Below are positions 1-64,000 of a stretch of 64,000 nucleotides of DNA, one piece after another. Both the position numbers and the translations under genes were made by a program. Numbering within the stretch: the first letter of the stretch is position 1; every line of letters begins with the position of its first letter. The notes beneath the pieces were generated by a model. That model saw nothing but the letters and a program-made list of their open reading frames with translations. It was not told the origin of the DNA and did no database searches. The stretch comes from Escherichia coli. Lineage in GTDB: Bacteria > Pseudomonadota > Gammaproteobacteria > Enterobacterales > Enterobacteriaceae. The stretch lies in assembly GCF_003018115.1 (NCBI RefSeq), contig NZ_CP027457.1. One strand, written 5' to 3'.

Positions 1-1011
1 GAGGTAATGGAAAAGCTGATCCGCGAAGCTGATATCTTAGTCGAGAACTTTCATCCAGGGGCCATTGATCACATGGGCTTCACCTGGGAGCATATTCAAG
101 AAATCAATCCACGTCTGATTTTTGGTTCGATCAAAGGGTTTGATGAGTGTTCGCCTTATGTGAATGTAAAAGCCTATGAAAACGTTGCTCAGGCAGCGGG
201 TGGCGCGGCATCCACTACGGGTTTTTGGGATGGTCCGCCGCTGGTAAGCGCTGCAGCGTTGGGTGACAGCAACACCGGAATGCATTTGCTGATCGGTTTA
301 CTTGCTGCTTTGCTGCATCGCGAAAAAACGGGGCGTGGGCAACGAGTCACCATGTCAATGCAGGATGCCGTATTGAACCTTTGCCGCGTGAAATTACGTG
401 ACCAGCAGCGTCTCGATAAATTGGGTTATCTGGAAGAATACCCGCAGTATCCGAATGGTACATTTGGTGATGCAGTTCCCCGCGGTGGTAATGCAGGTGG
501 TGGCGGTCAGCCTGGCTGGATCCTGAAATGTAAAGGCTGGGAAACCGATCCTAACGCCTATATTTATTTCACTATTCAGGAGCAAAACTGGGAAAACACC
601 TGTAAAGCCATCGGCAAACCAGAATGGATTACCGATCCGGCATACAGTACAGCCCATGCACGACAGCCACATATTTTCGATATTTTTGCTGAAATCGAAA
701 AATACACTGTCACTATTGATAAACATGAAGCGGTGGCCTATTTGACTCAGTTTGATATTCCTTGTGCACCGGTTTTAAGTATGAAAGAAATTTCACTTGA
801 TCCCTCTTTGCGCCAAAGTGGCAGTGTTGTTGAAGTGGAACAACCGTTGCGTGGAAAATATCTGACCGTTGGTTGTCCAATGAAATTCTCTGCCTTTACG
901 CCGGATATTAAAGCTGCGCCGCTATTAGGTGAACATACCGCTGCTGTATTGCAGGAGCTGGGTTATAGCGACGATGAAATTGCTGCAATGAAGCAAAACC
1001 ACGCCATCTGA
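1..1011 (+). CDS. frc: Formyl-CoA:oxalate CoA-transferase, 5-prime end truncated by window edge
   Basis: In-frame ORF running from window start; translation reads as Frc C-terminal 330+ residues; followed by oxc as in the K-12 oxalate locus. Confidence 0.9.
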
Positions 1012-1064
1012 TATTAACGGGGGCTTCTGGCTCCCAATTTATAAAAATTTCGAGGTTATTAATC

Positions 1065-2759
1065 ATGTCAGATCAACTTCAAATGACAGATGGTATGCAT
1101 ATCATCGTTGAAGCATTAAAACAGAATAATATTGACACTATTTATGGTGTTGTAGGTATTCCTGTGACGGATATGGCACGCCATGCCCAGGCGGAAGGCA
1201 TTCGTTATATTGGTTTTCGTCATGAGCAGTCGGCAGGCTATGCCGCTGCGGCAAGCGGTTTTCTTACCCAAAAACCGGGGATCTGCCTGACAGTTTCTGC
1301 GCCAGGATTCCTCAATGGTTTGACCGCATTGGCCAACGCAACGGTAAATGGTTTTCCGATGATCATGATTAGCGGCTCCAGCGACCGCGCGATCGTCGAC
1401 CTACAGCAAGGTGATTATGAAGAGCTGGACCAAATGAATGCGGCAAAACCGTATGCCAAAGCAGCATTTCGCGTTAATCAGCCGCAGGATCTTGGCATTG
1501 CATTGGCACGCGCTATCCGGGTCTCCGTATCGGGTCGCCCTGGCGGAGTTTATCTTGATTTGCCAGCAAATGTCCTGGCCGCGACGATGGAAAAAGACGA
1601 AGCGTTAACCACGATTGTAAAAGTTGAAAATCCGTCGCCAGCATTATTGCCATGCCCGAAGTCAGTCGCTAGCGCAATTTCGCTTTTAGCAAAAGCTGAA
1701 CGACCATTAGTTATCCTTGGCAAAGGCGCGGCGTATTCACAAGCTGACGAACAGCTTCGTGAATTTATTGAAAGTGCCCAGATTCCATTCCTGCCAATGT
1801 CTATGGCGAAAGGGATCCTCGAAGATACGCATCCACTTTCTGCAGCAGCTGCGCGTTCGTTTGCCCTGGCAAATGCTGACGTTGTCATGCTTGTTGGTGC
1901 ACGACTGAATTGGTTACTGGCACACGGTAAAAAAGGATGGGCGGCAGATACACAGTTTATTCAACTGGATATTGAACCGCAGGAAATTGACAGCAACCGC
2001 CCTATTGCTGTGCCAGTCGTTGGCGATATTGCATCCAGTATGCAAGGTATGCTGGCAGAGCTGAAACAAAACACATTTACGACTCCACTGGTATGGCGCG
2101 ATATTTTAAATATCCACAAGCAGCAAAATGCACAAAAAATGCATGAAAAATTAAGTACAGATACCCAACCATTAAATTACTTTAATGCATTAAGTGCTGT
2201 GCGCGATGTATTGCGTGAGAACCAGGATATTTATTTAGTTAATGAAGGTGCAAATACCCTGGATAATGCACGAAATATTATTGATATGTATAAACCACGT
2301 CGTCGTCTGGATTGTGGTACCTGGGGTGTCATGGGCATCGGTATGGGCTATGCCATCGGTGCTAGCGTGACCTCTGGTTCTCCGGTTGTCGCCATTGAAG
2401 GTGATAGTGCTTTTGGTTTCAGTGGGATGGAGATTGAAACGATTTGTCGATATAACCTGCCGGTGACGATCGTTATTTTTAATAATGGCGGCATCTACAG
2501 AGGAGACGGTGTTGATCTCAGTGGCGCTGGTGCACCATCACCAACGGATCTGTTGCACCATGCAAGGTATGACAAATTAATGGATGCGTTTCGTGGCGTT
2601 GGCTATAACGTCACCACGACAGATGAACTTCGTCATGCTTTAACCACCGGTATTCAGTCGCGCAAACCGACCATTATTAATGTGGTCATCGACCCTGCAG
2701 CAGGAACTGAAAGTGGCCATATTACCAAACTTAACCCAAAACAAGTCGCTGGTAATTAA
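1065..2759 (+). CDS. oxc: Oxalyl-CoA decarboxylase (TPP-dependent)
   Basis: 564-aa ORF, ATG with upstream GAGG RBS; TPP-enzyme motifs; synteny frc-oxc-yfdV-yfdE. Confidence 0.93.
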   Translation: MSDQLQMTDGMHIIVEALKQNNIDTIYGVVGIPVTDMARHAQAEGIRYIGFRHEQSAGYAAAASGFLTQKPGICLTVSAPGFLNGLTALANATVNGFPMIMISGSSDRAIVDLQQGDYEELDQMNAAKPYAKAAFRVNQPQDLGIALARAIRVSVSGRPGGVYLDLPANVLAATMEKDEALTTIVKVENPSPALLPCPKSVASAISLLAKAERPLVILGKGAAYSQADEQLREFIESAQIPFLPMSMAKGILEDTHPLSAAAARSFALANADVVMLVGARLNWLLAHGKKGWAADTQFIQLDIEPQEIDSNRPIAVPVVGDIASSMQGMLAELKQNTFTTPLVWRDILNIHKQQNAQKMHEKLSTDTQPLNYFNALSAVRDVLRENQDIYLVNEGANTLDNARNIIDMYKPRRRLDCGTWGVMGIGMGYAIGASVTSGSPVVAIEGDSAFGFSGMEIETICRYNLPVTIVIFNNGGIYRGDGVDLSGAGAPSPTDLLHHARYDKLMDAFRGVGYNVTTTDELRHALTTGIQSRKPTIINVVIDPAAGTESGHITKLNPKQVAGN

Positions 2760-2828
2760 ATACTGACATCGTCTCCTCTTGCCAACTCATTATGCGATGG
2801 TGAGGGGACCCTTATCGGAAATACTATT

Positions 2829-3773
2829 ATGCTAACATTTTTTATTGGCGATTTATTGCCTATTATCGTAATCATGCTGTTGGGTTATTTTAGCGGCAGA
2901 CGAGAAACTTTTTCAGAAGATCAAGCCCGGGCATTTAATAAACTGGTATTAAACTACGCGCTTCCTGCAGCCCTATTTGTTTCTATTACCCGGGCAAACA
3001 GGGAAATGATTTTTGCGGACACTCGTCTGACCCTTGTATCACTCGTGGTTATTGTCGGATGTTTCTTTTTCTCCTGGTTCGGTTGCTACAAATTTTTTAA
3101 ACGTACTCATGCAGAAGCAGCTGTATGTGCATTAATTGCAGGTTCACCTACCATTGGATTCCTGGGGTTTGCAGTTCTCGATCCTATTTATGGTGATTCC
3201 GTATCAACAGGTTTAGTGGTAGCAATTATTTCTATTATTGTTAACGCAATTACTATTCCTATTGGTCTGTATTTGCTGAATCCTTCCTCAGGAGCGGATG
3301 GTAAGAAGAATAGTAATCTGAGCGCATTAATTTCTGCGGCAAAGGAGCCAGTTGTATGGGCACCTGTTCTGGCAACGATCCTGGTGTTGGTTGGGGTAAA
3401 AATTCCGGCAGCATGGGACCCAACCTTTAATCTGATTGCGAAGGCTAACTCAGGGGTAGCGGTATTCGCTGCGGGGTTGACTCTGGCTGCACATAAATTC
3501 GAGTTCAGTGCCGAAATTGCTTATAACACCTTCCTGAAGCTGATTCTGATGCCACTGGCACTGCTTCTCGTTGGTATGGCATGTCATTTGAACAGCGAAC
3601 ATCTGCAGATGATGGTACTGGCAGGCGCATTACCGCCGGCATTCTCCGGAATCATTATTGCCAGCCGGTTTAATGTCTACACCCGTACTGGTACAGCGTC
3701 ATTGGCTGTGAGCGTACTGGGTTTTGTCGTCACGGCTCCCTTGTGGATTTATGTCAGTCGACTGGTTTCATAA
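2829..3773 (+). CDS. yfdV: AEC-family membrane transporter (putative oxalate/formate-related)
   Basis: 314-aa highly hydrophobic ORF; position between oxc and yfdE. Confidence 0.85.
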
Positions 3774-3801
3774 TTAATCATGTTATTGATTTTACATAAA
3801 T

Positions 3802-3834
3802 GCCGAAGTGTCTTTTCACCTTCGGCTTTTTTCA
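3802..3834 (+). terminator. Rho-independent terminator after yfdV
   Basis: GC stem gccgaag..cttcggc followed by TTTTTT. Confidence 0.6.
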
Positions 3835-3846
3835 AGGCATAAGCAA

Positions 3847-4992
3847 ATGACAAATAATGAAAGCAAAGGGCCGTTTGAAGGCTTATTAGTTATCGATATG
3901 ACACATGTCCTTAATGGACCTTTCGGAACTCAACTTCTTTGTAATATGGGCGCACGGGTAATTAAAGTTGAGCCGCCGGGCCATGGTGATGATACCCGCA
4001 CATTTGGTCCCTATGTGGATGGACAGTCACTCTATTACAGTTTTATTAATCATGGCAAAGAGAGTGTGGTTCTTGATTTAAAGAATGATCACGATAAAAG
4101 TATATTTATAAATATGCTTAAACAAGCTGATGTATTAGCTGAGAATTTTCGCCCAGGTACAATGGAAAAACTAGGGTTTTCATGGGAAAGGTTACAAGAA
4201 ATCAACCCGCGCCTCATATATGCTTCATCGTCAGGTTTCGGACATACCGGTCCGCTAAAAGATGCTCCTGCCTACGATACCATCATTCAGGCAATGAGCG
4301 GGATAATGATGGAAACAGGGTACCCTGATGCTCCGCCAGTGCGTGTTGGTACCTCTCTTGCGGATCTATGCGGCGGTGTTTATTTATTCAGCGGAATAGT
4401 GAGTGCACTTTATGGCCGCGAAAAGAGCCAAAGAGGGGCGCATGTCGATATAGCGATGTTTGATGCCACGCTGAGTTTTCTGGAGCATGGTCTGATGGCA
4501 TATATTGCGACAGGGAAGTCACCACAACGCCTGGGAAATCGCCATCCCTACATGGCACCTTTTGATGTTTTCGATACTCAGGATAAGCCGATTACGATTT
4601 GTTGTGGTAATGACAAGCTTTTTTCTGCGTTATGCCAGGCACTGGAGCTTACGGAACTGGTTAATGATCCCAGATTTAGCAGCAATATTTTACGCGTACA
4701 AAACCAGGCTATTCTTAAACAATATATTGAGCGGACGTTAAAAACGCAGGCAGCTGAAGTTTGGTTAGCCAAAATACATGAAGTCGGTGTGCCCGTAGCG
4801 CCGTTATTAAGTGTGGCTGAGGCCATTAATTTGCCACAAACTCAGGCGAGAAATATGTTGATTGAAGCCGGAGGAATAATGATGCCGGGTAATCCGATAA
4901 AAATCAGCGGCTGCGCGGACCCGCATGTTATGCCGGGAGCGGCAACGCTCGACCAGCATGGGGAACAAATTCGCCAGGAGTTCTCATCATAA
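3847..4992 (+). CDS. yfdE: Acetyl-CoA:oxalate CoA-transferase (type III CoA-transferase family)
   Basis: ORF-track frame 3808..4992; start placed at internal ATG (MTNNESKG...) downstream of the terminator; paralogous to frc. Confidence 0.88.
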   Translation: MTNNESKGPFEGLLVIDMTHVLNGPFGTQLLCNMGARVIKVEPPGHGDDTRTFGPYVDGQSLYYSFINHGKESVVLDLKNDHDKSIFINMLKQADVLAENFRPGTMEKLGFSWERLQEINPRLIYASSSGFGHTGPLKDAPAYDTIIQAMSGIMMETGYPDAPPVRVGTSLADLCGGVYLFSGIVSALYGREKSQRGAHVDIAMFDATLSFLEHGLMAYIATGKSPQRLGNRHPYMAPFDVFDTQDKPITICCGNDKLFSALCQALELTELVNDPRFSSNILRVQNQAILKQYIERTLKTQAAEVWLAKIHEVGVPVAPLLSVAEAINLPQTQARNMLIEAGGIMMPGNPIKISGCADPHVMPGAATLDQHGEQIRQEFSS

Positions 4993-5014
4993 ATGTAAGA
5001 TGTGCTGGTAAATA

Positions 5015-5040
5015 GCTCCCACATTTGAACATTGTGGGAG
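5015..5040. other. Hairpin between convergent yfdE and evgS (possible bidirectional terminator)
   Basis: Inverted repeat ctcccaca..tgtgggag; weak flanking T/A runs. Confidence 0.3.
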
Positions 5041-5047
5041 CCACTAT

Positions 5048-8000
5048 TTAGTTATTTTGTTGACAGAAAACAGCAATCTCCTGGTCCAGCTCTGCAATGT
5101 GTTCTTTTACAGAGTTCAGCAACTGAAGAATTTCAGGCTTACTGTCATCTGAAACAGGTGTTATTTCTAACTGATGGCTAATATTAATCAACTTTTGCAA
5201 ATTCAGGATGTTAGCCGCACCGTGGATGCGATGAATACACTGATGGAAAGTTCTATTATCGCCAGCTTCTAGTGCATGAAACGCAGCGGATAAATCTTTA
5301 TGTGTTTCATGCTGGAAAGTCATGAGAATCTCCTGCATCAGTTGTAGATCGTTCGCCGTATTATTTTTCAGGGCCTCGATATCAAGGTGGCGATACTGAG
5401 GTACAATATGCGCAACCTGGTGTAACTGACTTAAATGTGTTTTCAGTACATCCAGGGTCAACGGTTTGAACAAACATAAGTTCATGCCGCAATTTAACCC
5501 TTTTTCACGTTCGTTAGCCTGTGCGTTGGCTGTAAGCCCCCAGATGGGTAAGGACGAATTTTGCTCACGGAGTTTGCGAGTCAACTCAAAACCATCCATA
5601 TTCGGCATATTAACGTCAGTAATAAGCAGATCATAATGTTGCATACTGACTTTGTGTAGCGCTTGCACACCATCAGTGGCTTCGTCAACATCATATCCTA
5701 ATAGATTTAGCTGGCGTTTGAGTAATAGCCTGTTGGTCGGATGATCATCCGCGATTAATATGCTCAACTTTTCAGGTAGTGTGATAGGTTGTTCTGCTTT
5801 TGCCTCGACAGCCGCCACTTGTTGGGTAATTTCTACCGGGATTGTGATCGTAAATGTTGTTCCTATGCCTGGATGACTTTCTAATGACAAATCACCCTGC
5901 ATGTTTTTAATTAATTCTTTGCAGATCATTAAGCCTAAACCAGAACCTGTTTGCTGACGACCTGCACTTGTTTGGCTATAACGTTTAAACAGTTGTTGTT
6001 GTTCTTCCTGTGATAATCCACTTCCAGAATCCATAATCGTCATTTTGATTACAGCGTGGTTGTCATCAATGTGACCCAGGGAGGTCGTAATTTTTACTGC
6101 CCCCTCGGTGGTAAATTTGAGAGCATTACTCAGTAAATTTGATAAGACCTGCTTAAACGCCTGAGGGTCGATCTTAACTAGGTAATGTTCAGGAAACGTA
6201 CTGCTGCAACTTAATGCGATCGATTTGCTTGCAGCAATCGCACCGAAAGAGTGACAAGTGTTCTGGACTAAAGTAGGAATATCGACCCATTGTGGTTGAA
6301 GTTGATAGTTACCCGATTCAATTTTGTCGACATCAAGGATTTCACCAATTAAGCCGAGGAGTGATTGTCCGGTGGCGTAGGCAAGTGAAATCGCCTCCAC
6401 CCGTTGTTCCTTGCTAAGACCAGAACCCGACAGAAGTTCCAGGAAGCCCATAATAGAGCTTATTGGTGTTCTTATTTCGTGACTCATCGTTGCCAGAAAC
6501 TGACTTTTTGCTACGGTAGCCTTTATCGCTTTATTTTTTTCTACCTCGAGTGCATTAATTAGATCACGCGTTTCAGTAATATCTTGCCAACCACAAATAT
6601 ATACTGCATTGTCACTTGCAGGAAGATTGCATAATGTATGCCAGTGATTAATGCATCTTTTCTCGATGCCATTATCAATTTCAAATACCTGTGTGTATAT
6701 TGTTCGGTTTTCTTTCGTCTCTGCTGTGACTTCATGCGTATTAGAAAAAACATCTTTAAAGGGTGATTCACTGTTTTCTAATGGCAACATTGCATTTTTG
6801 TAGTAATCAGCAGTGAAATAATGTTCAAATGCACTATTGTGACTAATGACATTACCTTGCCAGTTTACAACATAAGTTGGATTCGGTAAGGAGTCCGAGA
6901 GCGCTTTCCGGAATGATATTTGGTTTTCTAAATCACCCTGAATGACTTTACGACGACGAACTGAGCGTAACAGGTAGAATCCCCATAAAAGGCTACTGCC
7001 AACTAATAAAACGGATAATGTCGTAACAATATAAAATTGCTCGCTATAGAGGTCCCATGTGTCAATGGTCACATTGGGCATTTTAATCCATTTTTCCGTC
7101 AGGCGCAGAACTTCGCTTGGGGGGATTGCATTCAGTGCTTTATTAATAATATCCTTAAGTTCCGGTTCTCCGCGAGGAAAAGCGAACGAAAGCGATGCAT
7201 TCGGAACGCCGGGAATAAGAAAATGATAAAGTTCATTAGGATAGTAATGGTCGATCATGTAACGCGAATTTAGCTGTGTCGCGACCAGAGCATCAAGTTC
7301 ACCTTCCTTGACCTTGTGAAATGCAGCGCTGGCGTTATCGACTTTTATCCACTCTACCTCCGGATACATCTCTTTTAATTGCGAATGCAGCTCATAATAA
7401 TATGGAATGGCAACTTTCATTCCTTTTTTTAATGTTTGTTCACTGTCAGGCGCTTTTTGCATGACAAAAACGTAAGGCGTTGTTATGAAGGCTTCAGCAA
7501 ATAAAACATTATTTTCTCTATCTTCACTATAAATAGCACCGGGTAATATATCCCATCCGCCGGGATTCAGCTGTGTTCCGGCATGGATATTGTGTGAAAC
7601 GGTGATCGGAGAAAAATTTAAACCTGTTTGCAAGGTAATAATATTAAGAATGTCCCCCATAACGCCCCGAACCGAGCCATTTTCATCCGTCATAGAATAG
7701 GGGGGCGAGTAAGGATTTTCCAGCACCTTTAAATCGGGATGCTGCTTAATCCACTGTTTTTCATGTTCAGTGAGTTCTAATGGCTTGTTCAGAAAGGCTA
7801 GGTTTCCTGTATCAAGCCAATTTTGTGATACTTCATAGCGAACTTCATTTGTTAAAGCATCAACAAATCGATTGAGTACTTCATTAAGAATGACAGATTC
7901 TTTTCTGGTTAAGAAGAAGTTATATTGACGCGGTGAGTTATAATATTTCACTACATTTAAGGAGTGAGTGAAATAGCGGGAAATCATACTGCTGGTAATG

Positions 8001-8641
8001 ATGTTACTACCAATAAAGTAATCATTCTGTCCGGCTGAGACGGATGCTAATGCCTGATATAAATTTGTAAAAGAGATAATTGTTGCTTTTGGAAATGATT
8101 GATGAATTATCTCGTCAGGGGGATAATTTGCTACTCGAGCAATATTTACTGGTTTTGATGAGGTAAGCGGTCGCATTGAATCGTGAAGGGTGGTGACCAG
8201 CGCCGGAAAGGTAATTATCAGTGGTTTGGTTGCAGCAATGTCATCATTAAGAGGCGGCGAAGCAACTAAATGTGATAACACTATATCGACTTCACCTTCT
8301 TCCAGCGCGTCCATTGCTTTTTGATGATCGGCGTATTCCCGGAGTGTTAATTTGATATTTAACGCTCTTTTTAAAAGATTTAAATAATCAGCATTAATAC
8401 CACGAACCCGTTGCTGCGAATCGGTATGCAACAACGTAGCCGTTTGGGACTTATGTACTGCAATCACAAGATTTTTTTTGCTCGCTAACCAACGTAATTC
8501 CTTGTTGCTCAGACGTAGTGGATCAAGTGTGACACGGTTGTTACTACTGATGCCACGATATTCGATGTAATCTTCGTCTGCGAAACTTATGGTCGACCAA
8601 AGACCACAACAGAGAAGAAAAATATAGGGTAAAAACTTCAT
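5048..8641 (-). CDS. evgS: Hybrid sensor histidine kinase EvgS (periplasmic binding-protein-like domains, HisKA/HATPase, receiver, HPt)
   Basis: 1197-aa ORF; H-box SHEIRTP, receiver domain with DVNMPNMDG, C-terminal HPt; 2 bp downstream of evgA. Confidence 0.95.
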   Translation of the reverse strand: MKFLPYIFLLCCGLWSTISFADEDYIEYRGISSNNRVTLDPLRLSNKELRWLASKKNLVIAVHKSQTATLLHTDSQQRVRGINADYLNLLKRALNIKLTLREYADHQKAMDALEEGEVDIVLSHLVASPPLNDDIAATKPLIITFPALVTTLHDSMRPLTSSKPVNIARVANYPPDEIIHQSFPKATIISFTNLYQALASVSAGQNDYFIGSNIITSSMISRYFTHSLNVVKYYNSPRQYNFFLTRKESVILNEVLNRFVDALTNEVRYEVSQNWLDTGNLAFLNKPLELTEHEKQWIKQHPDLKVLENPYSPPYSMTDENGSVRGVMGDILNIITLQTGLNFSPITVSHNIHAGTQLNPGGWDILPGAIYSEDRENNVLFAEAFITTPYVFVMQKAPDSEQTLKKGMKVAIPYYYELHSQLKEMYPEVEWIKVDNASAAFHKVKEGELDALVATQLNSRYMIDHYYPNELYHFLIPGVPNASLSFAFPRGEPELKDIINKALNAIPPSEVLRLTEKWIKMPNVTIDTWDLYSEQFYIVTTLSVLLVGSSLLWGFYLLRSVRRRKVIQGDLENQISFRKALSDSLPNPTYVVNWQGNVISHNSAFEHYFTADYYKNAMLPLENSESPFKDVFSNTHEVTAETKENRTIYTQVFEIDNGIEKRCINHWHTLCNLPASDNAVYICGWQDITETRDLINALEVEKNKAIKATVAKSQFLATMSHEIRTPISSIMGFLELLSGSGLSKEQRVEAISLAYATGQSLLGLIGEILDVDKIESGNYQLQPQWVDIPTLVQNTCHSFGAIAASKSIALSCSSTFPEHYLVKIDPQAFKQVLSNLLSNALKFTTEGAVKITTSLGHIDDNHAVIKMTIMDSGSGLSQEEQQQLFKRYSQTSAGRQQTGSGLGLMICKELIKNMQGDLSLESHPGIGTTFTITIPVEITQQVAAVEAKAEQPITLPEKLSILIADDHPTNRLLLKRQLNLLGYDVDEATDGVQALHKVSMQHYDLLITDVNMPNMDGFELTRKLREQNSSLPIWGLTANAQANEREKGLNCGMNLCLFKPLTLDVLKTHLSQLHQVAHIVPQYRHLDIEALKNNTANDLQLMQEILMTFQHETHKDLSAAFHALEAGDNRTFHQCIHRIHGAANILNLQKLINISHQLEITPVSDDSKPEILQLLNSVKEHIAELDQEIAVFCQQNN

Positions 8642-8645
8642 GTGG

Positions 8646-9260
8646 TTAGCCGATTTTGTTACGTTGTGCGAATGTGTAAAGATCCATCAGTGATTTACAT
8701 TCTAATTTTTCCATCAGGCGACTTTTATAAGTGCTGACAGTTTTGTTGCTGATGAACATTTTTTCAGCAATGTCATTATTATCCTTGCCATCAAGAATAT
8801 AGCGCATGACACTAATTTCTTGTTTCGATAAGGAGTCGAGTTTTTGCTGGTCGGACGTTAAACTTCCAACAAACCGGTTGAGAGAGAAGGGGAAATAGCA
8901 GTAGCCATTTTTTGCAGCTTCAATAGCCGCAATGATATTGTTCATGCCTTCTTTTTTACTCACGAAACCATTAGCGCCAGCATCAGCACAATGTTTCCCG
9001 TAAAAATGGTCATTTTTAGCGGAAACGATAATAATAATTCCGCTATATTGACGCTTTCTCAGCGTTTCTAACACCTGGATACCGTTAACTCCGGGGATAT
9101 CGACATCAATGATGACGATATCAGGCTTAAGTGTTTCCACCCGCTGAACGGCACTTCCGCCTTCAGTCAACTCTGCTAAGATTTCAATATCGTTTTTGAT
9201 CAATAAATTACGAATTGCTGCGATAGCAAGAGGATGGTCATCAATAATTATTGCGTTCAT
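8646..9260 (-). CDS. evgA: Response regulator EvgA (receiver + LuxR-type HTH)
   Basis: 204-aa ORF starting MNAIIIDDHPLA; operon with evgS. Confidence 0.95.
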   Translation of the reverse strand: MNAIIIDDHPLAIAAIRNLLIKNDIEILAELTEGGSAVQRVETLKPDIVIIDVDIPGVNGIQVLETLRKRQYSGIIIIVSAKNDHFYGKHCADAGANGFVSKKEGMNNIIAAIEAAKNGYCYFPFSLNRFVGSLTSDQQKLDSLSKQEISVMRYILDGKDNNDIAEKMFISNKTVSTYKSRLMEKLECKSLMDLYTFAQRNKIG

Positions 9261-9484
9261 AGATTATTCCCTTTGCAATGAAGCATCTCCCTTCTCCCTG
9301 TAGTAATACAGACATAAGGCATCATCTCATTTTCTCAATAAAAATAAGAAAATTTGAGCTTCCTTTAAGATAATTCGACAAGTATACCATATAAATAGTC
9401 GGCATATATGAAATGTCAACAATAAAATCAGGGATTGTACCGATGATTTATAGTTTCACATTAGCACTATAAGTCTTCTCACTA

Positions 9485-9502
9485 ATCCTACAGGCGTAAG
9501 AA
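9485..9502. promoter_or_regulatory. Putative EvgA box in evgA-emrK divergent intergenic region
   Basis: atcctacaggcgtaagaa matches inverted-repeat consensus TTCYTACA-N2-TGTARGAA at most positions. Confidence 0.5.
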
Positions 9503-9675
9503 TTGTATTGCAAAAGCCACGGTTTAGTCCTCTGTTGTTTTTTTTGCACCTCATTTAAATTAGGCCTCCAACGTTCCTGGGATAATGTGCAACACATGCA
9601 CTGTGTTTGATATGAAGAATGAATACTCTTTTCATTCAATTCATAAATTTCATCTATGCGAAATGAGAGATAATA

Positions 9676-10839
9676 GTGGAACAGATTAATTCAAATAAAA
9701 AACATTCTAACAGAAGAAAATACTTTTCTTTATTGGCGATAGTTTTATTTATTGCGTTTTCAGGTGCTTATGCCTATTGGTCAATGGAATTAGAAGACAT
9801 GATTAGTACAGATGACGCCTATGTCACGGGGAATGCAGATCTAATTTCTGCACAAGTCTCAGGTAGTGTCACTGTAGTTAATCATAAAGATACGAACTAC
9901 GTTCGACAGGGTGACATTTTAGTTTCACTGGATAAAACTGATGCCACTATCGCACTCAATAAAGCTAAAAATAATCTGGCAAATATTGTTCGGCAAACGA
10001 ATAAACTGTACTTACAGGATAAACAATACAGTGCCGAAGTCGCTTCAGCACGTATTCAGTATCAACAATCTTTAGAAGATTATAACCGTCGTGTGCCTTT
10101 AGCGAAGCAGGGGGTTATTTCAAAAGAAACGCTGGAGCATACCAAAGATACGTTAATAAGTAGCAAAGCGGCATTGAATGCCGCTATCCAGGCTTATAAA
10201 GCGAATAAAGCTTTAGTAATGAACACACCATTAAACCGTCAGCCACAAGTCGTTGAAGCGGCGGATGCAACTAAAGAAGCCTGGTTGGCGCTTAAACGTA
10301 CGGATATTAAGAGTCCGGTTACCGGCTATATTGCCCAGAGAAGTGTTCAGGTCGGCGAAACAGTGAGCCCCGGACAATCGTTAATGGCTGTCGTACCGGC
10401 ACGTCAAATGTGGGTTAATGCCAACTTTAAAGAAACACAACTCACAGATGTACGGATTGGTCAATCGGTCAATATTATCAGCGATCTTTATGGTGAGAAT
10501 GTTGTGTTTCATGGCCGGGTGACAGGGATCAATATGGGAACCGGCAATGCGTTCTCCTTATTACCTGCACAAAATGCGACAGGGAACTGGATCAAAATCG
10601 TTCAGCGTGTACCGGTTGAAGTTTCTCTTGATCCAAAAGAACTCATGGAACACCCCTTGCGCATTGGTTTATCGATGACTGCAACTATTGATACGAAGAA
10701 CGAAGACATTGCTGAGATGCCTGAGCTGGCTTCAACCGTGACGTCCATGCCGGCTTATACCAGTAAGGCTTTAGTTATCGATACCAGTCCGATAGAAAAA
10801 GAAATTAGCAACATTATTTCGCATAATGGACAACTTTAA
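9676..10839 (+). CDS. emrK: Multidrug efflux membrane fusion protein EmrK
   Basis: 387-aa ORF, N-terminal TM anchor then coiled-coil/HlyD-like region; 1-nt overlap with emrY. Confidence 0.92.
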   Translation: MEQINSNKKHSNRRKYFSLLAIVLFIAFSGAYAYWSMELEDMISTDDAYVTGNADLISAQVSGSVTVVNHKDTNYVRQGDILVSLDKTDATIALNKAKNNLANIVRQTNKLYLQDKQYSAEVASARIQYQQSLEDYNRRVPLAKQGVISKETLEHTKDTLISSKAALNAAIQAYKANKALVMNTPLNRQPQVVEAADATKEAWLALKRTDIKSPVTGYIAQRSVQVGETVSPGQSLMAVVPARQMWVNANFKETQLTDVRIGQSVNIISDLYGENVVFHGRVTGINMGTGNAFSLLPAQNATGNWIKIVQRVPVEVSLDPKELMEHPLRIGLSMTATIDTKNEDIAEMPELASTVTSMPAYTSKALVIDTSPIEKEISNIISHNGQL

Positions 10840-12377
10840 TGGCAATCACTAAATCAACTCCGGCACCATTAACCGGTGGGACGTTATGGTGCGTCACTAT
10901 TGCATTGTCATTAGCGACGTTTATGCAAATGTTGGATTCCACTATTTCTAACGTCGCAATACCGACAATATCTGGCTTTCTGGGAGCATCAACAGACGAA
11001 GGCACCTGGGTTATCACCTCGTTTGGCGTAGCAAATGCCATTGCGATCCCTGTTACCGGCAGGCTGGCACAAAGAATAGGCGAATTAAGGTTATTTTTAC
11101 TTTCAGTCACTTTTTTTTCGCTGTCTTCCTTAATGTGTAGTTTATCGACCAATCTTGATGTGCTGATATTTTTTAGAGTCGTTCAGGGGTTAATGGCAGG
11201 GCCGTTAATTCCACTGTCACAGAGTTTATTATTAAGGAATTATCCACCAGAAAAAAGAACATTTGCTCTGGCATTATGGTCAATGACCGTGATTATCGCT
11301 CCGATATGTGGGCCGATATTGGGCGGTTATATTTGTGATAACTTTAGCTGGGGTTGGATATTTTTAATCAATGTCCCTATGGGTATTATCGTCCTGACAT
11401 TATGCTTAACCTTACTTAAAGGAAGAGAAACTGAGACTTCACCGGTCAAAATGAATCTACCAGGACTGACCCTGTTAGTGCTCGGTGTTGGTGGCTTGCA
11501 AATTATGCTTGATAAAGGGCGCGATCTGGATTGGTTCAACTCGAGTACAATAATAATATTAACAGTAGTATCAGTTATTTCTCTGATCTCTTTAGTCATT
11601 TGGGAGTCGACCTCAGAGAACCCGATTCTTGATCTCAGTTTGTTTAAGTCCCGTAACTTCACTATTGGTATTGTGAGTATCACATGCGCGTATTTATTTT
11701 ACTCTGGAGCGATCGTCCTTATGCCGCAGTTACTCCAGGAAACGATGGGGTATAATGCGATATGGGCCGGACTTGCTTATGCGCCCATCGGCATCATGCC
11801 ACTATTAATTTCACCTTTGATAGGACGTTATGGCAACAAAATAGACATGCGGTTGTTAGTGACATTTAGTTTTTTGATGTATGCGGTTTGCTATTACTGG
11901 CGTTCTGTGACATTTATGCCAACGATTGATTTTACAGGCATCATTTTGCCACAGTTTTTCCAGGGATTCGCCGTTGCCTGTTTCTTTTTACCCTTAACAA
12001 CGATTTCGTTTTCAGGGTTGCCAGATAATAAATTTGCCAATGCCTCGAGTATGAGTAATTTTTTTCGTACCTTGTCAGGATCAGTTGGTACATCGTTGAC
12101 AATGACGCTGTGGGGGCGACGCGAATCGTTACACCATAGTCAGTTGACAGCAACCATCGATCAATTTAACCCTGTGTTTAATTCATCGTCACAAATTATG
12201 GATAAATACTATGGTTCGCTTTCAGGAGTTCTTAATGAAATTAATAATGAAATAACCCAGCAGTCACTTTCTATTTCTGCAAATGAGATTTTCCGTATGG
12301 CGGCTATTGCTTTTATCTTACTTACGGTTTTGGTTTGGTTTGCGAAACCGCCGTTTACAGCGAAAGGCGTTGGGTGA
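10839..12377 (+). CDS. emrY: MFS multidrug efflux pump EmrY (14-TMS, EmrB family)
   Basis: 512-aa hydrophobic ORF translationally coupled to emrK. Confidence 0.92.
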   Translation: MAITKSTPAPLTGGTLWCVTIALSLATFMQMLDSTISNVAIPTISGFLGASTDEGTWVITSFGVANAIAIPVTGRLAQRIGELRLFLLSVTFFSLSSLMCSLSTNLDVLIFFRVVQGLMAGPLIPLSQSLLLRNYPPEKRTFALALWSMTVIIAPICGPILGGYICDNFSWGWIFLINVPMGIIVLTLCLTLLKGRETETSPVKMNLPGLTLLVLGVGGLQIMLDKGRDLDWFNSSTIIILTVVSVISLISLVIWESTSENPILDLSLFKSRNFTIGIVSITCAYLFYSGAIVLMPQLLQETMGYNAIWAGLAYAPIGIMPLLISPLIGRYGNKIDMRLLVTFSFLMYAVCYYWRSVTFMPTIDFTGIILPQFFQGFAVACFFLPLTTISFSGLPDNKFANASSMSNFFRTLSGSVGTSLTMTLWGRRESLHHSQLTATIDQFNPVFNSSSQIMDKYYGSLSGVLNEINNEITQQSLSISANEIFRMAAIAFILLTVLVWFAKPPFTAKGVG

Positions 12378-12484
12378 TGGTTAAAGGAGGGGGTTATAGC
12401 GGGTAAGACCGGGGATCTTAAGTCTGTGCCATCGGCAGCATCGCTCACCCAGGGAAAGGATGGCGATGCTGAATTGAAAATTAA

Positions 12485-13813
12485 TTAGCGGCCTTTTGCC
12501 AGATATTGCTCCATCTCTTCTTCCGGCACCATTCCACCTCCCGTCGCCCACACCAGATGAGTGGCATTATGCAGTTGTTCTGCGCTGAAACCGTGCATCT
12601 GTTGGTAACTTACTGATGCACACACGCGCTGAGGTCCGGCCATACCCGCCAGTGCCGAAGGTTCAAGACGAATACCTTCTTCCTGCGCCAGCCAGCCAAG
12701 CATGTCATACATGGTTTGATCGCTAAGGGTATAGAAGCCATCCAGCAGACGCTCCATTGCCCGCCCGACAAAGCCTGATGCGCGACCAACAGCAAGGCCA
12801 TCCGCTGCGGTAAGGTTGTCGATACCAATATCCTGAACAGAAATCTGATCGTGTAATCCTGTATGGACGCCTAACAACATACAAGGGGAGTGCGTTGGTT
12901 CGGCAAAAAAGCAGTGAACATGATCGCCAAACGCCAGTTTAAGCCCGAATGCGACGCCACCAGGACCACCGCCAACACCACACGGCAGATAGACAAACAG
13001 AGGGTTATCAGCATCGACGATACGGCCTTGCTGGGCAAATTGCGCTTTAAGACGCTGGCCAGCGACGGAATACCCAAGGAACAACGTGCGGGAATTTTCG
13101 TCATCAATAAAGAAACAGTTCGGGTCAGACTGCGCTGCTTTACGTCCTTCCTCGACGGCAACACCATAATCTTGCTCATATTCCACGACCGTAACGCCAT
13201 GGCTGCGCAGTTTCGCTTTTTTCCATGCCCGGGCATCAGCAGACATATGCACTGTCACCTTAAAGCCAATGCGGGCGCTCATAATGCCGATTGATAACCC
13301 CAGATTTCCGGTTGAGCCCACAGCAATGCTGTATTGGCTAAAGAACTGTTTAAACTCCGGAGAAAGCAGTTTGCTGTAGTCATCATCAAGCGTCAGCAAC
13401 CCCGCTTCCAGAGCCAGTTTTTCTGCGTGTGCCAGGACTTCATAAATCCCGCCGCGTGCTTTTATGGAGCCGGAAATGGGCAAATGGCTATCTTTTTTCA
13501 GTAACAGTTGCCCGCTGATTGGTTGTTGATATTCCTTTTCCAGCCGTTTTTGCATAGCCGGAATGGCAACCAGTTCTGATTCAATAATCCCCCCAGTGGC
13601 AGCAGTTTCAGGAAATGCTTTTGCCAGATAGGGTGCAAAACGGGATAAGCGCGCATGGGCGTCCTGAACATCCTGTTCGGTCAGGCCAACATAAGGTAAA
13701 CCTTCAGCCAATGAGGTCGTGCCAGGATTAAACCAGGTGGTTTCTTTAAGAGCAACCAGATCCTTTACCAACGGATACTGGGCGATGAGCGAGTTCATTT
13801 TAGCGTTTTCCAT
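12485..13813 (-). CDS. dsdA: D-serine ammonia-lyase (PLP-dependent)
   Basis: 442-aa [19 protein letters not shown]...; PLP lysine motif SGSIKARGG. Confidence 0.95.
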
Positions 13814-13830
13814 AGTACGTCTCTTTGCGC

Positions 13831-14061
13831 TTAGATGATAAATGACAGCAGGAATGTGCCCGCCAGAGCGACGACTGAAGCGATAAATGTCGCTGTCGTA
13901 TAGTATTTAAATGTTTCATTGAGCGTAGCGCCGCAATATTGCTTCACCAGCCAGAAAAGCGAGTCCATAACGATCGTGCAGCCAATCGCGCCTGAACCGA
14001 TAGCAATCGCAATAATTTCCGGGCTGATGTCGGGATACAGCGGCAGCACAATGATCCATAT
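13831..14061 (-). pseudogene. dsdX: 3-prime remnant of D-serine permease gene dsdX (about 75 C-terminal codons only)
   Basis: Hydrophobic GntP-like C-terminal segment directly upstream of dsdA; frame closed by TAA at 14062-14064; no upstream dsdX sequence and no dsdC. Confidence 0.75.
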
Positions 14062-14291
14062 TTATATTTTCTTCTCCAGGTTGGCGATGCCAGTTGGCAT
14101 GTTTTACTTACTTGCCTATATGGTTACTCGTTGGCGAGAACAGAGGCGGAATTTGGGACAATTGTCCGGCAATTATTGTTATTTTTTATTGTATTGCCGT
14201 GTCGGGTGATAGGGCGTTGAGAATTTCGTTGGATCTCGCCAGTGACGTCTGTTTCTGCTACAGTGCCCGTTTTACGGCAAACGGCTTGGGT

Positions 14292-15287
14292 ATGGCTTCA
14301 TTAAAGGATGTCGCACGCCTGGCGGGAGTGTCGATGATGACAGTCTCCCGGGTGATGCATAATGCAGAATCTGTGCGTCCTGCAACGCGTGACCGCGTAT
14401 TGCAGGCAATCCAGACCCTGAATTATGTTCCTGATCTTTCCGCCCGTAAGATGCGCGCTCAAGGACGTAAGCCGTCGACTCTCGCCGTGCTGGCGCAGGA
14501 CACGGCTACCACTCCTTTCTCTGTTGATATTCTGCTTGCCATTGAGCAAACCGCCAGCGAGTTCGGCTGGAATAGTTTTTTAATCAATATTTTTTCTGAA
14601 GATGACGCTGCCCGCGCGGCACGTCAGCTGCTTGCCCACCGTCCGGATGGCATTATCTATACTACAATGGGGCTGCGACATATCACGCTGCCTGAGTCTC
14701 TGTATGGTGAAAATATTGTATTGGCGAACTGTGTGGCGGATGACCCAGCGTTACCCAGTTATATCCCTGATGATTACACTGCACAATATGAATCAACACA
14801 GCATTTGCTCGCGGCGGGCTATCGTCAACCGTTATGCTTCTGGCTACCGGAAAGTGCGTTGGCAACAGGGTATCGTCGGCAGGGATTTGAGCAGGCCTGG
14901 CGTGATGCTGGACGAGATCTGGCTGAGGTGAAACAATTTCACATGGCAACAGGTGATGATCACTACACCGATCTCGCAAGTTTACTCAATGCCCACTTCA
15001 AATCGGGCAAACCAGATTTTGATGTTCTGATATGTGGTAACGATCGCGCAGCCTTTGTGGCTTATCAGGTTCTCCTGGCGAAGGGGGTACGTATCCCGCA
15101 GGATGTCGCCGTAATGGGCTTTGATAATCTGGTTGGCGTCGGGCATCTGTTTTTACCGCCGCTGACCACAATTCAGCTTCCACATGACATTATCGGGCGG
15201 GAAGCTGCATTGCATATTATTGAAGGTCGTGAAGGGGGAAGTGTGACGCGGATCCCTTGCCCGCTGTTGATCCGTTGTTCCACCTGA
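14292..15287 (+). CDS. cscR: LacI-family sucrose operon repressor CscR
   Basis: ORF-track frame 14094..15287; start placed at MASLKDVARLAGVSMMTVSRV (LacI-type HTH), C-terminal periplasmic-binding-like sugar domain; adjacent to cscA/K/B. Confidence 0.85.
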   Translation: MASLKDVARLAGVSMMTVSRVMHNAESVRPATRDRVLQAIQTLNYVPDLSARKMRAQGRKPSTLAVLAQDTATTPFSVDILLAIEQTASEFGWNSFLINIFSEDDAARAARQLLAHRPDGIIYTTMGLRHITLPESLYGENIVLANCVADDPALPSYIPDDYTAQYESTQHLLAAGYRQPLCFWLPESALATGYRRQGFEQAWRDAGRDLAEVKQFHMATGDDHYTDLASLLNAHFKSGKPDFDVLICGNDRAAFVAYQVLLAKGVRIPQDVAVMGFDNLVGVGHLFLPPLTTIQLPHDIIGREAALHIIEGREGGSVTRIPCPLLIRCST

Positions 15288-15294
15288 TATTATG

Positions 15295-16728
15295 CTAACC
15301 CAGTTGCCAGAGTGCCCCATGTTGCACCACAGCCACTCCGTGGGAGGCATAAAGCGACAGTTCCCGTTCTTCTGGCTGCGGATAGATTCGACTACTCATC
15401 ACCGCTTCCCCGTCGTTAATAAATACTTCCACGGATGATGTATCGATAAATATCCTTAGGGCGAGCGTGTCACGCTGCGGGAGGGGAATACTACGGTAGC
15501 CGTCTAAATTCTCGTGTGGGTAATACCGCCACAAAACAAGTCGCTCAGATTGGTTATCAATATACAGCCGCATTCCAGTGCCGAGCTGTAATCCGTAATG
15601 TTCGGCATCACTGTTCTTCAGCGCCCACTGCAACTGAATCTCAACTGCTTGCGCGTTTTCCTGCAAAACATATTTATTGCTGATTGTGCGGGGAGAGATA
15701 GATTGATGCTGCTGGCGTAACGACTCAGCTTCGTGTACCGGGCGTTGTAGGAGTTTGCCATTGCTCTCTGATAGCTCGCGCGCCAGCGTCATGCAGCCTG
15801 CCCAGCCTTCACGTTTTGAGGGCATTGGCGATTCCCACATATCCATCCAGCCGATAACAATACGCCGACCATCCTTCGCTACAAAGCTTTGTGGTGCATA
15901 AAAGTCATGCCCGTTATCAAGTTCAGTAAAATGCCCGGATTGTGCAAAAAGTCGTCCTGGCGACCACATTCCGGGTATTACGCCACTTTGAAAGCGATTT
16001 CGGTAACTGTATCCCTCGGCATTCATTCCCTGCGGGGAAAACATCAGATAATGCTGATCGCCAAGGCTGAAAAAGTCCGGACATTCCCACATATAGCTTT
16101 CACCCGCATCAGCGTGGGCCAGTACGCGATCGAAAGTCCATTCACGTAATGAACTGCCGCGATAAAGCAGGATCTGCCCCGTGTTGCCTTGGTCTTTCGC
16201 CCCGACTACCATCCACCATGAGTCGGCTTCACGCCACACTTTAGGATCGCGGAAGTGCATGATTCCTTCTGGTGGAGTGAGGATCACACCCTGTTTCTCG
16301 AAATGAATACCATCCCGACTGGTAGCCAGACATTGTACTTCGCGAATTGCATCGTCATTACCTGCACCATCGAGCCAGACGTGTCCGGTGTAGATAAGTG
16401 AGAGGACACCATTGTCATCGACAGCACTACCTGAAAAACACCCATCTTTGTCATTATCGTCTCCTGGCGCTAGCGCAATAGGCTCATGCTGCCAGTGGAT
16501 CATATCGTCGCTGGTGGCATGTCCCCAGTGCATTGGCCCCCAGTGTTCGCTCATTGGGTGATGCTGATAAAACGCGTGATAACGATCGTTAAACCAGATC
16601 AGGCCGTTTGGATCGTTCATCCACCCGGCAGGAGGCGCGAGGTGAAAATGGGGATAGAAAGTGTTACCCCGGTGCTCATGAAGTTTTGCTAGTGCGTTTT
16701 GCGCCGCATGCAATCGAGATTGCGTCAT
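15295..16728 (-). CDS. cscA: Sucrose-6-phosphate hydrolase / invertase CscA (GH32)
   Basis: GH32 motif WMNDPNG, RDP and EC motifs; ORF-track frame 15295..16737 with start likely at MTQSRLH. Confidence 0.9.
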   Translation of the reverse strand: MTQSRLHAAQNALAKLHEHRGNTFYPHFHLAPPAGWMNDPNGLIWFNDRYHAFYQHHPMSEHWGPMHWGHATSDDMIHWQHEPIALAPGDDNDKDGCFSGSAVDDNGVLSLIYTGHVWLDGAGNDDAIREVQCLATSRDGIHFEKQGVILTPPEGIMHFRDPKVWREADSWWMVVGAKDQGNTGQILLYRGSSLREWTFDRVLAHADAGESYMWECPDFFSLGDQHYLMFSPQGMNAEGYSYRNRFQSGVIPGMWSPGRLFAQSGHFTELDNGHDFYAPQSFVAKDGRRIVIGWMDMWESPMPSKREGWAGCMTLARELSESNGKLLQRPVHEAESLRQQHQSISPRTISNKYVLQENAQAVEIQLQWALKNSDAEHYGLQLGTGMRLYIDNQSERLVLWRYYPHENLDGYRSIPLPQRDTLALRIFIDTSSVEVFINDGEAVMSSRIYPQPEERELSLYASHGVAVVQHGALWQLG

Positions 16729-16762
16729 TTTAATCATCCTGGTTAAGCAAATTTGGTGAATT

Positions 16763-16774
16763 GTTAACGTTAAC
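16763..16774. promoter_or_regulatory. Putative CscR operator 1 (12-bp perfect palindrome GTTAACGTTAAC)
   Basis: Perfect palindrome with CG centre typical of LacI-family operators, in cscA/cscK divergent promoter region; identical second copy 64 bp away. Confidence 0.55.
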
Positions 16775-16807
16775 TTTTATAAAAATAAAGTCCCTTACTT
16801 TCATAAA

Positions 16808-16823
16808 TGCGATGAATATCACA
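16808..16823. promoter_or_regulatory. Putative CRP site between csc operators
   Basis: tgcga-N6-tcaca resembles CRP consensus TGTGA-N6-TCACA. Confidence 0.35.
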
Positions 16824-16826
16824 AAT

Positions 16827-16838
16827 GTTAACGTTAAC
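16827..16838. promoter_or_regulatory. Putative CscR operator 2 (GTTAACGTTAAC)
   Basis: Second identical palindrome, same flanking T..T, upstream of cscK. Confidence 0.55.
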
Positions 16839-16943
16839 TATGACATTTTGTGATCGAATATGCATGTTTTAGTAAATCCATGACGATTTTGCGAAAAAGA
16901 GGTTTATCACTATGCGTAAGTCAGATGAATTTAAGGGAAAAAA

Positions 16944-17858
16944 ATGTCAGCCAAAGTATGGGTTTTAGGGGATGCGGTAGTAGATCTCTTGCCAGAATCA
17001 GACGGGCGCCTACTGCCTTGTCCTGGCGGCGCGCCAGCTAACGTTGCGGTGGGAATCGCCAGATTAGGCGGAATAAGTGGGTTTATAGGTCGGGTCGGTG
17101 ATGATCCTTTTGGTGCGTTAATGCAAAGAACTCTGCTAACTGAGGGAGTCGATATCACGTATCTGAAGCAAGATGAATGGCACCGGACATCCACGGTGCT
17201 TGTCGATCTGAACGATCAAGGGGAACGTTCATTTACGTTTATGGTTCGCCCCAGTGCCGATCTTTTTTTAGAGACGACAGACTTGCCCTGCTGGCGACAT
17301 GGCGAATGGTTACATCTCTGTTCAATTGCGTTGTCTGCCGAGCCTTCGCGTACCAGCGCATTTACTGCGATGACGGCGATCCGGCATGCCGGAGGTTTTG
17401 TCAGCTTCGATCCCAATATTCGTGAAGATCTATGGCAAGACGAGCATTTGCTCCGCTTGTGTTTGCGGCAGGCGCTACAACTGGCGGATGTCGTCAAACT
17501 CTCGGAAGAAGAATGGCGACTAATCAGTGGAAAAACACAGAACGATCGGGATATATGCGCCCTGGCAAAAGAGTATGAGATCGCCATGCTGTTGGTGACT
17601 AAAGGTGCAGAAGGGGTGGTGGTCTGTTATCGAGGACAAGTTCACCATTTTGCTGGAATGTCTGTGAATTGTGTCGATAGCACGGGGGCGGGAGATGCGT
17701 TCGTTGCCGGGTTACTCACAGGTCTGTCCTCTACGGGATTATCTACAGATGAGAGAGAAATGCGACGAATTATCGATCTCGCTCAACGTTGCGGAGCGCT
17801 TGCAGTAACGGCGAAAGGGGCAATGACAGCGCTGCCATGTCGACAAGAACTGGAATAG
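16944..17858 (+). CDS. cscK: Fructokinase CscK (PfkB/ribokinase family)
   Basis: 304-aa ORF with PfkB signature DSTGAGDAF; between cscA and cscB. Confidence 0.88.
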   Translation: MSAKVWVLGDAVVDLLPESDGRLLPCPGGAPANVAVGIARLGGISGFIGRVGDDPFGALMQRTLLTEGVDITYLKQDEWHRTSTVLVDLNDQGERSFTFMVRPSADLFLETTDLPCWRHGEWLHLCSIALSAEPSRTSAFTAMTAIRHAGGFVSFDPNIREDLWQDEHLLRLCLRQALQLADVVKLSEEEWRLISGKTQNDRDICALAKEYEIAMLLVTKGAEGVVVCYRGQVHHFAGMSVNCVDSTGAGDAFVAGLLTGLSSTGLSTDEREMRRIIDLAQRCGALAVTAKGAMTALPCRQELE

Positions 17859-17929
17859 TGAGAAGTAAACGGCGAAGTCGCTCTTATCTCTAAATAGGAC
17901 GTGAATTTTTTAACGACAGGCAGGTAATT

Positions 17930-19177
17930 ATGGCACTGAATATCCCATTCAGAAATGCGTACTATCGTTTTGCATCCAGTTACTCATTTCTCTTTTTTAT
18001 TTCCTGGTCGCTGTGGTGGTCGTTATACGCTATTTGGCTGAAAGGACATCTAGGGTTGACAGGGACGGAATTAGGTACACTTTATTCGGTCAACCAGTTT
18101 ACCAGCATTCTATTTATGATGTTCTACGGCATCGTTCAGGATAAACTCGGTCTGAAGAAACCACTCATCTGGTGTATGAGTTTCATCCTGGTCTTGACCG
18201 GACCGTTTATGATTTACGTTTATGAACCGTTACTGCAAAGCAATTTTTCTGTAGGTCTAATTCTGGGGGCGCTCTTTTTTGGCTTGGGGTATCTGGCGGG
18301 ATGCGGTTTGCTTGACAGCTTCACCGAAAAAATGGCGCGAAATTTTCATTTCGAATATGGAACAGCGCGCGCCTGGGGATCTTTTGGCTATGCTATTGGC
18401 GCGTTCTTTGCCGGCATATTTTTTAGTATCAATCCCCATATCAACTTCTGGTTGGTCTCGCTATTTGGCGCTGTATTTATGATGATCAACATGCGTTTTA
18501 AAGATAAGGATCACCAGTGCGTAGCGGCGGATGCGGGAGGGGTAAAAAAAGAGGATTTTATCGCAGTTTTCAAGGATCGAAACTTCTGGGTTTTCGTCAT
18601 ATTTATTGTGGGGACGTGGTCTTTCTATAACATTTTTGATCAACAACTTTTTCCTGTCTTTTATGCAGGTTTATTCGAATCACACGATGTAGGAACGCGC
18701 CTGTATGGTTATCTCAACTCATTCCAGGTGGTACTCGAAGCAGTGTGCATGGCGATTATTCCTTTCTTTGTGAATCGGGTAGGGCCAAAAAATGCATTAC
18801 TTATCGGTGTTGTGATTATGGCGTTGCGTATCCTTTCCTGCGCGCTGTTCGTTAACCCCTGGATTATTTCATTAGTGAAGCTGTTACATGCCATTGAGGT
18901 TCCACTTTGTGTCATATCCGTCTTCAAATACAGCGTGGCAAACTTTGATAAGCGCCTGTCGTCGACGATCTTTCTGATTGGTTTTCAAATTGCCAGTTCG
19001 CTTGGGATTGTGCTGCTTTCAACGCCGACTGGGATACTCTTTGACCACGCAGGCTACCAGACAGTTTTCTTCGCAATTTCGGGTATTGTCTGCCTGATGT
19101 TGCTATTTGGCATTTTCTTCCTGAGTAAAAAACGCGAGCAAATAGTTATGGAAACGCCTGTACCTTCAGCAATATAG
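17930..19177 (+). CDS. cscB: Sucrose:H+ symporter CscB (MFS, oligosaccharide:H+ symporter family)
   Basis: 415-aa 12-TMS ORF MALNIPFRNAYYRFASSYSF...; LacY-like. Confidence 0.9.
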   Translation: MALNIPFRNAYYRFASSYSFLFFISWSLWWSLYAIWLKGHLGLTGTELGTLYSVNQFTSILFMMFYGIVQDKLGLKKPLIWCMSFILVLTGPFMIYVYEPLLQSNFSVGLILGALFFGLGYLAGCGLLDSFTEKMARNFHFEYGTARAWGSFGYAIGAFFAGIFFSINPHINFWLVSLFGAVFMMINMRFKDKDHQCVAADAGGVKKEDFIAVFKDRNFWVFVIFIVGTWSFYNIFDQQLFPVFYAGLFESHDVGTRLYGYLNSFQVVLEAVCMAIIPFFVNRVGPKNALLIGVVIMALRILSCALFVNPWIISLVKLLHAIEVPLCVISVFKYSVANFDKRLSSTIFLIGFQIASSLGIVLLSTPTGILFDHAGYQTVFFAISGIVCLMLLFGIFFLSKKREQIVMETPVPSAI

Positions 19178-19185
19178 ACGTAAAC

Positions 19186-19230
19186 TTTTTCCGGTTGTTG
19201 TCGATATCTCCATATCCCTCAACCGGAAAA
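19186..19230 (+). terminator. Long inverted repeat downstream of cscB (possible terminator or island/IS junction structure)
   Basis: 11-bp stem ttttccggttg / caaccggaaaa with a 22-nt loop; no clean U-run. Confidence 0.35.
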
Positions 19231-19239
19231 TAATAATAG

Positions 19240-19420
19240 TAAAATGCTTAGCCCTGGTGACTGCTCCCCGCCCTGTCGGGCGAGGCTTCCCACTTCTTAA
19301 GCTGCAACCGTCTGTGTGACGGATTTACGCTGGCCTCCATGGGCAGAAACGACGAGTCCCGCCGCTTGTAATTCCAGTATGCCCTTGCGTTTGATGTTGA
19401 GCGCCGCGTTGATATCGCGG
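19240..19420 (-). ncRNA. Putative TnpB-associated omega RNA (reRNA) at tnpB 3-prime end and IS right end
   Basis: Inferred from the architecture of IS200/IS605 TnpB systems; subterminal hairpin ccccgccc-tgtc-gggcgagg at 19266-19285, 12 nt past the tnpB stop; exact boundaries not determinable by eye. Confidence 0.3.
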
Positions 19421-20466
19421 TCATGTTCAACTCCACACTCTGGACACTGCCAGATGCGCTTATGTAATGGCATCTCCGACATTTTGTGACCGCAGCAGTG
19501 GCAGATTTTCGAACTGGCGAACCATTGATCCAGTTTCACCAGATGCACACCTTTCTCTGTTGCTTTGTATTCCAGTTTTGTGATGAATCCAGACCATCCA
19601 GCATCGCCTATCGCACGAGCCAGATGGTGATTTTTCATCATATTTGCCGTTTTCAATGTCTCGACAATTACCGCTTGGTTTTCGTCAACAATTGCGCGAG
19701 ATAACTTGTGCTGGAAATCGGCACGGGCACTGGCTACCCGTTCGTGAACGGCTGCAAGTTGTATTCTGGCTTTGCGCCTGTTTGCGCTCCCTTTTTTCTT
19801 ACGGGACAGTGCTTTCTGCTTCCGGCGAAGGTTGCGACTTGCATTGATTAGGTGGCGGGGACTGGCAATTTTATTGCCGTCCGATTTGATGACAAAATGC
19901 GCCAGCCCCATATCCAGCCCTGTCACATTTGATATCAGTGCGGGCTTTGCCGGCGCTTCCATCCCGTCGTCACAGAGTAACGACGCGTAGTATTTCCCGG
20001 TTGCGCTGCGGCTCAACGTGATACTTTTCAGCATTCCCGTAATTTCACGATGTAAACGCGCTTCAATCGGCAAGATTTTCGGTATTTTTATCGCACCATC
20101 AAGGACTTTTATGCCAACACAATGATAGCTCGATTGTCTGCCGTGTTTACTTTTAAAGGTAGGTTTACCTGCTTTCAGTTTCGGATTGAAAAAGTTAGAA
20201 AAAGCCACGTCGAGGTTAATTACCGCCTGCTGCAACGCAATAGAATCATATTCTTTAAGCCATCCATACCGGCGGGATTTCTTCGCCACTGCAAGCAGTG
20301 GTTTGAGGTCTTTACGCGGGTTTAAATTTACGCGGTGCCGCTGGTAAGAATGTTTCTTGATATGCAGAGCTTTGTTGTACGCAAAACGCACTGCACCGAA
20401 CTGGGCGTTGATAAATTCAGCCTGTTCTGGTGTCGGGTAGATGCGTACTTTTGTTGCTCTTAACAT
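19297..20466 (-). CDS. tnpB: TnpB (OrfB) RNA-guided endonuclease-like protein, RuvC-like with zinc finger
   Basis: 389-aa ORF; RuvC-I GLDMGL, RuvC-II VIVETLK, Zn finger CHCCGHK..CPECG, RuvC-III HDRDINAALNI. Confidence 0.9.
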   Translation of the reverse strand: MLRATKVRIYPTPEQAEFINAQFGAVRFAYNKALHIKKHSYQRHRVNLNPRKDLKPLLAVAKKSRRYGWLKEYDSIALQQAVINLDVAFSNFFNPKLKAGKPTFKSKHGRQSSYHCVGIKVLDGAIKIPKILPIEARLHREITGMLKSITLSRSATGKYYASLLCDDGMEAPAKPALISNVTGLDMGLAHFVIKSDGNKIASPRHLINASRNLRRKQKALSRKKKGSANRRKARIQLAAVHERVASARADFQHKLSRAIVDENQAVIVETLKTANMMKNHHLARAIGDAGWSGFITKLEYKATEKGVHLVKLDQWFASSKICHCCGHKMSEMPLHKRIWQCPECGVEHDRDINAALNIKRKGILELQAAGLVVSAHGGQRKSVTQTVAA

Positions 20467-20522
20467 AATCAGCGCTCATTGATATAATTCTTTTATTTTA
20501 ACGCTTTAGGTGAATATATCAA

Positions 20523-20948
20523 TTGAGTAATCATGATGATTTACTGGCGGGATTTCTCCGCAAACGACACAGTGTCAGTAAGCTGGTTGTGCACCTTATT
20601 TTTACGACAAAGTATCGACGCAAACTATTCGACAGTCAGATGATCGCTCAGTTGCGTGAGGCTTTTGGCTCCGCTGCGGCAAAGCTTGAATGCGAAATTA
20701 TTGAGATGGACGGGGAGCCAGACCATGTACACCTGCTGGTTGCCTACCCGCCAAAACTGGCGGTCAGTGTGATGGTCAATAATTTAAAATCGGTATCATC
20801 ACGTTTGCTACGCCAGCAGAACGCGCATTTACGTATGCAGAGTAAAACGGGGCTTTTGTGGTCGAGATCGTACTTTGTCTGTAGCACCGGAGGGGCAACG
20901 ATTGAAACGCTCAGAGCCTACGTTCAGAGTCAGTCAACACCTGATTGA
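20523..20948 (+). CDS. tnpA: IS200-type Y1 (HUH) transposase TnpA
   Basis: HUH motif HVHLL and catalytic Tyr region SYFVCSTGGA; annotated frame begins at TTG so true start uncertain; hairpin terminator at 20954-20973. Confidence 0.85.
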   Translation: MSNHDDLLAGFLRKRHSVSKLVVHLIFTTKYRRKLFDSQMIAQLREAFGSAAAKLECEIIEMDGEPDHVHLLVAYPPKLAVSVMVNNLKSVSSRLLRQQNAHLRMQSKTGLLWSRSYFVCSTGGATIETLRAYVQSQSTPD

Positions 20949-21018
20949 TCTTTAAAGCCCTGCGGGCTTTTCGCCTTATATCCCCGCCCGCATTGGGCGA
21001 GGGTTTACGGCGTTTTTC

Positions 21019-42526: not shown

Positions 42527-43335
42527 TGGAAACGTTTAATAGCCTGTTTATGGTTTCCCCGCTGTTGCTGGGAGTTCTCTTTTTTGTCGCCATGCTGGCG
42601 GGATTTATCGACTCGATTGCCGGTGGTGGTGGGTTACTCACGATTCCGGCATTAATGGCAGCGGGGATGTCTCCCGCTAATGCGCTGGCAACCAATAAAC
42701 TGCAAGCCTGCGGCGGCTCTATTTCCGCCACTATCTACTTTATTCGCCGCAAAGTGGTTAGTTTAAGCGATCAGAAACTCAATATCGCCATGACCTTTAT
42801 CGGCTCAATGAGCGGCGCACTGCTGGTGCAATACGTTCAGGCTGATGTCTTACGGCAGATTTTGCCCATTCTGGTGATTTGTATCGGCCTCTATTTCTTG
42901 CTGATGCCAAAGCTGGGTGAAGAAGACCGCCAGCGCCGGATGTACGGTTTACCCTTCGCGTTAATTGCCGGTGGCTGCGTCGGTTTTTATGATGGATTCT
43001 TTGGCCCGGCTGCCGGGTCGTTTTACGCGCTGGCCTTCGTTACGCTGTGCGGATTTAACCTCGCCAAAGCCACGGCTCACGCCAAATTGCTCAACGCAAC
43101 GTCAAACATCGGCGGTTTGCTGCTGTTTATTCTCGGCGGCAAAGTTATTTGGGCGACAGGCTTTGTGATGCTGGTGGGGCAGTTCCTCGGCGCGCGCATG
43201 GGTTCAAGACTGGTGTTGAGCAAAGGACAAAAGCTGATCCGCCCGATGATCGTTATCGTCTCGGCGGTGATGAGTGCCAAATTACTTTATGATAGCCACG
43301 GACAGGAGATCCTCCACTGGTTGGGGATGAACTAA
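42526..43335 (+). CDS. yfcA: TauE/SafE-family inner membrane protein YfcA
   Basis: 269-aa hydrophobic ORF overlapping mepA stop. Confidence 0.88.
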   Translation: METFNSLFMVSPLLLGVLFFVAMLAGFIDSIAGGGGLLTIPALMAAGMSPANALATNKLQACGGSISATIYFIRRKVVSLSDQKLNIAMTFIGSMSGALLVQYVQADVLRQILPILVICIGLYFLLMPKLGEEDRQRRMYGLPFALIAGGCVGFYDGFFGPAAGSFYALAFVTLCGFNLAKATAHAKLLNATSNIGGLLLFILGGKVIWATGFVMLVGQFLGARMGSRLVLSKGQKLIRPMIVIVSAVMSAKLLYDSHGQEILHWLGMN

Positions 43336-43883
43336 TGAACAGTACACACCACTATGAGCAGTTAATTGAAATTTTTAATAGCTGCTTTGCCGATGAATTT
43401 AATACCTGTCTAATTAAAGGCGACGACGAACCGATCTATCTTCCCGCTGATGCGGAAGTACCGTATAACCGAATCGTCTTTGCCCACGGCTTTTATGCCA
43501 GCGCAATTCATGAGATTTCGCACTGGTGTATTGCCGGGAAAGCGCGCCGCGAGCAGGTTGATTTCGGCTACTGGTATTGCCCGGACGGTCGCGATGCCCA
43601 AACGCAAAGCCAGTTTGAAGATGTTGAAGTGAAGCCGCAGGCGCTTGACTGGTTGTTCTGCGTGGCGGCGGGATATCCGTTTAACGTCAGTTGCGACAAT
43701 CTGGAAGGCGACTTCGAACCGGATCGTGTGGTGTTTCAACGGAGAGTACATGCGCAGGTGATGGATTATCTGACAAATGGCATTCCGGAACGCCCGGCAC
43801 GCTTCATTAAAGCACTACAAAATTATTATCACACGCCGGAACTTACGGCGGAACAGTTCCCGTGGCCGGAAGCGCTCAACTGA
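43335..43883 (+). CDS. epmC: Elongation factor P hydroxylase EpmC
   Basis: 182-aa ORF translationally coupled to yfcA. Confidence 0.85.
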   Translation: MNSTHHYEQLIEIFNSCFADEFNTCLIKGDDEPIYLPADAEVPYNRIVFAHGFYASAIHEISHWCIAGKARREQVDFGYWYCPDGRDAQTQSQFEDVEVKPQALDWLFCVAAGYPFNVSCDNLEGDFEPDRVVFQRRVHAQVMDYLTNGIPERPARFIKALQNYYHTPELTAEQFPWPEALN

Positions 43884-43916
43884 AGCCAGCGCCACGTTTT
43901 ACAATGAGGAAAGAAG

Positions 43917-44195
43917 ATGATCGCGGAGTTTGAATCACGCATTCTGGCATTAATCGACGGTATGGTTGACCATGCCAGTGATGATGAGTTGTTTGCCAGT
44001 GGGTATTTGCGTGGCCACCTGACATTAGCCATCGCAGAACTGGAAAGTGGTGATGACCACTCCGCTCAGGCGGTGCATACGACCGTTAGCCAGAGTCTGG
44101 AAAAAGCCATTGGTGCTGGTGAATTGTCGCCGCGTGACCAGGCGCTGGTGACCGATATGTGGGAAAACCTGTTTCAGCAGGCGTCACAGCAGTAA
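43917..44195 (+). CDS. yfcL: Small conserved protein YfcL
   Basis: 92-aa ORF downstream of epmC. Confidence 0.8.
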
Positions 44196-44201
44196 GTTGC
44201 G

Positions 44202-44310
<109 letters not shown>

Positions 44311-44315
44311 GCTGG

Positions 44316-46388
<2,073 letters not shown>

Positions 46389-46397
46389 CTATTAATT

Positions 46398-46414
46398 GGC
46401 TGATCGGACTTGTT
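46398..46414. promoter_or_regulatory. Putative FadR activator site in fabB promoter
   Basis: ggctgatcggacttgtt matches ANCTGGTCNGACNTGTT. Confidence 0.55.
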
Positions 46415-46417
46415 CGG

Positions 46418-46432
46418 CGTACAAGTGTACGC
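46418..46432. promoter_or_regulatory. Putative FabR operator (palindrome GCGTACA-AG-TGTACGC)
   Basis: Palindromic arms (GCGTACA / TGTACGC) immediately downstream of the FadR site upstream of fabB. Confidence 0.55.
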
Positions 46433-46480
46433 TATTGTGCATTCGAAACTTACTCTATGTGCGACTTACAGAGGTATTGA

Positions 46481-47701
46481 ATGAAACGTGCAGTGATTAC
46501 TGGCCTGGGCATTGTTTCCAGCATCGGTAATAACCAGCAGGAAGTCCTGGCATCTCTGCGTGAAGGACGTTCAGGGATCACTTTCTCTCAGGAGCTGAAG
46601 GATTCCGGCATGCGTAGCCACGTCTGGGGCAACGTAAAACTGGATACCACTGGCCTCATTGACCGCAAAGTTGTGCGCTTTATGAGCGACGCATCCATTT
46701 ATGCATTCCTTTCTATGGAGCAGGCAATCGCAGATGCGGGCCTTTCTCCGGAAGCTTACCAGAATAACCCGCGCGTTGGCCTGATTGCAGGTTCCGGCGG
46801 CGGCTCCCCGCGTTTCCAGGTGTTCGGCGCTGACGCAATGCGCGGTCCGCGCGGCCTGAAAGCGGTTGGCCCATATGTGGTCACCAAAGCGATGGCATCC
46901 GGCGTTTCTGCCTGCCTCGCCACCCCGTTTAAAATTCATGGCGTTAACTACTCCATCAGCTCCGCGTGTGCGACTTCCGCACACTGTATCGGTAACGCAG
47001 TAGAGCAGATCCAACTGGGCAAACAGGACATCGTGTTTGCTGGCGGCGGCGAAGAGCTGTGCTGGGAAATGGCTTGCGAATTCGACGCAATGGGTGCGCT
47101 GTCTACTAAATACAACGACACCCCGGAAAAAGCCTCCCGTACTTACGACGCTCACCGTGACGGTTTCGTTATCGCTGGCGGCGGCGGTATGGTAGTGGTT
47201 GAAGAGCTGGAACACGCGCTGGCGCGTGGTGCTCACATCTATGCTGAAATCGTTGGCTACGGCGCAACGTCTGATGGCGCAGACATGGTTGCTCCGTCTG
47301 GCGAAGGTGCAGTACGTTGTATGCAGATGGCGATGCATGGCGTTGATACCCCAATCGATTACCTGAACTCCCACGGCACTTCGACTCCGGTTGGCGACGT
47401 GAAAGAGCTGGCAGCTATCCGTGAAGTGTTCGGCGATAAGAGCCCGGCGATCTCTGCAACCAAAGCCATGACCGGTCACTCTCTGGGCGCTGCTGGCGTA
47501 CAGGAAGCTATCTACTCTCTGCTGATGCTGGAACACGGCTTTATCGCCCCGAGCATCAACATTGAAGAGCTGGACGAGCAGGCTGCGGGTCTGAACATCG
47601 TGACCGAAACGACCGATCGCGAACTGACCACTGTTATGTCTAACAGCTTCGGCTTCGGCGGCACCAACGCCACGCTGGTAATGCGCAAGCTGAAAGATTA
47701 A
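46481..47701 (+). CDS. fabB: 3-oxoacyl-ACP synthase I (KAS I)
   Basis: 406-aa ORF with active-site Cys region [10 protein letters not shown]. Confidence 0.96.
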
Positions 47702-47705
47702 TTCG

Positions 47706-47790
47706 CAGTAGGTCGGAGTAGTCGGAGTAGGTCGGATAAGACGCGCCAGCGTCGCATCCGACGTTACGCGCCAATGCGGCCTCCGGCACT
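47706..47790. repeat. REP elements
   Basis: taggtcggataagacgcgccagcgtcgcatccgac and related REP copies. Confidence 0.75.
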
Positions 47791-47981
47791 AACGCCAAAG
47801 GGAACCCGATGGTTCCCTTTTTCACATCATTGACAATCGCCGCCTGTTCCAGGCAAACTTCCCGCTTTGTCGATTTCCTTCTGAAAAGACGTACGCGTTA
47901 ATTCCTGCCAACGCACCGTAACCCTGAAACCAGAGAGATGAGACGGGGATACTCCTCGCCTTGCGCTGCATTCTGGAGTAA

Positions 47982-50155
<2,174 letters not shown>

Positions 50156-50253
50156 TACGTATCCTTATACCTGAAATCTTCGCAAGTATGCCTGGCCGCG
50201 AGATTATGGCACACTTGTCCGGTTAACTCTCGTCTCATACAGGTAACACAAAC

Positions 50254-51390
50254 GTGAAAATCCTTGTTGATGAAAATATGCCTTATGCCCGCGACTTATT
50301 TAGCCGTTTGGGTGAGGTGACCGCGGTTCCCGGGCGTCCAATCCCCGTCGCTCAACTGGCAGACGCGGATGCGCTGATGGTGCGTTCGGTCACGAAAGTG
50401 AATGAATCTTTGCTGGCAGGAAAACCCATTAAATTTGTTGGCACTGCCACTGCGGGGACCGACCATGTCGATGAAGCATGGTTGAAGCAGGCGGGAATTG
50501 GTTTTTCCGCTGCACCTGGCTGTAATGCGATTGCGGTGGTGGAATATGTTTTCTCCTCCCTGCTGATGCTTGCCGAACGCGATGGATTTTCACTGCACGA
50601 GCGTACCGTGGGGATCGTAGGCGTTGGTAACGTTGGTCGACGTTTACAGGCACGACTGGAAGCGTTAGGGATTAAAACCTTACTTTGCGATCCGCCTCGC
50701 GCCGACCGTGGGGATGAGGGTGATTTCCGCTCGCTGGATGAATTAGTTCAGCATGCGGATATTCTGACTTTCCATACGCCACTCTTCAAAGACGGGCCGT
50801 ACAAAACGCTGCATCTGGCGGATGAAAAACTGATCCGTAACCTGAAGCCCGGAGCGATTCTGATTAACGCCTGCCGTGGCGCAGTCGTCGATAATACCGC
50901 GCTGCTGACCTGCCTGAATGAAGGCCAGAAGTTAAGCGTGGTGCTGGATGTCTGGGAAGGCGAGCCGGAACTAAATGTGGAATTGCTGACAAAAGTGGAT
51001 ATCGGCACGCCGCATATTGCAGGCTATACCCTGGAAGGTAAAGCACGCGGTACTACGCAAGTGTTTGAAGCCTATAGCAAGTTTATTGGGCATGAACAGC
51101 ACGTTGCGCTGGATACATTACTGCCCGCGCCAGAGTTTGGTCGCATTACGCTGCATGGCCCGCTCGATCAACCGACGCTGAAAAGGCTGGTGCATTTGGT
51201 GTATGATGTGCGCCGCGATGACGCACCGCTGCGTAAAGTCGCCGGGATACCGGGTGAGTTCGATAAACTGCGCAAAAACTATCTTGAGCGCCGTGAATGG
51301 TCATCTCTGTATGTAATTTGTGATGACGCCAGTGCGGCATCATTGCTGTGTAAACTGGGTTTTAACGCCGTTCATCATCCGGCACGTTAA
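50254..51390 (+). CDS. pdxB: Erythronate-4-phosphate dehydrogenase
   Basis: 378-aa ORF, GTG start, NAD-binding GVGNVGRR. Confidence 0.92.
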
Positions 51391-51455
51391 TCTCTTCTTC
51401 ATGCTCTCTGCTGTAACATTGGCAGGGAGCTTTGCTATTTCTGGAGTAAACCACC

Positions 51456-52469
51456 ATGTCTGAAGGCTGGAACATTGCCGTCCTGGGCGCAACTGGCGCT
51501 GTGGGCGAAGCCCTGCTTGAAACGCTGGCTGAACGTCAGTTCCCGGTTGGGGAAATTTATGCACTGGCACGTAACGAAAGCGCAGGCGAACAACTGCGCT
51601 TTGGTGGTAAGACAATCACCGTGCAGGATGCTGCTGAATTCGACTGGACGCAGGCGCAGCTGGCATTTTTTGTCGCAGGCAAAGAAGCTACCGCAGCCTG
51701 GGTTGAAGAAGCGACCAACTCAGGTTGCCTGGTGATCGACAGCAGCGGATTGTTTGCTCTCGAACCCGACGTACCGCTGGTGGTGCCGGAAGTAAACCCG
51801 TTTGTACTGACCGATTACCGCAACCGGAATGTCATCGCCGTACCGGACAGTCTGACCAGCCAGCTGCTGGCGGCACTGAAACCGTTAATCGATCAGGGCG
51901 GTTTATCACGTATCAGCGTTACCAGCCTGATTTCAGCCTCCGCCCAGGGCAAAAAAGCGGTCGATGCGTTAGCGGGGCAGAGTGCTAAATTGCTCAACGG
52001 CATTCCGATTGACGAAGAAGATTTCTTCGGGCGTCAGCTGGCGTTCAACATGCTGCCGTTACTGCCGGATAGCGAAGGTAGCGTGCGTGAAGAACGTCGT
52101 ATCGTTGACGAAGTACGCAAAATCCTGCAGGACGAAGGACTGATGATTTCGGCAAGCGTCGTCCAGGCACCGGTATTCTACGGTCATGCCCAGATGGTCA
52201 ACTTTGAAGCACTGCGTCCGCTGGCGGCAGAAGAAGCGCGTGATGCGTTTGCTCAAGGCGAAGATATTGTGCTCTCTGAAGAGAACGAATTCCCAACTCA
52301 GGTAGGTGATGCTTCTGGTACGCCGCATCTTTCTGTTGGCTGCGTGCGTAATGACTACGGTATGCCGGAGCAAGTCCAGTTCTGGTCGGTGGCCGATAAC
52401 GTTCGCTTTGGCGGCGCGCTGATGGCAGTAAAAATCGCCGAGAAACTGGTGCAGGAGTATCTGTACTAA
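51456..52469 (+). CDS. usg: Aspartate-semialdehyde dehydrogenase homolog Usg
   Basis: 337-aa ORF, N-terminal GATGAVG Rossmann motif. Confidence 0.88.
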
Positions 52470-53281
52470 TGTCCGACCAGCAACAACCGCCAGTTTATAA
52501 AATTGCGCTGGGCATTGAGTACGACGGCAGTAGGTATTACGGCTGGCAACGGCAGAATGAAGTCCGCAGTGTGCAGGAGAAGCTGGAAAAGGCGCTCTCT
52601 CAGGTGGCGAACGAACCCATCACCGTCTTCTGCGCCGGGCGTACTGACGCCGGTGTACACGGTACCGGGCAGGTGGTGCATTTCGAAACTACCGCGCAGC
52701 GCAAAGACGCTGCGTGGACGTTGGGCGTAAATGCGAATTTACCTGGTGACATCGCCGTGCGTTGGGTTAAAGCTGTACCTGATGATTTTCATGCCCGATT
52801 TAGCGCCACGGCTCGCCGTTATCGCTACATCATCTACAATCATCGGCTGCGCCCGGCGGTACTGAGTAAAGGGGTAACCCATTTTTACGAACCGCTGGAC
52901 GCTGAACGGATGCATCGGGCTGCGCAATGCTTGCTGGGCGAGAATGATTTCACCTCGTTCCGTGCGGTGCAGTGCCAGTCCCGAACCCCGTGGCGCAACG
53001 TTATGCATATTAATGTCACGCGTCACGGTCCTTATGTGGTGGTAGATATCAAAGCGAATGCCTTTGTACATCATATGGTCAGGAATATTGTCGGCAGCCT
53101 GATGGAAGTCGGTGCCCACAACCAGCCGGAGAGCTGGATAGCAGAGTTGCTGGCGGCAAAGGACAGAACGCTGGCGGCAGCAACGGCAAAAGCGGAAGGG
53201 CTGTATCTGGTCGCGGTGGATTACCCTGACCGGTATGATCTTCCAAAACCGCCAATGGGCCCGCTATTTCTGGCGGACTAA
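52469..53281 (+). CDS. truA: tRNA pseudouridine(38-40) synthase TruA
   Basis: 270-aa ORF, catalytic motif GRTDAGVH. Confidence 0.93.
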
Positions 53282-53301
53282 CGAGAATAACGCTCGTAAC
53301 A

Positions 53302-53336
53302 TTTCAGGCTGTAGCCAACGTAGTTACAGCCTGAAA
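53302..53336. other. Intergenic stem-loop between truA and dedA
   Basis: Inverted repeat ttcaggctgta..tacagcctgaa without a U-run. Confidence 0.3.
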
Positions 53337-53363
53337 GATGACGAGTACAAGGCATAGGCAAAT

Positions 53364-54023
53364 ATGGACCTGATTTATTTCCTCATCGATTTTATCCTGC
53401 ACATTGACGTGCATCTGGCAGAGCTGGTCGCGGAGTACGGCGTCTGGGTTTATGCCATTTTGTTCTTAATTTTGTTCTGTGAAACCGGTCTGGTGGTAAC
53501 GCCGTTTTTACCGGGTGATTCATTGCTGTTTGTTGCCGGAGCGTTGGCATCACTGGAAACCAACGATCTCAACGTCCATATGATGGTGGTGCTGATGCTG
53601 ATCGCCGCGATTGTGGGTGACGCGGTCAATTACACTATCGGGCGGTTGTTCGGTGAAAAGTTGTTCAGTAATCCCAATTCGAAAATTTTCCGTCGCAGTT
53701 ATCTCGACAAAACCCATCAGTTTTATGAGAAACATGGCGGCAAAACGATTATTCTCGCCCGTTTTGTGCCGATCGTCAGAACGTTCGCCCCGTTTGTTGC
53801 GGGAATGGGCCACATGTCGTACCGTCATTTCGCCGCTTATAACGTGATCGGCGCACTGTTGTGGGTACTGCTTTTTACCTACGCAGGCTATTTCTTCGGT
53901 ACAATCCCGATGGTTCAGGATAACCTTAAGCTGCTGATCGTCGGGATTATTGTGGTTTCTATATTGCCGGGTGTCATCGAAATAATCCGTCACAAACGCG
54001 CTGCGGCACGCGCCGCAAAATAA
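53364..54023 (+). CDS. dedA: DedA-family inner membrane protein
   Basis: 219-aa hydrophobic ORF. Confidence 0.9.
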
Positions 54024-54178
54024 AAAGTAACTCCGCGGTTCGACCACTTTTTTATCCAAAGTTTCGGGCTGTTATGTTTTAATGTGCAACATTCATGGTC
54101 TGTTGGGGGCAAAAATGGCATTATGCGTCCCCAAAGATAAAACTGGCATCGAACCAGGTTCAGACAGAAAGGTCCCTA

Positions 54179-55093
54179 ATGAGCTGGATTGAACGAATTA
54201 AAAGCAACATTACTCCCACCCGCAAGGCGAGCATTCCTGAAGGGGTGTGGACTAAGTGTGATAGCTGCGGTCAGGTTTTATACCGCGCTGAGCTGGAACG
54301 TAATCTTGAGGTCTGTCCGAAGTGTGACCATCACATGCGTATGACAGCGCGTAATCGCCTGCATAGCCTGTTAGATGAAGGAAGCCTTGTGGAGCTGGGT
54401 AGCGAGCTTGAGCCGAAAGATGTGCTGAAGTTTCGTGACTCCAAGAAGTATAAAGACCGTCTGGCATCTGCGCAGAAAGAAACCGGCGAAAAAGATGCGC
54501 TGGTGGTGATGAAAGGCACTCTGTATGGAATGCCGGTTGTCGCTGCGGCATTCGAGTTCGCCTTTATGGGCGGTTCAATGGGGTCTGTTGTGGGTGCACG
54601 TTTCGTGCGTGCCGTTGAGCAGGCGCTGGAAGATAACTGCCCGCTGATCTGCTTCTCCGCCTCTGGTGGCGCACGTATGCAGGAAGCACTGATGTCGCTG
54701 ATGCAGATGGCGAAAACCTCTGCGGCACTGGCAAAAATGCAGGAGCGCGGCTTGCCGTACATCTCCGTGCTGACCGACCCGACGATGGGCGGTGTTTCTG
54801 CAAGTTTCGCCATGCTGGGCGATCTCAACATCGCTGAACCGAAAGCGTTAATTGGCTTTGCCGGTCCGCGTGTTATCGAACAGACCGTTCGCGAAAAACT
54901 GCCGCCAGGATTCCAGCGCAGTGAATTCCTGATCGAGAAAGGCGCCATCGACATGATCGTCCGTCGTCCGGAAATGCGCCTGAAACTGGCGAGCATTCTG
55001 GCGAAGTTGATGAATCTGCCAGCGCCGAATCCTGAAGCGCCGCGTGAAGGCGTAGTGGTACCCCCGGTACCGGATCAGGAACCTGAGGCCTGA
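54179..55093 (+). CDS. accD: Acetyl-CoA carboxylase carboxyltransferase beta subunit
   Basis: ORF-track frame 54095..55093; start placed at [11 protein letters not shown] (304 aa); Zn-ribbon CDSCG..CPKCDHH. Confidence 0.95.
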
Positions 55094-55103
55094 TAACTGA
55101 TAA

Positions 55104-55131
55104 GGGCAGGGCCACTGGCTCTGCCCTTTTG
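55104..55131 (+). terminator. Rho-independent terminator after accD
   Basis: gggcag..ctgccc stem followed by TTTT. Confidence 0.55.
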
Positions 55132-55162
55132 CTATTCTCACCGTAACGAATCAGCGGATACC

Positions 55163-56431
55163 ATGATTATCAAACGCACTCCTCAAGCCGCGTCGCCTCT
55201 GGCTTCGTGGCTTTCTTATCTGGAAAACCTGCACAGTAAAACTATCGATCTCGGCCTTGAGCGCGTGAGCCAGGTCGCGGCGCGTCTTGGCGTCCTGAAA
55301 CCAGCGCCATTTGTGTTTACCGTTGCGGGTACGAATGGCAAAGGCACCACCTGCCGTACGCTGGAGTCGATTCTGATGGCGGCAGGGTACAAAGTGGGCG
55401 TCTACAGTTCGCCTCATCTGGTGCGTTATACCGAGCGCGTACGTGTGCAGGGCCAGGAATTGCCGGAATCGGCCCACACCGCCTCTTTTGCGGAGATTGA
55501 ATCGGCACGCGGTGATATTTCCCTGACCTATTTCGAGTACGGTACGCTGTCGGCGTTGTGGCTGTTCAAGCAGGCACAACTTGACGTGGTGATTCTGGAA
55601 GTAGGGCTGGGCGGTCGTCTGGACGCAACCAATATTGTCGATGCCGATGTCGCGGTAGTAACCAGTATTGCGCTGGATCATACCGACTGGCTGGGTCCAG
55701 ATCGCGAAAGTATTGGTCGCGAGAAAGCAGGCATCTTCCGCAGCGAAAAACCGGCAATTGTCGGTGAGCCGGAAATGCCTTCTACCATTGCTGATGTGGC
55801 GCAGGAAAAAGGTGCACTGTTACAACGTCGGGGCGTTGAGTGGAACTATTCCGTCACCGATCATGACTGGGCGTTTAGCGATGCTCACGGCACGCTGGAA
55901 AACCTGCCGTTGCCGCTTGTCCCGCAACCGAATGCCGCAACGGCGCTGGCGGCACTGCGTGCCAGCGGGCTGGAGGTCAGTGAAAATGCCATTCGCGACG
56001 GGATTGCCAGCGCAATTTTGCCGGGACGTTTCCAGATTGTGAGCGAGTCGCCACGCGTTATTTTTGATGTCGCGCATAATCCACATGCGGCGGAATATCT
56101 CACCGGGCGTATGAAAGCGCTACCGAAAAACGGGCGCGTGCTGGCGGTTATCGGTATGCTACATGATAAAGATATTGCCGGAACTCTGGCCTGGTTGAAA
56201 AGCGTGGTTGATGACTGGTATTGTGCGCCACTGGAAGGGCCGCGCGGTGCCACGGCAGAACAACTGCTTGAGCATTTGGGTAACGGCAAATCATTTGATA
56301 GCGTTGCGCAGGCATGGGATGCCGCAATGGCGGACGCTAAAGCGGAAGACACCGTGCTGGTGTGTGGTTCTTTCCACACGGTCGCACATGTCATGGAAGT
56401 GATTGACGCGAGGAGAAGCGGTGGCAAGTAA
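55163..56431 (+). CDS. folC: Dihydrofolate synthase / folylpolyglutamate synthase
   Basis: 422-aa ORF with P-loop GTNGKGT. Confidence 0.93.
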   Translation: MIIKRTPQAASPLASWLSYLENLHSKTIDLGLERVSQVAARLGVLKPAPFVFTVAGTNGKGTTCRTLESILMAAGYKVGVYSSPHLVRYTERVRVQGQELPESAHTASFAEIESARGDISLTYFEYGTLSALWLFKQAQLDVVILEVGLGGRLDATNIVDADVAVVTSIALDHTDWLGPDRESIGREKAGIFRSEKPAIVGEPEMPSTIADVAQEKGALLQRRGVEWNYSVTDHDWAFSDAHGTLENLPLPLVPQPNAATALAALRASGLEVSENAIRDGIASAILPGRFQIVSESPRVIFDVAHNPHAAEYLTGRMKALPKNGRVLAVIGMLHDKDIAGTLAWLKSVVDDWYCAPLEGPRGATAEQLLEHLGNGKSFDSVAQAWDAAMADAKAEDTVLVCGSFHTVAHVMEVIDARRSGGK

Positions 56432-57083
56432 GTTTCAGAATCGGTTAGTGGGCACGATCGTGCTGGTGGCGCTGGGGGTGATTGTACTTCCAGGGCTGCT
56501 GGACGGGCAGAAAAAACATTATCAGGATGAGTTTGCGGCTATCCCGCTGGTTCCAAAAGCGGGCGATCGCGATGAGCCTGATATGATGCCAGCCGCCACC
56601 CAGGCGTTGCCGACGCAGCCGCCGGAAGGCGCAGCGGAAGAGGTGCGGGCAGGTGATGCCGCAGCACCGTCGCTCGATCCGGCCACTATTGCAGCCAATA
56701 ACACCGAGTTTGAACCGGAACCTGCACCGGTCGCCCCACCGAAGCCGAAACCGGTGGAGCCGCCTAAACCGAAGGTTGAAGCACCACCTGCGCCGAAGCC
56801 AGAACCGAAGCCGGTCGTGGAAGAAAAAGCTGCACCGACGGGTAAAGCCTATGTTGTGCAACTGGGGGCGCTGAAAAATGCCGATAAAGTGAATGAGATT
56901 GTCGGTAAGCTGCGCGGTGCCGGTTATCGGGTTTATACGTCGCCATCCACGCCAGTGCAGGGTAAAATTACCCGTATTCTGGTTGGGCCAGATGCCTCGA
57001 AAGATAAGCTGAAGGGATCGCTGGGTGAGTTGAAGCAACTTTCTGGCTTAAGTGGCGTGGTAATGGGCTATACGCCGAATTAA
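56421..57083 (+). CDS. dedD: Cell-division SPOR-domain protein DedD
   Basis: ORF-track frame 56403..57083; GTG start placed at (M)ASKFQNRLVG with RBS aggag; Pro/Lys-rich linker, C-terminal SPOR domain; overlaps folC end. Confidence 0.85.
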   Translation: MASKFQNRLVGTIVLVALGVIVLPGLLDGQKKHYQDEFAAIPLVPKAGDRDEPDMMPAATQALPTQPPEGAAEEVRAGDAAAPSLDPATIAANNTEFEPEPAPVAPPKPKPVEPPKPKVEAPPAPKPEPKPVVEEKAAPTGKAYVVQLGALKNADKVNEIVGKLRGAGYRVYTSPSTPVQGKITRILVGPDASKDKLKGSLGELKQLSGLSGVVMGYTPN

Positions 57084-57089
57084 TACGGT

Positions 57090-57245
<156 letters not shown>

Positions 57246-57325
57246 TGCCGCAAAGGCATAAAAAGTCGATGGCGTTGAATATTTTTTCAGCGCCATTTTT
57301 ATTGATGCGCGGGAAGGAAATCCCT

Positions 57326-57341
57326 ACGCAAACGTTTTCTT
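57326..57341. promoter_or_regulatory. PurR box upstream of cvpA-purF
   Basis: acgcaaacgttttctt matches PurR consensus ACGCAAACGTTTTCNT. Confidence 0.7.
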
Positions 57342-57397
57342 TTTCTGTTAGAATGCGCCCCGAACAGGATGACAGGGCGTAAAATCGTGGGACACAT

Positions 57398-57886
57398 ATG
57401 GTCTGGATTGATTACGCCATAATCGCGGTGATTGCTTTTTCCTCTCTGGTTAGCCTGATCCGCGGCTTTGTTCGTGAAGCGTTATCGCTGGTGACATGGG
57501 GGTGTGCTTTCTTTGTTGCCAGTCATTACTACACTTACCTGTCAGTCTGGTTTACGGGCTTTGAAGACGAACTGGTTCGAAATGGGATTGCCATCGCGGT
57601 ACTGTTTATCGCTACCCTGATCGTTGGTGCTATCGTGAACTTCGTGATAGGCCAGCTGGTGGAGAAAACGGGGTTGTCAGGCACCGATCGGGTGCTGGGC
57701 GTCTGTTTCGGTGCGTTGCGCGGTGTGTTGATTGTTGCTGCCATTCTCTTCTTTCTCGACTCCTTTACCGGGGTGTCGAAAAGCGAAGACTGGAGCAAAT
57801 CACAGCTGATCCCGCAGTTCAGTTTTATCATCAGATGGTTTTTTGATTATCTGCAAAGCTCGTCAAGTTTCTTGCCCAGAGCGTAA
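57398..57886 (+). CDS. cvpA: Colicin V production membrane protein CvpA
   Basis: 162-aa hydrophobic ORF immediately upstream of purF. Confidence 0.9.
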   Translation: MVWIDYAIIAVIAFSSLVSLIRGFVREALSLVTWGCAFFVASHYYTYLSVWFTGFEDELVRNGIAIAVLFIATLIVGAIVNFVIGQLVEKTGLSGTDRVLGVCFGALRGVLIVAAILFFLDSFTGVSKSEDWSKSQLIPQFSFIIRWFFDYLQSSSSFLPRA

Positions 57887-57922
57887 GTGCTCTGAGATGT
57901 GGCTTAACGAGGAAAAAGACGT

Positions 57923-64000: not shown

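Follow-up and report, generated by a model that had tools for sequence, protein, structure and literature searches.

The evgA and emrK genes of Escherichia coli are transcribed divergently from a common spacer, and this arrangement raises two questions: where in the spacer does the response regulator EvgA bind, and which of the two operons does it control from there? The window analysed here, a stretch of 64,000 nucleotides, belongs to an E. coli chromosome in which open reading frames and RefSeq annotation place evgS and evgA on the minus strand and emrK and emrY on the plus strand (Table 1). The two operons are separated by 415 bp (9261-9675), bounded by the start codon of evgA at 9260 on the minus strand and by the GTG of emrK at 9676 on the plus strand. 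The products of evgA and evgS supply the protein that reads an EvgA box. A 615-bp query covering the spacer (9161-9775) matches strain A30 at 100% identity and K-12 at 98.2%, the strain of the window being a non-K-12 one, and the region is present in 5,398 of 5,426 complete E. coli genomes. Over the spacer itself, nine substitutions and no indels distinguish the window from K-12, whose coordinates are obtained as MG1655 = 2493015 minus the window coordinate. An earlier note on this DNA had singled out an 18-bp inverted repeat at 9485-9502, located between evgAS and emrKY, as fitting the EvgA consensus and as consistent with activation of emrKY by EvgA. The flanking genes are indeed those named, the sequence ATCCTACAGGCGTAAGAA sits exactly at these positions, and none of the nine substitutions falls inside it.

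Table 1. Genes, promoter elements, and EvgA-related motifs of the evg-emr locus in window coordinates.
Feature	Position	Strand	Description
evgS	5048-8641	-	Sensor kinase
evgA	8646-9260	-	Response regulator; receiver and GerE/LuxR helix-turn-helix domains (Response_reg, GerE)
evgL	9257-9286	-	Leader peptide MLHCKGNNL; nine codons, intact; stop codon overlaps the evgA ATG; b4781 in MG1655
Putative evgA promoter 2	9389-9381	-	Extended -10 TGgTATACT; start at 9374
Putative evgA promoter 1	9419-9414 (-35), 9396-9391 (-10)	-	TTGACA and ATTTAT, 17-nt gap; start near 9384
EvgA box ATCCTACAGGCGTAAGAA	9485-9502 (MG1655 2483513-2483530)	+	Layout ATCCTACA-GG-CGTAAGAA towards emrK; identical in K-12
Promoter-distal half-site ATCCTACA	9485-9492	+	Compared with TTCYTACA, mismatch at A9485; core CCTACA (9487-9492) invariant
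Promoter-proximal half-site CGTAAGAA	9495-9502	+	Compared with TGTARGAA, mismatch at C9495
TTGTATT	9503-9509	+	Conserved extension directly 3' of the box
AGTCCT	9526-9531	+	Fixed at +24 to +29 after the box; common to other EvgA promoters
TAAATT	9556-9561	+	Predicted -10 hexamer of emrK
emrK	9676-10839	+	GTG start; HlyD-type membrane-fusion protein
emrY	10839-12377	+	Second gene of the target operon emrKY (9676-12377)

The consensus against which the element was compared was itself checked against real K-12 sites. Masuda and Church, in 2003, reportedly described an 18-bp EvgA motif built as an inverted repeat of TTCPyTACA, with the consensus TTCYTACA-N2-TGTARGAA. With its two 8-bp half-sites and 2-bp gap, the element at 9485-9502 matches this consensus at 14 of the 16 specified positions, and it is the only sequence with two mismatches or fewer on either strand of the window. 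By chance, 0.04 such matches are expected per 64 kb, or about 0.0003 per 415-bp spacer, and 4 of 100 shuffled sequences gave any. The fit claimed in the earlier note is therefore borne out. A ranking made independently of the consensus, in which 18-mers were scored by their summed best similarity to the K-12 regions upstream of safA, ydeP, frc, yfdX, and yegR, puts those starting at 9485-9487 above all others among the 398 of the spacer (score 70, background mean 56.2, sd 2.8, z of about 5 for the box). Likewise, when the whole window is scanned with a leave-one-out weight matrix built solely from the six non-emrK sites of these operons, 9485-9502 comes out on top, with 17.6 bits vs. 12.8 for the next unrelated match; the box scores 17.6 and 16.5 bits on its two strands. 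Within the spacer, scans with the consensus and with the weight matrix found no second full box and no further paired half-sites.

The description of the element as an inverted repeat is right as to the coordinates but too strong as to the symmetry. The two arms are self-complementary at just five of eight positions, a value that 16 of the 398 spacer positions equal, and a repeat search did not report 9485-9502 as an inverted repeat, in agreement with this low symmetry. Taken alone, the dyad symmetry of the box is not above chance. The element is a match to the consensus and not a true palindrome, and it lacks the full symmetry of a perfect palindromic operator.

Its conservation was followed in an alignment of eight spacers. 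Six of them represent E. coli lineages, and the other two belong to divergent orthologous loci that were retrieved with the EvgA protein: L005, a divergent Escherichia locus under the label E. coli SCPM-O-B-8794 (85% spacer identity), and L006, under the label Yersinia vastinensis (65%). The longest run invariant in all eight sequences, GTAAGAATTGTATT (9496-9509), includes GTAAGAA, and the CCTACA core of the distal half-site is also invariant in all eight. Substitutions in the box are confined to the 2-bp spacer, to the two outermost positions 9485-9486, and to C9495. The distal half-site is TTCCTACA in L005 and TGCCTACA in L006, and the proximal half-site is TGTAAGAA in both loci; the complete L005 box, TTCCTACAGGTGTAAGAA, is a perfect consensus, and in that of L006, TGCCTACACGTGTAAGAA, C9495 is corrected and one mismatch is left. 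At a larger scale, among 5,397 E. coli genomes, 4,888 match 9482-9511 exactly; the common variant, G9493T, which another 370 have, is located in the 2-bp spacer, and both half-sites are kept in at least 97% of the genomes. The box is among the most conserved elements of the spacer and is the most conserved one on the emrK side; the invariance of its cores down to 65% spacer identity (n = 8) points to purifying selection on the half-sites. No box was found within 3 kb of EvgA relatives with 66-71% identity in Hafnia, Klebsiella, Enterobacter, and Buttiauxella; hence, the comparative support comes solely from close orthologues. The TTGTATT sequence that follows the box, a feature found in emrK promoters only, does not vary even in L006, with its spacer identity of 65%.

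The motif of the EvgA box is found again ahead of other members of the EvgA regulon. In K-12, it is found in the intergenic regions upstream of frc, where the box is perfect (16/16; L003 5986-6003), of safA and yegR, with one mismatch each, and of ydeP, with two mismatches, which compares with the two positions, A9485 and C9495, at which the emrK box departs from the consensus. Unlike emrK, yfdX is preceded by a tandem pair of boxes, 38 bp from one another, with one and three mismatches (K-12, L003 6980-7035). According to work of Masuda and Church from 2002 and 2003, the safA, ydeP, frc, yfdX, and yegR operons are said to be activated by EvgA. Direct control of ydeP by EvgA, and control of safA-ydeO and Frc by EvgS/EvgA, have been described (PMC8174306 among other sources), and an EvgA binding site is present at all genes known as direct EvgA targets (PMC4283999). 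The emrK box has the same 8-2-8 layout and the same polarity as the K-12 boxes of ydeP, safA-ydeO, frc, yfdX, and yegR, even though, shared elements aside, the emrK spacer is unrelated to the safA/ydeP and frc/yfdX spacers. Those spacers look homologous within each pair, safA with ydeP and frc with yfdX, and this likeness suggests that the paired promoters arose by duplication.

The polarity of the box indicates which of the two operons it serves. Written towards the regulated gene, all boxes read nnCCTACA-NN-YGTAAGAA, and the emrK box conforms to this pattern when it is read towards emrK. Moreover, each of the six K-12 EvgA promoters has a -10-like hexamer that starts at +53/+54 from the box (emrK, TAAATT; safA, TATATT; ydeP, TAATTT; frc, TATTCT; yfdX, TATGAT; yegR, TATTAT). 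This offset is the best of those scanned, and under a strict filter the hexamer is retained in five of these promoters. Thus, the shared polarity and the fixed distance to the -10 hexamer make the box point to emrK. No good -35 hexamer is found ahead of the emrK TAAATT, as expected of an activator-dependent promoter. From this geometry, transcription of emrK is predicted to start near 9568 (MG1655 ~2483447), which would give a leader of about 108 nt and place the centre of the box near -75. A ydeP RNA probe begins at -178 from the ATG (PMC11210196), and this position falls at box offset +66, equivalent to the predicted emrK start.

Several other candidate elements of this region were considered. 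AGTCCT (9526-9531) was rejected as the -35 hexamer of emrK, since the gap to TAAATT would be 24 nt. A generic sigma-70 scan, which returned a single weak candidate on the plus strand, upstream of the box (9399-9428), did not pick up the promoters of evgA and was for that reason set aside. In the predicted emrK leader, a terminator-like hairpin (GTGCA-ACACA-TGCAC at 9587-9601, then TGTGTTTGAT) is weakly conserved in the divergent loci. The idea of an attenuator at this place was dropped, the predicted leader (9568-9690) folding unconvincingly when compared with shuffled sequences (z = -1.8), and no match to any Rfam family was obtained for 9100-9850 at E-values up to 1.

We consider it very likely that 9485-9502 serves the emrKY promoter as its EvgA operator. 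The site is already known: it is the EvgA site of the K-12 emrK-evgA spacer, at the same locus, between the same flanking genes, and with an 18-bp sequence that shows no difference. In E. coli K-12, an EvgA footprint in the emrK-evgA intergenic region was reportedly obtained by Kato and co-workers in 2000, and, going by secondary citations, the box probably coincides with the protected region. The emrKY promoter is a direct binding target of EvgA (Kato et al., 2000, as cited in PMC8174306, PMC9496106, PMC5706723), and emrKY is EvgA-dependent and used as a standard EvgA reporter (PMC8174306, PMC9496106, PMC5706723, PMC6393483). Activation of emrKY by EvgA, as the earlier note proposed, is accordingly supported by the recurrence of the box in the regulon, by its conservation, by its polarity and distance to the -10 hexamer, and by the literature on binding.

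In the mechanism that we propose, EvgS would sense mild acidity and alkali metals under aerobic conditions and phosphorylate EvgA. A dimer of phosphorylated EvgA would then bind the 18-bp box via its C-terminal GerE/LuxR helix-turn-helix domains, with one monomer on each 8-bp half-site, ATCCTACA and CGTAAGAA, and the 2-bp spacer in between. Positioned some 75 bp ahead of the predicted emrK start, bound EvgA would recruit RNA polymerase to a weak core promoter, leading to transcription of emrKY; we infer an upstream-activator (class I-like) mode involving contacts with RNA polymerase at emrK. The evgAS operon would not be appreciably controlled by the box and would be read from two self-sufficient core promoters located 110-120 bp away on the other strand. 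Operators of the NarL, UhpA, and LuxR type (GerE family) are likewise short inverted repeats to which a dimer binds, with 2 bp between the arms, and EvgA carries the corresponding Response_reg and GerE domains; however, their recognition sequence differs from the EvgA box and no cross-recognition is implied.

A second element shared by EvgA promoters bears on how the emrK promoter is arranged. At +24 to +29 after the box, the sequence is AGTCCT in emrK and safA, AGTCTT in ydeP, AATCCT in yegR, and TCTCTG in frc and yfdX. The spacing of A(G/A)TC(C/T)T in emrK, safA, and yegR taken together has a P of about 0.0005 against circular-shift nulls. One reading of this region is that EvgA acts as a class II, LuxR-like activator at about -41.5, with TTTAGT (9523-9528) as the -10 hexamer, a start near 9535, and AGTCCT as part of the core promoter or discriminator. 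TTTAGT sits 21-26 nt after the box and is replaced in L005 by the better TTTAAT, the A(G/A)TC(C/T)T motif stands at a constant distance from the box in independent promoters, and it is general knowledge that many activators of the LuxR/GerE family overlap the -35 region. However, the hexamers at the same offset are poor -10 sequences in safA (ACCAGT), ydeP (CAGAGT), and frc, offset 21 is not among the best offsets, and the only position that is consistently -10-like is +53/54. In addition, the ydeP leader start at -178 (PMC11210196) fits the distal geometry instead. We therefore regard a class II arrangement at emrK as unlikely.

With EvgA acting from an upstream box near -75, as we prefer, the +24 element may be a secondary EvgA contact of the BvgA kind. 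The A(G/A)TC(C/T)T motif resembles a third TCCTA/TCTTA half-site and is located at about -42 to -37 of the predicted emrK promoter. In the virulence promoters of Bordetella, the BvgA operators are made up of TTTCCTA heptads in inverted orientation, in which a primary dimer site lies upstream and cooperative sites follow downstream. BvgA is a homologous regulator, EvgA and EvgS being the E. coli relatives of BvgA and BvgS, the half-site core is similar (TTCCTA), and in both systems the primary site lies upstream of a promoter devoid of a good -35. In contrast, the length and the spacing of the half-sites differ between the two systems. It is established that several BvgA dimers spread cooperatively, whereas for EvgA the conserved +24 element does no more than suggest it.

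These features can be combined in a broader proposal, according to which EvgA promoters share an extended architecture of about 80 bp and not a lone 18-bp box, which would fit a BvgA-like mechanism. This architecture may comprise the polar box, whose YGTAAGAA half always faces the promoter, a CA-rich patch at +8, A(G/A)TC(C/T)T at +24 to +29, and the -10 hexamer at +54. A primary dimer of phosphorylated EvgA near -75 may then nucleate further EvgA contacts beside the -35 region. Because the L005 box is perfect and the L006 box has a single mismatch, the two mismatches of the emrK box may also represent a tuned setting of lower affinity, delaying emrKY relative to the acid-resistance genes. Taken jointly, the extended architecture and the tuned mismatches make up a tentative proposal, of which we remain rather doubtful.

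Lying in a divergent spacer, the box might also be a shared, bidirectional operator that autoregulates evgAS. It is quasi-palindromic, with comparable weight-matrix scores on the two strands, and an isolated sequence resembling a half-site, TTACTACA, occurs in the evgA leader (9299-9306, minus strand). On the evgA side, leader ends at -124 and -114 are used and sigma-70 and sigma-S promoters have been named (PMC11210196); the two sets of hexamers listed in Table 1 would account for these starts. The box, measured from its centre, lies about 110-120 bp upstream of the evgA starts, and, with a consensus TTGACA at -35 and an extended -10, evgA does not need an activator. Moreover, evgAS has been reported not to be autoregulated (PMC8174306), and the EvgA-dependent induction of emrK in macrophages takes place with no change in evgA mRNA (PMC6393483). 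The polarity common to the other EvgA promoters also points to emrK, so that control of evgAS from the box appears very unlikely.

Finally, that the box is a chance resemblance without regulatory function, with EvgA binding elsewhere in the spacer, is extremely improbable: a dyad symmetry common by chance and two consensus mismatches would agree with it, but such matches are too rare (0.04 expected per 64 kb, about 0.0003 per spacer), the spacer holds no other full box or paired half-sites, the element is among its most conserved ones with substitutions that avoid the half-site cores, and its geometry is common to five other EvgA promoters.

With 9485-9502 as the emrKY operator, this strain keeps the canonical wiring from EvgS/EvgA to the EmrKY efflux pump, the operator being unchanged from K-12. 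EmrKY is linked to bile-acid tolerance, drug tolerance, and survival in macrophages. The site itself brings no new biology; a known operator was placed to the exact base by reading the sequence alone. A mildly useful by-product is the fixed geometry shared by EvgA promoters, from which a testable position for the emrK start follows and which hints that EvgA may make secondary contacts.

The evgA leader has features of its own. The evgL reading frame is intact, and GGA motifs are found just upstream of it. Translational coupling and CsrA control have been described, and the arrangement seen here, with its stop/ATG overlap and GGA motifs, agrees with such control (PMC11210196). The leader also contains a 5-4-5 palindrome, CTGTAGTAATACAG (9298-9311), which holds the lone half-site-like sequence mentioned above; it could be a small RNA hairpin beside the CsrA sites, or a stray half-site.

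Some of the related records deserve a comment. The L006 locus is carried by a 590-kb contig labelled Yersinia (NZ_CACVAF010000001.1, IP38594) that contains emrK-evgA-evgS, with an EvgA of 94% identity and a conserved box; horizontal transfer may explain its presence under this label, as may an assembly that is mislabelled or chimeric, 6.6 kb having been inspected. A 398-bp contig labelled 'Rhizobium cauense' (NZ_JAEUAT010000078.1) encodes residues 1-114 of EvgA with 100% identity and almost certainly stems from contamination of the assembly with E. coli DNA. A plasmid-borne copy of evgS-evgA is found on p2018-02-2CC_1 (NZ_AP027874.1, 18590-24619), where the spacer is kept to just beyond the box, which is a variant beginning with CCTGCATG, and an IS1 element stands in place of emrK; in the E. 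coli collection, this region is present on some 20 records of plasmids.

Follow-up and report, generated by a model that had tools for sequence, protein, structure and literature searches.

The DNA analysed here, a stretch of 64,000 nucleotides from Escherichia coli that we refer to as the window, very probably carries the standard csc-type allele of the argW-dsd region, in which dsdA is left as an orphan gene without an inducible promoter. As expected for a member of this class of replacement alleles, dsdX is cut at the common breakpoint with the 5' flank of the sucrose repressor gene cscR abutting, while dsdA is kept beside emrY, dsdC is missing and argW lies at the far side of the region (Table 1). 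According to the annotation, the remainder of the window represents ordinary core chromosome reaching from fadL to hisP. The annotation of ISEc46 was carried over from the chromosome of E. coli F9792 by a coordinate offset of +3299. As window and F9792 chromosome differ at only 4 of 21,101 and 5 of 46,185 positions, we regard F9792 as a fair proxy for the source genome.

Table 1. Features of the argW-dsd region, given in window coordinates.
Feature	Position	Strand	Basis or remark
emrK	9676-10839	+	profile match, F9792 annotation
emrY	10839-12377	+	NCBIfam EmrB-type permease; annotated emrY in F9792; conserved left neighbour of dsdA
dsdA, D-serine ammonia-lyase, 442 aa, intact, orphaned	12485-13813	-	TIGR02035
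Native dsdX-dsdA spacer, 17 bp, with dsdA ribosome-binding region	13814-13830	-	invariant in the 15 loci compared
dsdX remnant (pseudogene), codons 374-445 of 445 plus stop	13831-14048	-	NF007395; RefSeq note 'missing N-terminus'
Junction, left part, csc-haplotype-specific	14049-14181		match distribution over 5,426 genomes
Junction, right part, native cscR 5' flank, presumably cscR promoter and leader	14182-14291	+	homology in L020 (Escherichia sp. MOD1-EC7003)
cscR, LacI-family sucrose operon repressor, 331 aa	14292-15287	+	LacI-family matches; 'sucrose operon repressor CscR' in O157:H7 RefSeq
cscA, sucrose hydrolase	15295-16737	-	TIGR01322, 480 bits; annotation
Palindrome TGTTAACGTTAACT, two copies, putative CscR operators, cscA-cscK intergenic	16762-16775 and 16826-16839		motif scan
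cscK, fructokinase	16944-17858	+	NF006957, 506 bits
cscB, sucrose permease (oligosaccharide MFS transporter)	17930-19177	+	TIGR00882, 595 bits
ISEc46 (IS200/IS605 family): tnpB 19297-20466 (-), tnpA 20523-20948 (+)	19297-20948		F9792 annotation
Integrase remnant, Arm DNA-binding domain only	21019-21300	-	F9792 annotation
argW, tRNA-Arg(CCU), recombination/integration hotspot bounding the variable island	21462-21536	-	ARAGORN; annotation

Profile matches and annotation agree on cscR, cscA, cscK and cscB in canonical order and orientation. Of these genes, cscA lies on the strand of dsdA and converges with cscR across a gap of 7 bp. The ISEc46 element and the Arm-only integrase found between cscB and argW are leftovers of mobile DNA traffic at the tRNA hotspot.

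Alignment against a genome with an intact dsdCXA locus places the end of homology to dsdX at 14048|14049, leaving a remnant of 218 bp that consists of 72 codons and the stop codon and corresponds to positions 374-445 of the 445-position DsdX profile. Over the residues kept, it is 97% identical to the K-12-type protein in tblastn, and the junction has turned its first codon, ATG, into GTG. The original prediction had rightly recognised that dsdA is intact, that dsdX is truncated to its 3' end and that the junction is shared divergently with cscR, which starts at 14292 on the plus strand; its estimate of about 75 remaining dsdX codons has to be lowered to the 72 found by profile and alignment, and its junction of 230 bp (14062-14291) was drawn 13 bp off, since the alignment gives 243 bp (14049-14291) between dsdX remnant and cscR. 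When a 451-bp probe spanning the breakpoint was compared with other genomes, all intact-dsdX genomes among the matches listed lost homology at probe position 99, that is, at window position 14048, and no csc-bearing genome with another left boundary was seen among the matches listed for this probe. The distal part of the remnant carries deletions in some csc+ strains, and a 21-bp deletion within the remnant (13983-14003) was noted in E203449.

The regulatory half of the native locus is gone. Searching the 64-kb window by tblastn with K-12-type DsdC, DsdX and DsdA returned dsdA and the remnant as the only matches, with no DsdC homologue and nothing of DsdX residues 1-373, and at the nucleotide level blastn (word size 7, E<=0.01) detected neither dsdC nor the dsdC-dsdX intergenic region nor the 5' portion of dsdX in the window. 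The window thus holds none of the parts by which a functional DsdC-regulated dsdXA operon is recognised beyond dsdA itself: it contains no LysR activator gene dsdC, no promoter/DsdC-binding region and no full-length dsdX. The claim that dsdC is absent and the DsdC-dependent dsdXA promoter missing is therefore borne out by both searches. K-12 and the UPEC strain CFT073 carry intact dsdCXA. The window matches them collinearly, at about 97-99% identity, over dsdA, the spacer and the final 72 codons of dsdX, but lacks their dsdC, their divergent promoter region and the first 373 codons of dsdX, so that DsdC- and D-serine-dependent induction cannot operate in it. Normally, dsdA transcripts arise solely from the dsdXA operon, of which dsdA is the second gene and which is activated by DsdC and D-serine; with the promoter and activator of this operon gone, dsdA is left without an inducible promoter.

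The original prediction would have been overturned by a complete copy of dsdC and dsdX elsewhere in the genome. We looked for such a copy with a chimeric junction plus dsdC megablast query, for which a single matching place per genome means that no dsdC lies elsewhere. dsdC proved to be absent from the five closest complete genomes, namely F9792 and four genomes that are 100% identical over junction and cscR, and EDL933 likewise returned a single place and no dsdC elsewhere. Together with the single dsdA place in F9792, this speaks against a second dsd locus: the window holds the known dsdA and remnant only, and a single place was found in F9792, its relatives and EDL933. Two of the four junction-identical relatives of F9792 are O169:H41, and the five genomes belong to the ETEC O169:H41 lineage.

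The arrangement as such is a textbook-level known polymorphism, present in about half of the complete E. coli genomes. Published accounts of EC3132, EDL933 and E. coli W already report that cscRAKB took the place of dsdC and part of dsdX at the argW hotspot, and the association of this exchange with mutually exclusive use of sucrose and D-serine dates back to 1979 (PMC4366372, PMC3032704, PMC11251922, PMC4699771). Arrangement and sucrose/D-serine exclusivity are also covered in PMC13054288, where a dsdA/cscR/dsdX triplex PCR across the junction is used to type strains. The csc-type islands of O157:H7 EDL933, E. coli W and EC3132 (Connolly et al. 2015; O'Boyle et al. 2020) share the order emrY-dsdA-dsdX'-cscR-cscA-cscK-cscB-...-argW with the window, as well as the same dsdX breakpoint and the absence of dsdC. 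Junction and cscR are 98.4-99.1% identical to those of O157:H7, with a few substitutions in the junction, and the differences from the islands of EDL933, W and EC3132 amount to allelic detail only, as the present lineage adds ISEc46 between cscB and argW and three C-terminal substitutions in DsdA. The orphaned dsdA is hence a real and, apart from the slightly misplaced boundaries, correctly interpreted observation that is already known. Earlier accounts of the csc-type argW-dsd island are reportedly those of Jahreis et al. 2002 and Moritz & Welch 2006, and the intact dsdCXA locus is said to have been described by Norregaard-Madsen et al. 1995.

To place the junction in the population, we compared it with 5,426 complete E. 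coli genomes. A query comprising 12300-15400 was covered to at least 80% in 2,660 of them, and the 451-bp breakpoint probe was matched in full by 2,658, O157:H7 included; a junction present in 2,658-2,660 of 5,426 genomes is not a chance feature. A divergent Escherichia lineage (L017) has the junction too, with about 90% identity, and there a secondary deletion has removed 104 bp (13936-14039). As the junction is retained in so divergent a lineage, its sequence looks like the product of one old event that was later inherited and spread by recombination. Smaller deletions within the junction were observed in JNE132847 and NCCP15648 (12 bp, about 14215-14226) and in FAH (13 bp, about 14080-14092).

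The junction had been described as being of unassigned origin, but this does not hold for all of it: its right part, 14182-14291, has a homologous counterpart in the csc locus of Escherichia sp. MOD1-EC7003. A search with a degenerate pattern for the first codons of cscR, using one genome per species, returned four loci. In MOD1-EC7003 (L020) homology extends from cscB to 14182 at 95% identity, after which an lpxP-like gene replaces the dsdX side, and in Citrobacter amalonaticus it begins at 14251 at 82% identity, beside ytfRT/yjfF-like ABC transporter genes. The cscR-cscA-cscK(-cscB) genes of both are homologous to those of the window at these identities, and the cscR 5' flank is common to the window and MOD1-EC7003 for 110 bp and to C. 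amalonaticus for 41 bp; in contrast to the window, both loci have other left neighbours, no dsdX remnant and no 14049-14181 segment. Because 14182-14291 travels with cscR in another chromosomal context, we interpret it as the native cscR 5' flank, and one new result of this study is that, judged by this homology, the right 110 bp of the junction belong to the csc segment. The last ~75 bp before cscR were moreover invariant in 11 csc+ strains.

For the left part, a 137-bp query (14049-14185) was matched in 2,691 of the 5,426 genomes and gave no match in 2,735, and all of the matches listed adjoin the dsdX remnant. Judging from this distribution, it is likewise new that the left 133 bp of the junction are confined to the csc haplotype among the matches listed. 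Apparent plasmid matches of the junction turned out to be mis-filed E. coli chromosomes, and apparent phage matches were prophage records that include flanking chromosome, so that neither was retained as its source. In L020, a cryptic Escherichia, the csc genes abut the lpxP-like acyltransferase gene within 5089-6524; dsdA, emrKY and evgAS are absent there or the region is rearranged, and the contig ends 1.4 kb further on.

The orphaned gene itself encodes a full-length D-serine ammonia-lyase by the measure of TIGR02035 and NF002823. The complete 442-aa reading frame scores 814 bits against TIGR02035 (cut-off 368) with residues 9-438 covered, carries the SGSIKARGG PLP-lysine motif at residue 114 and is 99.3% identical to K-12-type DsdA. 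The three differing residues, R415H, T417A and N435E, all lie at the C-terminus, encoded at the dsdA 3' end (window 12485-12600). The DsdA protein of the csc+ A1 strain is identical to the K-12-type protein, and its allele differs from dsdA of the window at 11 nucleotides, 5 of them within the last 90 nt; this cluster of differences at the 3' end may represent a small recombination patch.

For dsdA and its flanks, we set 12 csc+ loci, picked so as to span the identity range, against 4 dsd+ loci. If dsdA were a decaying relic whose apparent constraint reflects inherited polymorphism only, one would point to the csc+ strain CUVET18-1475 (L005), the one locus of the 12 in which dsdA is annotated as frameshifted, and to the fact that its function is dispensable in the laboratory. 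The frameshift, however, results from one missing nucleotide in an A6 homopolymer (nt ~592); either dsdA is truly inactivated there or the long reads contain a sequencing error. dsdA is intact in the other 11 csc+ loci. Variants of dsdA private to csc+ strains comprise 25 synonymous and 9 non-synonymous changes, equivalent to a per-site ratio of non-synonymous to synonymous changes of ~0.11, and dN/dS amounts to 0.07 within csc+ (11 alleles) and 0.045 within dsd+. As dsdA is furthermore present in over 98% of 1,591 strains (PMC4366372), we consider the relic explanation highly improbable.

Nucleotide diversity within the csc+ loci varies along the region. It amounts to 0.082 in the emrY-dsdA spacer, to 0.021-0.025 in dsdA and to only 0.008 in the 167 bp upstream of dsdA (13814-13980), which comprise the spacer and the proximal remnant and are thus ~10-fold less diverse than the emrY-dsdA spacer. 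In the distal remnant (13981-14048), which is decaying in csc+ strains, diversity is 0.055 in csc+ and 0.017 in dsd+. The emrY-dsdA spacer (12378-12484) is hypervariable among E. coli strains: of its 107 bp, 25 positions segregate in the 15 loci compared. Within the small sample of 11 csc+ loci, these values suggest that dsdA and ~170 bp upstream of it are still constrained in csc+ strains, and this apparent selective constraint on an orphan dsdA and its upstream sequence is new here. Since purifying selection is hard to square with a fully silent gene, some useful expression of dsdA probably occurs in some condition.

The low diversity of the proximal segment could mean that an expression element not yet recognised is constrained there, or it could be due to gene conversion with dsd+ strains as donors. 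Constraint would fit either 'dsdAp', which O'Boyle et al. locate 115 bp ahead of dsdA (PMC7486766), or conditional read-through from the cscA promoter. In the former case, a weak constitutive promoter in the dsdX 3' end, ~115 bp before the ATG, would provide low basal levels of DsdA that are useful at micromolar gut D-serine, which would account for the conservation of the proximal remnant. The contrast between the diversity of 13814-13980 and that of the distal remnant and the emrY-dsdA spacer in csc+ loci argues for such a promoter, as do the low yet non-zero fluorescence of wild-type reporters and the 104-bp deletion in L017, which leaves the proximal 122 bp in place. Against it, no pair of -35 and -10 elements near -115 does better than shuffled sequence; the proximal part could also be conserved without any promoter through recombination with dsd+ strains, where it forms part of a coding sequence; and the diversity values derive from 11 csc+ loci only. 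We therefore treat the internal promoter as a possible but doubtful explanation.

Our motif searches revealed no good promoter motif for dsdA. A consensus scan for sigma-70-like sites returned none on either strand within 12300-14500 or 14000-19400, and the best dsdA-directed position weight matrix score within 13790-14291 was 7.6, for a site overlapping the ATG, compared to a median best score of 8.7 in shuffled sequence. No substitute promoter for dsdA scoring above shuffled sequence thus emerged from consensus and matrix scans, and the finding that no sigma-70-like promoter upstream of dsdA beats shuffled sequence is also new here. Rfam families were not found in the junction, where a sub-threshold match to a eukaryotic snoRNA was the only hit and was dismissed as chance. 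CscR operators were described by Jahreis 2002, according to PMC11251922. The operator-like palindrome TGTTAACGTTAACT did not occur near dsdA at up to 3 mismatches, and its restriction to the cscA-cscK region agrees with the published view that CscR does not act on dsdA directly.

The original prediction further held that any dsdA transcription must start within the dsdX remnant or the junction. That wording is too strong: cscA shares the strand of dsdA, a search of this strand between the two genes gave no intrinsic terminator that convinced us, and mutants in which the cscA promoter drives dsdA have been published. O'Boyle et al. 2020 (PNAS; PMC7486766) conducted in EHEC, on the same arrangement in E. 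coli O157:H7, essentially the experiments that the prediction had proposed. In this strain, which is D-serine sensitive, the chromosomal dsdA is a 'previously nonfunctional' or silent deaminase gene (PMC7486766). Spontaneous deletions of 1,120 bp or 5,637 bp that remove cscR raised dsdA expression 33-fold, with 2,001 or 257 RFU, and enabled D-serine catabolism, and wild-type cscAp-to-dsdA::gfp fragments gave 63-134 RFU compared to 2,001 RFU after cscR-cscA deletion (PMC7486766). Activation was attributed to read-through from cscAp or z3622p, with CscR being no direct repressor of dsdA (PMC7486766). EHEC does not grow on D-serine and is inhibited by it, and plasmid-borne dsdA restores growth (PMC4366372). 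These results match the expectation that D-serine detoxification is uninducible or fortuitously driven once promoter and activator are gone, an expectation that consequently stands. By analogy, we infer that the silence of dsdA, D-serine sensitivity and activation by cscAp read-through hold in the present O169:H41-like strain as well.

Read-through might also take place in the unrearranged locus. Sucrose would inactivate CscR, and transcription from the cscA promoter would cross the 7-bp gap, run antisense over cscR and the junction and enter dsdA, rendering the D-serine deaminase inducible by sucrose instead of D-serine. This is compatible with the common strand of cscA and dsdA and with the observation that, from 15295 to 13813, a weak hairpin (13865-13846) is all that resembles a terminator on the dsdA strand, as well as with the apparent selective maintenance of dsdA and its proximal upstream region in csc+ strains. 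When CscR was lost in EHEC and cscAp came to lie closer to dsdA, dsdA rose 33-fold, with a read density tracking that of cscA, and an isogenic cscR deletion conferred D-serine tolerance (PMC7486766). On the other hand, the wild-type cscAp-to-dsdA reporter, which carries cscR and was assayed without sucrose, was weak at 63-134 RFU, and ~1.5 kb of untranslated antisense RNA facing the convergent cscR would make a good Rho termination substrate. Surveys score csc+ strains as D-serine non-utilisers in tests without sucrose. On balance, sucrose-dependent read-through in the intact arrangement appears unlikely to us. Taken more broadly, the orphan dsdA may have been rewired and selectively maintained through low-level or sucrose-dependent transcription, arising either by cscA-promoter read-through or from a weak start in the conserved 170 bp, a reading we regard as rather improbable.

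The csc-type allele with an orphan dsdA remains our preferred explanation of the window. In this view, an ancient replacement imported cscB-cscK-cscA-cscR together with the cscR 5' flank, at the expense of dsdC, the promoter region between dsdC and dsdX and the first 373 codons of dsdX. Left behind were dsdA with its ribosome-binding spacer and a 218-bp piece of the dsdX 3' end. The orphan dsdA is transcribed weakly and constitutively at best, and in the tested enterohaemorrhagic strain this does not suffice for D-serine to be detoxified or used; csc-type strains are sucrose-positive and D-serine-sensitive. dsdA stays functional, and rearrangements that admit read-through from the same-strand, CscR-repressed cscA promoter can switch it on.

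The csc/dsd alternative at argW is an established niche determinant. D-serine is tolerated and utilised by strains carrying dsdCXA, among them UPEC, NMEC and many isolates associated with Crohn's disease, whereas csc+ strains, including most of phylogroups B1, D and E as well as EHEC, use sucrose and are D-serine sensitive. The window assigns its strain, of an ETEC-like lineage, to the csc type, and the strain is predicted to be sucrose-positive and D-serine-sensitive. This phenotype, with D-serine non-utilisation or sensitivity and a silent dsdA, has been recorded for O157:H7, E. coli W and in strain surveys (PMC7486766, PMC4366372, PMC3032704, PMC13054288). Of modest interest beyond this is that an apparently unexpressed dsdA and its adjacent upstream sequence seem to remain under purifying selection; if dsdA has indeed been rewired, useful DsdA activity would be kept in half of E. 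coli.

Follow-up and report, generated by a model that had tools for sequence, protein, structure and literature searches.

Twin palindromes of the Escherichia coli csc control region as CscR operators, and their conservation together with CRP sites across Enterobacterales

The two identical 12-bp palindromes that lie between the divergently oriented cscA and cscK genes of Escherichia coli are operators of the sucrose repressor CscR. This assignment is published, correct but ordinary, since the feature has been known since 2002 and the interpretation given to it in the original prediction is the textbook one. In the 64,000-nt stretch of DNA that we analyzed (hereafter the window), the cscA-proximal operator (O1) and the cscK-proximal operator (O2) alternate with two CRP sites in the order CRP2-O2-CRP1-O1 (Table 1), and it is highly likely that the palindromes serve as CscR operators within this module and work there as proposed. 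Our additions are incremental and partly inferential. They concern the breadth and rigidity of the conservation, an extended operator consensus of 18-20 bp, the presence of CRP2 in what would be an ancestral module with a single promoter, and another possible -10 element for cscA.

The window carries the chromosomal csc sucrose regulon of E. coli, next to dsdA and a remnant of dsdX. All four neighbors that had been assumed from the letters of the sequence (cscR, cscA, cscK, and cscB) were borne out by protein family scans and by the annotation of a matching strain. In the RefSeq annotation, cscA starts at 16728 rather than at the first ATG of its ORF (16737), which fits an AGGA located eight bases upstream, and the intergenic region therefore corresponds to 16729-16943. 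The region delimited originally, 16738-16943, is thus indeed cscA/cscK intergenic DNA, but its left edge had to be moved. A 261-bp query covering the control region matches E. coli F9792 at 100% identity. Among 5426 complete E. coli genomes, 2663 carry the control region at no less than 95% identity, in every case on the chromosome.

Table 1. Coordinates of the genes, operators, CRP sites, and candidate promoter elements of the csc locus in the window
Feature	Position	Strand	Sequence or product	Relation or basis
cscR	14292-15287	+	LacI-family repressor, 331 aa	Convergent with cscA; NCBIfam LacI-family matches, strain annotation
cscA	15295-16728	-	Invertase/sucrose hydrolase, GH32, 477 aa	TIGR01322, 480 bits; annotated cscA
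Candidate cscA -10, model B	16760-16765	-	AACAAT	Overlaps O1 3' end on the cscA strand; start A at 16753
AAT flank of O1	16760-16762		AAT	Near-invariant: 44, 39, and 40 of 44
Operator O1, cscA-proximal	core 16763-16774; extended 16759-16778		core GTTAACGTTAAC; extended AATTGTTAACGTTAACTTTT	Palindrome, matrix, conservation
Candidate cscA -10, model A	16782-16787	-	TATTTT	Start ~16774, first base of O1
CRP1-O1 interval			~17 bp variable; short block cTTt; variable stretch ending aaa	T of cTTt invariant, 44/44
CRP1	16808-16823		TGCGATGAATATCACA	Center 16815.5; 3 bp from O2, 33 bp from O1
Operator O2, cscK-proximal	core 16827-16838; extended 16823-16842		core GTTAACGTTAAC; extended AAATGTTAACGTTAACTATG	Upstream operator of the conserved module
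Gap CRP2 to O2			~9 bp	
CRP2	16849-16864		TGTGATCGAATATGCA	Center 16856.5; 41 bp from CRP1, on the opposite side of O2
Candidate cscKB -10 region	16901-16911	+	GGTTTATCACT	GTTTATCA invariant in seven E. coli-type sequences
cscK	16944-17858	+	Fructokinase	NF006957, 506 bits
cscB	17930-19177	+	LacY-type sucrose permease	TIGR00882 oligosaccharide MFS transporter, 595 bits
TnpB/InsQ family gene	19297-20466	-		F9792 annotation
ISEc46-family tnpA	20523-20948			F9792 annotation

The surroundings of the locus also deserve description. Between dsdA and cscR, a 72-aa C-terminal remnant of dsdX is left (13831-14049, minus strand), which RefSeq lists as a pseudogene. It marks the junction, already known, at which csc has taken the place of dsdC and dsdX. 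At the other end, directly downstream of cscB, the annotation of the matching strain F9792 places an IS200/IS605-type element (19297-20948). Most RefSeq records listed for the control-region query name cscK "aminoimidazole riboside kinase" and cscA "sucrose-6-phosphate hydrolase." The product of cscK passes the NCBIfam fructokinase equivalog (506 bits, for a cut-off of 450), and for a non-PTS pathway such as csc, both RefSeq names mislead. A natural variant, E. coli MDP9-27 (L082, NZ_CP146515.1, 3030-3040), has lost the entire control region together with cscK and the 5' end of cscB, so that cscA abuts a truncated permease pseudogene and both operators are gone together with both CRP sites.

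The regulation of csc has been described repeatedly, the operators and Crp sites having first been reported in 2002 and taken up again in 2013, 2014, and 2024. As cited in the most recent of these papers (PMC11251922), Jahreis et al. (2002) found a 12-bp inverted repeat twice in the cscA-cscK interval and described both copies as putative operators of CscR, one copy having been hit by an up-regulating or derepressing mutation; they placed a Crp-cAMP site there as well. The same 2024 paper describes the Crp-cAMP site as adjoining the -35 region and the operators as flanking the -35 and -10 elements, with the downstream operator covering the start site. It further states that both the repeats and the Crp site are conserved in the csc loci of Citrobacter and Kluyvera. 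According to PMC3938415 (2014), CscR represses the divergent cscA and cscKB via intergenic operator sites, and the bidirectional promoter contains two cAMP-Crp sites. In that study, a mutation of the "cscKB operator" with which cells can grow on low sucrose was re-isolated, and a cyaA::Tn5 mutant was unable to use sucrose. Loss of cscR derepresses the csc genes. Catabolite repression of csc is likewise described in the literature, and a comparative reconstruction of LacI-family regulons counts CscR among the sucrose regulators (PMC4052901). Our literature search, in which Jahreis 2002 and Sabri 2013 were represented by the papers that cite them, found no report of direct CscR-DNA binding by EMSA or footprinting. 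A full-text search for the literal GTTAACGTTAAC returned unrelated cloning primers only.

In the window, GTTAACGTTAAC occurs twice with no mismatch, each time as a perfect 12-bp palindrome with a central CG, and the four flanking bases (16762, 16775, 16826, and 16839) are all T, so that the description of two identical, CG-centered palindromes flanked T..T holds to the letter. A central CG is typical of LacI-family operators. The start-to-start distance of the two copies is 64 bp, and their near-identity extends to 17 nt, AA(T/A)TGTTAACGTTAACT. There is no third copy in the 64-kb window, the next-best site of a mismatch-tolerant search having two mismatches. A matrix built from 43 orthologous loci scores O1 at 31.7 and O2 at 30.9 bits, for a maximum of 33.6, and reveals no further operator in the window, where the next-best score is 1.3 bits. 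In particular, neither the mismatch search nor the matrix scan found a CscR operator upstream of cscR in this window, as might be sought for autoregulation. The symmetrized operator consensus is AAATGTTAACGTTAACATTT, which spans 18-20 bp, and the T..T flanks thus belong to the site itself. Both the palindrome, GTTAA-CG-TTAAC with its central CG, and this extended form have the architecture of a LacI/GalR-family operator, and a cognate LacI-family gene, cscR, is present within the locus, 1.4 kb from the palindromes, its product giving full-length matches to LacI-family models.

Could such a pair have arisen as a functionless chance duplication of an AT-rich palindrome, that is, as two tandem HpaI sites? 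The intergenic region has an A+T content of 71%, and the frequency of single palindromes is as expected, with 17 perfect 12-bp palindromes in the window for 15.6 expected, which means that palindromes as such are not enriched. The repetition is another matter. GTTAACGTTAAC is the sole 12-bp palindrome present twice in the window; 8 of 200 composition-preserving shuffles produced some repeated palindromic 12-mer anywhere in the window, and the number of such pairs expected within the 215-bp intergenic region, given its local composition, is ~2e-10. Moreover, the operators are perfectly conserved amid diverging flanks and the pair is found again in 64 of the 80 loci, one per species, which already refutes a chance origin; we give it a vanishingly small probability.

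To measure this conservation, we scanned one genome for each species, using CscA as the anchor, and obtained 80 loci (859 kb) with CscA identities of 53-97%. We found 137 sites within one mismatch of the 12-mer, where ~2 were expected, and 128 of them are paired, in 64 of the loci. The spacing within pairs is rigid, amounting to 64 bp in 43 loci, 63 bp in 11, 62 bp in 3, and 68-69 bp in the remaining 7, which belong to Proteus. The pair is present in Citrobacter, Tatumella, Pluralibacter, Yersinia, Rahnella, Serratia, Erwinia, Pantoea, Klebsiella, Kosakonia, Providencia, and others, beside CscR orthologues of only 48-73% identity and in differing gene orders. As a rule, the pair precedes a transporter-invertase operon, and cscR is placed either downstream in convergent orientation or upstream in divergent orientation, the latter being the case in Klebsiella- and Providencia-type loci. 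Closer to home, in an alignment of seven E. coli-type sequences, all 24 operator columns are invariant, compared with 60 of the 189 columns elsewhere in the intergenic region.

The motif also follows the repressor gene. Almost all of the 64 pair-bearing loci have a CscR orthologue within 5 kb, while three Lonsdalea loci without a nearby CscR homologue lack the motif. Two loci, in Tatumella sp. JGM118 (L005) and Serratia sp. Ag1 (L071), have the operator pair and no CscR homologue in their 5-kb flanks; there, the repressor may be encoded elsewhere or may have been lost, leaving orphan operators. The loci together give a clean phylogenetic footprint, which goes with the repressor gene and supports operator function. 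An RNA hairpin, a mobile element, and chance were each rejected as explanations of the palindromes on the strength of this tracking. The Proteus loci (L044, L047-L050, L054, and L057; ~4818-4900) form a case of their own, with a variant pair (GATAACGTTAAC and GTTATCGTTAAC) 68-69 bp apart, no recognizable CRP1 between the paired sites, and no CscB homologue nearby, and thus represent a module that is wired differently.

The same pattern bears on the identity of the repressor, since the palindromes could instead, or in addition, be bound by another LacI-family protein with a related half-site, such as GntR or IdnR, which would tie the sucrose genes to gluconate signals. The GntR consensus ATGTTACCCGTAACAT (PMC10450161) and the CscR consensus ATGTTAACGTTAACAT share the outer ATGTTA...TAACAT and agree at 13 of 16 positions. 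In addition, among named NCBIfam models, the best scoring for CscR are CytR (top) and Pseudomonas aeruginosa GntR (NF052440), though both are far under their cut-offs. Against this stand the association of the motif with CscR orthologues and sucrose genes across genera, the central four bases, which differ from those of GntR and are invariant here, and the window sites themselves, which depart from ATGTTA/TAACAT in one half (AATTGTTAAC..., ...GTTAACTAT). Genetics, furthermore, assigns repression to cscR. We therefore hold binding mainly or additionally by such another LacI-family protein to be very improbable; cross-talk with GntR or IdnR at the csc operators is conceivable but unsupported. 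The model of the E. coli gluconate repressor (NF011563) scores much lower on CscR than the two named above.

The second component of the module is CRP. The half-site pair at CRP1, which had been noticed as lying between the two palindromes, matches TGTGA-N6-TCACA at 9 of 10 positions (one mismatch). By itself this match is not significant, the window containing 23 matches with two or fewer mismatches for 27 expected, and support for CRP1 therefore comes from its conservation across species, not from the sequence match. In most of 43 stacked loci, the corresponding position reads TGTGATTAACATCACA, a perfect consensus, and the site thus stands as a conserved element between the operators. CRP2 (TGTGA-N6-ATGCA) matches the CRP consensus at 7 of 10 positions. 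Its TGTGAT half is invariant in E. coli-type loci and nearly invariant in the 43 loci, where the site reads atGtgat.t.gATCACA on the cscA strand. The extended O2 site is separated by 3 bp from CRP1 and by 7 bp from CRP2. O2 is also bracketed by an exact 8-nt inverted repeat, ATCACAAA and TTTGTGAT, at 16818-16825 and 16847-16854. These repeats correspond to the inner half-sites of CRP1 and CRP2 and lend the middle of the control region an approximate larger symmetry centered on O2.

The anatomy of the module was read from a stack of 44 sequences, namely the window and the 43 loci whose paired sites are 64 bp apart, oriented toward cscA. The conserved order is CRP2, O2, 3 bp, CRP1, 33 bp, and O1. 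On the cscA side, two geometries would fit these sequences. In model A, the -35 and -10 elements lie between the operators, as in the literature, although the choice of the hexamer TATTTT is our own. The seven E. coli-type sequences share TAT(T/C)TT, whose conservation does not extend to the other genera, and this -10 would put CRP1 at -41.5 and CRP2 at -82.5. In model B, a TTt at the invariant T of the CRP1-O1 interval would be the -35-like element, separated by an 18-bp spacer from a -10 element, TAACAAT, overlapping O1. The base located seven positions past the T of this -10 is an A in 32 of 44 loci, and the elements would be centered at ~-15.5 for O1, ~-62.5 for CRP1, ~-79.5 for O2, and ~-103.5 for CRP2. 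Model B is supported by the AAT flank of O1, which is more conserved than the symmetric flank of O2 and is not the ATT that symmetry predicts. In Klebsiella-type loci, the sequence corresponding to TAACAAT is TACCAT. A further candidate -10 for cscA, TATAAA (16776-16781, minus strand), was rejected because it is unconserved even among E. coli-type loci.

On the cscKB side, a candidate -10 region is GGTTTATCACT, within which GTTTATCA remains invariant even in Pluralibacter, where CscK identity is 65%. This would put CRP2 near -61. A simple sigma-70 and terminator scan of 16650-17000 returned no sites, which fits weak, activator-dependent promoters. We found no experimentally mapped csc transcription starts in the literature search.

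These geometries affect how each operator should act. In the simple reading, which is that of the original prediction and of reviews, there is one operator per promoter, with O1 occluding the cscA promoter, O2 occluding the cscKB promoter, and a single CRP site serving both. Each palindrome does lie nearer to its own gene. However, the pair, its 64-bp spacing, and CRP1 3 bp away are kept before single transporter-invertase operons, which indicates that the pair predates, or is independent of, the divergent arrangement. Moreover, the conserved CRP2 lies between O2 and cscK, so that a CRP-dependent cscKB start would be at least 60 bp downstream of O2, too distant for occlusion. We consequently regard one operator per promoter as improbable; E. 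coli appears to have reused one conserved promoter module for a divergent promoter. The proposal that the layout is the one expected for a LacI-family repressor controlling two divergent promoters under catabolite control is supported, with one nuance. The repressor and the catabolite control agree with the CscR and Crp literature and with conservation, but the layout is not specific to divergent promoters, as the same pair, spacing, and CRP site precede single, non-divergent operons in many genera.

The mechanism that we favor, in which both palindromes are CscR operators of the CRP2-O2-CRP1-O1 module, would operate as follows. One CscR dimer would bind each palindrome, as the core of an 18-20-bp site. 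CscR aligns to residues 5-313 of LacI and is thus without the C-terminal tetramerization helix, which is why one dimer per palindrome is expected. Without inducer, CscR at O1 would cover the core promoter or start region of cscA and block RNA polymerase, since O1 overlaps one or the other in both models A and B. CscR at O2, wedged between CRP1 and CRP2, would probably prevent CRP binding or CRP-polymerase contacts. Exclusion of CRP, or of its contacts with polymerase, is the likeliest action of O2 because its edges are so close to both CRP sites, whereas at the cscKB promoter CscR on O2 is unlikely to stand in the way of RNA polymerase, given the conserved CRP2 between O2 and cscK. Occupancy of O2 would accordingly silence the cscA promoter as well as the divergent cscKB promoter, and both would fire in the presence of sucrose (the putative inducer) and cAMP-CRP. 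The operator-promoter geometry, anti-activation at O2, and cooperation between the sites are the inferred parts of this scheme. A distance of 64 bp amounts to about six helical turns and would allow two dimers to cooperate across CRP-bent DNA, but CRP-promoter geometry by itself could also account for a fixed spacing, which is no proof of cooperation.

A bolder version of this scheme, to which we give only tentative credence, would make CRP2-O2-CRP1-O1 an ancient and rigid single-promoter module across Enterobacterales, with the -10 TAACAAT on O1, CRP1 at ~-62, O2 acting by exclusion of CRP, and cscKB repressed purely via O2. If true, the published picture would need refining, and the csc module would represent a layout like that of lac O3-CRP-O1, built for a dimeric repressor. 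A close solved homologue of CscR, deposited merely as "Transcriptional regulator" (PDB 6NDI; full length, E value 1.8e-114), could serve to model the CscR-operator complex.

Beyond confirmation, the importance of these findings is small. The csc control region is widely used for engineering sucrose-utilizing production strains. As a modest practical gain, the extended consensus and the strict spacing define a portable, CRP-dependent, and CscR-repressible promoter module. The geometry further suggests that mutations in O2 would derepress both directions, which is relevant when cscA and cscKB are to be tuned separately.

The closest known system is the csc control region of E. coli EC3132 and W (Jahreis 2002, J Bacteriol 184:5307; Sabri 2013, AEM 79:478), which is the same locus and displays the two 12-bp inverted repeats, the Crp site(s), and the divergent cscA and cscKB as described here, with no substantive difference. 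Among other LacI-family systems, lac is alike in having an auxiliary operator upstream of the CRP site and a main operator at the promoter or start site. In lac, O3 lies at -82, CRP at -61.5, and O1 at +11, to which the csc counterparts under model B would be O2 at ~-79.5, CRP1 at ~-62.5, and O1 at ~-15.5. However, the two csc operators are identical and strong while lac O3 is weak, and csc adds a second CRP site upstream as well as a divergent promoter. LacI-style looping by a single tetramer is not expected for CscR, whose alignment to LacI ends before the tetramerization helix. CytR promoters such as deoP2, in which a LacI-family repressor site lies between two CRP sites as at csc, suggest anti-activation. 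The CRP sites are 52-53 bp apart at CytR promoters, rather than 41 bp as at csc. Furthermore, the CscR operator is a perfect palindrome and presumably needs no CRP, and csc has a second operator at the core promoter.

The sucrose PTS of pUR400 offers a functional parallel, since at scrY two inverted repeats bound by ScrR lie on either side of the -35/-10 region, the downstream repeat covering the start, with CRP upstream, much as at csc (PMC11251922). ScrR nevertheless belongs to a different, FruR-like orthologous group, CscR giving only a weak match to TIGR02417; the ScrR operators are 14 bp long and of another sequence, and the effector of ScrR is fructose or fructose-1-phosphate. Finally, the GntR operator ATGTTACCCGTAACAT (PMC10450161) has outer half-sites, ATGTTA and TAACAT, that are identical to those of the CscR consensus, but the central four bases set the two apart, being ACGT in CscR rather than CCCG, and GntR governs a different regulon.

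What the first reader, a model, noticed from the sequence alone, without database searches (positions are those of the whole stretch)
19178..19254. Large-loop inverted repeat in the cscB to IS junction
An 11-bp perfect stem (ttttccggttg / caaccggaaaa, 19187-19230) with a 22-nt loop lies between the cscB stop and the predicted IS right end. It lacks a canonical U-run. It may be the cscB terminator, or it may mark the true recombination junction, and it overlaps where a TnpB guide would be drawn from.
Basis: seen in the sequence. Interest (0 to 1): 0.3.

Follow-up and report, generated by a model that had tools for sequence, protein, structure and literature searches.

The report
Conserved hairpin ending the sucrose operon
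The inverted repeat is real, but it is an ordinary conserved stem-loop at the 3' end of the sucrose-permease gene cscB that travels with the sucrose genes; it is not part of the neighbouring insertion sequence, its junction, or its guide RNA.

Summary
There is an 11-bp perfect inverted repeat (19187-19197 / 19220-19230) with a 22-nt spacer, 10 nt after the cscB stop, and no U-run follows it. The spacer holds a second small stem (GATAT/ATATC).

The repeat belongs to the csc sucrose module, not to the IS:
- The cscB 3' flank is single-copy in 2,640 of 5,426 complete E. coli genomes. Only 7 of them carry the IS here.
- The same hairpin follows cscB in Citrobacter amalonaticus, in a different genomic context.
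- Other copies of the IS (ISEc46, IS200/IS605 family) start at 19257 and have unrelated flanks.

The IS junction is 19256|19257, 26 bp from the stem. It is a normal TTAG-targeted insertion site. A roughly 16-20-nt TnpB guide (19237-19256) would not reach the stem.

The arms are almost invariant (0-1 of 22 positions) while the loop, flank and cscB 3' end vary (54 of 87). No pair shows compensatory change.

The most likely role is a U-less 3' stem-loop of the cscKB mRNA, acting as an exonuclease barrier or weak terminator. It probably descends from an intercistronic hairpin between cscB and a chemoreceptor gene, which is still intact in Citrobacter and survives as a 26-nt vestige in E. coli. The function is inferred, not shown. 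Interest is low.

The parts
17930..19177 (+). cscB (sucrose:H+ symporter), last gene of the cscKB operon; stop codon TAG at 19175-19177
   Evidence: ORF; Pfam LacY_symp E=1e-193; RefSeq 'oligosaccharide MFS transporter'
19187..19197 (+). Left arm of the hairpin, TTTTCCGGTTG
   Evidence: invariant in 11 genomic variants
19198..19219 (+). Spacer. It holds the inner stem GATAT (19203-19207) / ATATC (19212-19216) and the apical loop CTCC. GATA/TATC is kept in all variants; the apical loop varies in sequence and length (4-9 nt).
19220..19230 (+). Right arm of the hairpin, CAACCGGAAAA
   Evidence: Identical in 80 of 81 metagenomic csc contigs. The only variants are A->G changes, which keep a U.G pair on the sense RNA.
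19231..19256 (+). Right-hand tail of the csc module. It is a vestige of the ribosome-binding region and first codons of a chemoreceptor (MCP) gene that follows cscB in Citrobacter (ATG has become ATA). Its last 16-20 nt (19237/19241-19256, read on the - strand) are the predicted guide source for this ISEc46 copy.
   Evidence: 58-69% ungapped identity to the Citrobacter sequence against 23% beyond the boundary; alignment; MCP Pfam hit; guide geometry from PMC8612924
19257..21019 (-). ISEc46 (IS200/IS605 family), 1,763 bp, inverted relative to the window. Right end at 19257, left end at 21019.
   Evidence: Ends defined from 5 copies in other contexts; RefSeq names tnpA 'ISEc46 family'
19266..19285 (-). 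Subterminal hairpin of the IS right end, CCTCGCCC-GACA-GGGCGGGG
19297..20466 (-). tnpB (389 aa, RNA-guided endonuclease family)
   Evidence: Pfam OrfB_IS605, Cas12f1-like_TNB and HTH_OrfB_IS605
20523..20948 (+). tnpA (141 aa, Y1 transposase), divergent from tnpB
   Evidence: Pfam Y1_Tnp E=6e-39
20982..21003 (-). Subterminal hairpin of the IS left end, CCCTCGCCC-AATGC-GGGCGGGG
21020..21023 (-). TTAG target and presumed TAM abutting the left end. It is native intS sequence, not IS sequence.
   Evidence: Intact K-12 intS reads ...atcgcaCTAAaggaattg. IS-less csc loci also have CTAA directly after the position equivalent to 19256.
21020..21300 (-). N-terminal fragment of the prophage integrase intS (CPS-53/KpLE1 type), truncated at the IS
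   Evidence: Pfam Arm-DNA-bind_3; RefSeq pseudogene; match to intact intS
21462..21536 (-). tRNA-Arg(CCU), argW, the integration hotspot next to the csc module
   Evidence: ARAGORN; Rfam tRNA 63 bits

Best explanation
The inverted repeat is a two-tier stem-loop encoded by the csc sucrose-utilisation module. It starts 10 nt after the cscB stop codon. It is not part of ISEc46, not the recombination junction, and not the TnpB guide. I infer that it acts at the RNA level, on the sense strand, as the 3'-terminal stem-loop of the cscKB mRNA. In that role it would block 3'-to-5' exonucleases and perhaps act as a weak, non-canonical terminator, with the actual transcription stop possibly supplied by Rho in the C-rich, G-poor RNA just downstream. 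Historically it is the intercistronic hairpin between cscB and a co-oriented chemoreceptor gene. That arrangement is intact in Citrobacter amalonaticus-type csc loci and reduced to a 26-nt vestige (19231-19256) in E. coli. ISEc46 later inserted 3' of a TTAG at the outer edge of that vestige. Shown here: the location, which element the hairpin belongs to, its conservation pattern, its folding potential, and the IS boundaries and target. Inferred: the RNA-level function and any involvement of Rho.
For: Ownership of the hairpin:
- IS-less csc loci match the window exactly up to 19256.
- The 79-bp flank 19178-19256 is single-copy and chromosomal in 2,640 of 5,426 E. coli genomes. Only 7 of them have the IS here.
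- Five ISEc46 copies elsewhere share sequence only from 19257 onward.
- The hairpin follows cscB in C. amalonaticus, where the downstream genes are an MCP gene and fbp. It also follows cscB in a divergent Escherichia lineage with a different junction 2-17 nt after the stem.

Constraint on the stem:
- 0 of 22 aligned arm columns vary, against 54 of 87 neighbouring positions, across 11 sequences (Fisher p = 3e-8). One further arm change, the A->G in C. amalonaticus S646, was aligned outside those columns. Within E. coli alone the figures are 0 of 22 against 11 of 57 (p = 0.03).
- The right arm is identical in 80 of 81 metagenomic contigs that were selected on the left arm only.
- The two arm variants seen (L020, L035) are both A->G. 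Each keeps a U.G pair on the sense RNA but would give an A.C mismatch on the antisense RNA.
- Loop length changes from 22 to 25-26 nt while the stem is kept or lengthened to 12-13 bp. All variants fold into the same structure with z = -2.8 to -5.2.

Position:
- More distant cscB orthologues (61-83% aa) carry unrelated hairpins at the same place. At least two of them have the features of intrinsic terminators.

Rho hint:
- The C/G ratio is 2.0-2.2 in the 80-120 nt after the stop in IS-less loci.
Against: - No pair shows a compensatory change. All 15 predicted pairs are invariant, so the conservation could equally reflect a constraint on the DNA sequence.
- The left half of the spacer (TTGTCGATA) is as conserved as the arms, which a pure stem model does not explain.
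- There is no U-tract, the base of the stem is A-U rich, and the loop is long. The site is not called by the terminator scan.
- In Citrobacter an MCP gene starts 12 nt after the hairpin with no room for its own promoter, which argues against efficient termination there.
- No 3'-end mapping or mRNA half-life data were available, and the csc papers opened do not mention this structure.
Confidence: 0.6

Rival explanations
1. The hairpin is a fossil of a translational control element. In the ancestral cscK-cscB-mcp operon its right arm sequesters the only Shine-Dalgarno-like purine run (GGAAA) of the chemoreceptor gene. Ribosomes terminating at the cscB stop, 2-10 nt upstream of the stem, open the hairpin and so couple MCP translation to cscB translation. 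In E. coli the MCP gene is gone and the hairpin has no dedicated function, or only an incidental stabilising one.
For: In five Citrobacter-type loci the 370-aa MCP ORF (MCPsignal E=4e-52 plus HAMP) starts 12 nt after the right arm, and GGAAA lies 8-10 nt before the ATG. E. coli 19231-19256 is 58-69% identical to that start region, with ATG changed to ATA. The cscB stop lies 2-10 nt before the stem, within reach of a terminating ribosome.
Against: The arms remain invariant within E. coli while the adjacent vestige has decayed: 0 of 22 against 6 of 26 variable positions. That suggests a function that does not depend on the MCP gene. The Shine-Dalgarno match is weak (GGA only). No expression data exist.
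Confidence: 0.22
2. The two arms are half-sites of a DNA-binding protein (a regulator of csc or of the neighbouring island), and the conservation reflects protein recognition rather than RNA folding.
For: The arms and the left part of the spacer are conserved in sequence with no covariation. Each arm is itself nearly palindromic around CCGG.
Against: The spacing between the arms changes from 22 to 25-26 bp in Citrobacter with the arms unchanged, which fits poorly with a dimer binding at fixed geometry. The csc repressor's likely operators are two copies of GTTAACGTTAAC in the cscA-cscK promoter region and are unrelated to the arms. The arm motif does not recur in the csc promoter region: its only other exact matches in the window (13306, 38423, 51821) are solitary, with no paired arm. 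The site lies after the last gene of the operon.
Confidence: 0.06
3. The repeat belongs to ISEc46 or to its activity: it is an IS end structure, the real recombination junction, or part of the TnpB guide.
For: It lies 26 bp from the IS right end.
Against: It is present in about 2,630 IS-less csc loci and in Citrobacter. It is absent from the flanks of five other ISEc46 copies. The IS end hairpins have a different sequence, CCTCGCCC/GGGCGGGG. The junction maps to 19256|19257, at a TTAG site. A 16-20-nt guide stops at least 6 nt before the stem.
Confidence: 0.02
4. It is a chance inverted repeat with no function.
For: There is no covariation and no experimental data.
Against: About 0.5 such 11-mer hits are expected per 64 kb. 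The fold z-score is -4.3 to -5.5. The arms are conserved far above the surrounding sequence across genera and contexts.
Confidence: 0.03

Closest known systems
Rho-independent (intrinsic) transcription terminators at operon ends
   Same: A stable hairpin directly after the stop codon of the last gene of an operon. More distant cscB orthologues have hairpins at this position, at least two with canonical terminator features.
   Different: There is no U-tract in either direction. The four base pairs at the foot of the stem are A-U. The loop is 22 nt and two-tiered, not 3-8 nt. The consensus scan does not call it. In Citrobacter a gene follows within 12 nt.
U-less 3' or intercistronic stem-loops that stabilise upstream mRNA against 3' exonucleases (for example the REP elements in the malE-malF spacer; from my own knowledge of Newbury et al. 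1987, not checked here)
   Same: A stable hairpin without a U-tract, located after a gene's stop codon and, in the Citrobacter arrangement, between two co-oriented genes. This is the mechanism I favour.
   Different: It is single-copy and has no REP/BIME consensus: one place per genome in 2,640 genomes. There is no Rfam match. Stabilisation has not been tested.
Subterminal hairpins of IS200/IS605 ends and the TnpB omega/reRNA guide
   Same: A DNA hairpin close to an IS200/IS605 right end, on the side from which the guide is transcribed.
   Different: It lies outside the element, 26 bp from the end. Its sequence is unrelated to the ISEc46 end hairpins. It is absent at other ISEc46 copies. It lies beyond a 16-20-nt guide.
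Hairpins that sequester a ribosome-binding site and mediate translational coupling between adjacent cistrons
   Same: In Citrobacter the right arm contains the only Shine-Dalgarno-like purines of the downstream MCP gene, and the upstream stop codon lies within ribosome reach of the stem.
   Different: The downstream gene no longer exists in E. coli. The Shine-Dalgarno match is weak. Nothing has been tested.

Membership tests
Intrinsic (Rho-independent) terminator | G+C-rich stem with a short loop (about 3-8 nt) | tested here: not met
   The outer stem is 11 bp but has only 5 G-C pairs, and the foot of the stem is four A-U pairs. The spacer is 22 nt, although it is partly closed by an inner 5-bp A-T-rich stem.
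Intrinsic (Rho-independent) terminator | U-tract (at least 5 U in 8 nt) starting 0-2 nt after the stem | tested here: not met
   The downstream sequence is UAAUAAUAGUAA on the + strand and AGUUUACGUCUA on the - strand. The site is absent from the terminator scan.
Intrinsic (Rho-independent) terminator | Transcript 3' ends map to the tail of the hairpin | not testable with these tools
   No transcript data were available. The csc papers opened do not mention a terminator here.
ISEc46 / IS200-IS605 element (as a component of it) | The sequence is present in all copies of the element, inside its ends | tested here: not met
   Five copies in other loci share sequence only from 19257 to 21019 (plus the TTAG target), and their right-end flanks are unrelated.
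TnpB guide (omega/reRNA 3' segment) | Lies within the roughly 16-20 nt of flank immediately beyond the right end | tested here: not met
   The guide source would be 19237/19241-19256. The nearest arm ends at 19230. The guide length of ISEc46 itself has not been measured.
csc sucrose module (cscRAKB island) | Co-occurs with cscB whatever the downstream context | tested here: met
   E. coli with the DUF4942 remnant, with a full island, or with a prophage downstream. Citrobacter with MCP and fbp downstream. A divergent Escherichia lineage with a different junction. 81 metagenomic contigs.
Dispersed repeat families (REP/BIME, ERIC, MITEs) | Many copies per genome | tested here: not met
   Median of 1 place per genome, maximum 2, in 2,640 genomes. 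The one two-place record listed (H110) is a match split at the start of the record.
Structured RNA supported by covariation | Base pairs maintained through compensatory changes | tested here: inconclusive
   15 of 15 pairs are invariant and the covariation term is 0. Only two one-sided A->G changes were seen, both keeping a U.G pair on the sense strand.
CscR (LacI-family) operator | Resembles the operator palindromes of the csc promoters | tested here: not met
   The promoter region has GTTAACGTTAAC at 16763-16774 and 16827-16838. These show no similarity to TTTTCCGGTTG. Their identification as the CscR operators is my reading and was not checked.

The most novel reading that the evidence does not exclude
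The hairpin is the surviving control element of a former sucrose-operon-linked chemoreceptor. In Citrobacter-type loci it hides the chemoreceptor gene's ribosome-binding site and makes its translation depend on ribosomes finishing cscB, which would tie chemotaxis signalling to sucrose-permease expression. E. coli inherited the csc module from such a source, lost the receptor, and kept the hairpin as an mRNA 3' cap. This would also reverse the direction of transfer suggested in PMC11251922, which proposed that the Citrobacter copies came from E. coli.
Probability: 0.2. Interest if true: 0.35.

Novelty: new member of a known kind. Interest (0 to 1): 0.15.

Why it matters
It matters mainly for annotation. 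The result settles that the repeat is host (csc) sequence. It fixes the ISEc46 boundaries (19257-21019), the target and presumed TAM (TTAG), and the guide source (19237-19256) for this copy. It also shows that the IS sits between two non-contiguous TTAG sites, so a deletion occurred here. For people engineering csc cassettes for growth on sucrose, the roughly 55 nt after cscB is a conserved element worth keeping or testing. The vestigial chemoreceptor start gives a small clue to where the E. coli csc module came from. None of this changes how any system is understood.

Tried and rejected
- Rfam scan of 18800-21700 at E<=1: only the argW tRNA and one sub-threshold chance match overlapping it; nothing at the hairpin and no omega-RNA family.
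- Promoter/terminator scan: the hairpin is not called.
- Dispersed-repeat idea: rejected, because the sequence is single-copy. In the plasmid collection it matched only 4 very large E. coli records (0.37-4.9 Mb), at 97-99% identity.
- CscR operator idea: rejected.
- attC-like or att-site idea: considered by eye and rejected. The arm polarity (GTTG inside, CAAC inside) does not match RYYYAAC...GTTRRRY. The argW att repeat TGGTGTCCCCTGCAGG lies elsewhere.
- Search for covariation in more distant cscB loci (Rosenbergiella, Pluralibacter, Raoultella, metagenomic 72-83% aa relatives): their hairpins are not homologous, so they give no covariation test.
- Literature search for a described cscB terminator or for ISEc46 mechanism: nothing found.
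- Search for intermediates of a two-IS recombination model (an intS::ISEc46 right-end junction, and an ISEc46 left-end junction to DUF4942): none in 5,426 genomes. The deletion mechanism therefore stays inferred.
- Four tool calls failed on argument syntax and were repeated correctly.

Full report
**1.
The window has a perfect 11-bp inverted repeat, TTTTCCGGTTG (19187-19197) and CAACCGGAAAA (19220-19230), with 22 nt between the arms. It lies between the stop codon of a 415-aa LacY-family permease, cscB (17930-19177; Pfam LacY_symp E=1e-193), and an IS200/IS605-family element. That element's tnpB (19297-20466, - strand) and tnpA (20523-20948, + strand) were also identified by Pfam. No U-run follows the stem on either strand, and the consensus terminator scan does not list it.

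The structure is therefore a two-tier hairpin rather than a stem with a 22-nt open loop. As RNA it folds at -17.1 kcal/mol with z = -4.3 to -5.5, and none of 200 shuffles fold as well. As DNA it folds at -11.7 kcal/mol with z = -5.5. Perfect inverted repeats of this size and spacing occur at six places in the window, against about 0.5 11-mer hits in Markov-1 simulations.

**2. The repeat belongs to the csc module, not to the IS.**
- A 231-bp query across the junction matched 7 complete E. coli genomes over its full length. csc loci without the IS matched only query positions 1-157, that is, up to window 19256.
- The 79 bp from the cscB stop to 19256 occur once per genome, always on the chromosome, in 2,640 of 5,426 genomes.
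- RefSeq names the element's transposase 'ISEc46 family'. About 450 records hold a full-length copy.
- Five copies taken from unrelated loci (ygbA-mutS, oppD, asnS, an IclR-family gene, ybhL-moaE) share sequence with the window only from GTGACTGCTCC... at 19257 onward. Their flanks on that side have nothing in common with one another or with the csc flank.

**3. Where the real junction is.**
At the other end, all copies read ...TTTTTCG-CTAA. Intact intS of K-12 already contains CTAA at that point (...aatcgcaCTAAaggaattg). IS-less csc loci read ...cttagccctgCTAAtaatcgcc.

The tetranucleotide is therefore target DNA. ISEc46 spans 19257-21019, and on its own (- strand) orientation it lies 3' of a TTAG. 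This is the usual behaviour of IS200/IS605 elements: TTAC for IS608 and TTGAT for ISDra2 (PMC8612924). Both ends carry the family's subterminal hairpins (CCTCGCCC...GGGCGGGG).

The junction 19256|19257 is thus a normal insertion junction, TTAG|CAGGGCT..., 26 bp from the stem. By analogy with ISDra2, the TnpB guide is the roughly 16 nt (20 nt also works) of flank beyond the right end, and the TAM equals the TnpA target. For this copy that is the - strand of 19256 down to 19241-19237, CAGGGCTAAGCATTTTAC(TA). It ends at least 6 nt before the right arm. The guide length of ISEc46 itself has not been measured.

**4. The IS sits between two different TTAG sites.**
Its right-end flank is the csc tail. 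Its left-end flank is codon ~93 of intS, next to argW. IS-less loci have, between those two points, a 51-codon DUF4942 remnant and about 200 bp. In some strains they also have an att repeat followed by a CP4-like island or a prophage. All of that is missing from the window.

The simplest explanation is homologous recombination between two ISEc46 copies in the same orientation. A one-step TnpA-mediated TTAG-to-TTAG joining is conceivable. Neither predicted intermediate junction exists in 5,426 genomes, so this step is inference. Either way, the recombination point is inside the IS or at its left end, not at the hairpin.

**5. The hairpin travels with cscB across genera.**
A protein-guided scan of one genome per species found cscB at 91-92% aa identity in two Citrobacter amalonaticus genomes. 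There the stop codon is followed, 2-9 nt later, by the same arms. The spacer is 25-26 nt and the stem is lengthened to 12-13 bp.

The downstream context is entirely different. A 370-aa chemoreceptor gene (MCPsignal E=4e-52, HAMP) starts 12 nt after the right arm, and fbp lies beyond it. Three metagenomic contigs show the same arrangement.

E. coli 19231-19256 aligns without gaps to the Citrobacter ribosome-binding region and first MCP codons at 58-69% identity (p = 4e-5 to 3e-3). Identity drops to 23% beyond 19256, and the ATG is ATA in E. coli. The E. coli module therefore ends at about 19256 with a vestige of that gene, and ISEc46 later inserted at the TTAG just outside it.

Two further lineages are informative. 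In a divergent Escherichia lineage the DUF4942 remnant is joined 2-17 nt after an intact hairpin. In Escherichia sp. MOD1-EC7003 an IS66-family element has inserted inside the loop.

**6. Conservation pattern.**
- Across eight E. coli variants, one divergent Escherichia and two Citrobacter sequences, 0 of 22 arm positions vary, against 54 of 87 positions in the last 30 nt of cscB, the spacer and the flanks (Fisher p = 3e-8). One further change, in C. amalonaticus S646, was placed outside the arm columns by the aligner.
- Within E. coli alone the figures are 0 of 22 against 11 of 57 (p = 0.03).
- A metagenome scan keyed only on the left arm and half the spacer returned 81 csc-type contigs in 17 haplotypes. 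The right arm was identical in 80 of them.
- The two arm variants seen (C. amalonaticus S646 and contig L035) are both A-to-G changes. Each turns a U-A pair into U.G on the sense RNA and would be an A.C mismatch on the antisense RNA.
- GATA/TATC of the inner stem is kept everywhere, while the apical loop changes in sequence and length.
- RNAalifold predicts the 11+4-pair structure, but every pair is invariant and the covariation term is 0.

The data show constraint and are compatible with a sense-strand RNA structure. They do not prove it. The left part of the spacer (TTGTCGATA) is also conserved, which a pure stem model does not explain.

**7. What it most likely does.**
More distant cscB orthologues (61-83% aa) have unrelated hairpins at the same position. 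At least two of them have the features of intrinsic terminators: a G+C-rich stem, an A-tract before it and a U-tract after it. The position is therefore that of an operon-end hairpin. This one lacks the U-tract and has an A-U foot. In Citrobacter a gene follows too closely to have its own promoter.

I therefore favour a hairpin that transcription can pass but that blocks 3' exonucleases, in the manner of the classical U-less stabilisers such as intercistronic REP elements (my own knowledge, not checked here). In E. coli the transcript may be ended by Rho in the C-rich, G-poor stretch just beyond it (C/G ratio 2.0-2.2) and trimmed back to the stem.

The main rival is that the hairpin's real job was to mask the chemoreceptor gene's weak ribosome-binding site (GGAAA in the right arm), coupling its translation to cscB, and that E. 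coli merely retains it. The continued invariance of the arms in E. coli while the adjacent vestige decays (6 of 26 positions variable) argues for a function that does not depend on that gene.

A protein-binding palindrome is unlikely, for three reasons. The arm spacing changes by 3-4 bp. The likely CscR operators (GTTAACGTTAAC, two copies) are unrelated. The arm motif does not recur in the csc promoter region: its only other exact matches in the window (13306, 38423, 51821) are solitary, with no paired arm.

**8. Comparison with what is known, and verdict.**
The csc locus and its position at the argW hotspot are well described (PMC11251922). The hairpin is not mentioned in the csc papers I opened, and Rfam has no family for it. 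It is an undescribed example of a familiar kind of element.

Of its three interpretations, the csc 3'-end hairpin survives in weakened form (not a canonical terminator), the recombination junction is refuted, and the guide overlap applies only to the edge of the quoted span. Interest is low, and the most useful by-products are listed under Noticed in passing.

Noticed in passing
window 19257-21023, with flanks 19231-19256 and 21020-21300: ISEc46 is flanked by two non-contiguous TTAG sites: the csc tail on its right-end side and codon ~93 of intS on its left-end side. The DUF4942 remnant, the att repeat and a whole CPS-53-like prophage or island are missing between them. Only 7 of 5,426 genomes, plus one metagenomic contig (L069), share this structure. 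Neither predicted single-insertion intermediate was found.
   Followed up: partly
window 19231-19256; L016 4302-4330; L020 4303-4330; L071, L102, L103: The last 26 nt of the E. coli csc module are a decayed copy of the ribosome-binding region and first codons of a 370-aa MCP gene that follows cscB in Citrobacter amalonaticus-type loci. This suggests that E. coli acquired csc from such an arrangement, rather than Citrobacter acquiring it from E. coli as PMC11251922 tentatively proposed.
   Followed up: partly
L014 4270-4341 (Escherichia sp. MOD1-EC7003): An IS66-family element (terminal GTAACCGGCTCATTT...) is inserted inside the loop of the cscB hairpin and removes the right arm. The contig ends 96 nt after cscB.
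   Followed up: partly
window 16763-16774 and 16827-16838: Two identical palindromes, GTTAACGTTAAC, lie 64 bp apart in the divergent cscA-cscK promoter region. They are probably the CscR operators.
   Followed up: no
window 20460-20522: There are back-to-back promoter-like sites in the 56-bp tnpB-tnpA spacer of ISEc46. One is on the + strand (TTAACA-17-TATAAT, 11 of 12 matches, with a TG extension). The other is on the - strand (TTGATA-16-TAAAAT). This fits divergent transcription of the two IS genes.
   Followed up: no
window 23603-23634, 25361-25393, 31177-31213, 31740-31772, 53302-53336: Five other perfect inverted repeats of at least 11 bp with short spacers. They may be terminators or other structured sites and were not examined.
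   Followed up: no
L015 4290-4330 and L066 (divergent Escherichia csc lineage): In this lineage the DUF4942 remnant is joined to the csc module 2-17 nt after the hairpin, about 105 bp closer than in mainstream E. coli. In L015 the stem is extended to 13 bp (TTTTTTCCGGTTG/CAACCGGAAAAAA).
   Followed up: partly

Follow-up and report, generated by a model that had tools for sequence, protein, structure and literature searches.

Adjacent FadR and FabR operator sites at the fabB promoter of Escherichia coli

The 35-mer ggctgatcggacttgttcggcgtacaagtgtacgc, which occupies positions 46398-46432 of a 64,000-nucleotide stretch of Escherichia coli chromosome (hereafter the window), is, with a probability that we put at roughly 97%, the composite FadR-FabR operator of the fabB promoter. 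The sequence of this element, its identity with the characterised element of E. coli K-12, its position and its conservation were all observed directly in our analysis; the evidence for binding and regulation is drawn from follow-up publications, both of the original groups and of others. The fabB operator for FadR and FabR is already known and well characterised, and nothing about it is new here. The value of the result is that of a positive control, since an initial annotation made by reading the sequence, and nothing else, had located, to within 1-2 bases, a dual operator that is characterised by experiment. How much carbon flows into unsaturated fatty acids is set by the level of FabB, which in this way controls membrane fluidity, homeoviscous adaptation, acid tolerance and biofilm formation (PMC4804515, PMC7083825, PMC11525553).

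Organization of the fabB upstream region

The window derives from the chromosome of a non-K-12 E. coli and matches O157:H7, O145 and other strains at 100%. The open reading frame downstream of the element encodes FabB, which places the element at the fabB promoter, as had been proposed, and the same gene carries the fabB annotation in RefSeq E. coli genomes. YfcJ and Flk are encoded downstream of fabB, while the divergent upstream open reading frame, which starts at 46322 on the minus strand, encodes MnmC; this order matches the flk-yfcJ-fabB / mnmC arrangement of K-12. Counted from the fabB ATG, the element itself occupies the stretch 49-83 nt upstream, within the 158-bp intergenic region (46323-46480) that separates fabB from mnmC. 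The E. coli chromosome also carries fadR and fabR, both of which are located outside the window.

Two sites make up the element (see the table below). The FadR-like site ggctgatcggacttgtt of the initial annotation was indeed present at 46398-46414. The FadR-site segment of the fabB element reads CTGATCGGAC, with CTGATCGGACTTGTTC (46400-46415) as the conserved core. Bases 46398-46399, with which the 17-mer opens, vary between strains and between genera, the conserved FadR core begins at 46400, and the conserved block as a whole extends from 46400 to 46434. The arms of the palindrome, GCGTACA (46417-46423) and TGTACGC (46426-46432), were confirmed in place and are 100% complementary around a 2-nt centre, with a FabR core, ACAAGTGT, that fits ACAnnTGT. 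The description of the palindrome as following the FadR site directly is also borne out, in that the 17-mer stands 2 bases (CG, 46415-46416) away from the arms and 1 nt away from the 18-bp FabR site in its published form. The latter ends at 46433, one base past the end coordinate given originally.

Features of the fabB upstream region, with their coordinates in the window
Feature	Coordinates	Strand	Remarks
CpxR box, GTAAGgctgcGCAAA	46369..46383	+	Third published regulator site of the fabB promoter; sequence present in the window
FadR operator, 17-mer in consensus register, GGCTGATCGGACTTGTT	46398..46414	+	About -46 to -30, counted from the published start
-35 hexamer TTGTTC, weak, 3/6 matches	46410..46415	+	Predicted; within the right half of the FadR site
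FabR operator, 18-bp palindrome, GGCGTACAAGTGTACGCT	46416..46433	.	About -28 to -11; lies in the spacer of the two hexamers and reaches the -10
-10 hexamer TATTGT, 4/6 matches	46433..46438	+	Predicted; 6-7 nt separate its end from the published start
fabB transcription start site (+/-1 nt)	46444..46445	+	Published start 37 nt before the ATG (PMC7083825); ATG at 46481
fabB coding sequence, beta-ketoacyl-ACP synthase I, 406 aa	46481..47701	+	NCBIfam equivalog NF005935, 804.8 bits vs a cutoff of 630

The predicted -35 and -10 hexamers are 17 nt apart, and the FabR site ends on the first base of the predicted -10. A scan of 46250-46550 with the sigma-70 consensus returned no match of at least 9/12, because this hexamer pair matches the consensus at just 7 of 12 positions; the same poor match would account for the need for an activator. 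We considered this null result as an argument against the presence of a promoter and rejected it, as the published start site together with a conserved TAnnGT points to a weak, activator-dependent promoter (7/12). We infer the exact assignment of the -35 and -10 hexamers, as we do the steric mechanism described below.

The CpxR box is listed in Table 1 of a published study of this promoter, in which the DNase I footprint extends from -119 to -94 relative to the ATG (PMC7083825), corresponding to 46362-46387 of the window. An interval of 15 nt separates the box from the FadR site downstream, and its GCAAA half, along with the TTT that follows, is kept in most Enterobacterales fabB upstream regions.

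Motif specificity and published binding evidence

We searched the whole 64-kb window with ANCTGGTCNGACNTGTT, which we take to be the FadR consensus, allowing at most 2 mismatches. This search returned 3 matches vs 0.33 expected, a number that was reached in 0 of 100 shuffles. All three are situated in promoters of fatty-acid genes, namely fabB, fadL and fadI, with no false positives, and this perfect specificity of the search within the window supports the fabB match, whose 17-mer departs from the consensus at 2 positions (1 and 6). The fadL match, AGCTGGTCCGACCTATA (26859-26875, minus strand), is upstream of FadL (open reading frame 25409-26755, minus strand, 877 bits). The fadI match, AAGTGGTCTGACCTGAT (27543-27559, minus strand), lies 27 nt before the fadI ATG (27586, plus strand) and is presumably the FadR operator of fadIJ.

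Two further observations concern these fad loci. A weaker FadR site, ACTGGTCTGATTTCTAA (approximately 26834-26850, minus strand), is found 8 bp beyond AGCTGGTCCGACCTATA, in agreement with the published two-site fadL promoter and its 8-bp separation. The fadIJ operon (FadI, 27586-28896; FadJ, 28896-31040) has AAGTGGTCTGACCTGAT at its head.

It could be argued that the FadR-like 17-mer of fabB is a mere -35 region that happens to resemble the consensus by chance, and that the palindrome is the sole real operator. The two mismatches are compatible with such a view, as is the coincidence of the right half of the 17-mer with the predicted -35, TTGTTC. We nevertheless judge it to be extremely unlikely. 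The excess of consensus matches over expectation, all of them at promoters of the FadR regulon, argues against a chance resemblance, as does the occurrence of the same CTGATCGGAcTTGTT core upstream of fabA in distant genera. In addition, FadR has been shown by electrophoretic mobility shift assay (EMSA) to bind this exact sequence (PMC4537474), and fabB expression is lower in fadR mutants (PMC4259882).

For the palindrome, symmetry by itself is unremarkable: the window contains 7 perfect 7+7 repeats with a 2-nt loop, vs 3.8 +/- 1.7 in shuffles, and on this basis we rejected the notion that it is significant merely as a palindrome. Its weight comes from its identity to the published FabR operator, its similarity to the fabA operator and its conservation.

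The reading of the element as a FadR operator next to a FabR operator is supported by published experiments on both proteins. The EMSA probe fabB_ec-BD, TCTATTAAATGGCTGATCGGACTTGTTCGGCGTACAAGTGTACGCTATTGTGCATTC, is identical to the window element, has both the FadR site and the FabR palindrome GGCGTACAAGTGTACGCT marked, and was shifted by FadR (PMC4537474), in keeping with the dual control by FadR and FabR that the initial annotation had recognised. Binding of FadR to the fabB promoter was also reported by EMSA in a study in which expression of fabA-lacZ and fabB-lacZ was 2-2.5-fold down in a fadR mutant (PMC4259882). With respect to FabR, fabB is repressed by C18:1-ACP-FabR, for which C18:1-ACP is the co-repressor and C16:0-ACP competes, and deletion of fabR leads to an approximately 4-fold increase in FabB (PMC11525553). 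Chromatin immunoprecipitation (ChIP) in Salmonella revealed direct occupancy of fabA and fabB by FabR in vivo, and the same work gives the FabR core motif as ACAnnTGTnnnnT (PMC4804515), which ACAAGTGTACGCT of the element fits. Finally, boxes for FabR, FadR and CpxR are all drawn on a published map of the fabB promoter (PMC7083825).

Regulatory logic and comparison with the fabA and fad promoters

The two sites, taken with the published binding and expression data, fit the following control of fabB. FadR, a GntR-family dimer, binds the 17-bp site, centred near -38 and over the poor -35, and activates transcription, presumably by aiding RNA polymerase at this weak hexamer. Long-chain acyl-CoA derived from exogenous fatty acids binds FadR and causes it to leave the DNA, with loss of activation. 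FabR, a TetR-family repressor, binds the 18-bp palindrome, where it would cover the spacer as well as the first -10 base and thereby hinder RNA polymerase; this repression is stronger with unsaturated acyl-ACP or acyl-CoA and is relieved by saturated species. The level of FabB, and with it the ratio of unsaturated to saturated membrane lipids, is thus under feedback control.

The closest relative of this architecture is the E. coli fabA promoter, in which a FadR site, AACTGATCGGACTTGTT, is likewise followed by a FabR site, AGCGTACACGTGTTAGCT. The FadR core CTGATCGGACTTGTTC is identical in the two promoters, the spacer is 2 nt in both, and the left FabR arm is GCGTACA in both, whereas the right arm is imperfect in fabA (TGTTAGC) and perfect in fabB (TGTACGC). 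Overall, the FabR sites of fabB and fabA differ by 3 mismatches in 16, on either strand. At fabA, FadR is located at approximately -40 and FabR overlaps the -10 (PMC3462791); unlike fabB, fabA has additional promoters (PMC7083825).

The FadR operators of fadL and fadI share with the fabB site the same 17-bp consensus and are sites for the same protein. However, no FabR palindrome accompanies the fad-gene sites, while one does accompany the fabB FadR site. The outcome also differs: FadR represses the fad genes because its site there overlaps or follows the core promoter, in contrast to the position of the fabB site, at approximately -46 to -30, which is associated with activation. The fabB site is a standard example of how FadR serves as a repressor at fad genes and as an activator at fab genes.

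Conservation and spacing of the paired sites

Within E. coli the element is nearly invariant. The intergenic region of K-12 MG1655 aligns with that of the window without gaps and has a sole difference, at 46397 (T here, A in K-12), 1 base upstream of the 17-mer. Converted by way of this alignment, the paired sites fall at approximately 2441653-2441688 (minus strand) of K-12. Lack of conservation in the K-12 fabB promoter, which the initial annotation had named as the observation that would count against it, is thus not what we found, as MG1655 is identical across the whole element; the K-12 promoter serves the same gene in the same orientation and at the same distance from the ATG, with no functional difference. 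In 5425 of 5426 complete E. coli genomes the 35-mer is kept at 33 or more of its 35 bases (all matches having at least 99% identity over at least 80% of the length), and the 351-bp stretch around the site is present as a single copy, annotated fabB | mnmC, in 5425 of 5426. The weakest record sampled, from strain Ec-U18, retains bases 3-35 exactly, yet has only 94.9% identity across the 351 bp around them. Close to the site it differs at 46397 and 46399, the latter being an N position of the consensus.

To follow the element across genera, contigs from one genome per species were scanned with the pattern CTGATCNGANNTGTTN{0,8}GCNTACANNTGTNNGC, which gave at least 120 matches. This pattern forces 23 of 33 positions, so that the informative features are the unforced columns, the spacing and the flanks, and the resulting set, being conditioned on the pattern, reports on constraint where the element exists and not on how frequently it is absent. 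A FabB open reading frame is downstream in at least 57 matches, all of them from Enterobacterales among the matches listed. These include Escherichia, Citrobacter, Enterobacter, Yersinia, Serratia, Pantoea and Erwinia, as well as Pectobacterium, Photorhabdus, Xenorhabdus, Budvicia, Moellerella, Arsenophonus and others. At least 62 matches have a FabA open reading frame downstream, including those of Shewanella, Photobacterium and Salinivibrio. The restriction of the listed fabB matches to Enterobacterales agrees with the report that fabB of Shewanella and Vibrio is without a FadR site (PMC4537474).

Among the matches listed, the unforced columns inside the element carry 1.62 bits for fabB and 1.28 bits for fabA, compared with 0.47 and 0.63 bits, respectively, for the 40 nt upstream and 0.61 and 0.68 bits for the 45 nt downstream. 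In an alignment of 18 Enterobacterales fabB upstream regions the FadR core is invariant, which is in part forced by the search pattern, and T1, A2, G5 and T6 of the -10 are kept as TAnnGT, the columns beyond the end of the pattern being unforced. Apart from the region of the Shine-Dalgarno sequence and the ATG, the element together with TAnnGT is the only long invariant block in these 18 regions.

These comparisons bear on which gene the element serves. As it lies within the divergent region common to mnmC and fabB, the element might mainly regulate mnmC, or might regulate both genes, and not fabB alone. We consider this very unlikely, given that the distance from the element to the fabB ATG is nearly fixed (42-63 nt with a mode of 48, across 57 species among the matches listed), that the same element occurs before fabA, where the neighbouring genes differ, and that the element is positioned on the -35 and -10 hexamers of fabB. 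We also found no publication that describes mnmC as a target of FadR or FabR.

They bear equally on the possibility that the inverted repeats act through nucleic-acid structure, as a cruciform or an RNA hairpin, and not as protein operators. The element does contain two overlapping inverted repeats, ACTTGTTCG/CGTACAAGT and GCGTACA/TGTACGC. However, a structural role appears vanishingly improbable: the element is upstream of the start site and is therefore absent from the fabB mRNA, a stable hairpin would need loops longer than the 1-2 nt present, variation at the central NN of the FabR site (AAGT, AACT, ATCT) deprives the first repeat of conservation between genera, and protein binding is documented (PMC4804515, PMC4537474). 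The first of these repeats, ACTTGTTCG/CGTACAAGT (46408-46426), is 89% complementary and reaches from the right half of the FadR site into the left half of the FabR site. We examined it as a candidate third symmetric site or hairpin and rejected it on account of the variation in its central dinucleotide across genera; the repeat is probably incidental.

The spacing of the two sites is uniform. Although the pattern allowed a spacer of 0-8 nt, it is exactly 2 nt in 120 of the 120 matches listed, which come from Enterobacterales, Vibrionaceae and Shewanellaceae and precede fabB, fabA and one FabF-like operon. The fixed spacing thus holds, among these matches, over three gammaproteobacterial orders and two or three target genes. 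This uniformity makes contact between FadR and FabR possible, and one could propose that the two sites form one obligate composite element in which the rigid 2-nt spacing lets the proteins touch or sterically sense each other on the DNA, with cooperative or competitive binding. We hold this proposal to be improbable. The fixed spacing could just as well be an ancestral layout that became frozen under the demands of a fixed promoter geometry. If true, coupling between FadR and FabR would go beyond the action of two independent regulators, and it may already be treated in the primary literature.

One tandem element, CTGATCGGACTTGTTCAGCGTACACTTGTACGC, in Acerihabitans arboris (NZ_WUBS01000007.1, 4797-4829, minus strand), is upstream of neither fabA nor fabB. 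It precedes an open reading frame for an HxlR-like regulator (4186-4758, minus strand), followed by one for a FabF-like beta-ketoacyl-ACP synthase (2918-4189, minus strand), and this operon may be an extra member of the regulon in that genus.

Follow-up and report, generated by a model that had tools for sequence, protein, structure and literature searches.

The purine repressor PurR of Escherichia coli acts with hypoxanthine or guanine as corepressors (PMC6245113), and its sites in general mostly overlap the promoters under their control, as reviewed in the same paper. The PUR boxes of, among others, purT, purHD, purL, purMN, purC and purEK are 16-bp imperfect palindromes with a central CG and the common consensus ACGNAAACGTTTGCNT. 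These E. coli boxes usually overlap a promoter, as the cvpA-purF box does, while some other PUR sites act from unusual places, such as that of carAB at -128.5 or those that function as downstream roadblocks (PMC6245113).

For the cvpA-purF-ubiX transcription unit, Table 1 of Cho et al. 2011 (PMC3159470) gives the PurR motif AAGAAAACGTTTGCGT at positions 2,428,842-2,428,857 of the MG1655 genome. The region is classed there as a "previously characterized" PurR-binding promoter region, and the in vivo ChIP-chip peak of PurR at cvpA-purF-ubiX was obtained solely with exogenous adenine. In electrophoretic mobility shift assays (EMSA), PurR shifts a cvpA-purF regulatory fragment extending from -171 to +56 (PMC5829826), and crystal structures of PurR in complex with the purF operator are cited in PMC6245113.

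We analyzed a 64-kb stretch of E. coli DNA (hereafter, the window), in which the 16-mer ACGCAAACGTTTTCTT occupies positions 57326-57341 of the plus strand, 57 nt 5′ of the ATG of cvpA in the dedD-cvpA-purF-ubiX locus. The published motif AAGAAAACGTTTGCGT is the exact reverse complement of this 16-mer. In the MG1655 genome (NC_000913.3) the 16-mer is found once in the locus, with its proximal end at the same distance from the cvpA ATG, and the gene order is that of the window in reverse orientation. A sequence-only reading of the window had described the site as an almost perfect PurR operator standing before cvpA and had named the documented purF operator as the standard for comparison. The letters are as that reading gave them, the cvpA open reading frame does follow the box and is itself followed by purF and ubiX, and the documented operator is the very same site, at an equal distance from cvpA. 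The 16 bp, the distance to the ATG and the order of genes are thus all those of the E. coli K-12 purF operator (Makaroff and Zalkin 1985; Rolfes and Zalkin 1988; Cho et al. 2011). We conclude, with a probability of about 97%, that the sequence at 57326-57341 is the PurR operator of the E. coli cvpA-purF-ubiX operon. It is the archetypal PUR box of E. coli K-12 purF and, as such, already known, textbook biology; the occupancy of the box by PurR and its dependence on corepressor are documented in the literature on the identical sequence rather than for the strain that the window comes from.

The similarity to MG1655 extends beyond the box. The control region from approximately 57250 to the ATG is identical in the two strains, the flanking promoter sequence at 57250-57400 included, and the window strain differs from MG1655 upstream only, by three substitutions and an additional 56-nt REP/BIME unit, all in the spacer between dedD and cvpA. 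A 901-bp segment around the box has counterparts of 100% identity in several complete E. coli chromosomes, in which it is annotated as dedD, cvpA and purF.

We compared the box with the degenerate PurR consensus ANGMAAACGTTTKCNT and found no mismatches; this is the sole exact match on both strands of the 64-kb window. When aligned with the perfect palindrome ACGCAAACGTTTGCGT, the box agrees at 14 of 16 positions, with T replacing G at positions 13 and 15. The same two thymines distinguish it from the other E. coli PUR boxes, which have G there. The left half-site is that of the consensus and the right half-site carries both deviations, leaving six of eight half-site positions symmetric, which makes "almost perfect" an apt term for the box. 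The box therefore has the features by which the PUR-box class is recognized, that is, a 16-bp imperfect palindrome conforming to ACGNAAACGTTTGCNT or ANGMAAACGTTTKCNT with a central CpG.

Since the purF operator itself contributed to the consensus, a leave-out position weight matrix (PWM) was used as a safeguard against circularity. The matrix was derived from the 26 other PurR ChIP-chip motifs listed in Table 1 of Cho et al. 2011 (PMC3159470); the cvpA and fabB sites, both of which are located within the window, were withheld from the training set. The box scores 21.56 bits with this matrix, compared to 20.23 bits for the median training site, and the next position in the window, on either strand, reaches 11.05 bits. 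The top score across 200 windows simulated with a Markov-1 model was 21.10 bits. The PWM scan, which the sequence-only reading had proposed as a check on its own claim, thus bears that claim out.

One can ask whether the 16-mer merely resembles the PurR consensus by chance and has no regulatory role. When two or three mismatches are tolerated, approximately one match per 64 kb, i.e., one per window, is expected by chance, and searches run in this way do not discriminate an operator from a chance match. The match observed here is, in contrast, exact, and exact matches to ANGMAAACGTTTKCNT were present in none of 100 dinucleotide-preserving shuffles of the window. In addition, the box scores 10 bits above any other site in the window, lies in a promoter that serves the first gene of the purine pathway, does not vary over about 25 genera (see below) and coincides with a ChIP-chip peak. 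A chance resemblance is, in view of these data, extraordinarily improbable. The PWM scan of the window revealed no second PurR-like site above chance near the cvpA-purF-ubiX operon, and the operon is therefore a single-operator system.

Two further observations concern PurR-like sequences elsewhere in the window. The best non-operator score, 11.05 bits, is about two standard deviations under the mean maximum of the Markov-1 simulated windows (15.2 bits, standard deviation 1.8), which may mean that near-cognate PurR sites are depleted or may be an artefact created by the simple null model, and which pertains to one window only. Separately, Cho et al. 2011 (PMC3159470) give ACCAAAGCGATGGCAT as the motif for a weak PurR ChIP-chip peak designated "fabB-mnmC". 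This sequence is present at 46883-46898 of the window, approximately 400 nt into the coding sequence of fabB (46481-47701). It was considered as a second PurR operator and rejected, as its score of 10.3 bits falls within the background, or chance, range of the window and it lies inside the fabB open reading frame. The assignment of this motif to the "fabB-mnmC" peak looks doubtful.

The position of the box relative to the promoter can be read from published transcription start sites (TSS). Nuclease mapping placed the TSS of cvpA p1 at -37 from the start codon (Makaroff 1985; Nonet 1987), according to the tabulation in PMC2760140, and the DMTSS procedure placed it at -36 (PMC2760140). When converted to window coordinates, these positions correspond to 57361 and 57362 on the plus strand. 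Relative to the mapped TSS, the box spans positions -35 to -20 or -36 to -21, taking in the -35 region together with the greater part of the spacer. It thus stands in the regulatory region of a transcription unit for purine/nucleotide metabolism and overlaps the promoter, which is the typical situation for a PUR box.

Downstream of the box, on the same strand, there is a putative extended -10 element, TGTTAGAAT (57346-57354), composed of TG at 57346-57347 and, one base further, TAGAAT at 57349-57354. The hexamer occupies positions -12 to -7 or -13 to -8, being 7-8 nt 5′ of the published TSS, and this geometry points to its role as the -10 element. Candidate -35 hexamers match TTGACA at just one to three of six positions. 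The best of them, TACGCA at 57325-57330 (plus strand), has three matches and an 18-nt spacer; it would be a weak -35 element, nearly all of it within the operator. A generic σ70 promoter scan of the 57000-58000 region reported no promoter because the -35 element of this extended -10 promoter is poor; that there is no promoter in this region, as the blank scan might be taken to mean, is ruled out by the mapped TSS.

Regulation at this site would proceed as follows. When hypoxanthine or guanine is plentiful, PurR, a member of the LacI family whose gene lies outside the window, would bind its corepressor, and the corepressor-bound dimer would then bind the 16-bp imperfect palindrome at 57326-57341. 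Sitting at approximately -35 to -20 of a promoter with a weak -35 element and the extended -10 element TGTTAGAAT, PurR would keep RNA polymerase (RNAP) off, and with RNAP excluded, purF transcription would drop. Since the operator overlaps the -35 region, the geometry fits repression by blocking RNAP, and from the position of the operator over the promoter we infer that steric exclusion is the mechanism. As to the purine repression of cvpA-purF-ubiX that the earlier reading had put forward, it agrees with the published occupancy of the region by PurR in the presence of adenine, with the EMSA shift and with the way the box overlaps the promoter in its -35 region and spacer.

To follow the box in related bacteria, representative bacterial genomes were scanned for CvpA, which yielded 80 loci from about 25 genera of Enterobacteriaceae, including Escherichia, Salmonella, Citrobacter, Enterobacter, Klebsiella, Raoultella, Kosakonia, Buttiauxella and Cedecea. 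The sampled loci are all close relatives, with CvpA at least 90% identical. Enough upstream DNA was available for 79 loci, and in 78 of them the best PWM match in the 300 nt before cvpA was the identical 16-mer, located 70-75 nt before the cvpA ATG. The one other locus contained a single-substitution variant, ACGCAATCGTTTTCTT. Among the 66 distinct upstream sequences, the per-column identity to the window was 0.999 for the box and 0.997 for the extended -10 element, compared to 0.88-0.90 for the flanks. The longest near-invariant run comprised 39 columns (57316-57354). Runs of at least this length appeared in 0 of 20000 column permutations (the longest run was 9 columns on average and 25 at maximum), and in columns outside 57318-57354 approximately 12% of sequences differ from the window base. 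The box thus displays the phylogenetic footprint, i.e., conservation in front of orthologous genes, that is looked for in a PUR box, and the contrast between box and flanks (approximately 100% versus approximately 88%), drawn as it is among close relatives, is real but modest. Of 5425 complete E. coli genomes, 4336 share all 70 bp at 57300-57369 with the window, and three sampled E. coli variants differ solely at positions 57306 and 57310, both of which are upstream of the box.

LacI-family operators have a central CG and similar half-sites in common. The invariance of the block could, accordingly, come from another LacI-family regulator that recognizes a similar AAACGTTT core, or it could come from promoter function only, with the PurR match being incidental in either case. 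It is true that the box lies across the -35 region and spacer and that the conserved run continues through the -10 element, i.e., the conserved block also holds promoter elements. For this reason, conservation alone cannot tell whether the constraint stems from the operator or from the promoter; that distinction comes from the ChIP and EMSA data, as PurR is found on this region in vivo in an adenine-dependent manner (PMC3159470) and binds it in vitro (PMC5829826). Furthermore, with -35 candidates that match TTGACA at so few positions, contacts of RNAP alone do not account for 16 invariant positions. Finally, the PurR site predicted upstream of the same cvpA-purF pair in Haemophilus influenzae, AAGAAAACGTTTGCGT, is the same 16-mer (Sinha et al. 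2013, PMC3739930); this site, a computational prediction, is at -82 from the open reading frame versus -72 here. It is very improbable, then, that the block is conserved for reasons in which PurR has no part, and we retain the assignment of the box as the PurR operator.

The first gene downstream of the operator is cvpA (57398-57886, plus strand), which codes for the colicin V production protein and was identified by the NCBIfam equivalog NF008100 (338 bits) and by the RefSeq annotation of DNA with 100% identity. It is followed on the same strand by purF (57923-59440; TIGR01134 equivalog, 541.7 bits), coding for amidophosphoribosyltransferase, the enzyme of the first committed step of de novo purine synthesis, and by ubiX (59535-60104; UbiX family NF004685, 310 bits), coding for flavin prenyltransferase, as the third gene of the unit. 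A search of the cvpA leader against Rfam gave no RNA element. The cvpA-purF gap is 36 nt long and no terminator-like site was found in it; in the 94-nt purF-ubiX gap, neither a terminator-like nor a promoter-like site was found. In published in vitro run-off experiments the ratios for cvpA, purF and ubiX were similar (1.85, 2.12 and 1.90, respectively; PMC3141248). The terminator-free gaps together with the similar ratios are consistent with one cvpA-purF-ubiX transcription unit, which is how the three genes are listed by Cho et al. 2011 (PMC3159470). The operator could be real and yet repression be effectively confined to cvpA and purF, ubiX depending for the most part on signals of its own; the 94 nt that separate the end of purF at 59440 from the start of ubiX at 59535 leave room for such an arrangement. 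Given the lack of terminator-like and promoter-like sites in this gap, the published single transcription unit and the similar run-off ratios, we consider a separately expressed ubiX unlikely and treat all three genes as subject to the operator at 57326-57341.

Upstream of the control region lies dedD (56403-57083, plus strand), an open reading frame that, like those of cvpA, purF and ubiX, matches its NCBIfam equivalog or subfamily model well above the cut-off. The dedD unit is closed by an intrinsic-terminator-like hairpin with a T-run at 57268-57297 (plus strand), which is conserved across genera. The hairpin is located approximately 30 nt 5′ of the box, bounds the control region on its 5′ side and probably shields the cvpA promoter from transcription that runs on past dedD. 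The dedD-cvpA spacer contains, at 57087-57248, two 71-nt direct repeats of the REP/BIME type that are 90% identical to each other. The only Rfam match in the spacer, at 57111-57181, is to naRNA4, a REP-derived nucleoid-associated RNA family (73.5 bits). The 56 nt that are present in the window strain and absent from MG1655 amount to one extra REP/BIME unit. The BIME before cvpA was proposed as a possible attenuator (PMC2965389), and an in vitro run-off signal from the intergenic region upstream of cvpA was described as "transcribed in opposite direction" (PMC3141248). A consensus scan of the minus strand at 57260-57400 revealed no promoter-like site.

Far from the purF locus, the window contains a tRNA-Arg(CCT) gene (21462-21536, minus strand) and, beside it, a 141-amino-acid integrase remnant that consists of the Arm DNA-binding domain only (20911-21336, minus strand). 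An IS605-family OrfB/TnpB gene (19297-20466, minus strand), a gene for a LacY-family sugar symporter (17930-19177) and a gene for a PfkB sugar kinase (16944-17858) are found next to them, and the whole segment at 16944-21536 looks like a degraded integration hotspot with a sugar-utilization cassette. The GC content is 38-44% at 2001-12000 and at 24001-26000, compared to 52-55% where the window carries core genes, which suggests that the low-GC stretches are horizontally acquired DNA beyond that at the tRNA-Arg gene.

Returning to the operator, its two non-consensus thymines, T13 and T15, belong to the promoter-proximal half-site (GTTTTCTT versus GTTTGCGT) and are invariant over about 25 enterobacterial genera, and H. 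influenzae has the identical 16-mer. A tentative idea, which we regard as possible but on balance unlikely, is that the exact sequence of the box is under dual selection, having to work both as a PurR half-site whose affinity is tuned and as the T-rich spacer in an extended -10 promoter that has a poor -35 element. If true, this would mean that a "better" operator makes a worse promoter, a small refinement of a known system and not a new one. The value of the present finding is that of a positive control: a classic repressor-operator pair was recognized from raw sequence, and the published site, the promoter geometry and the conservation were all recovered at a locus where the first committed step of purine biosynthesis is under control.
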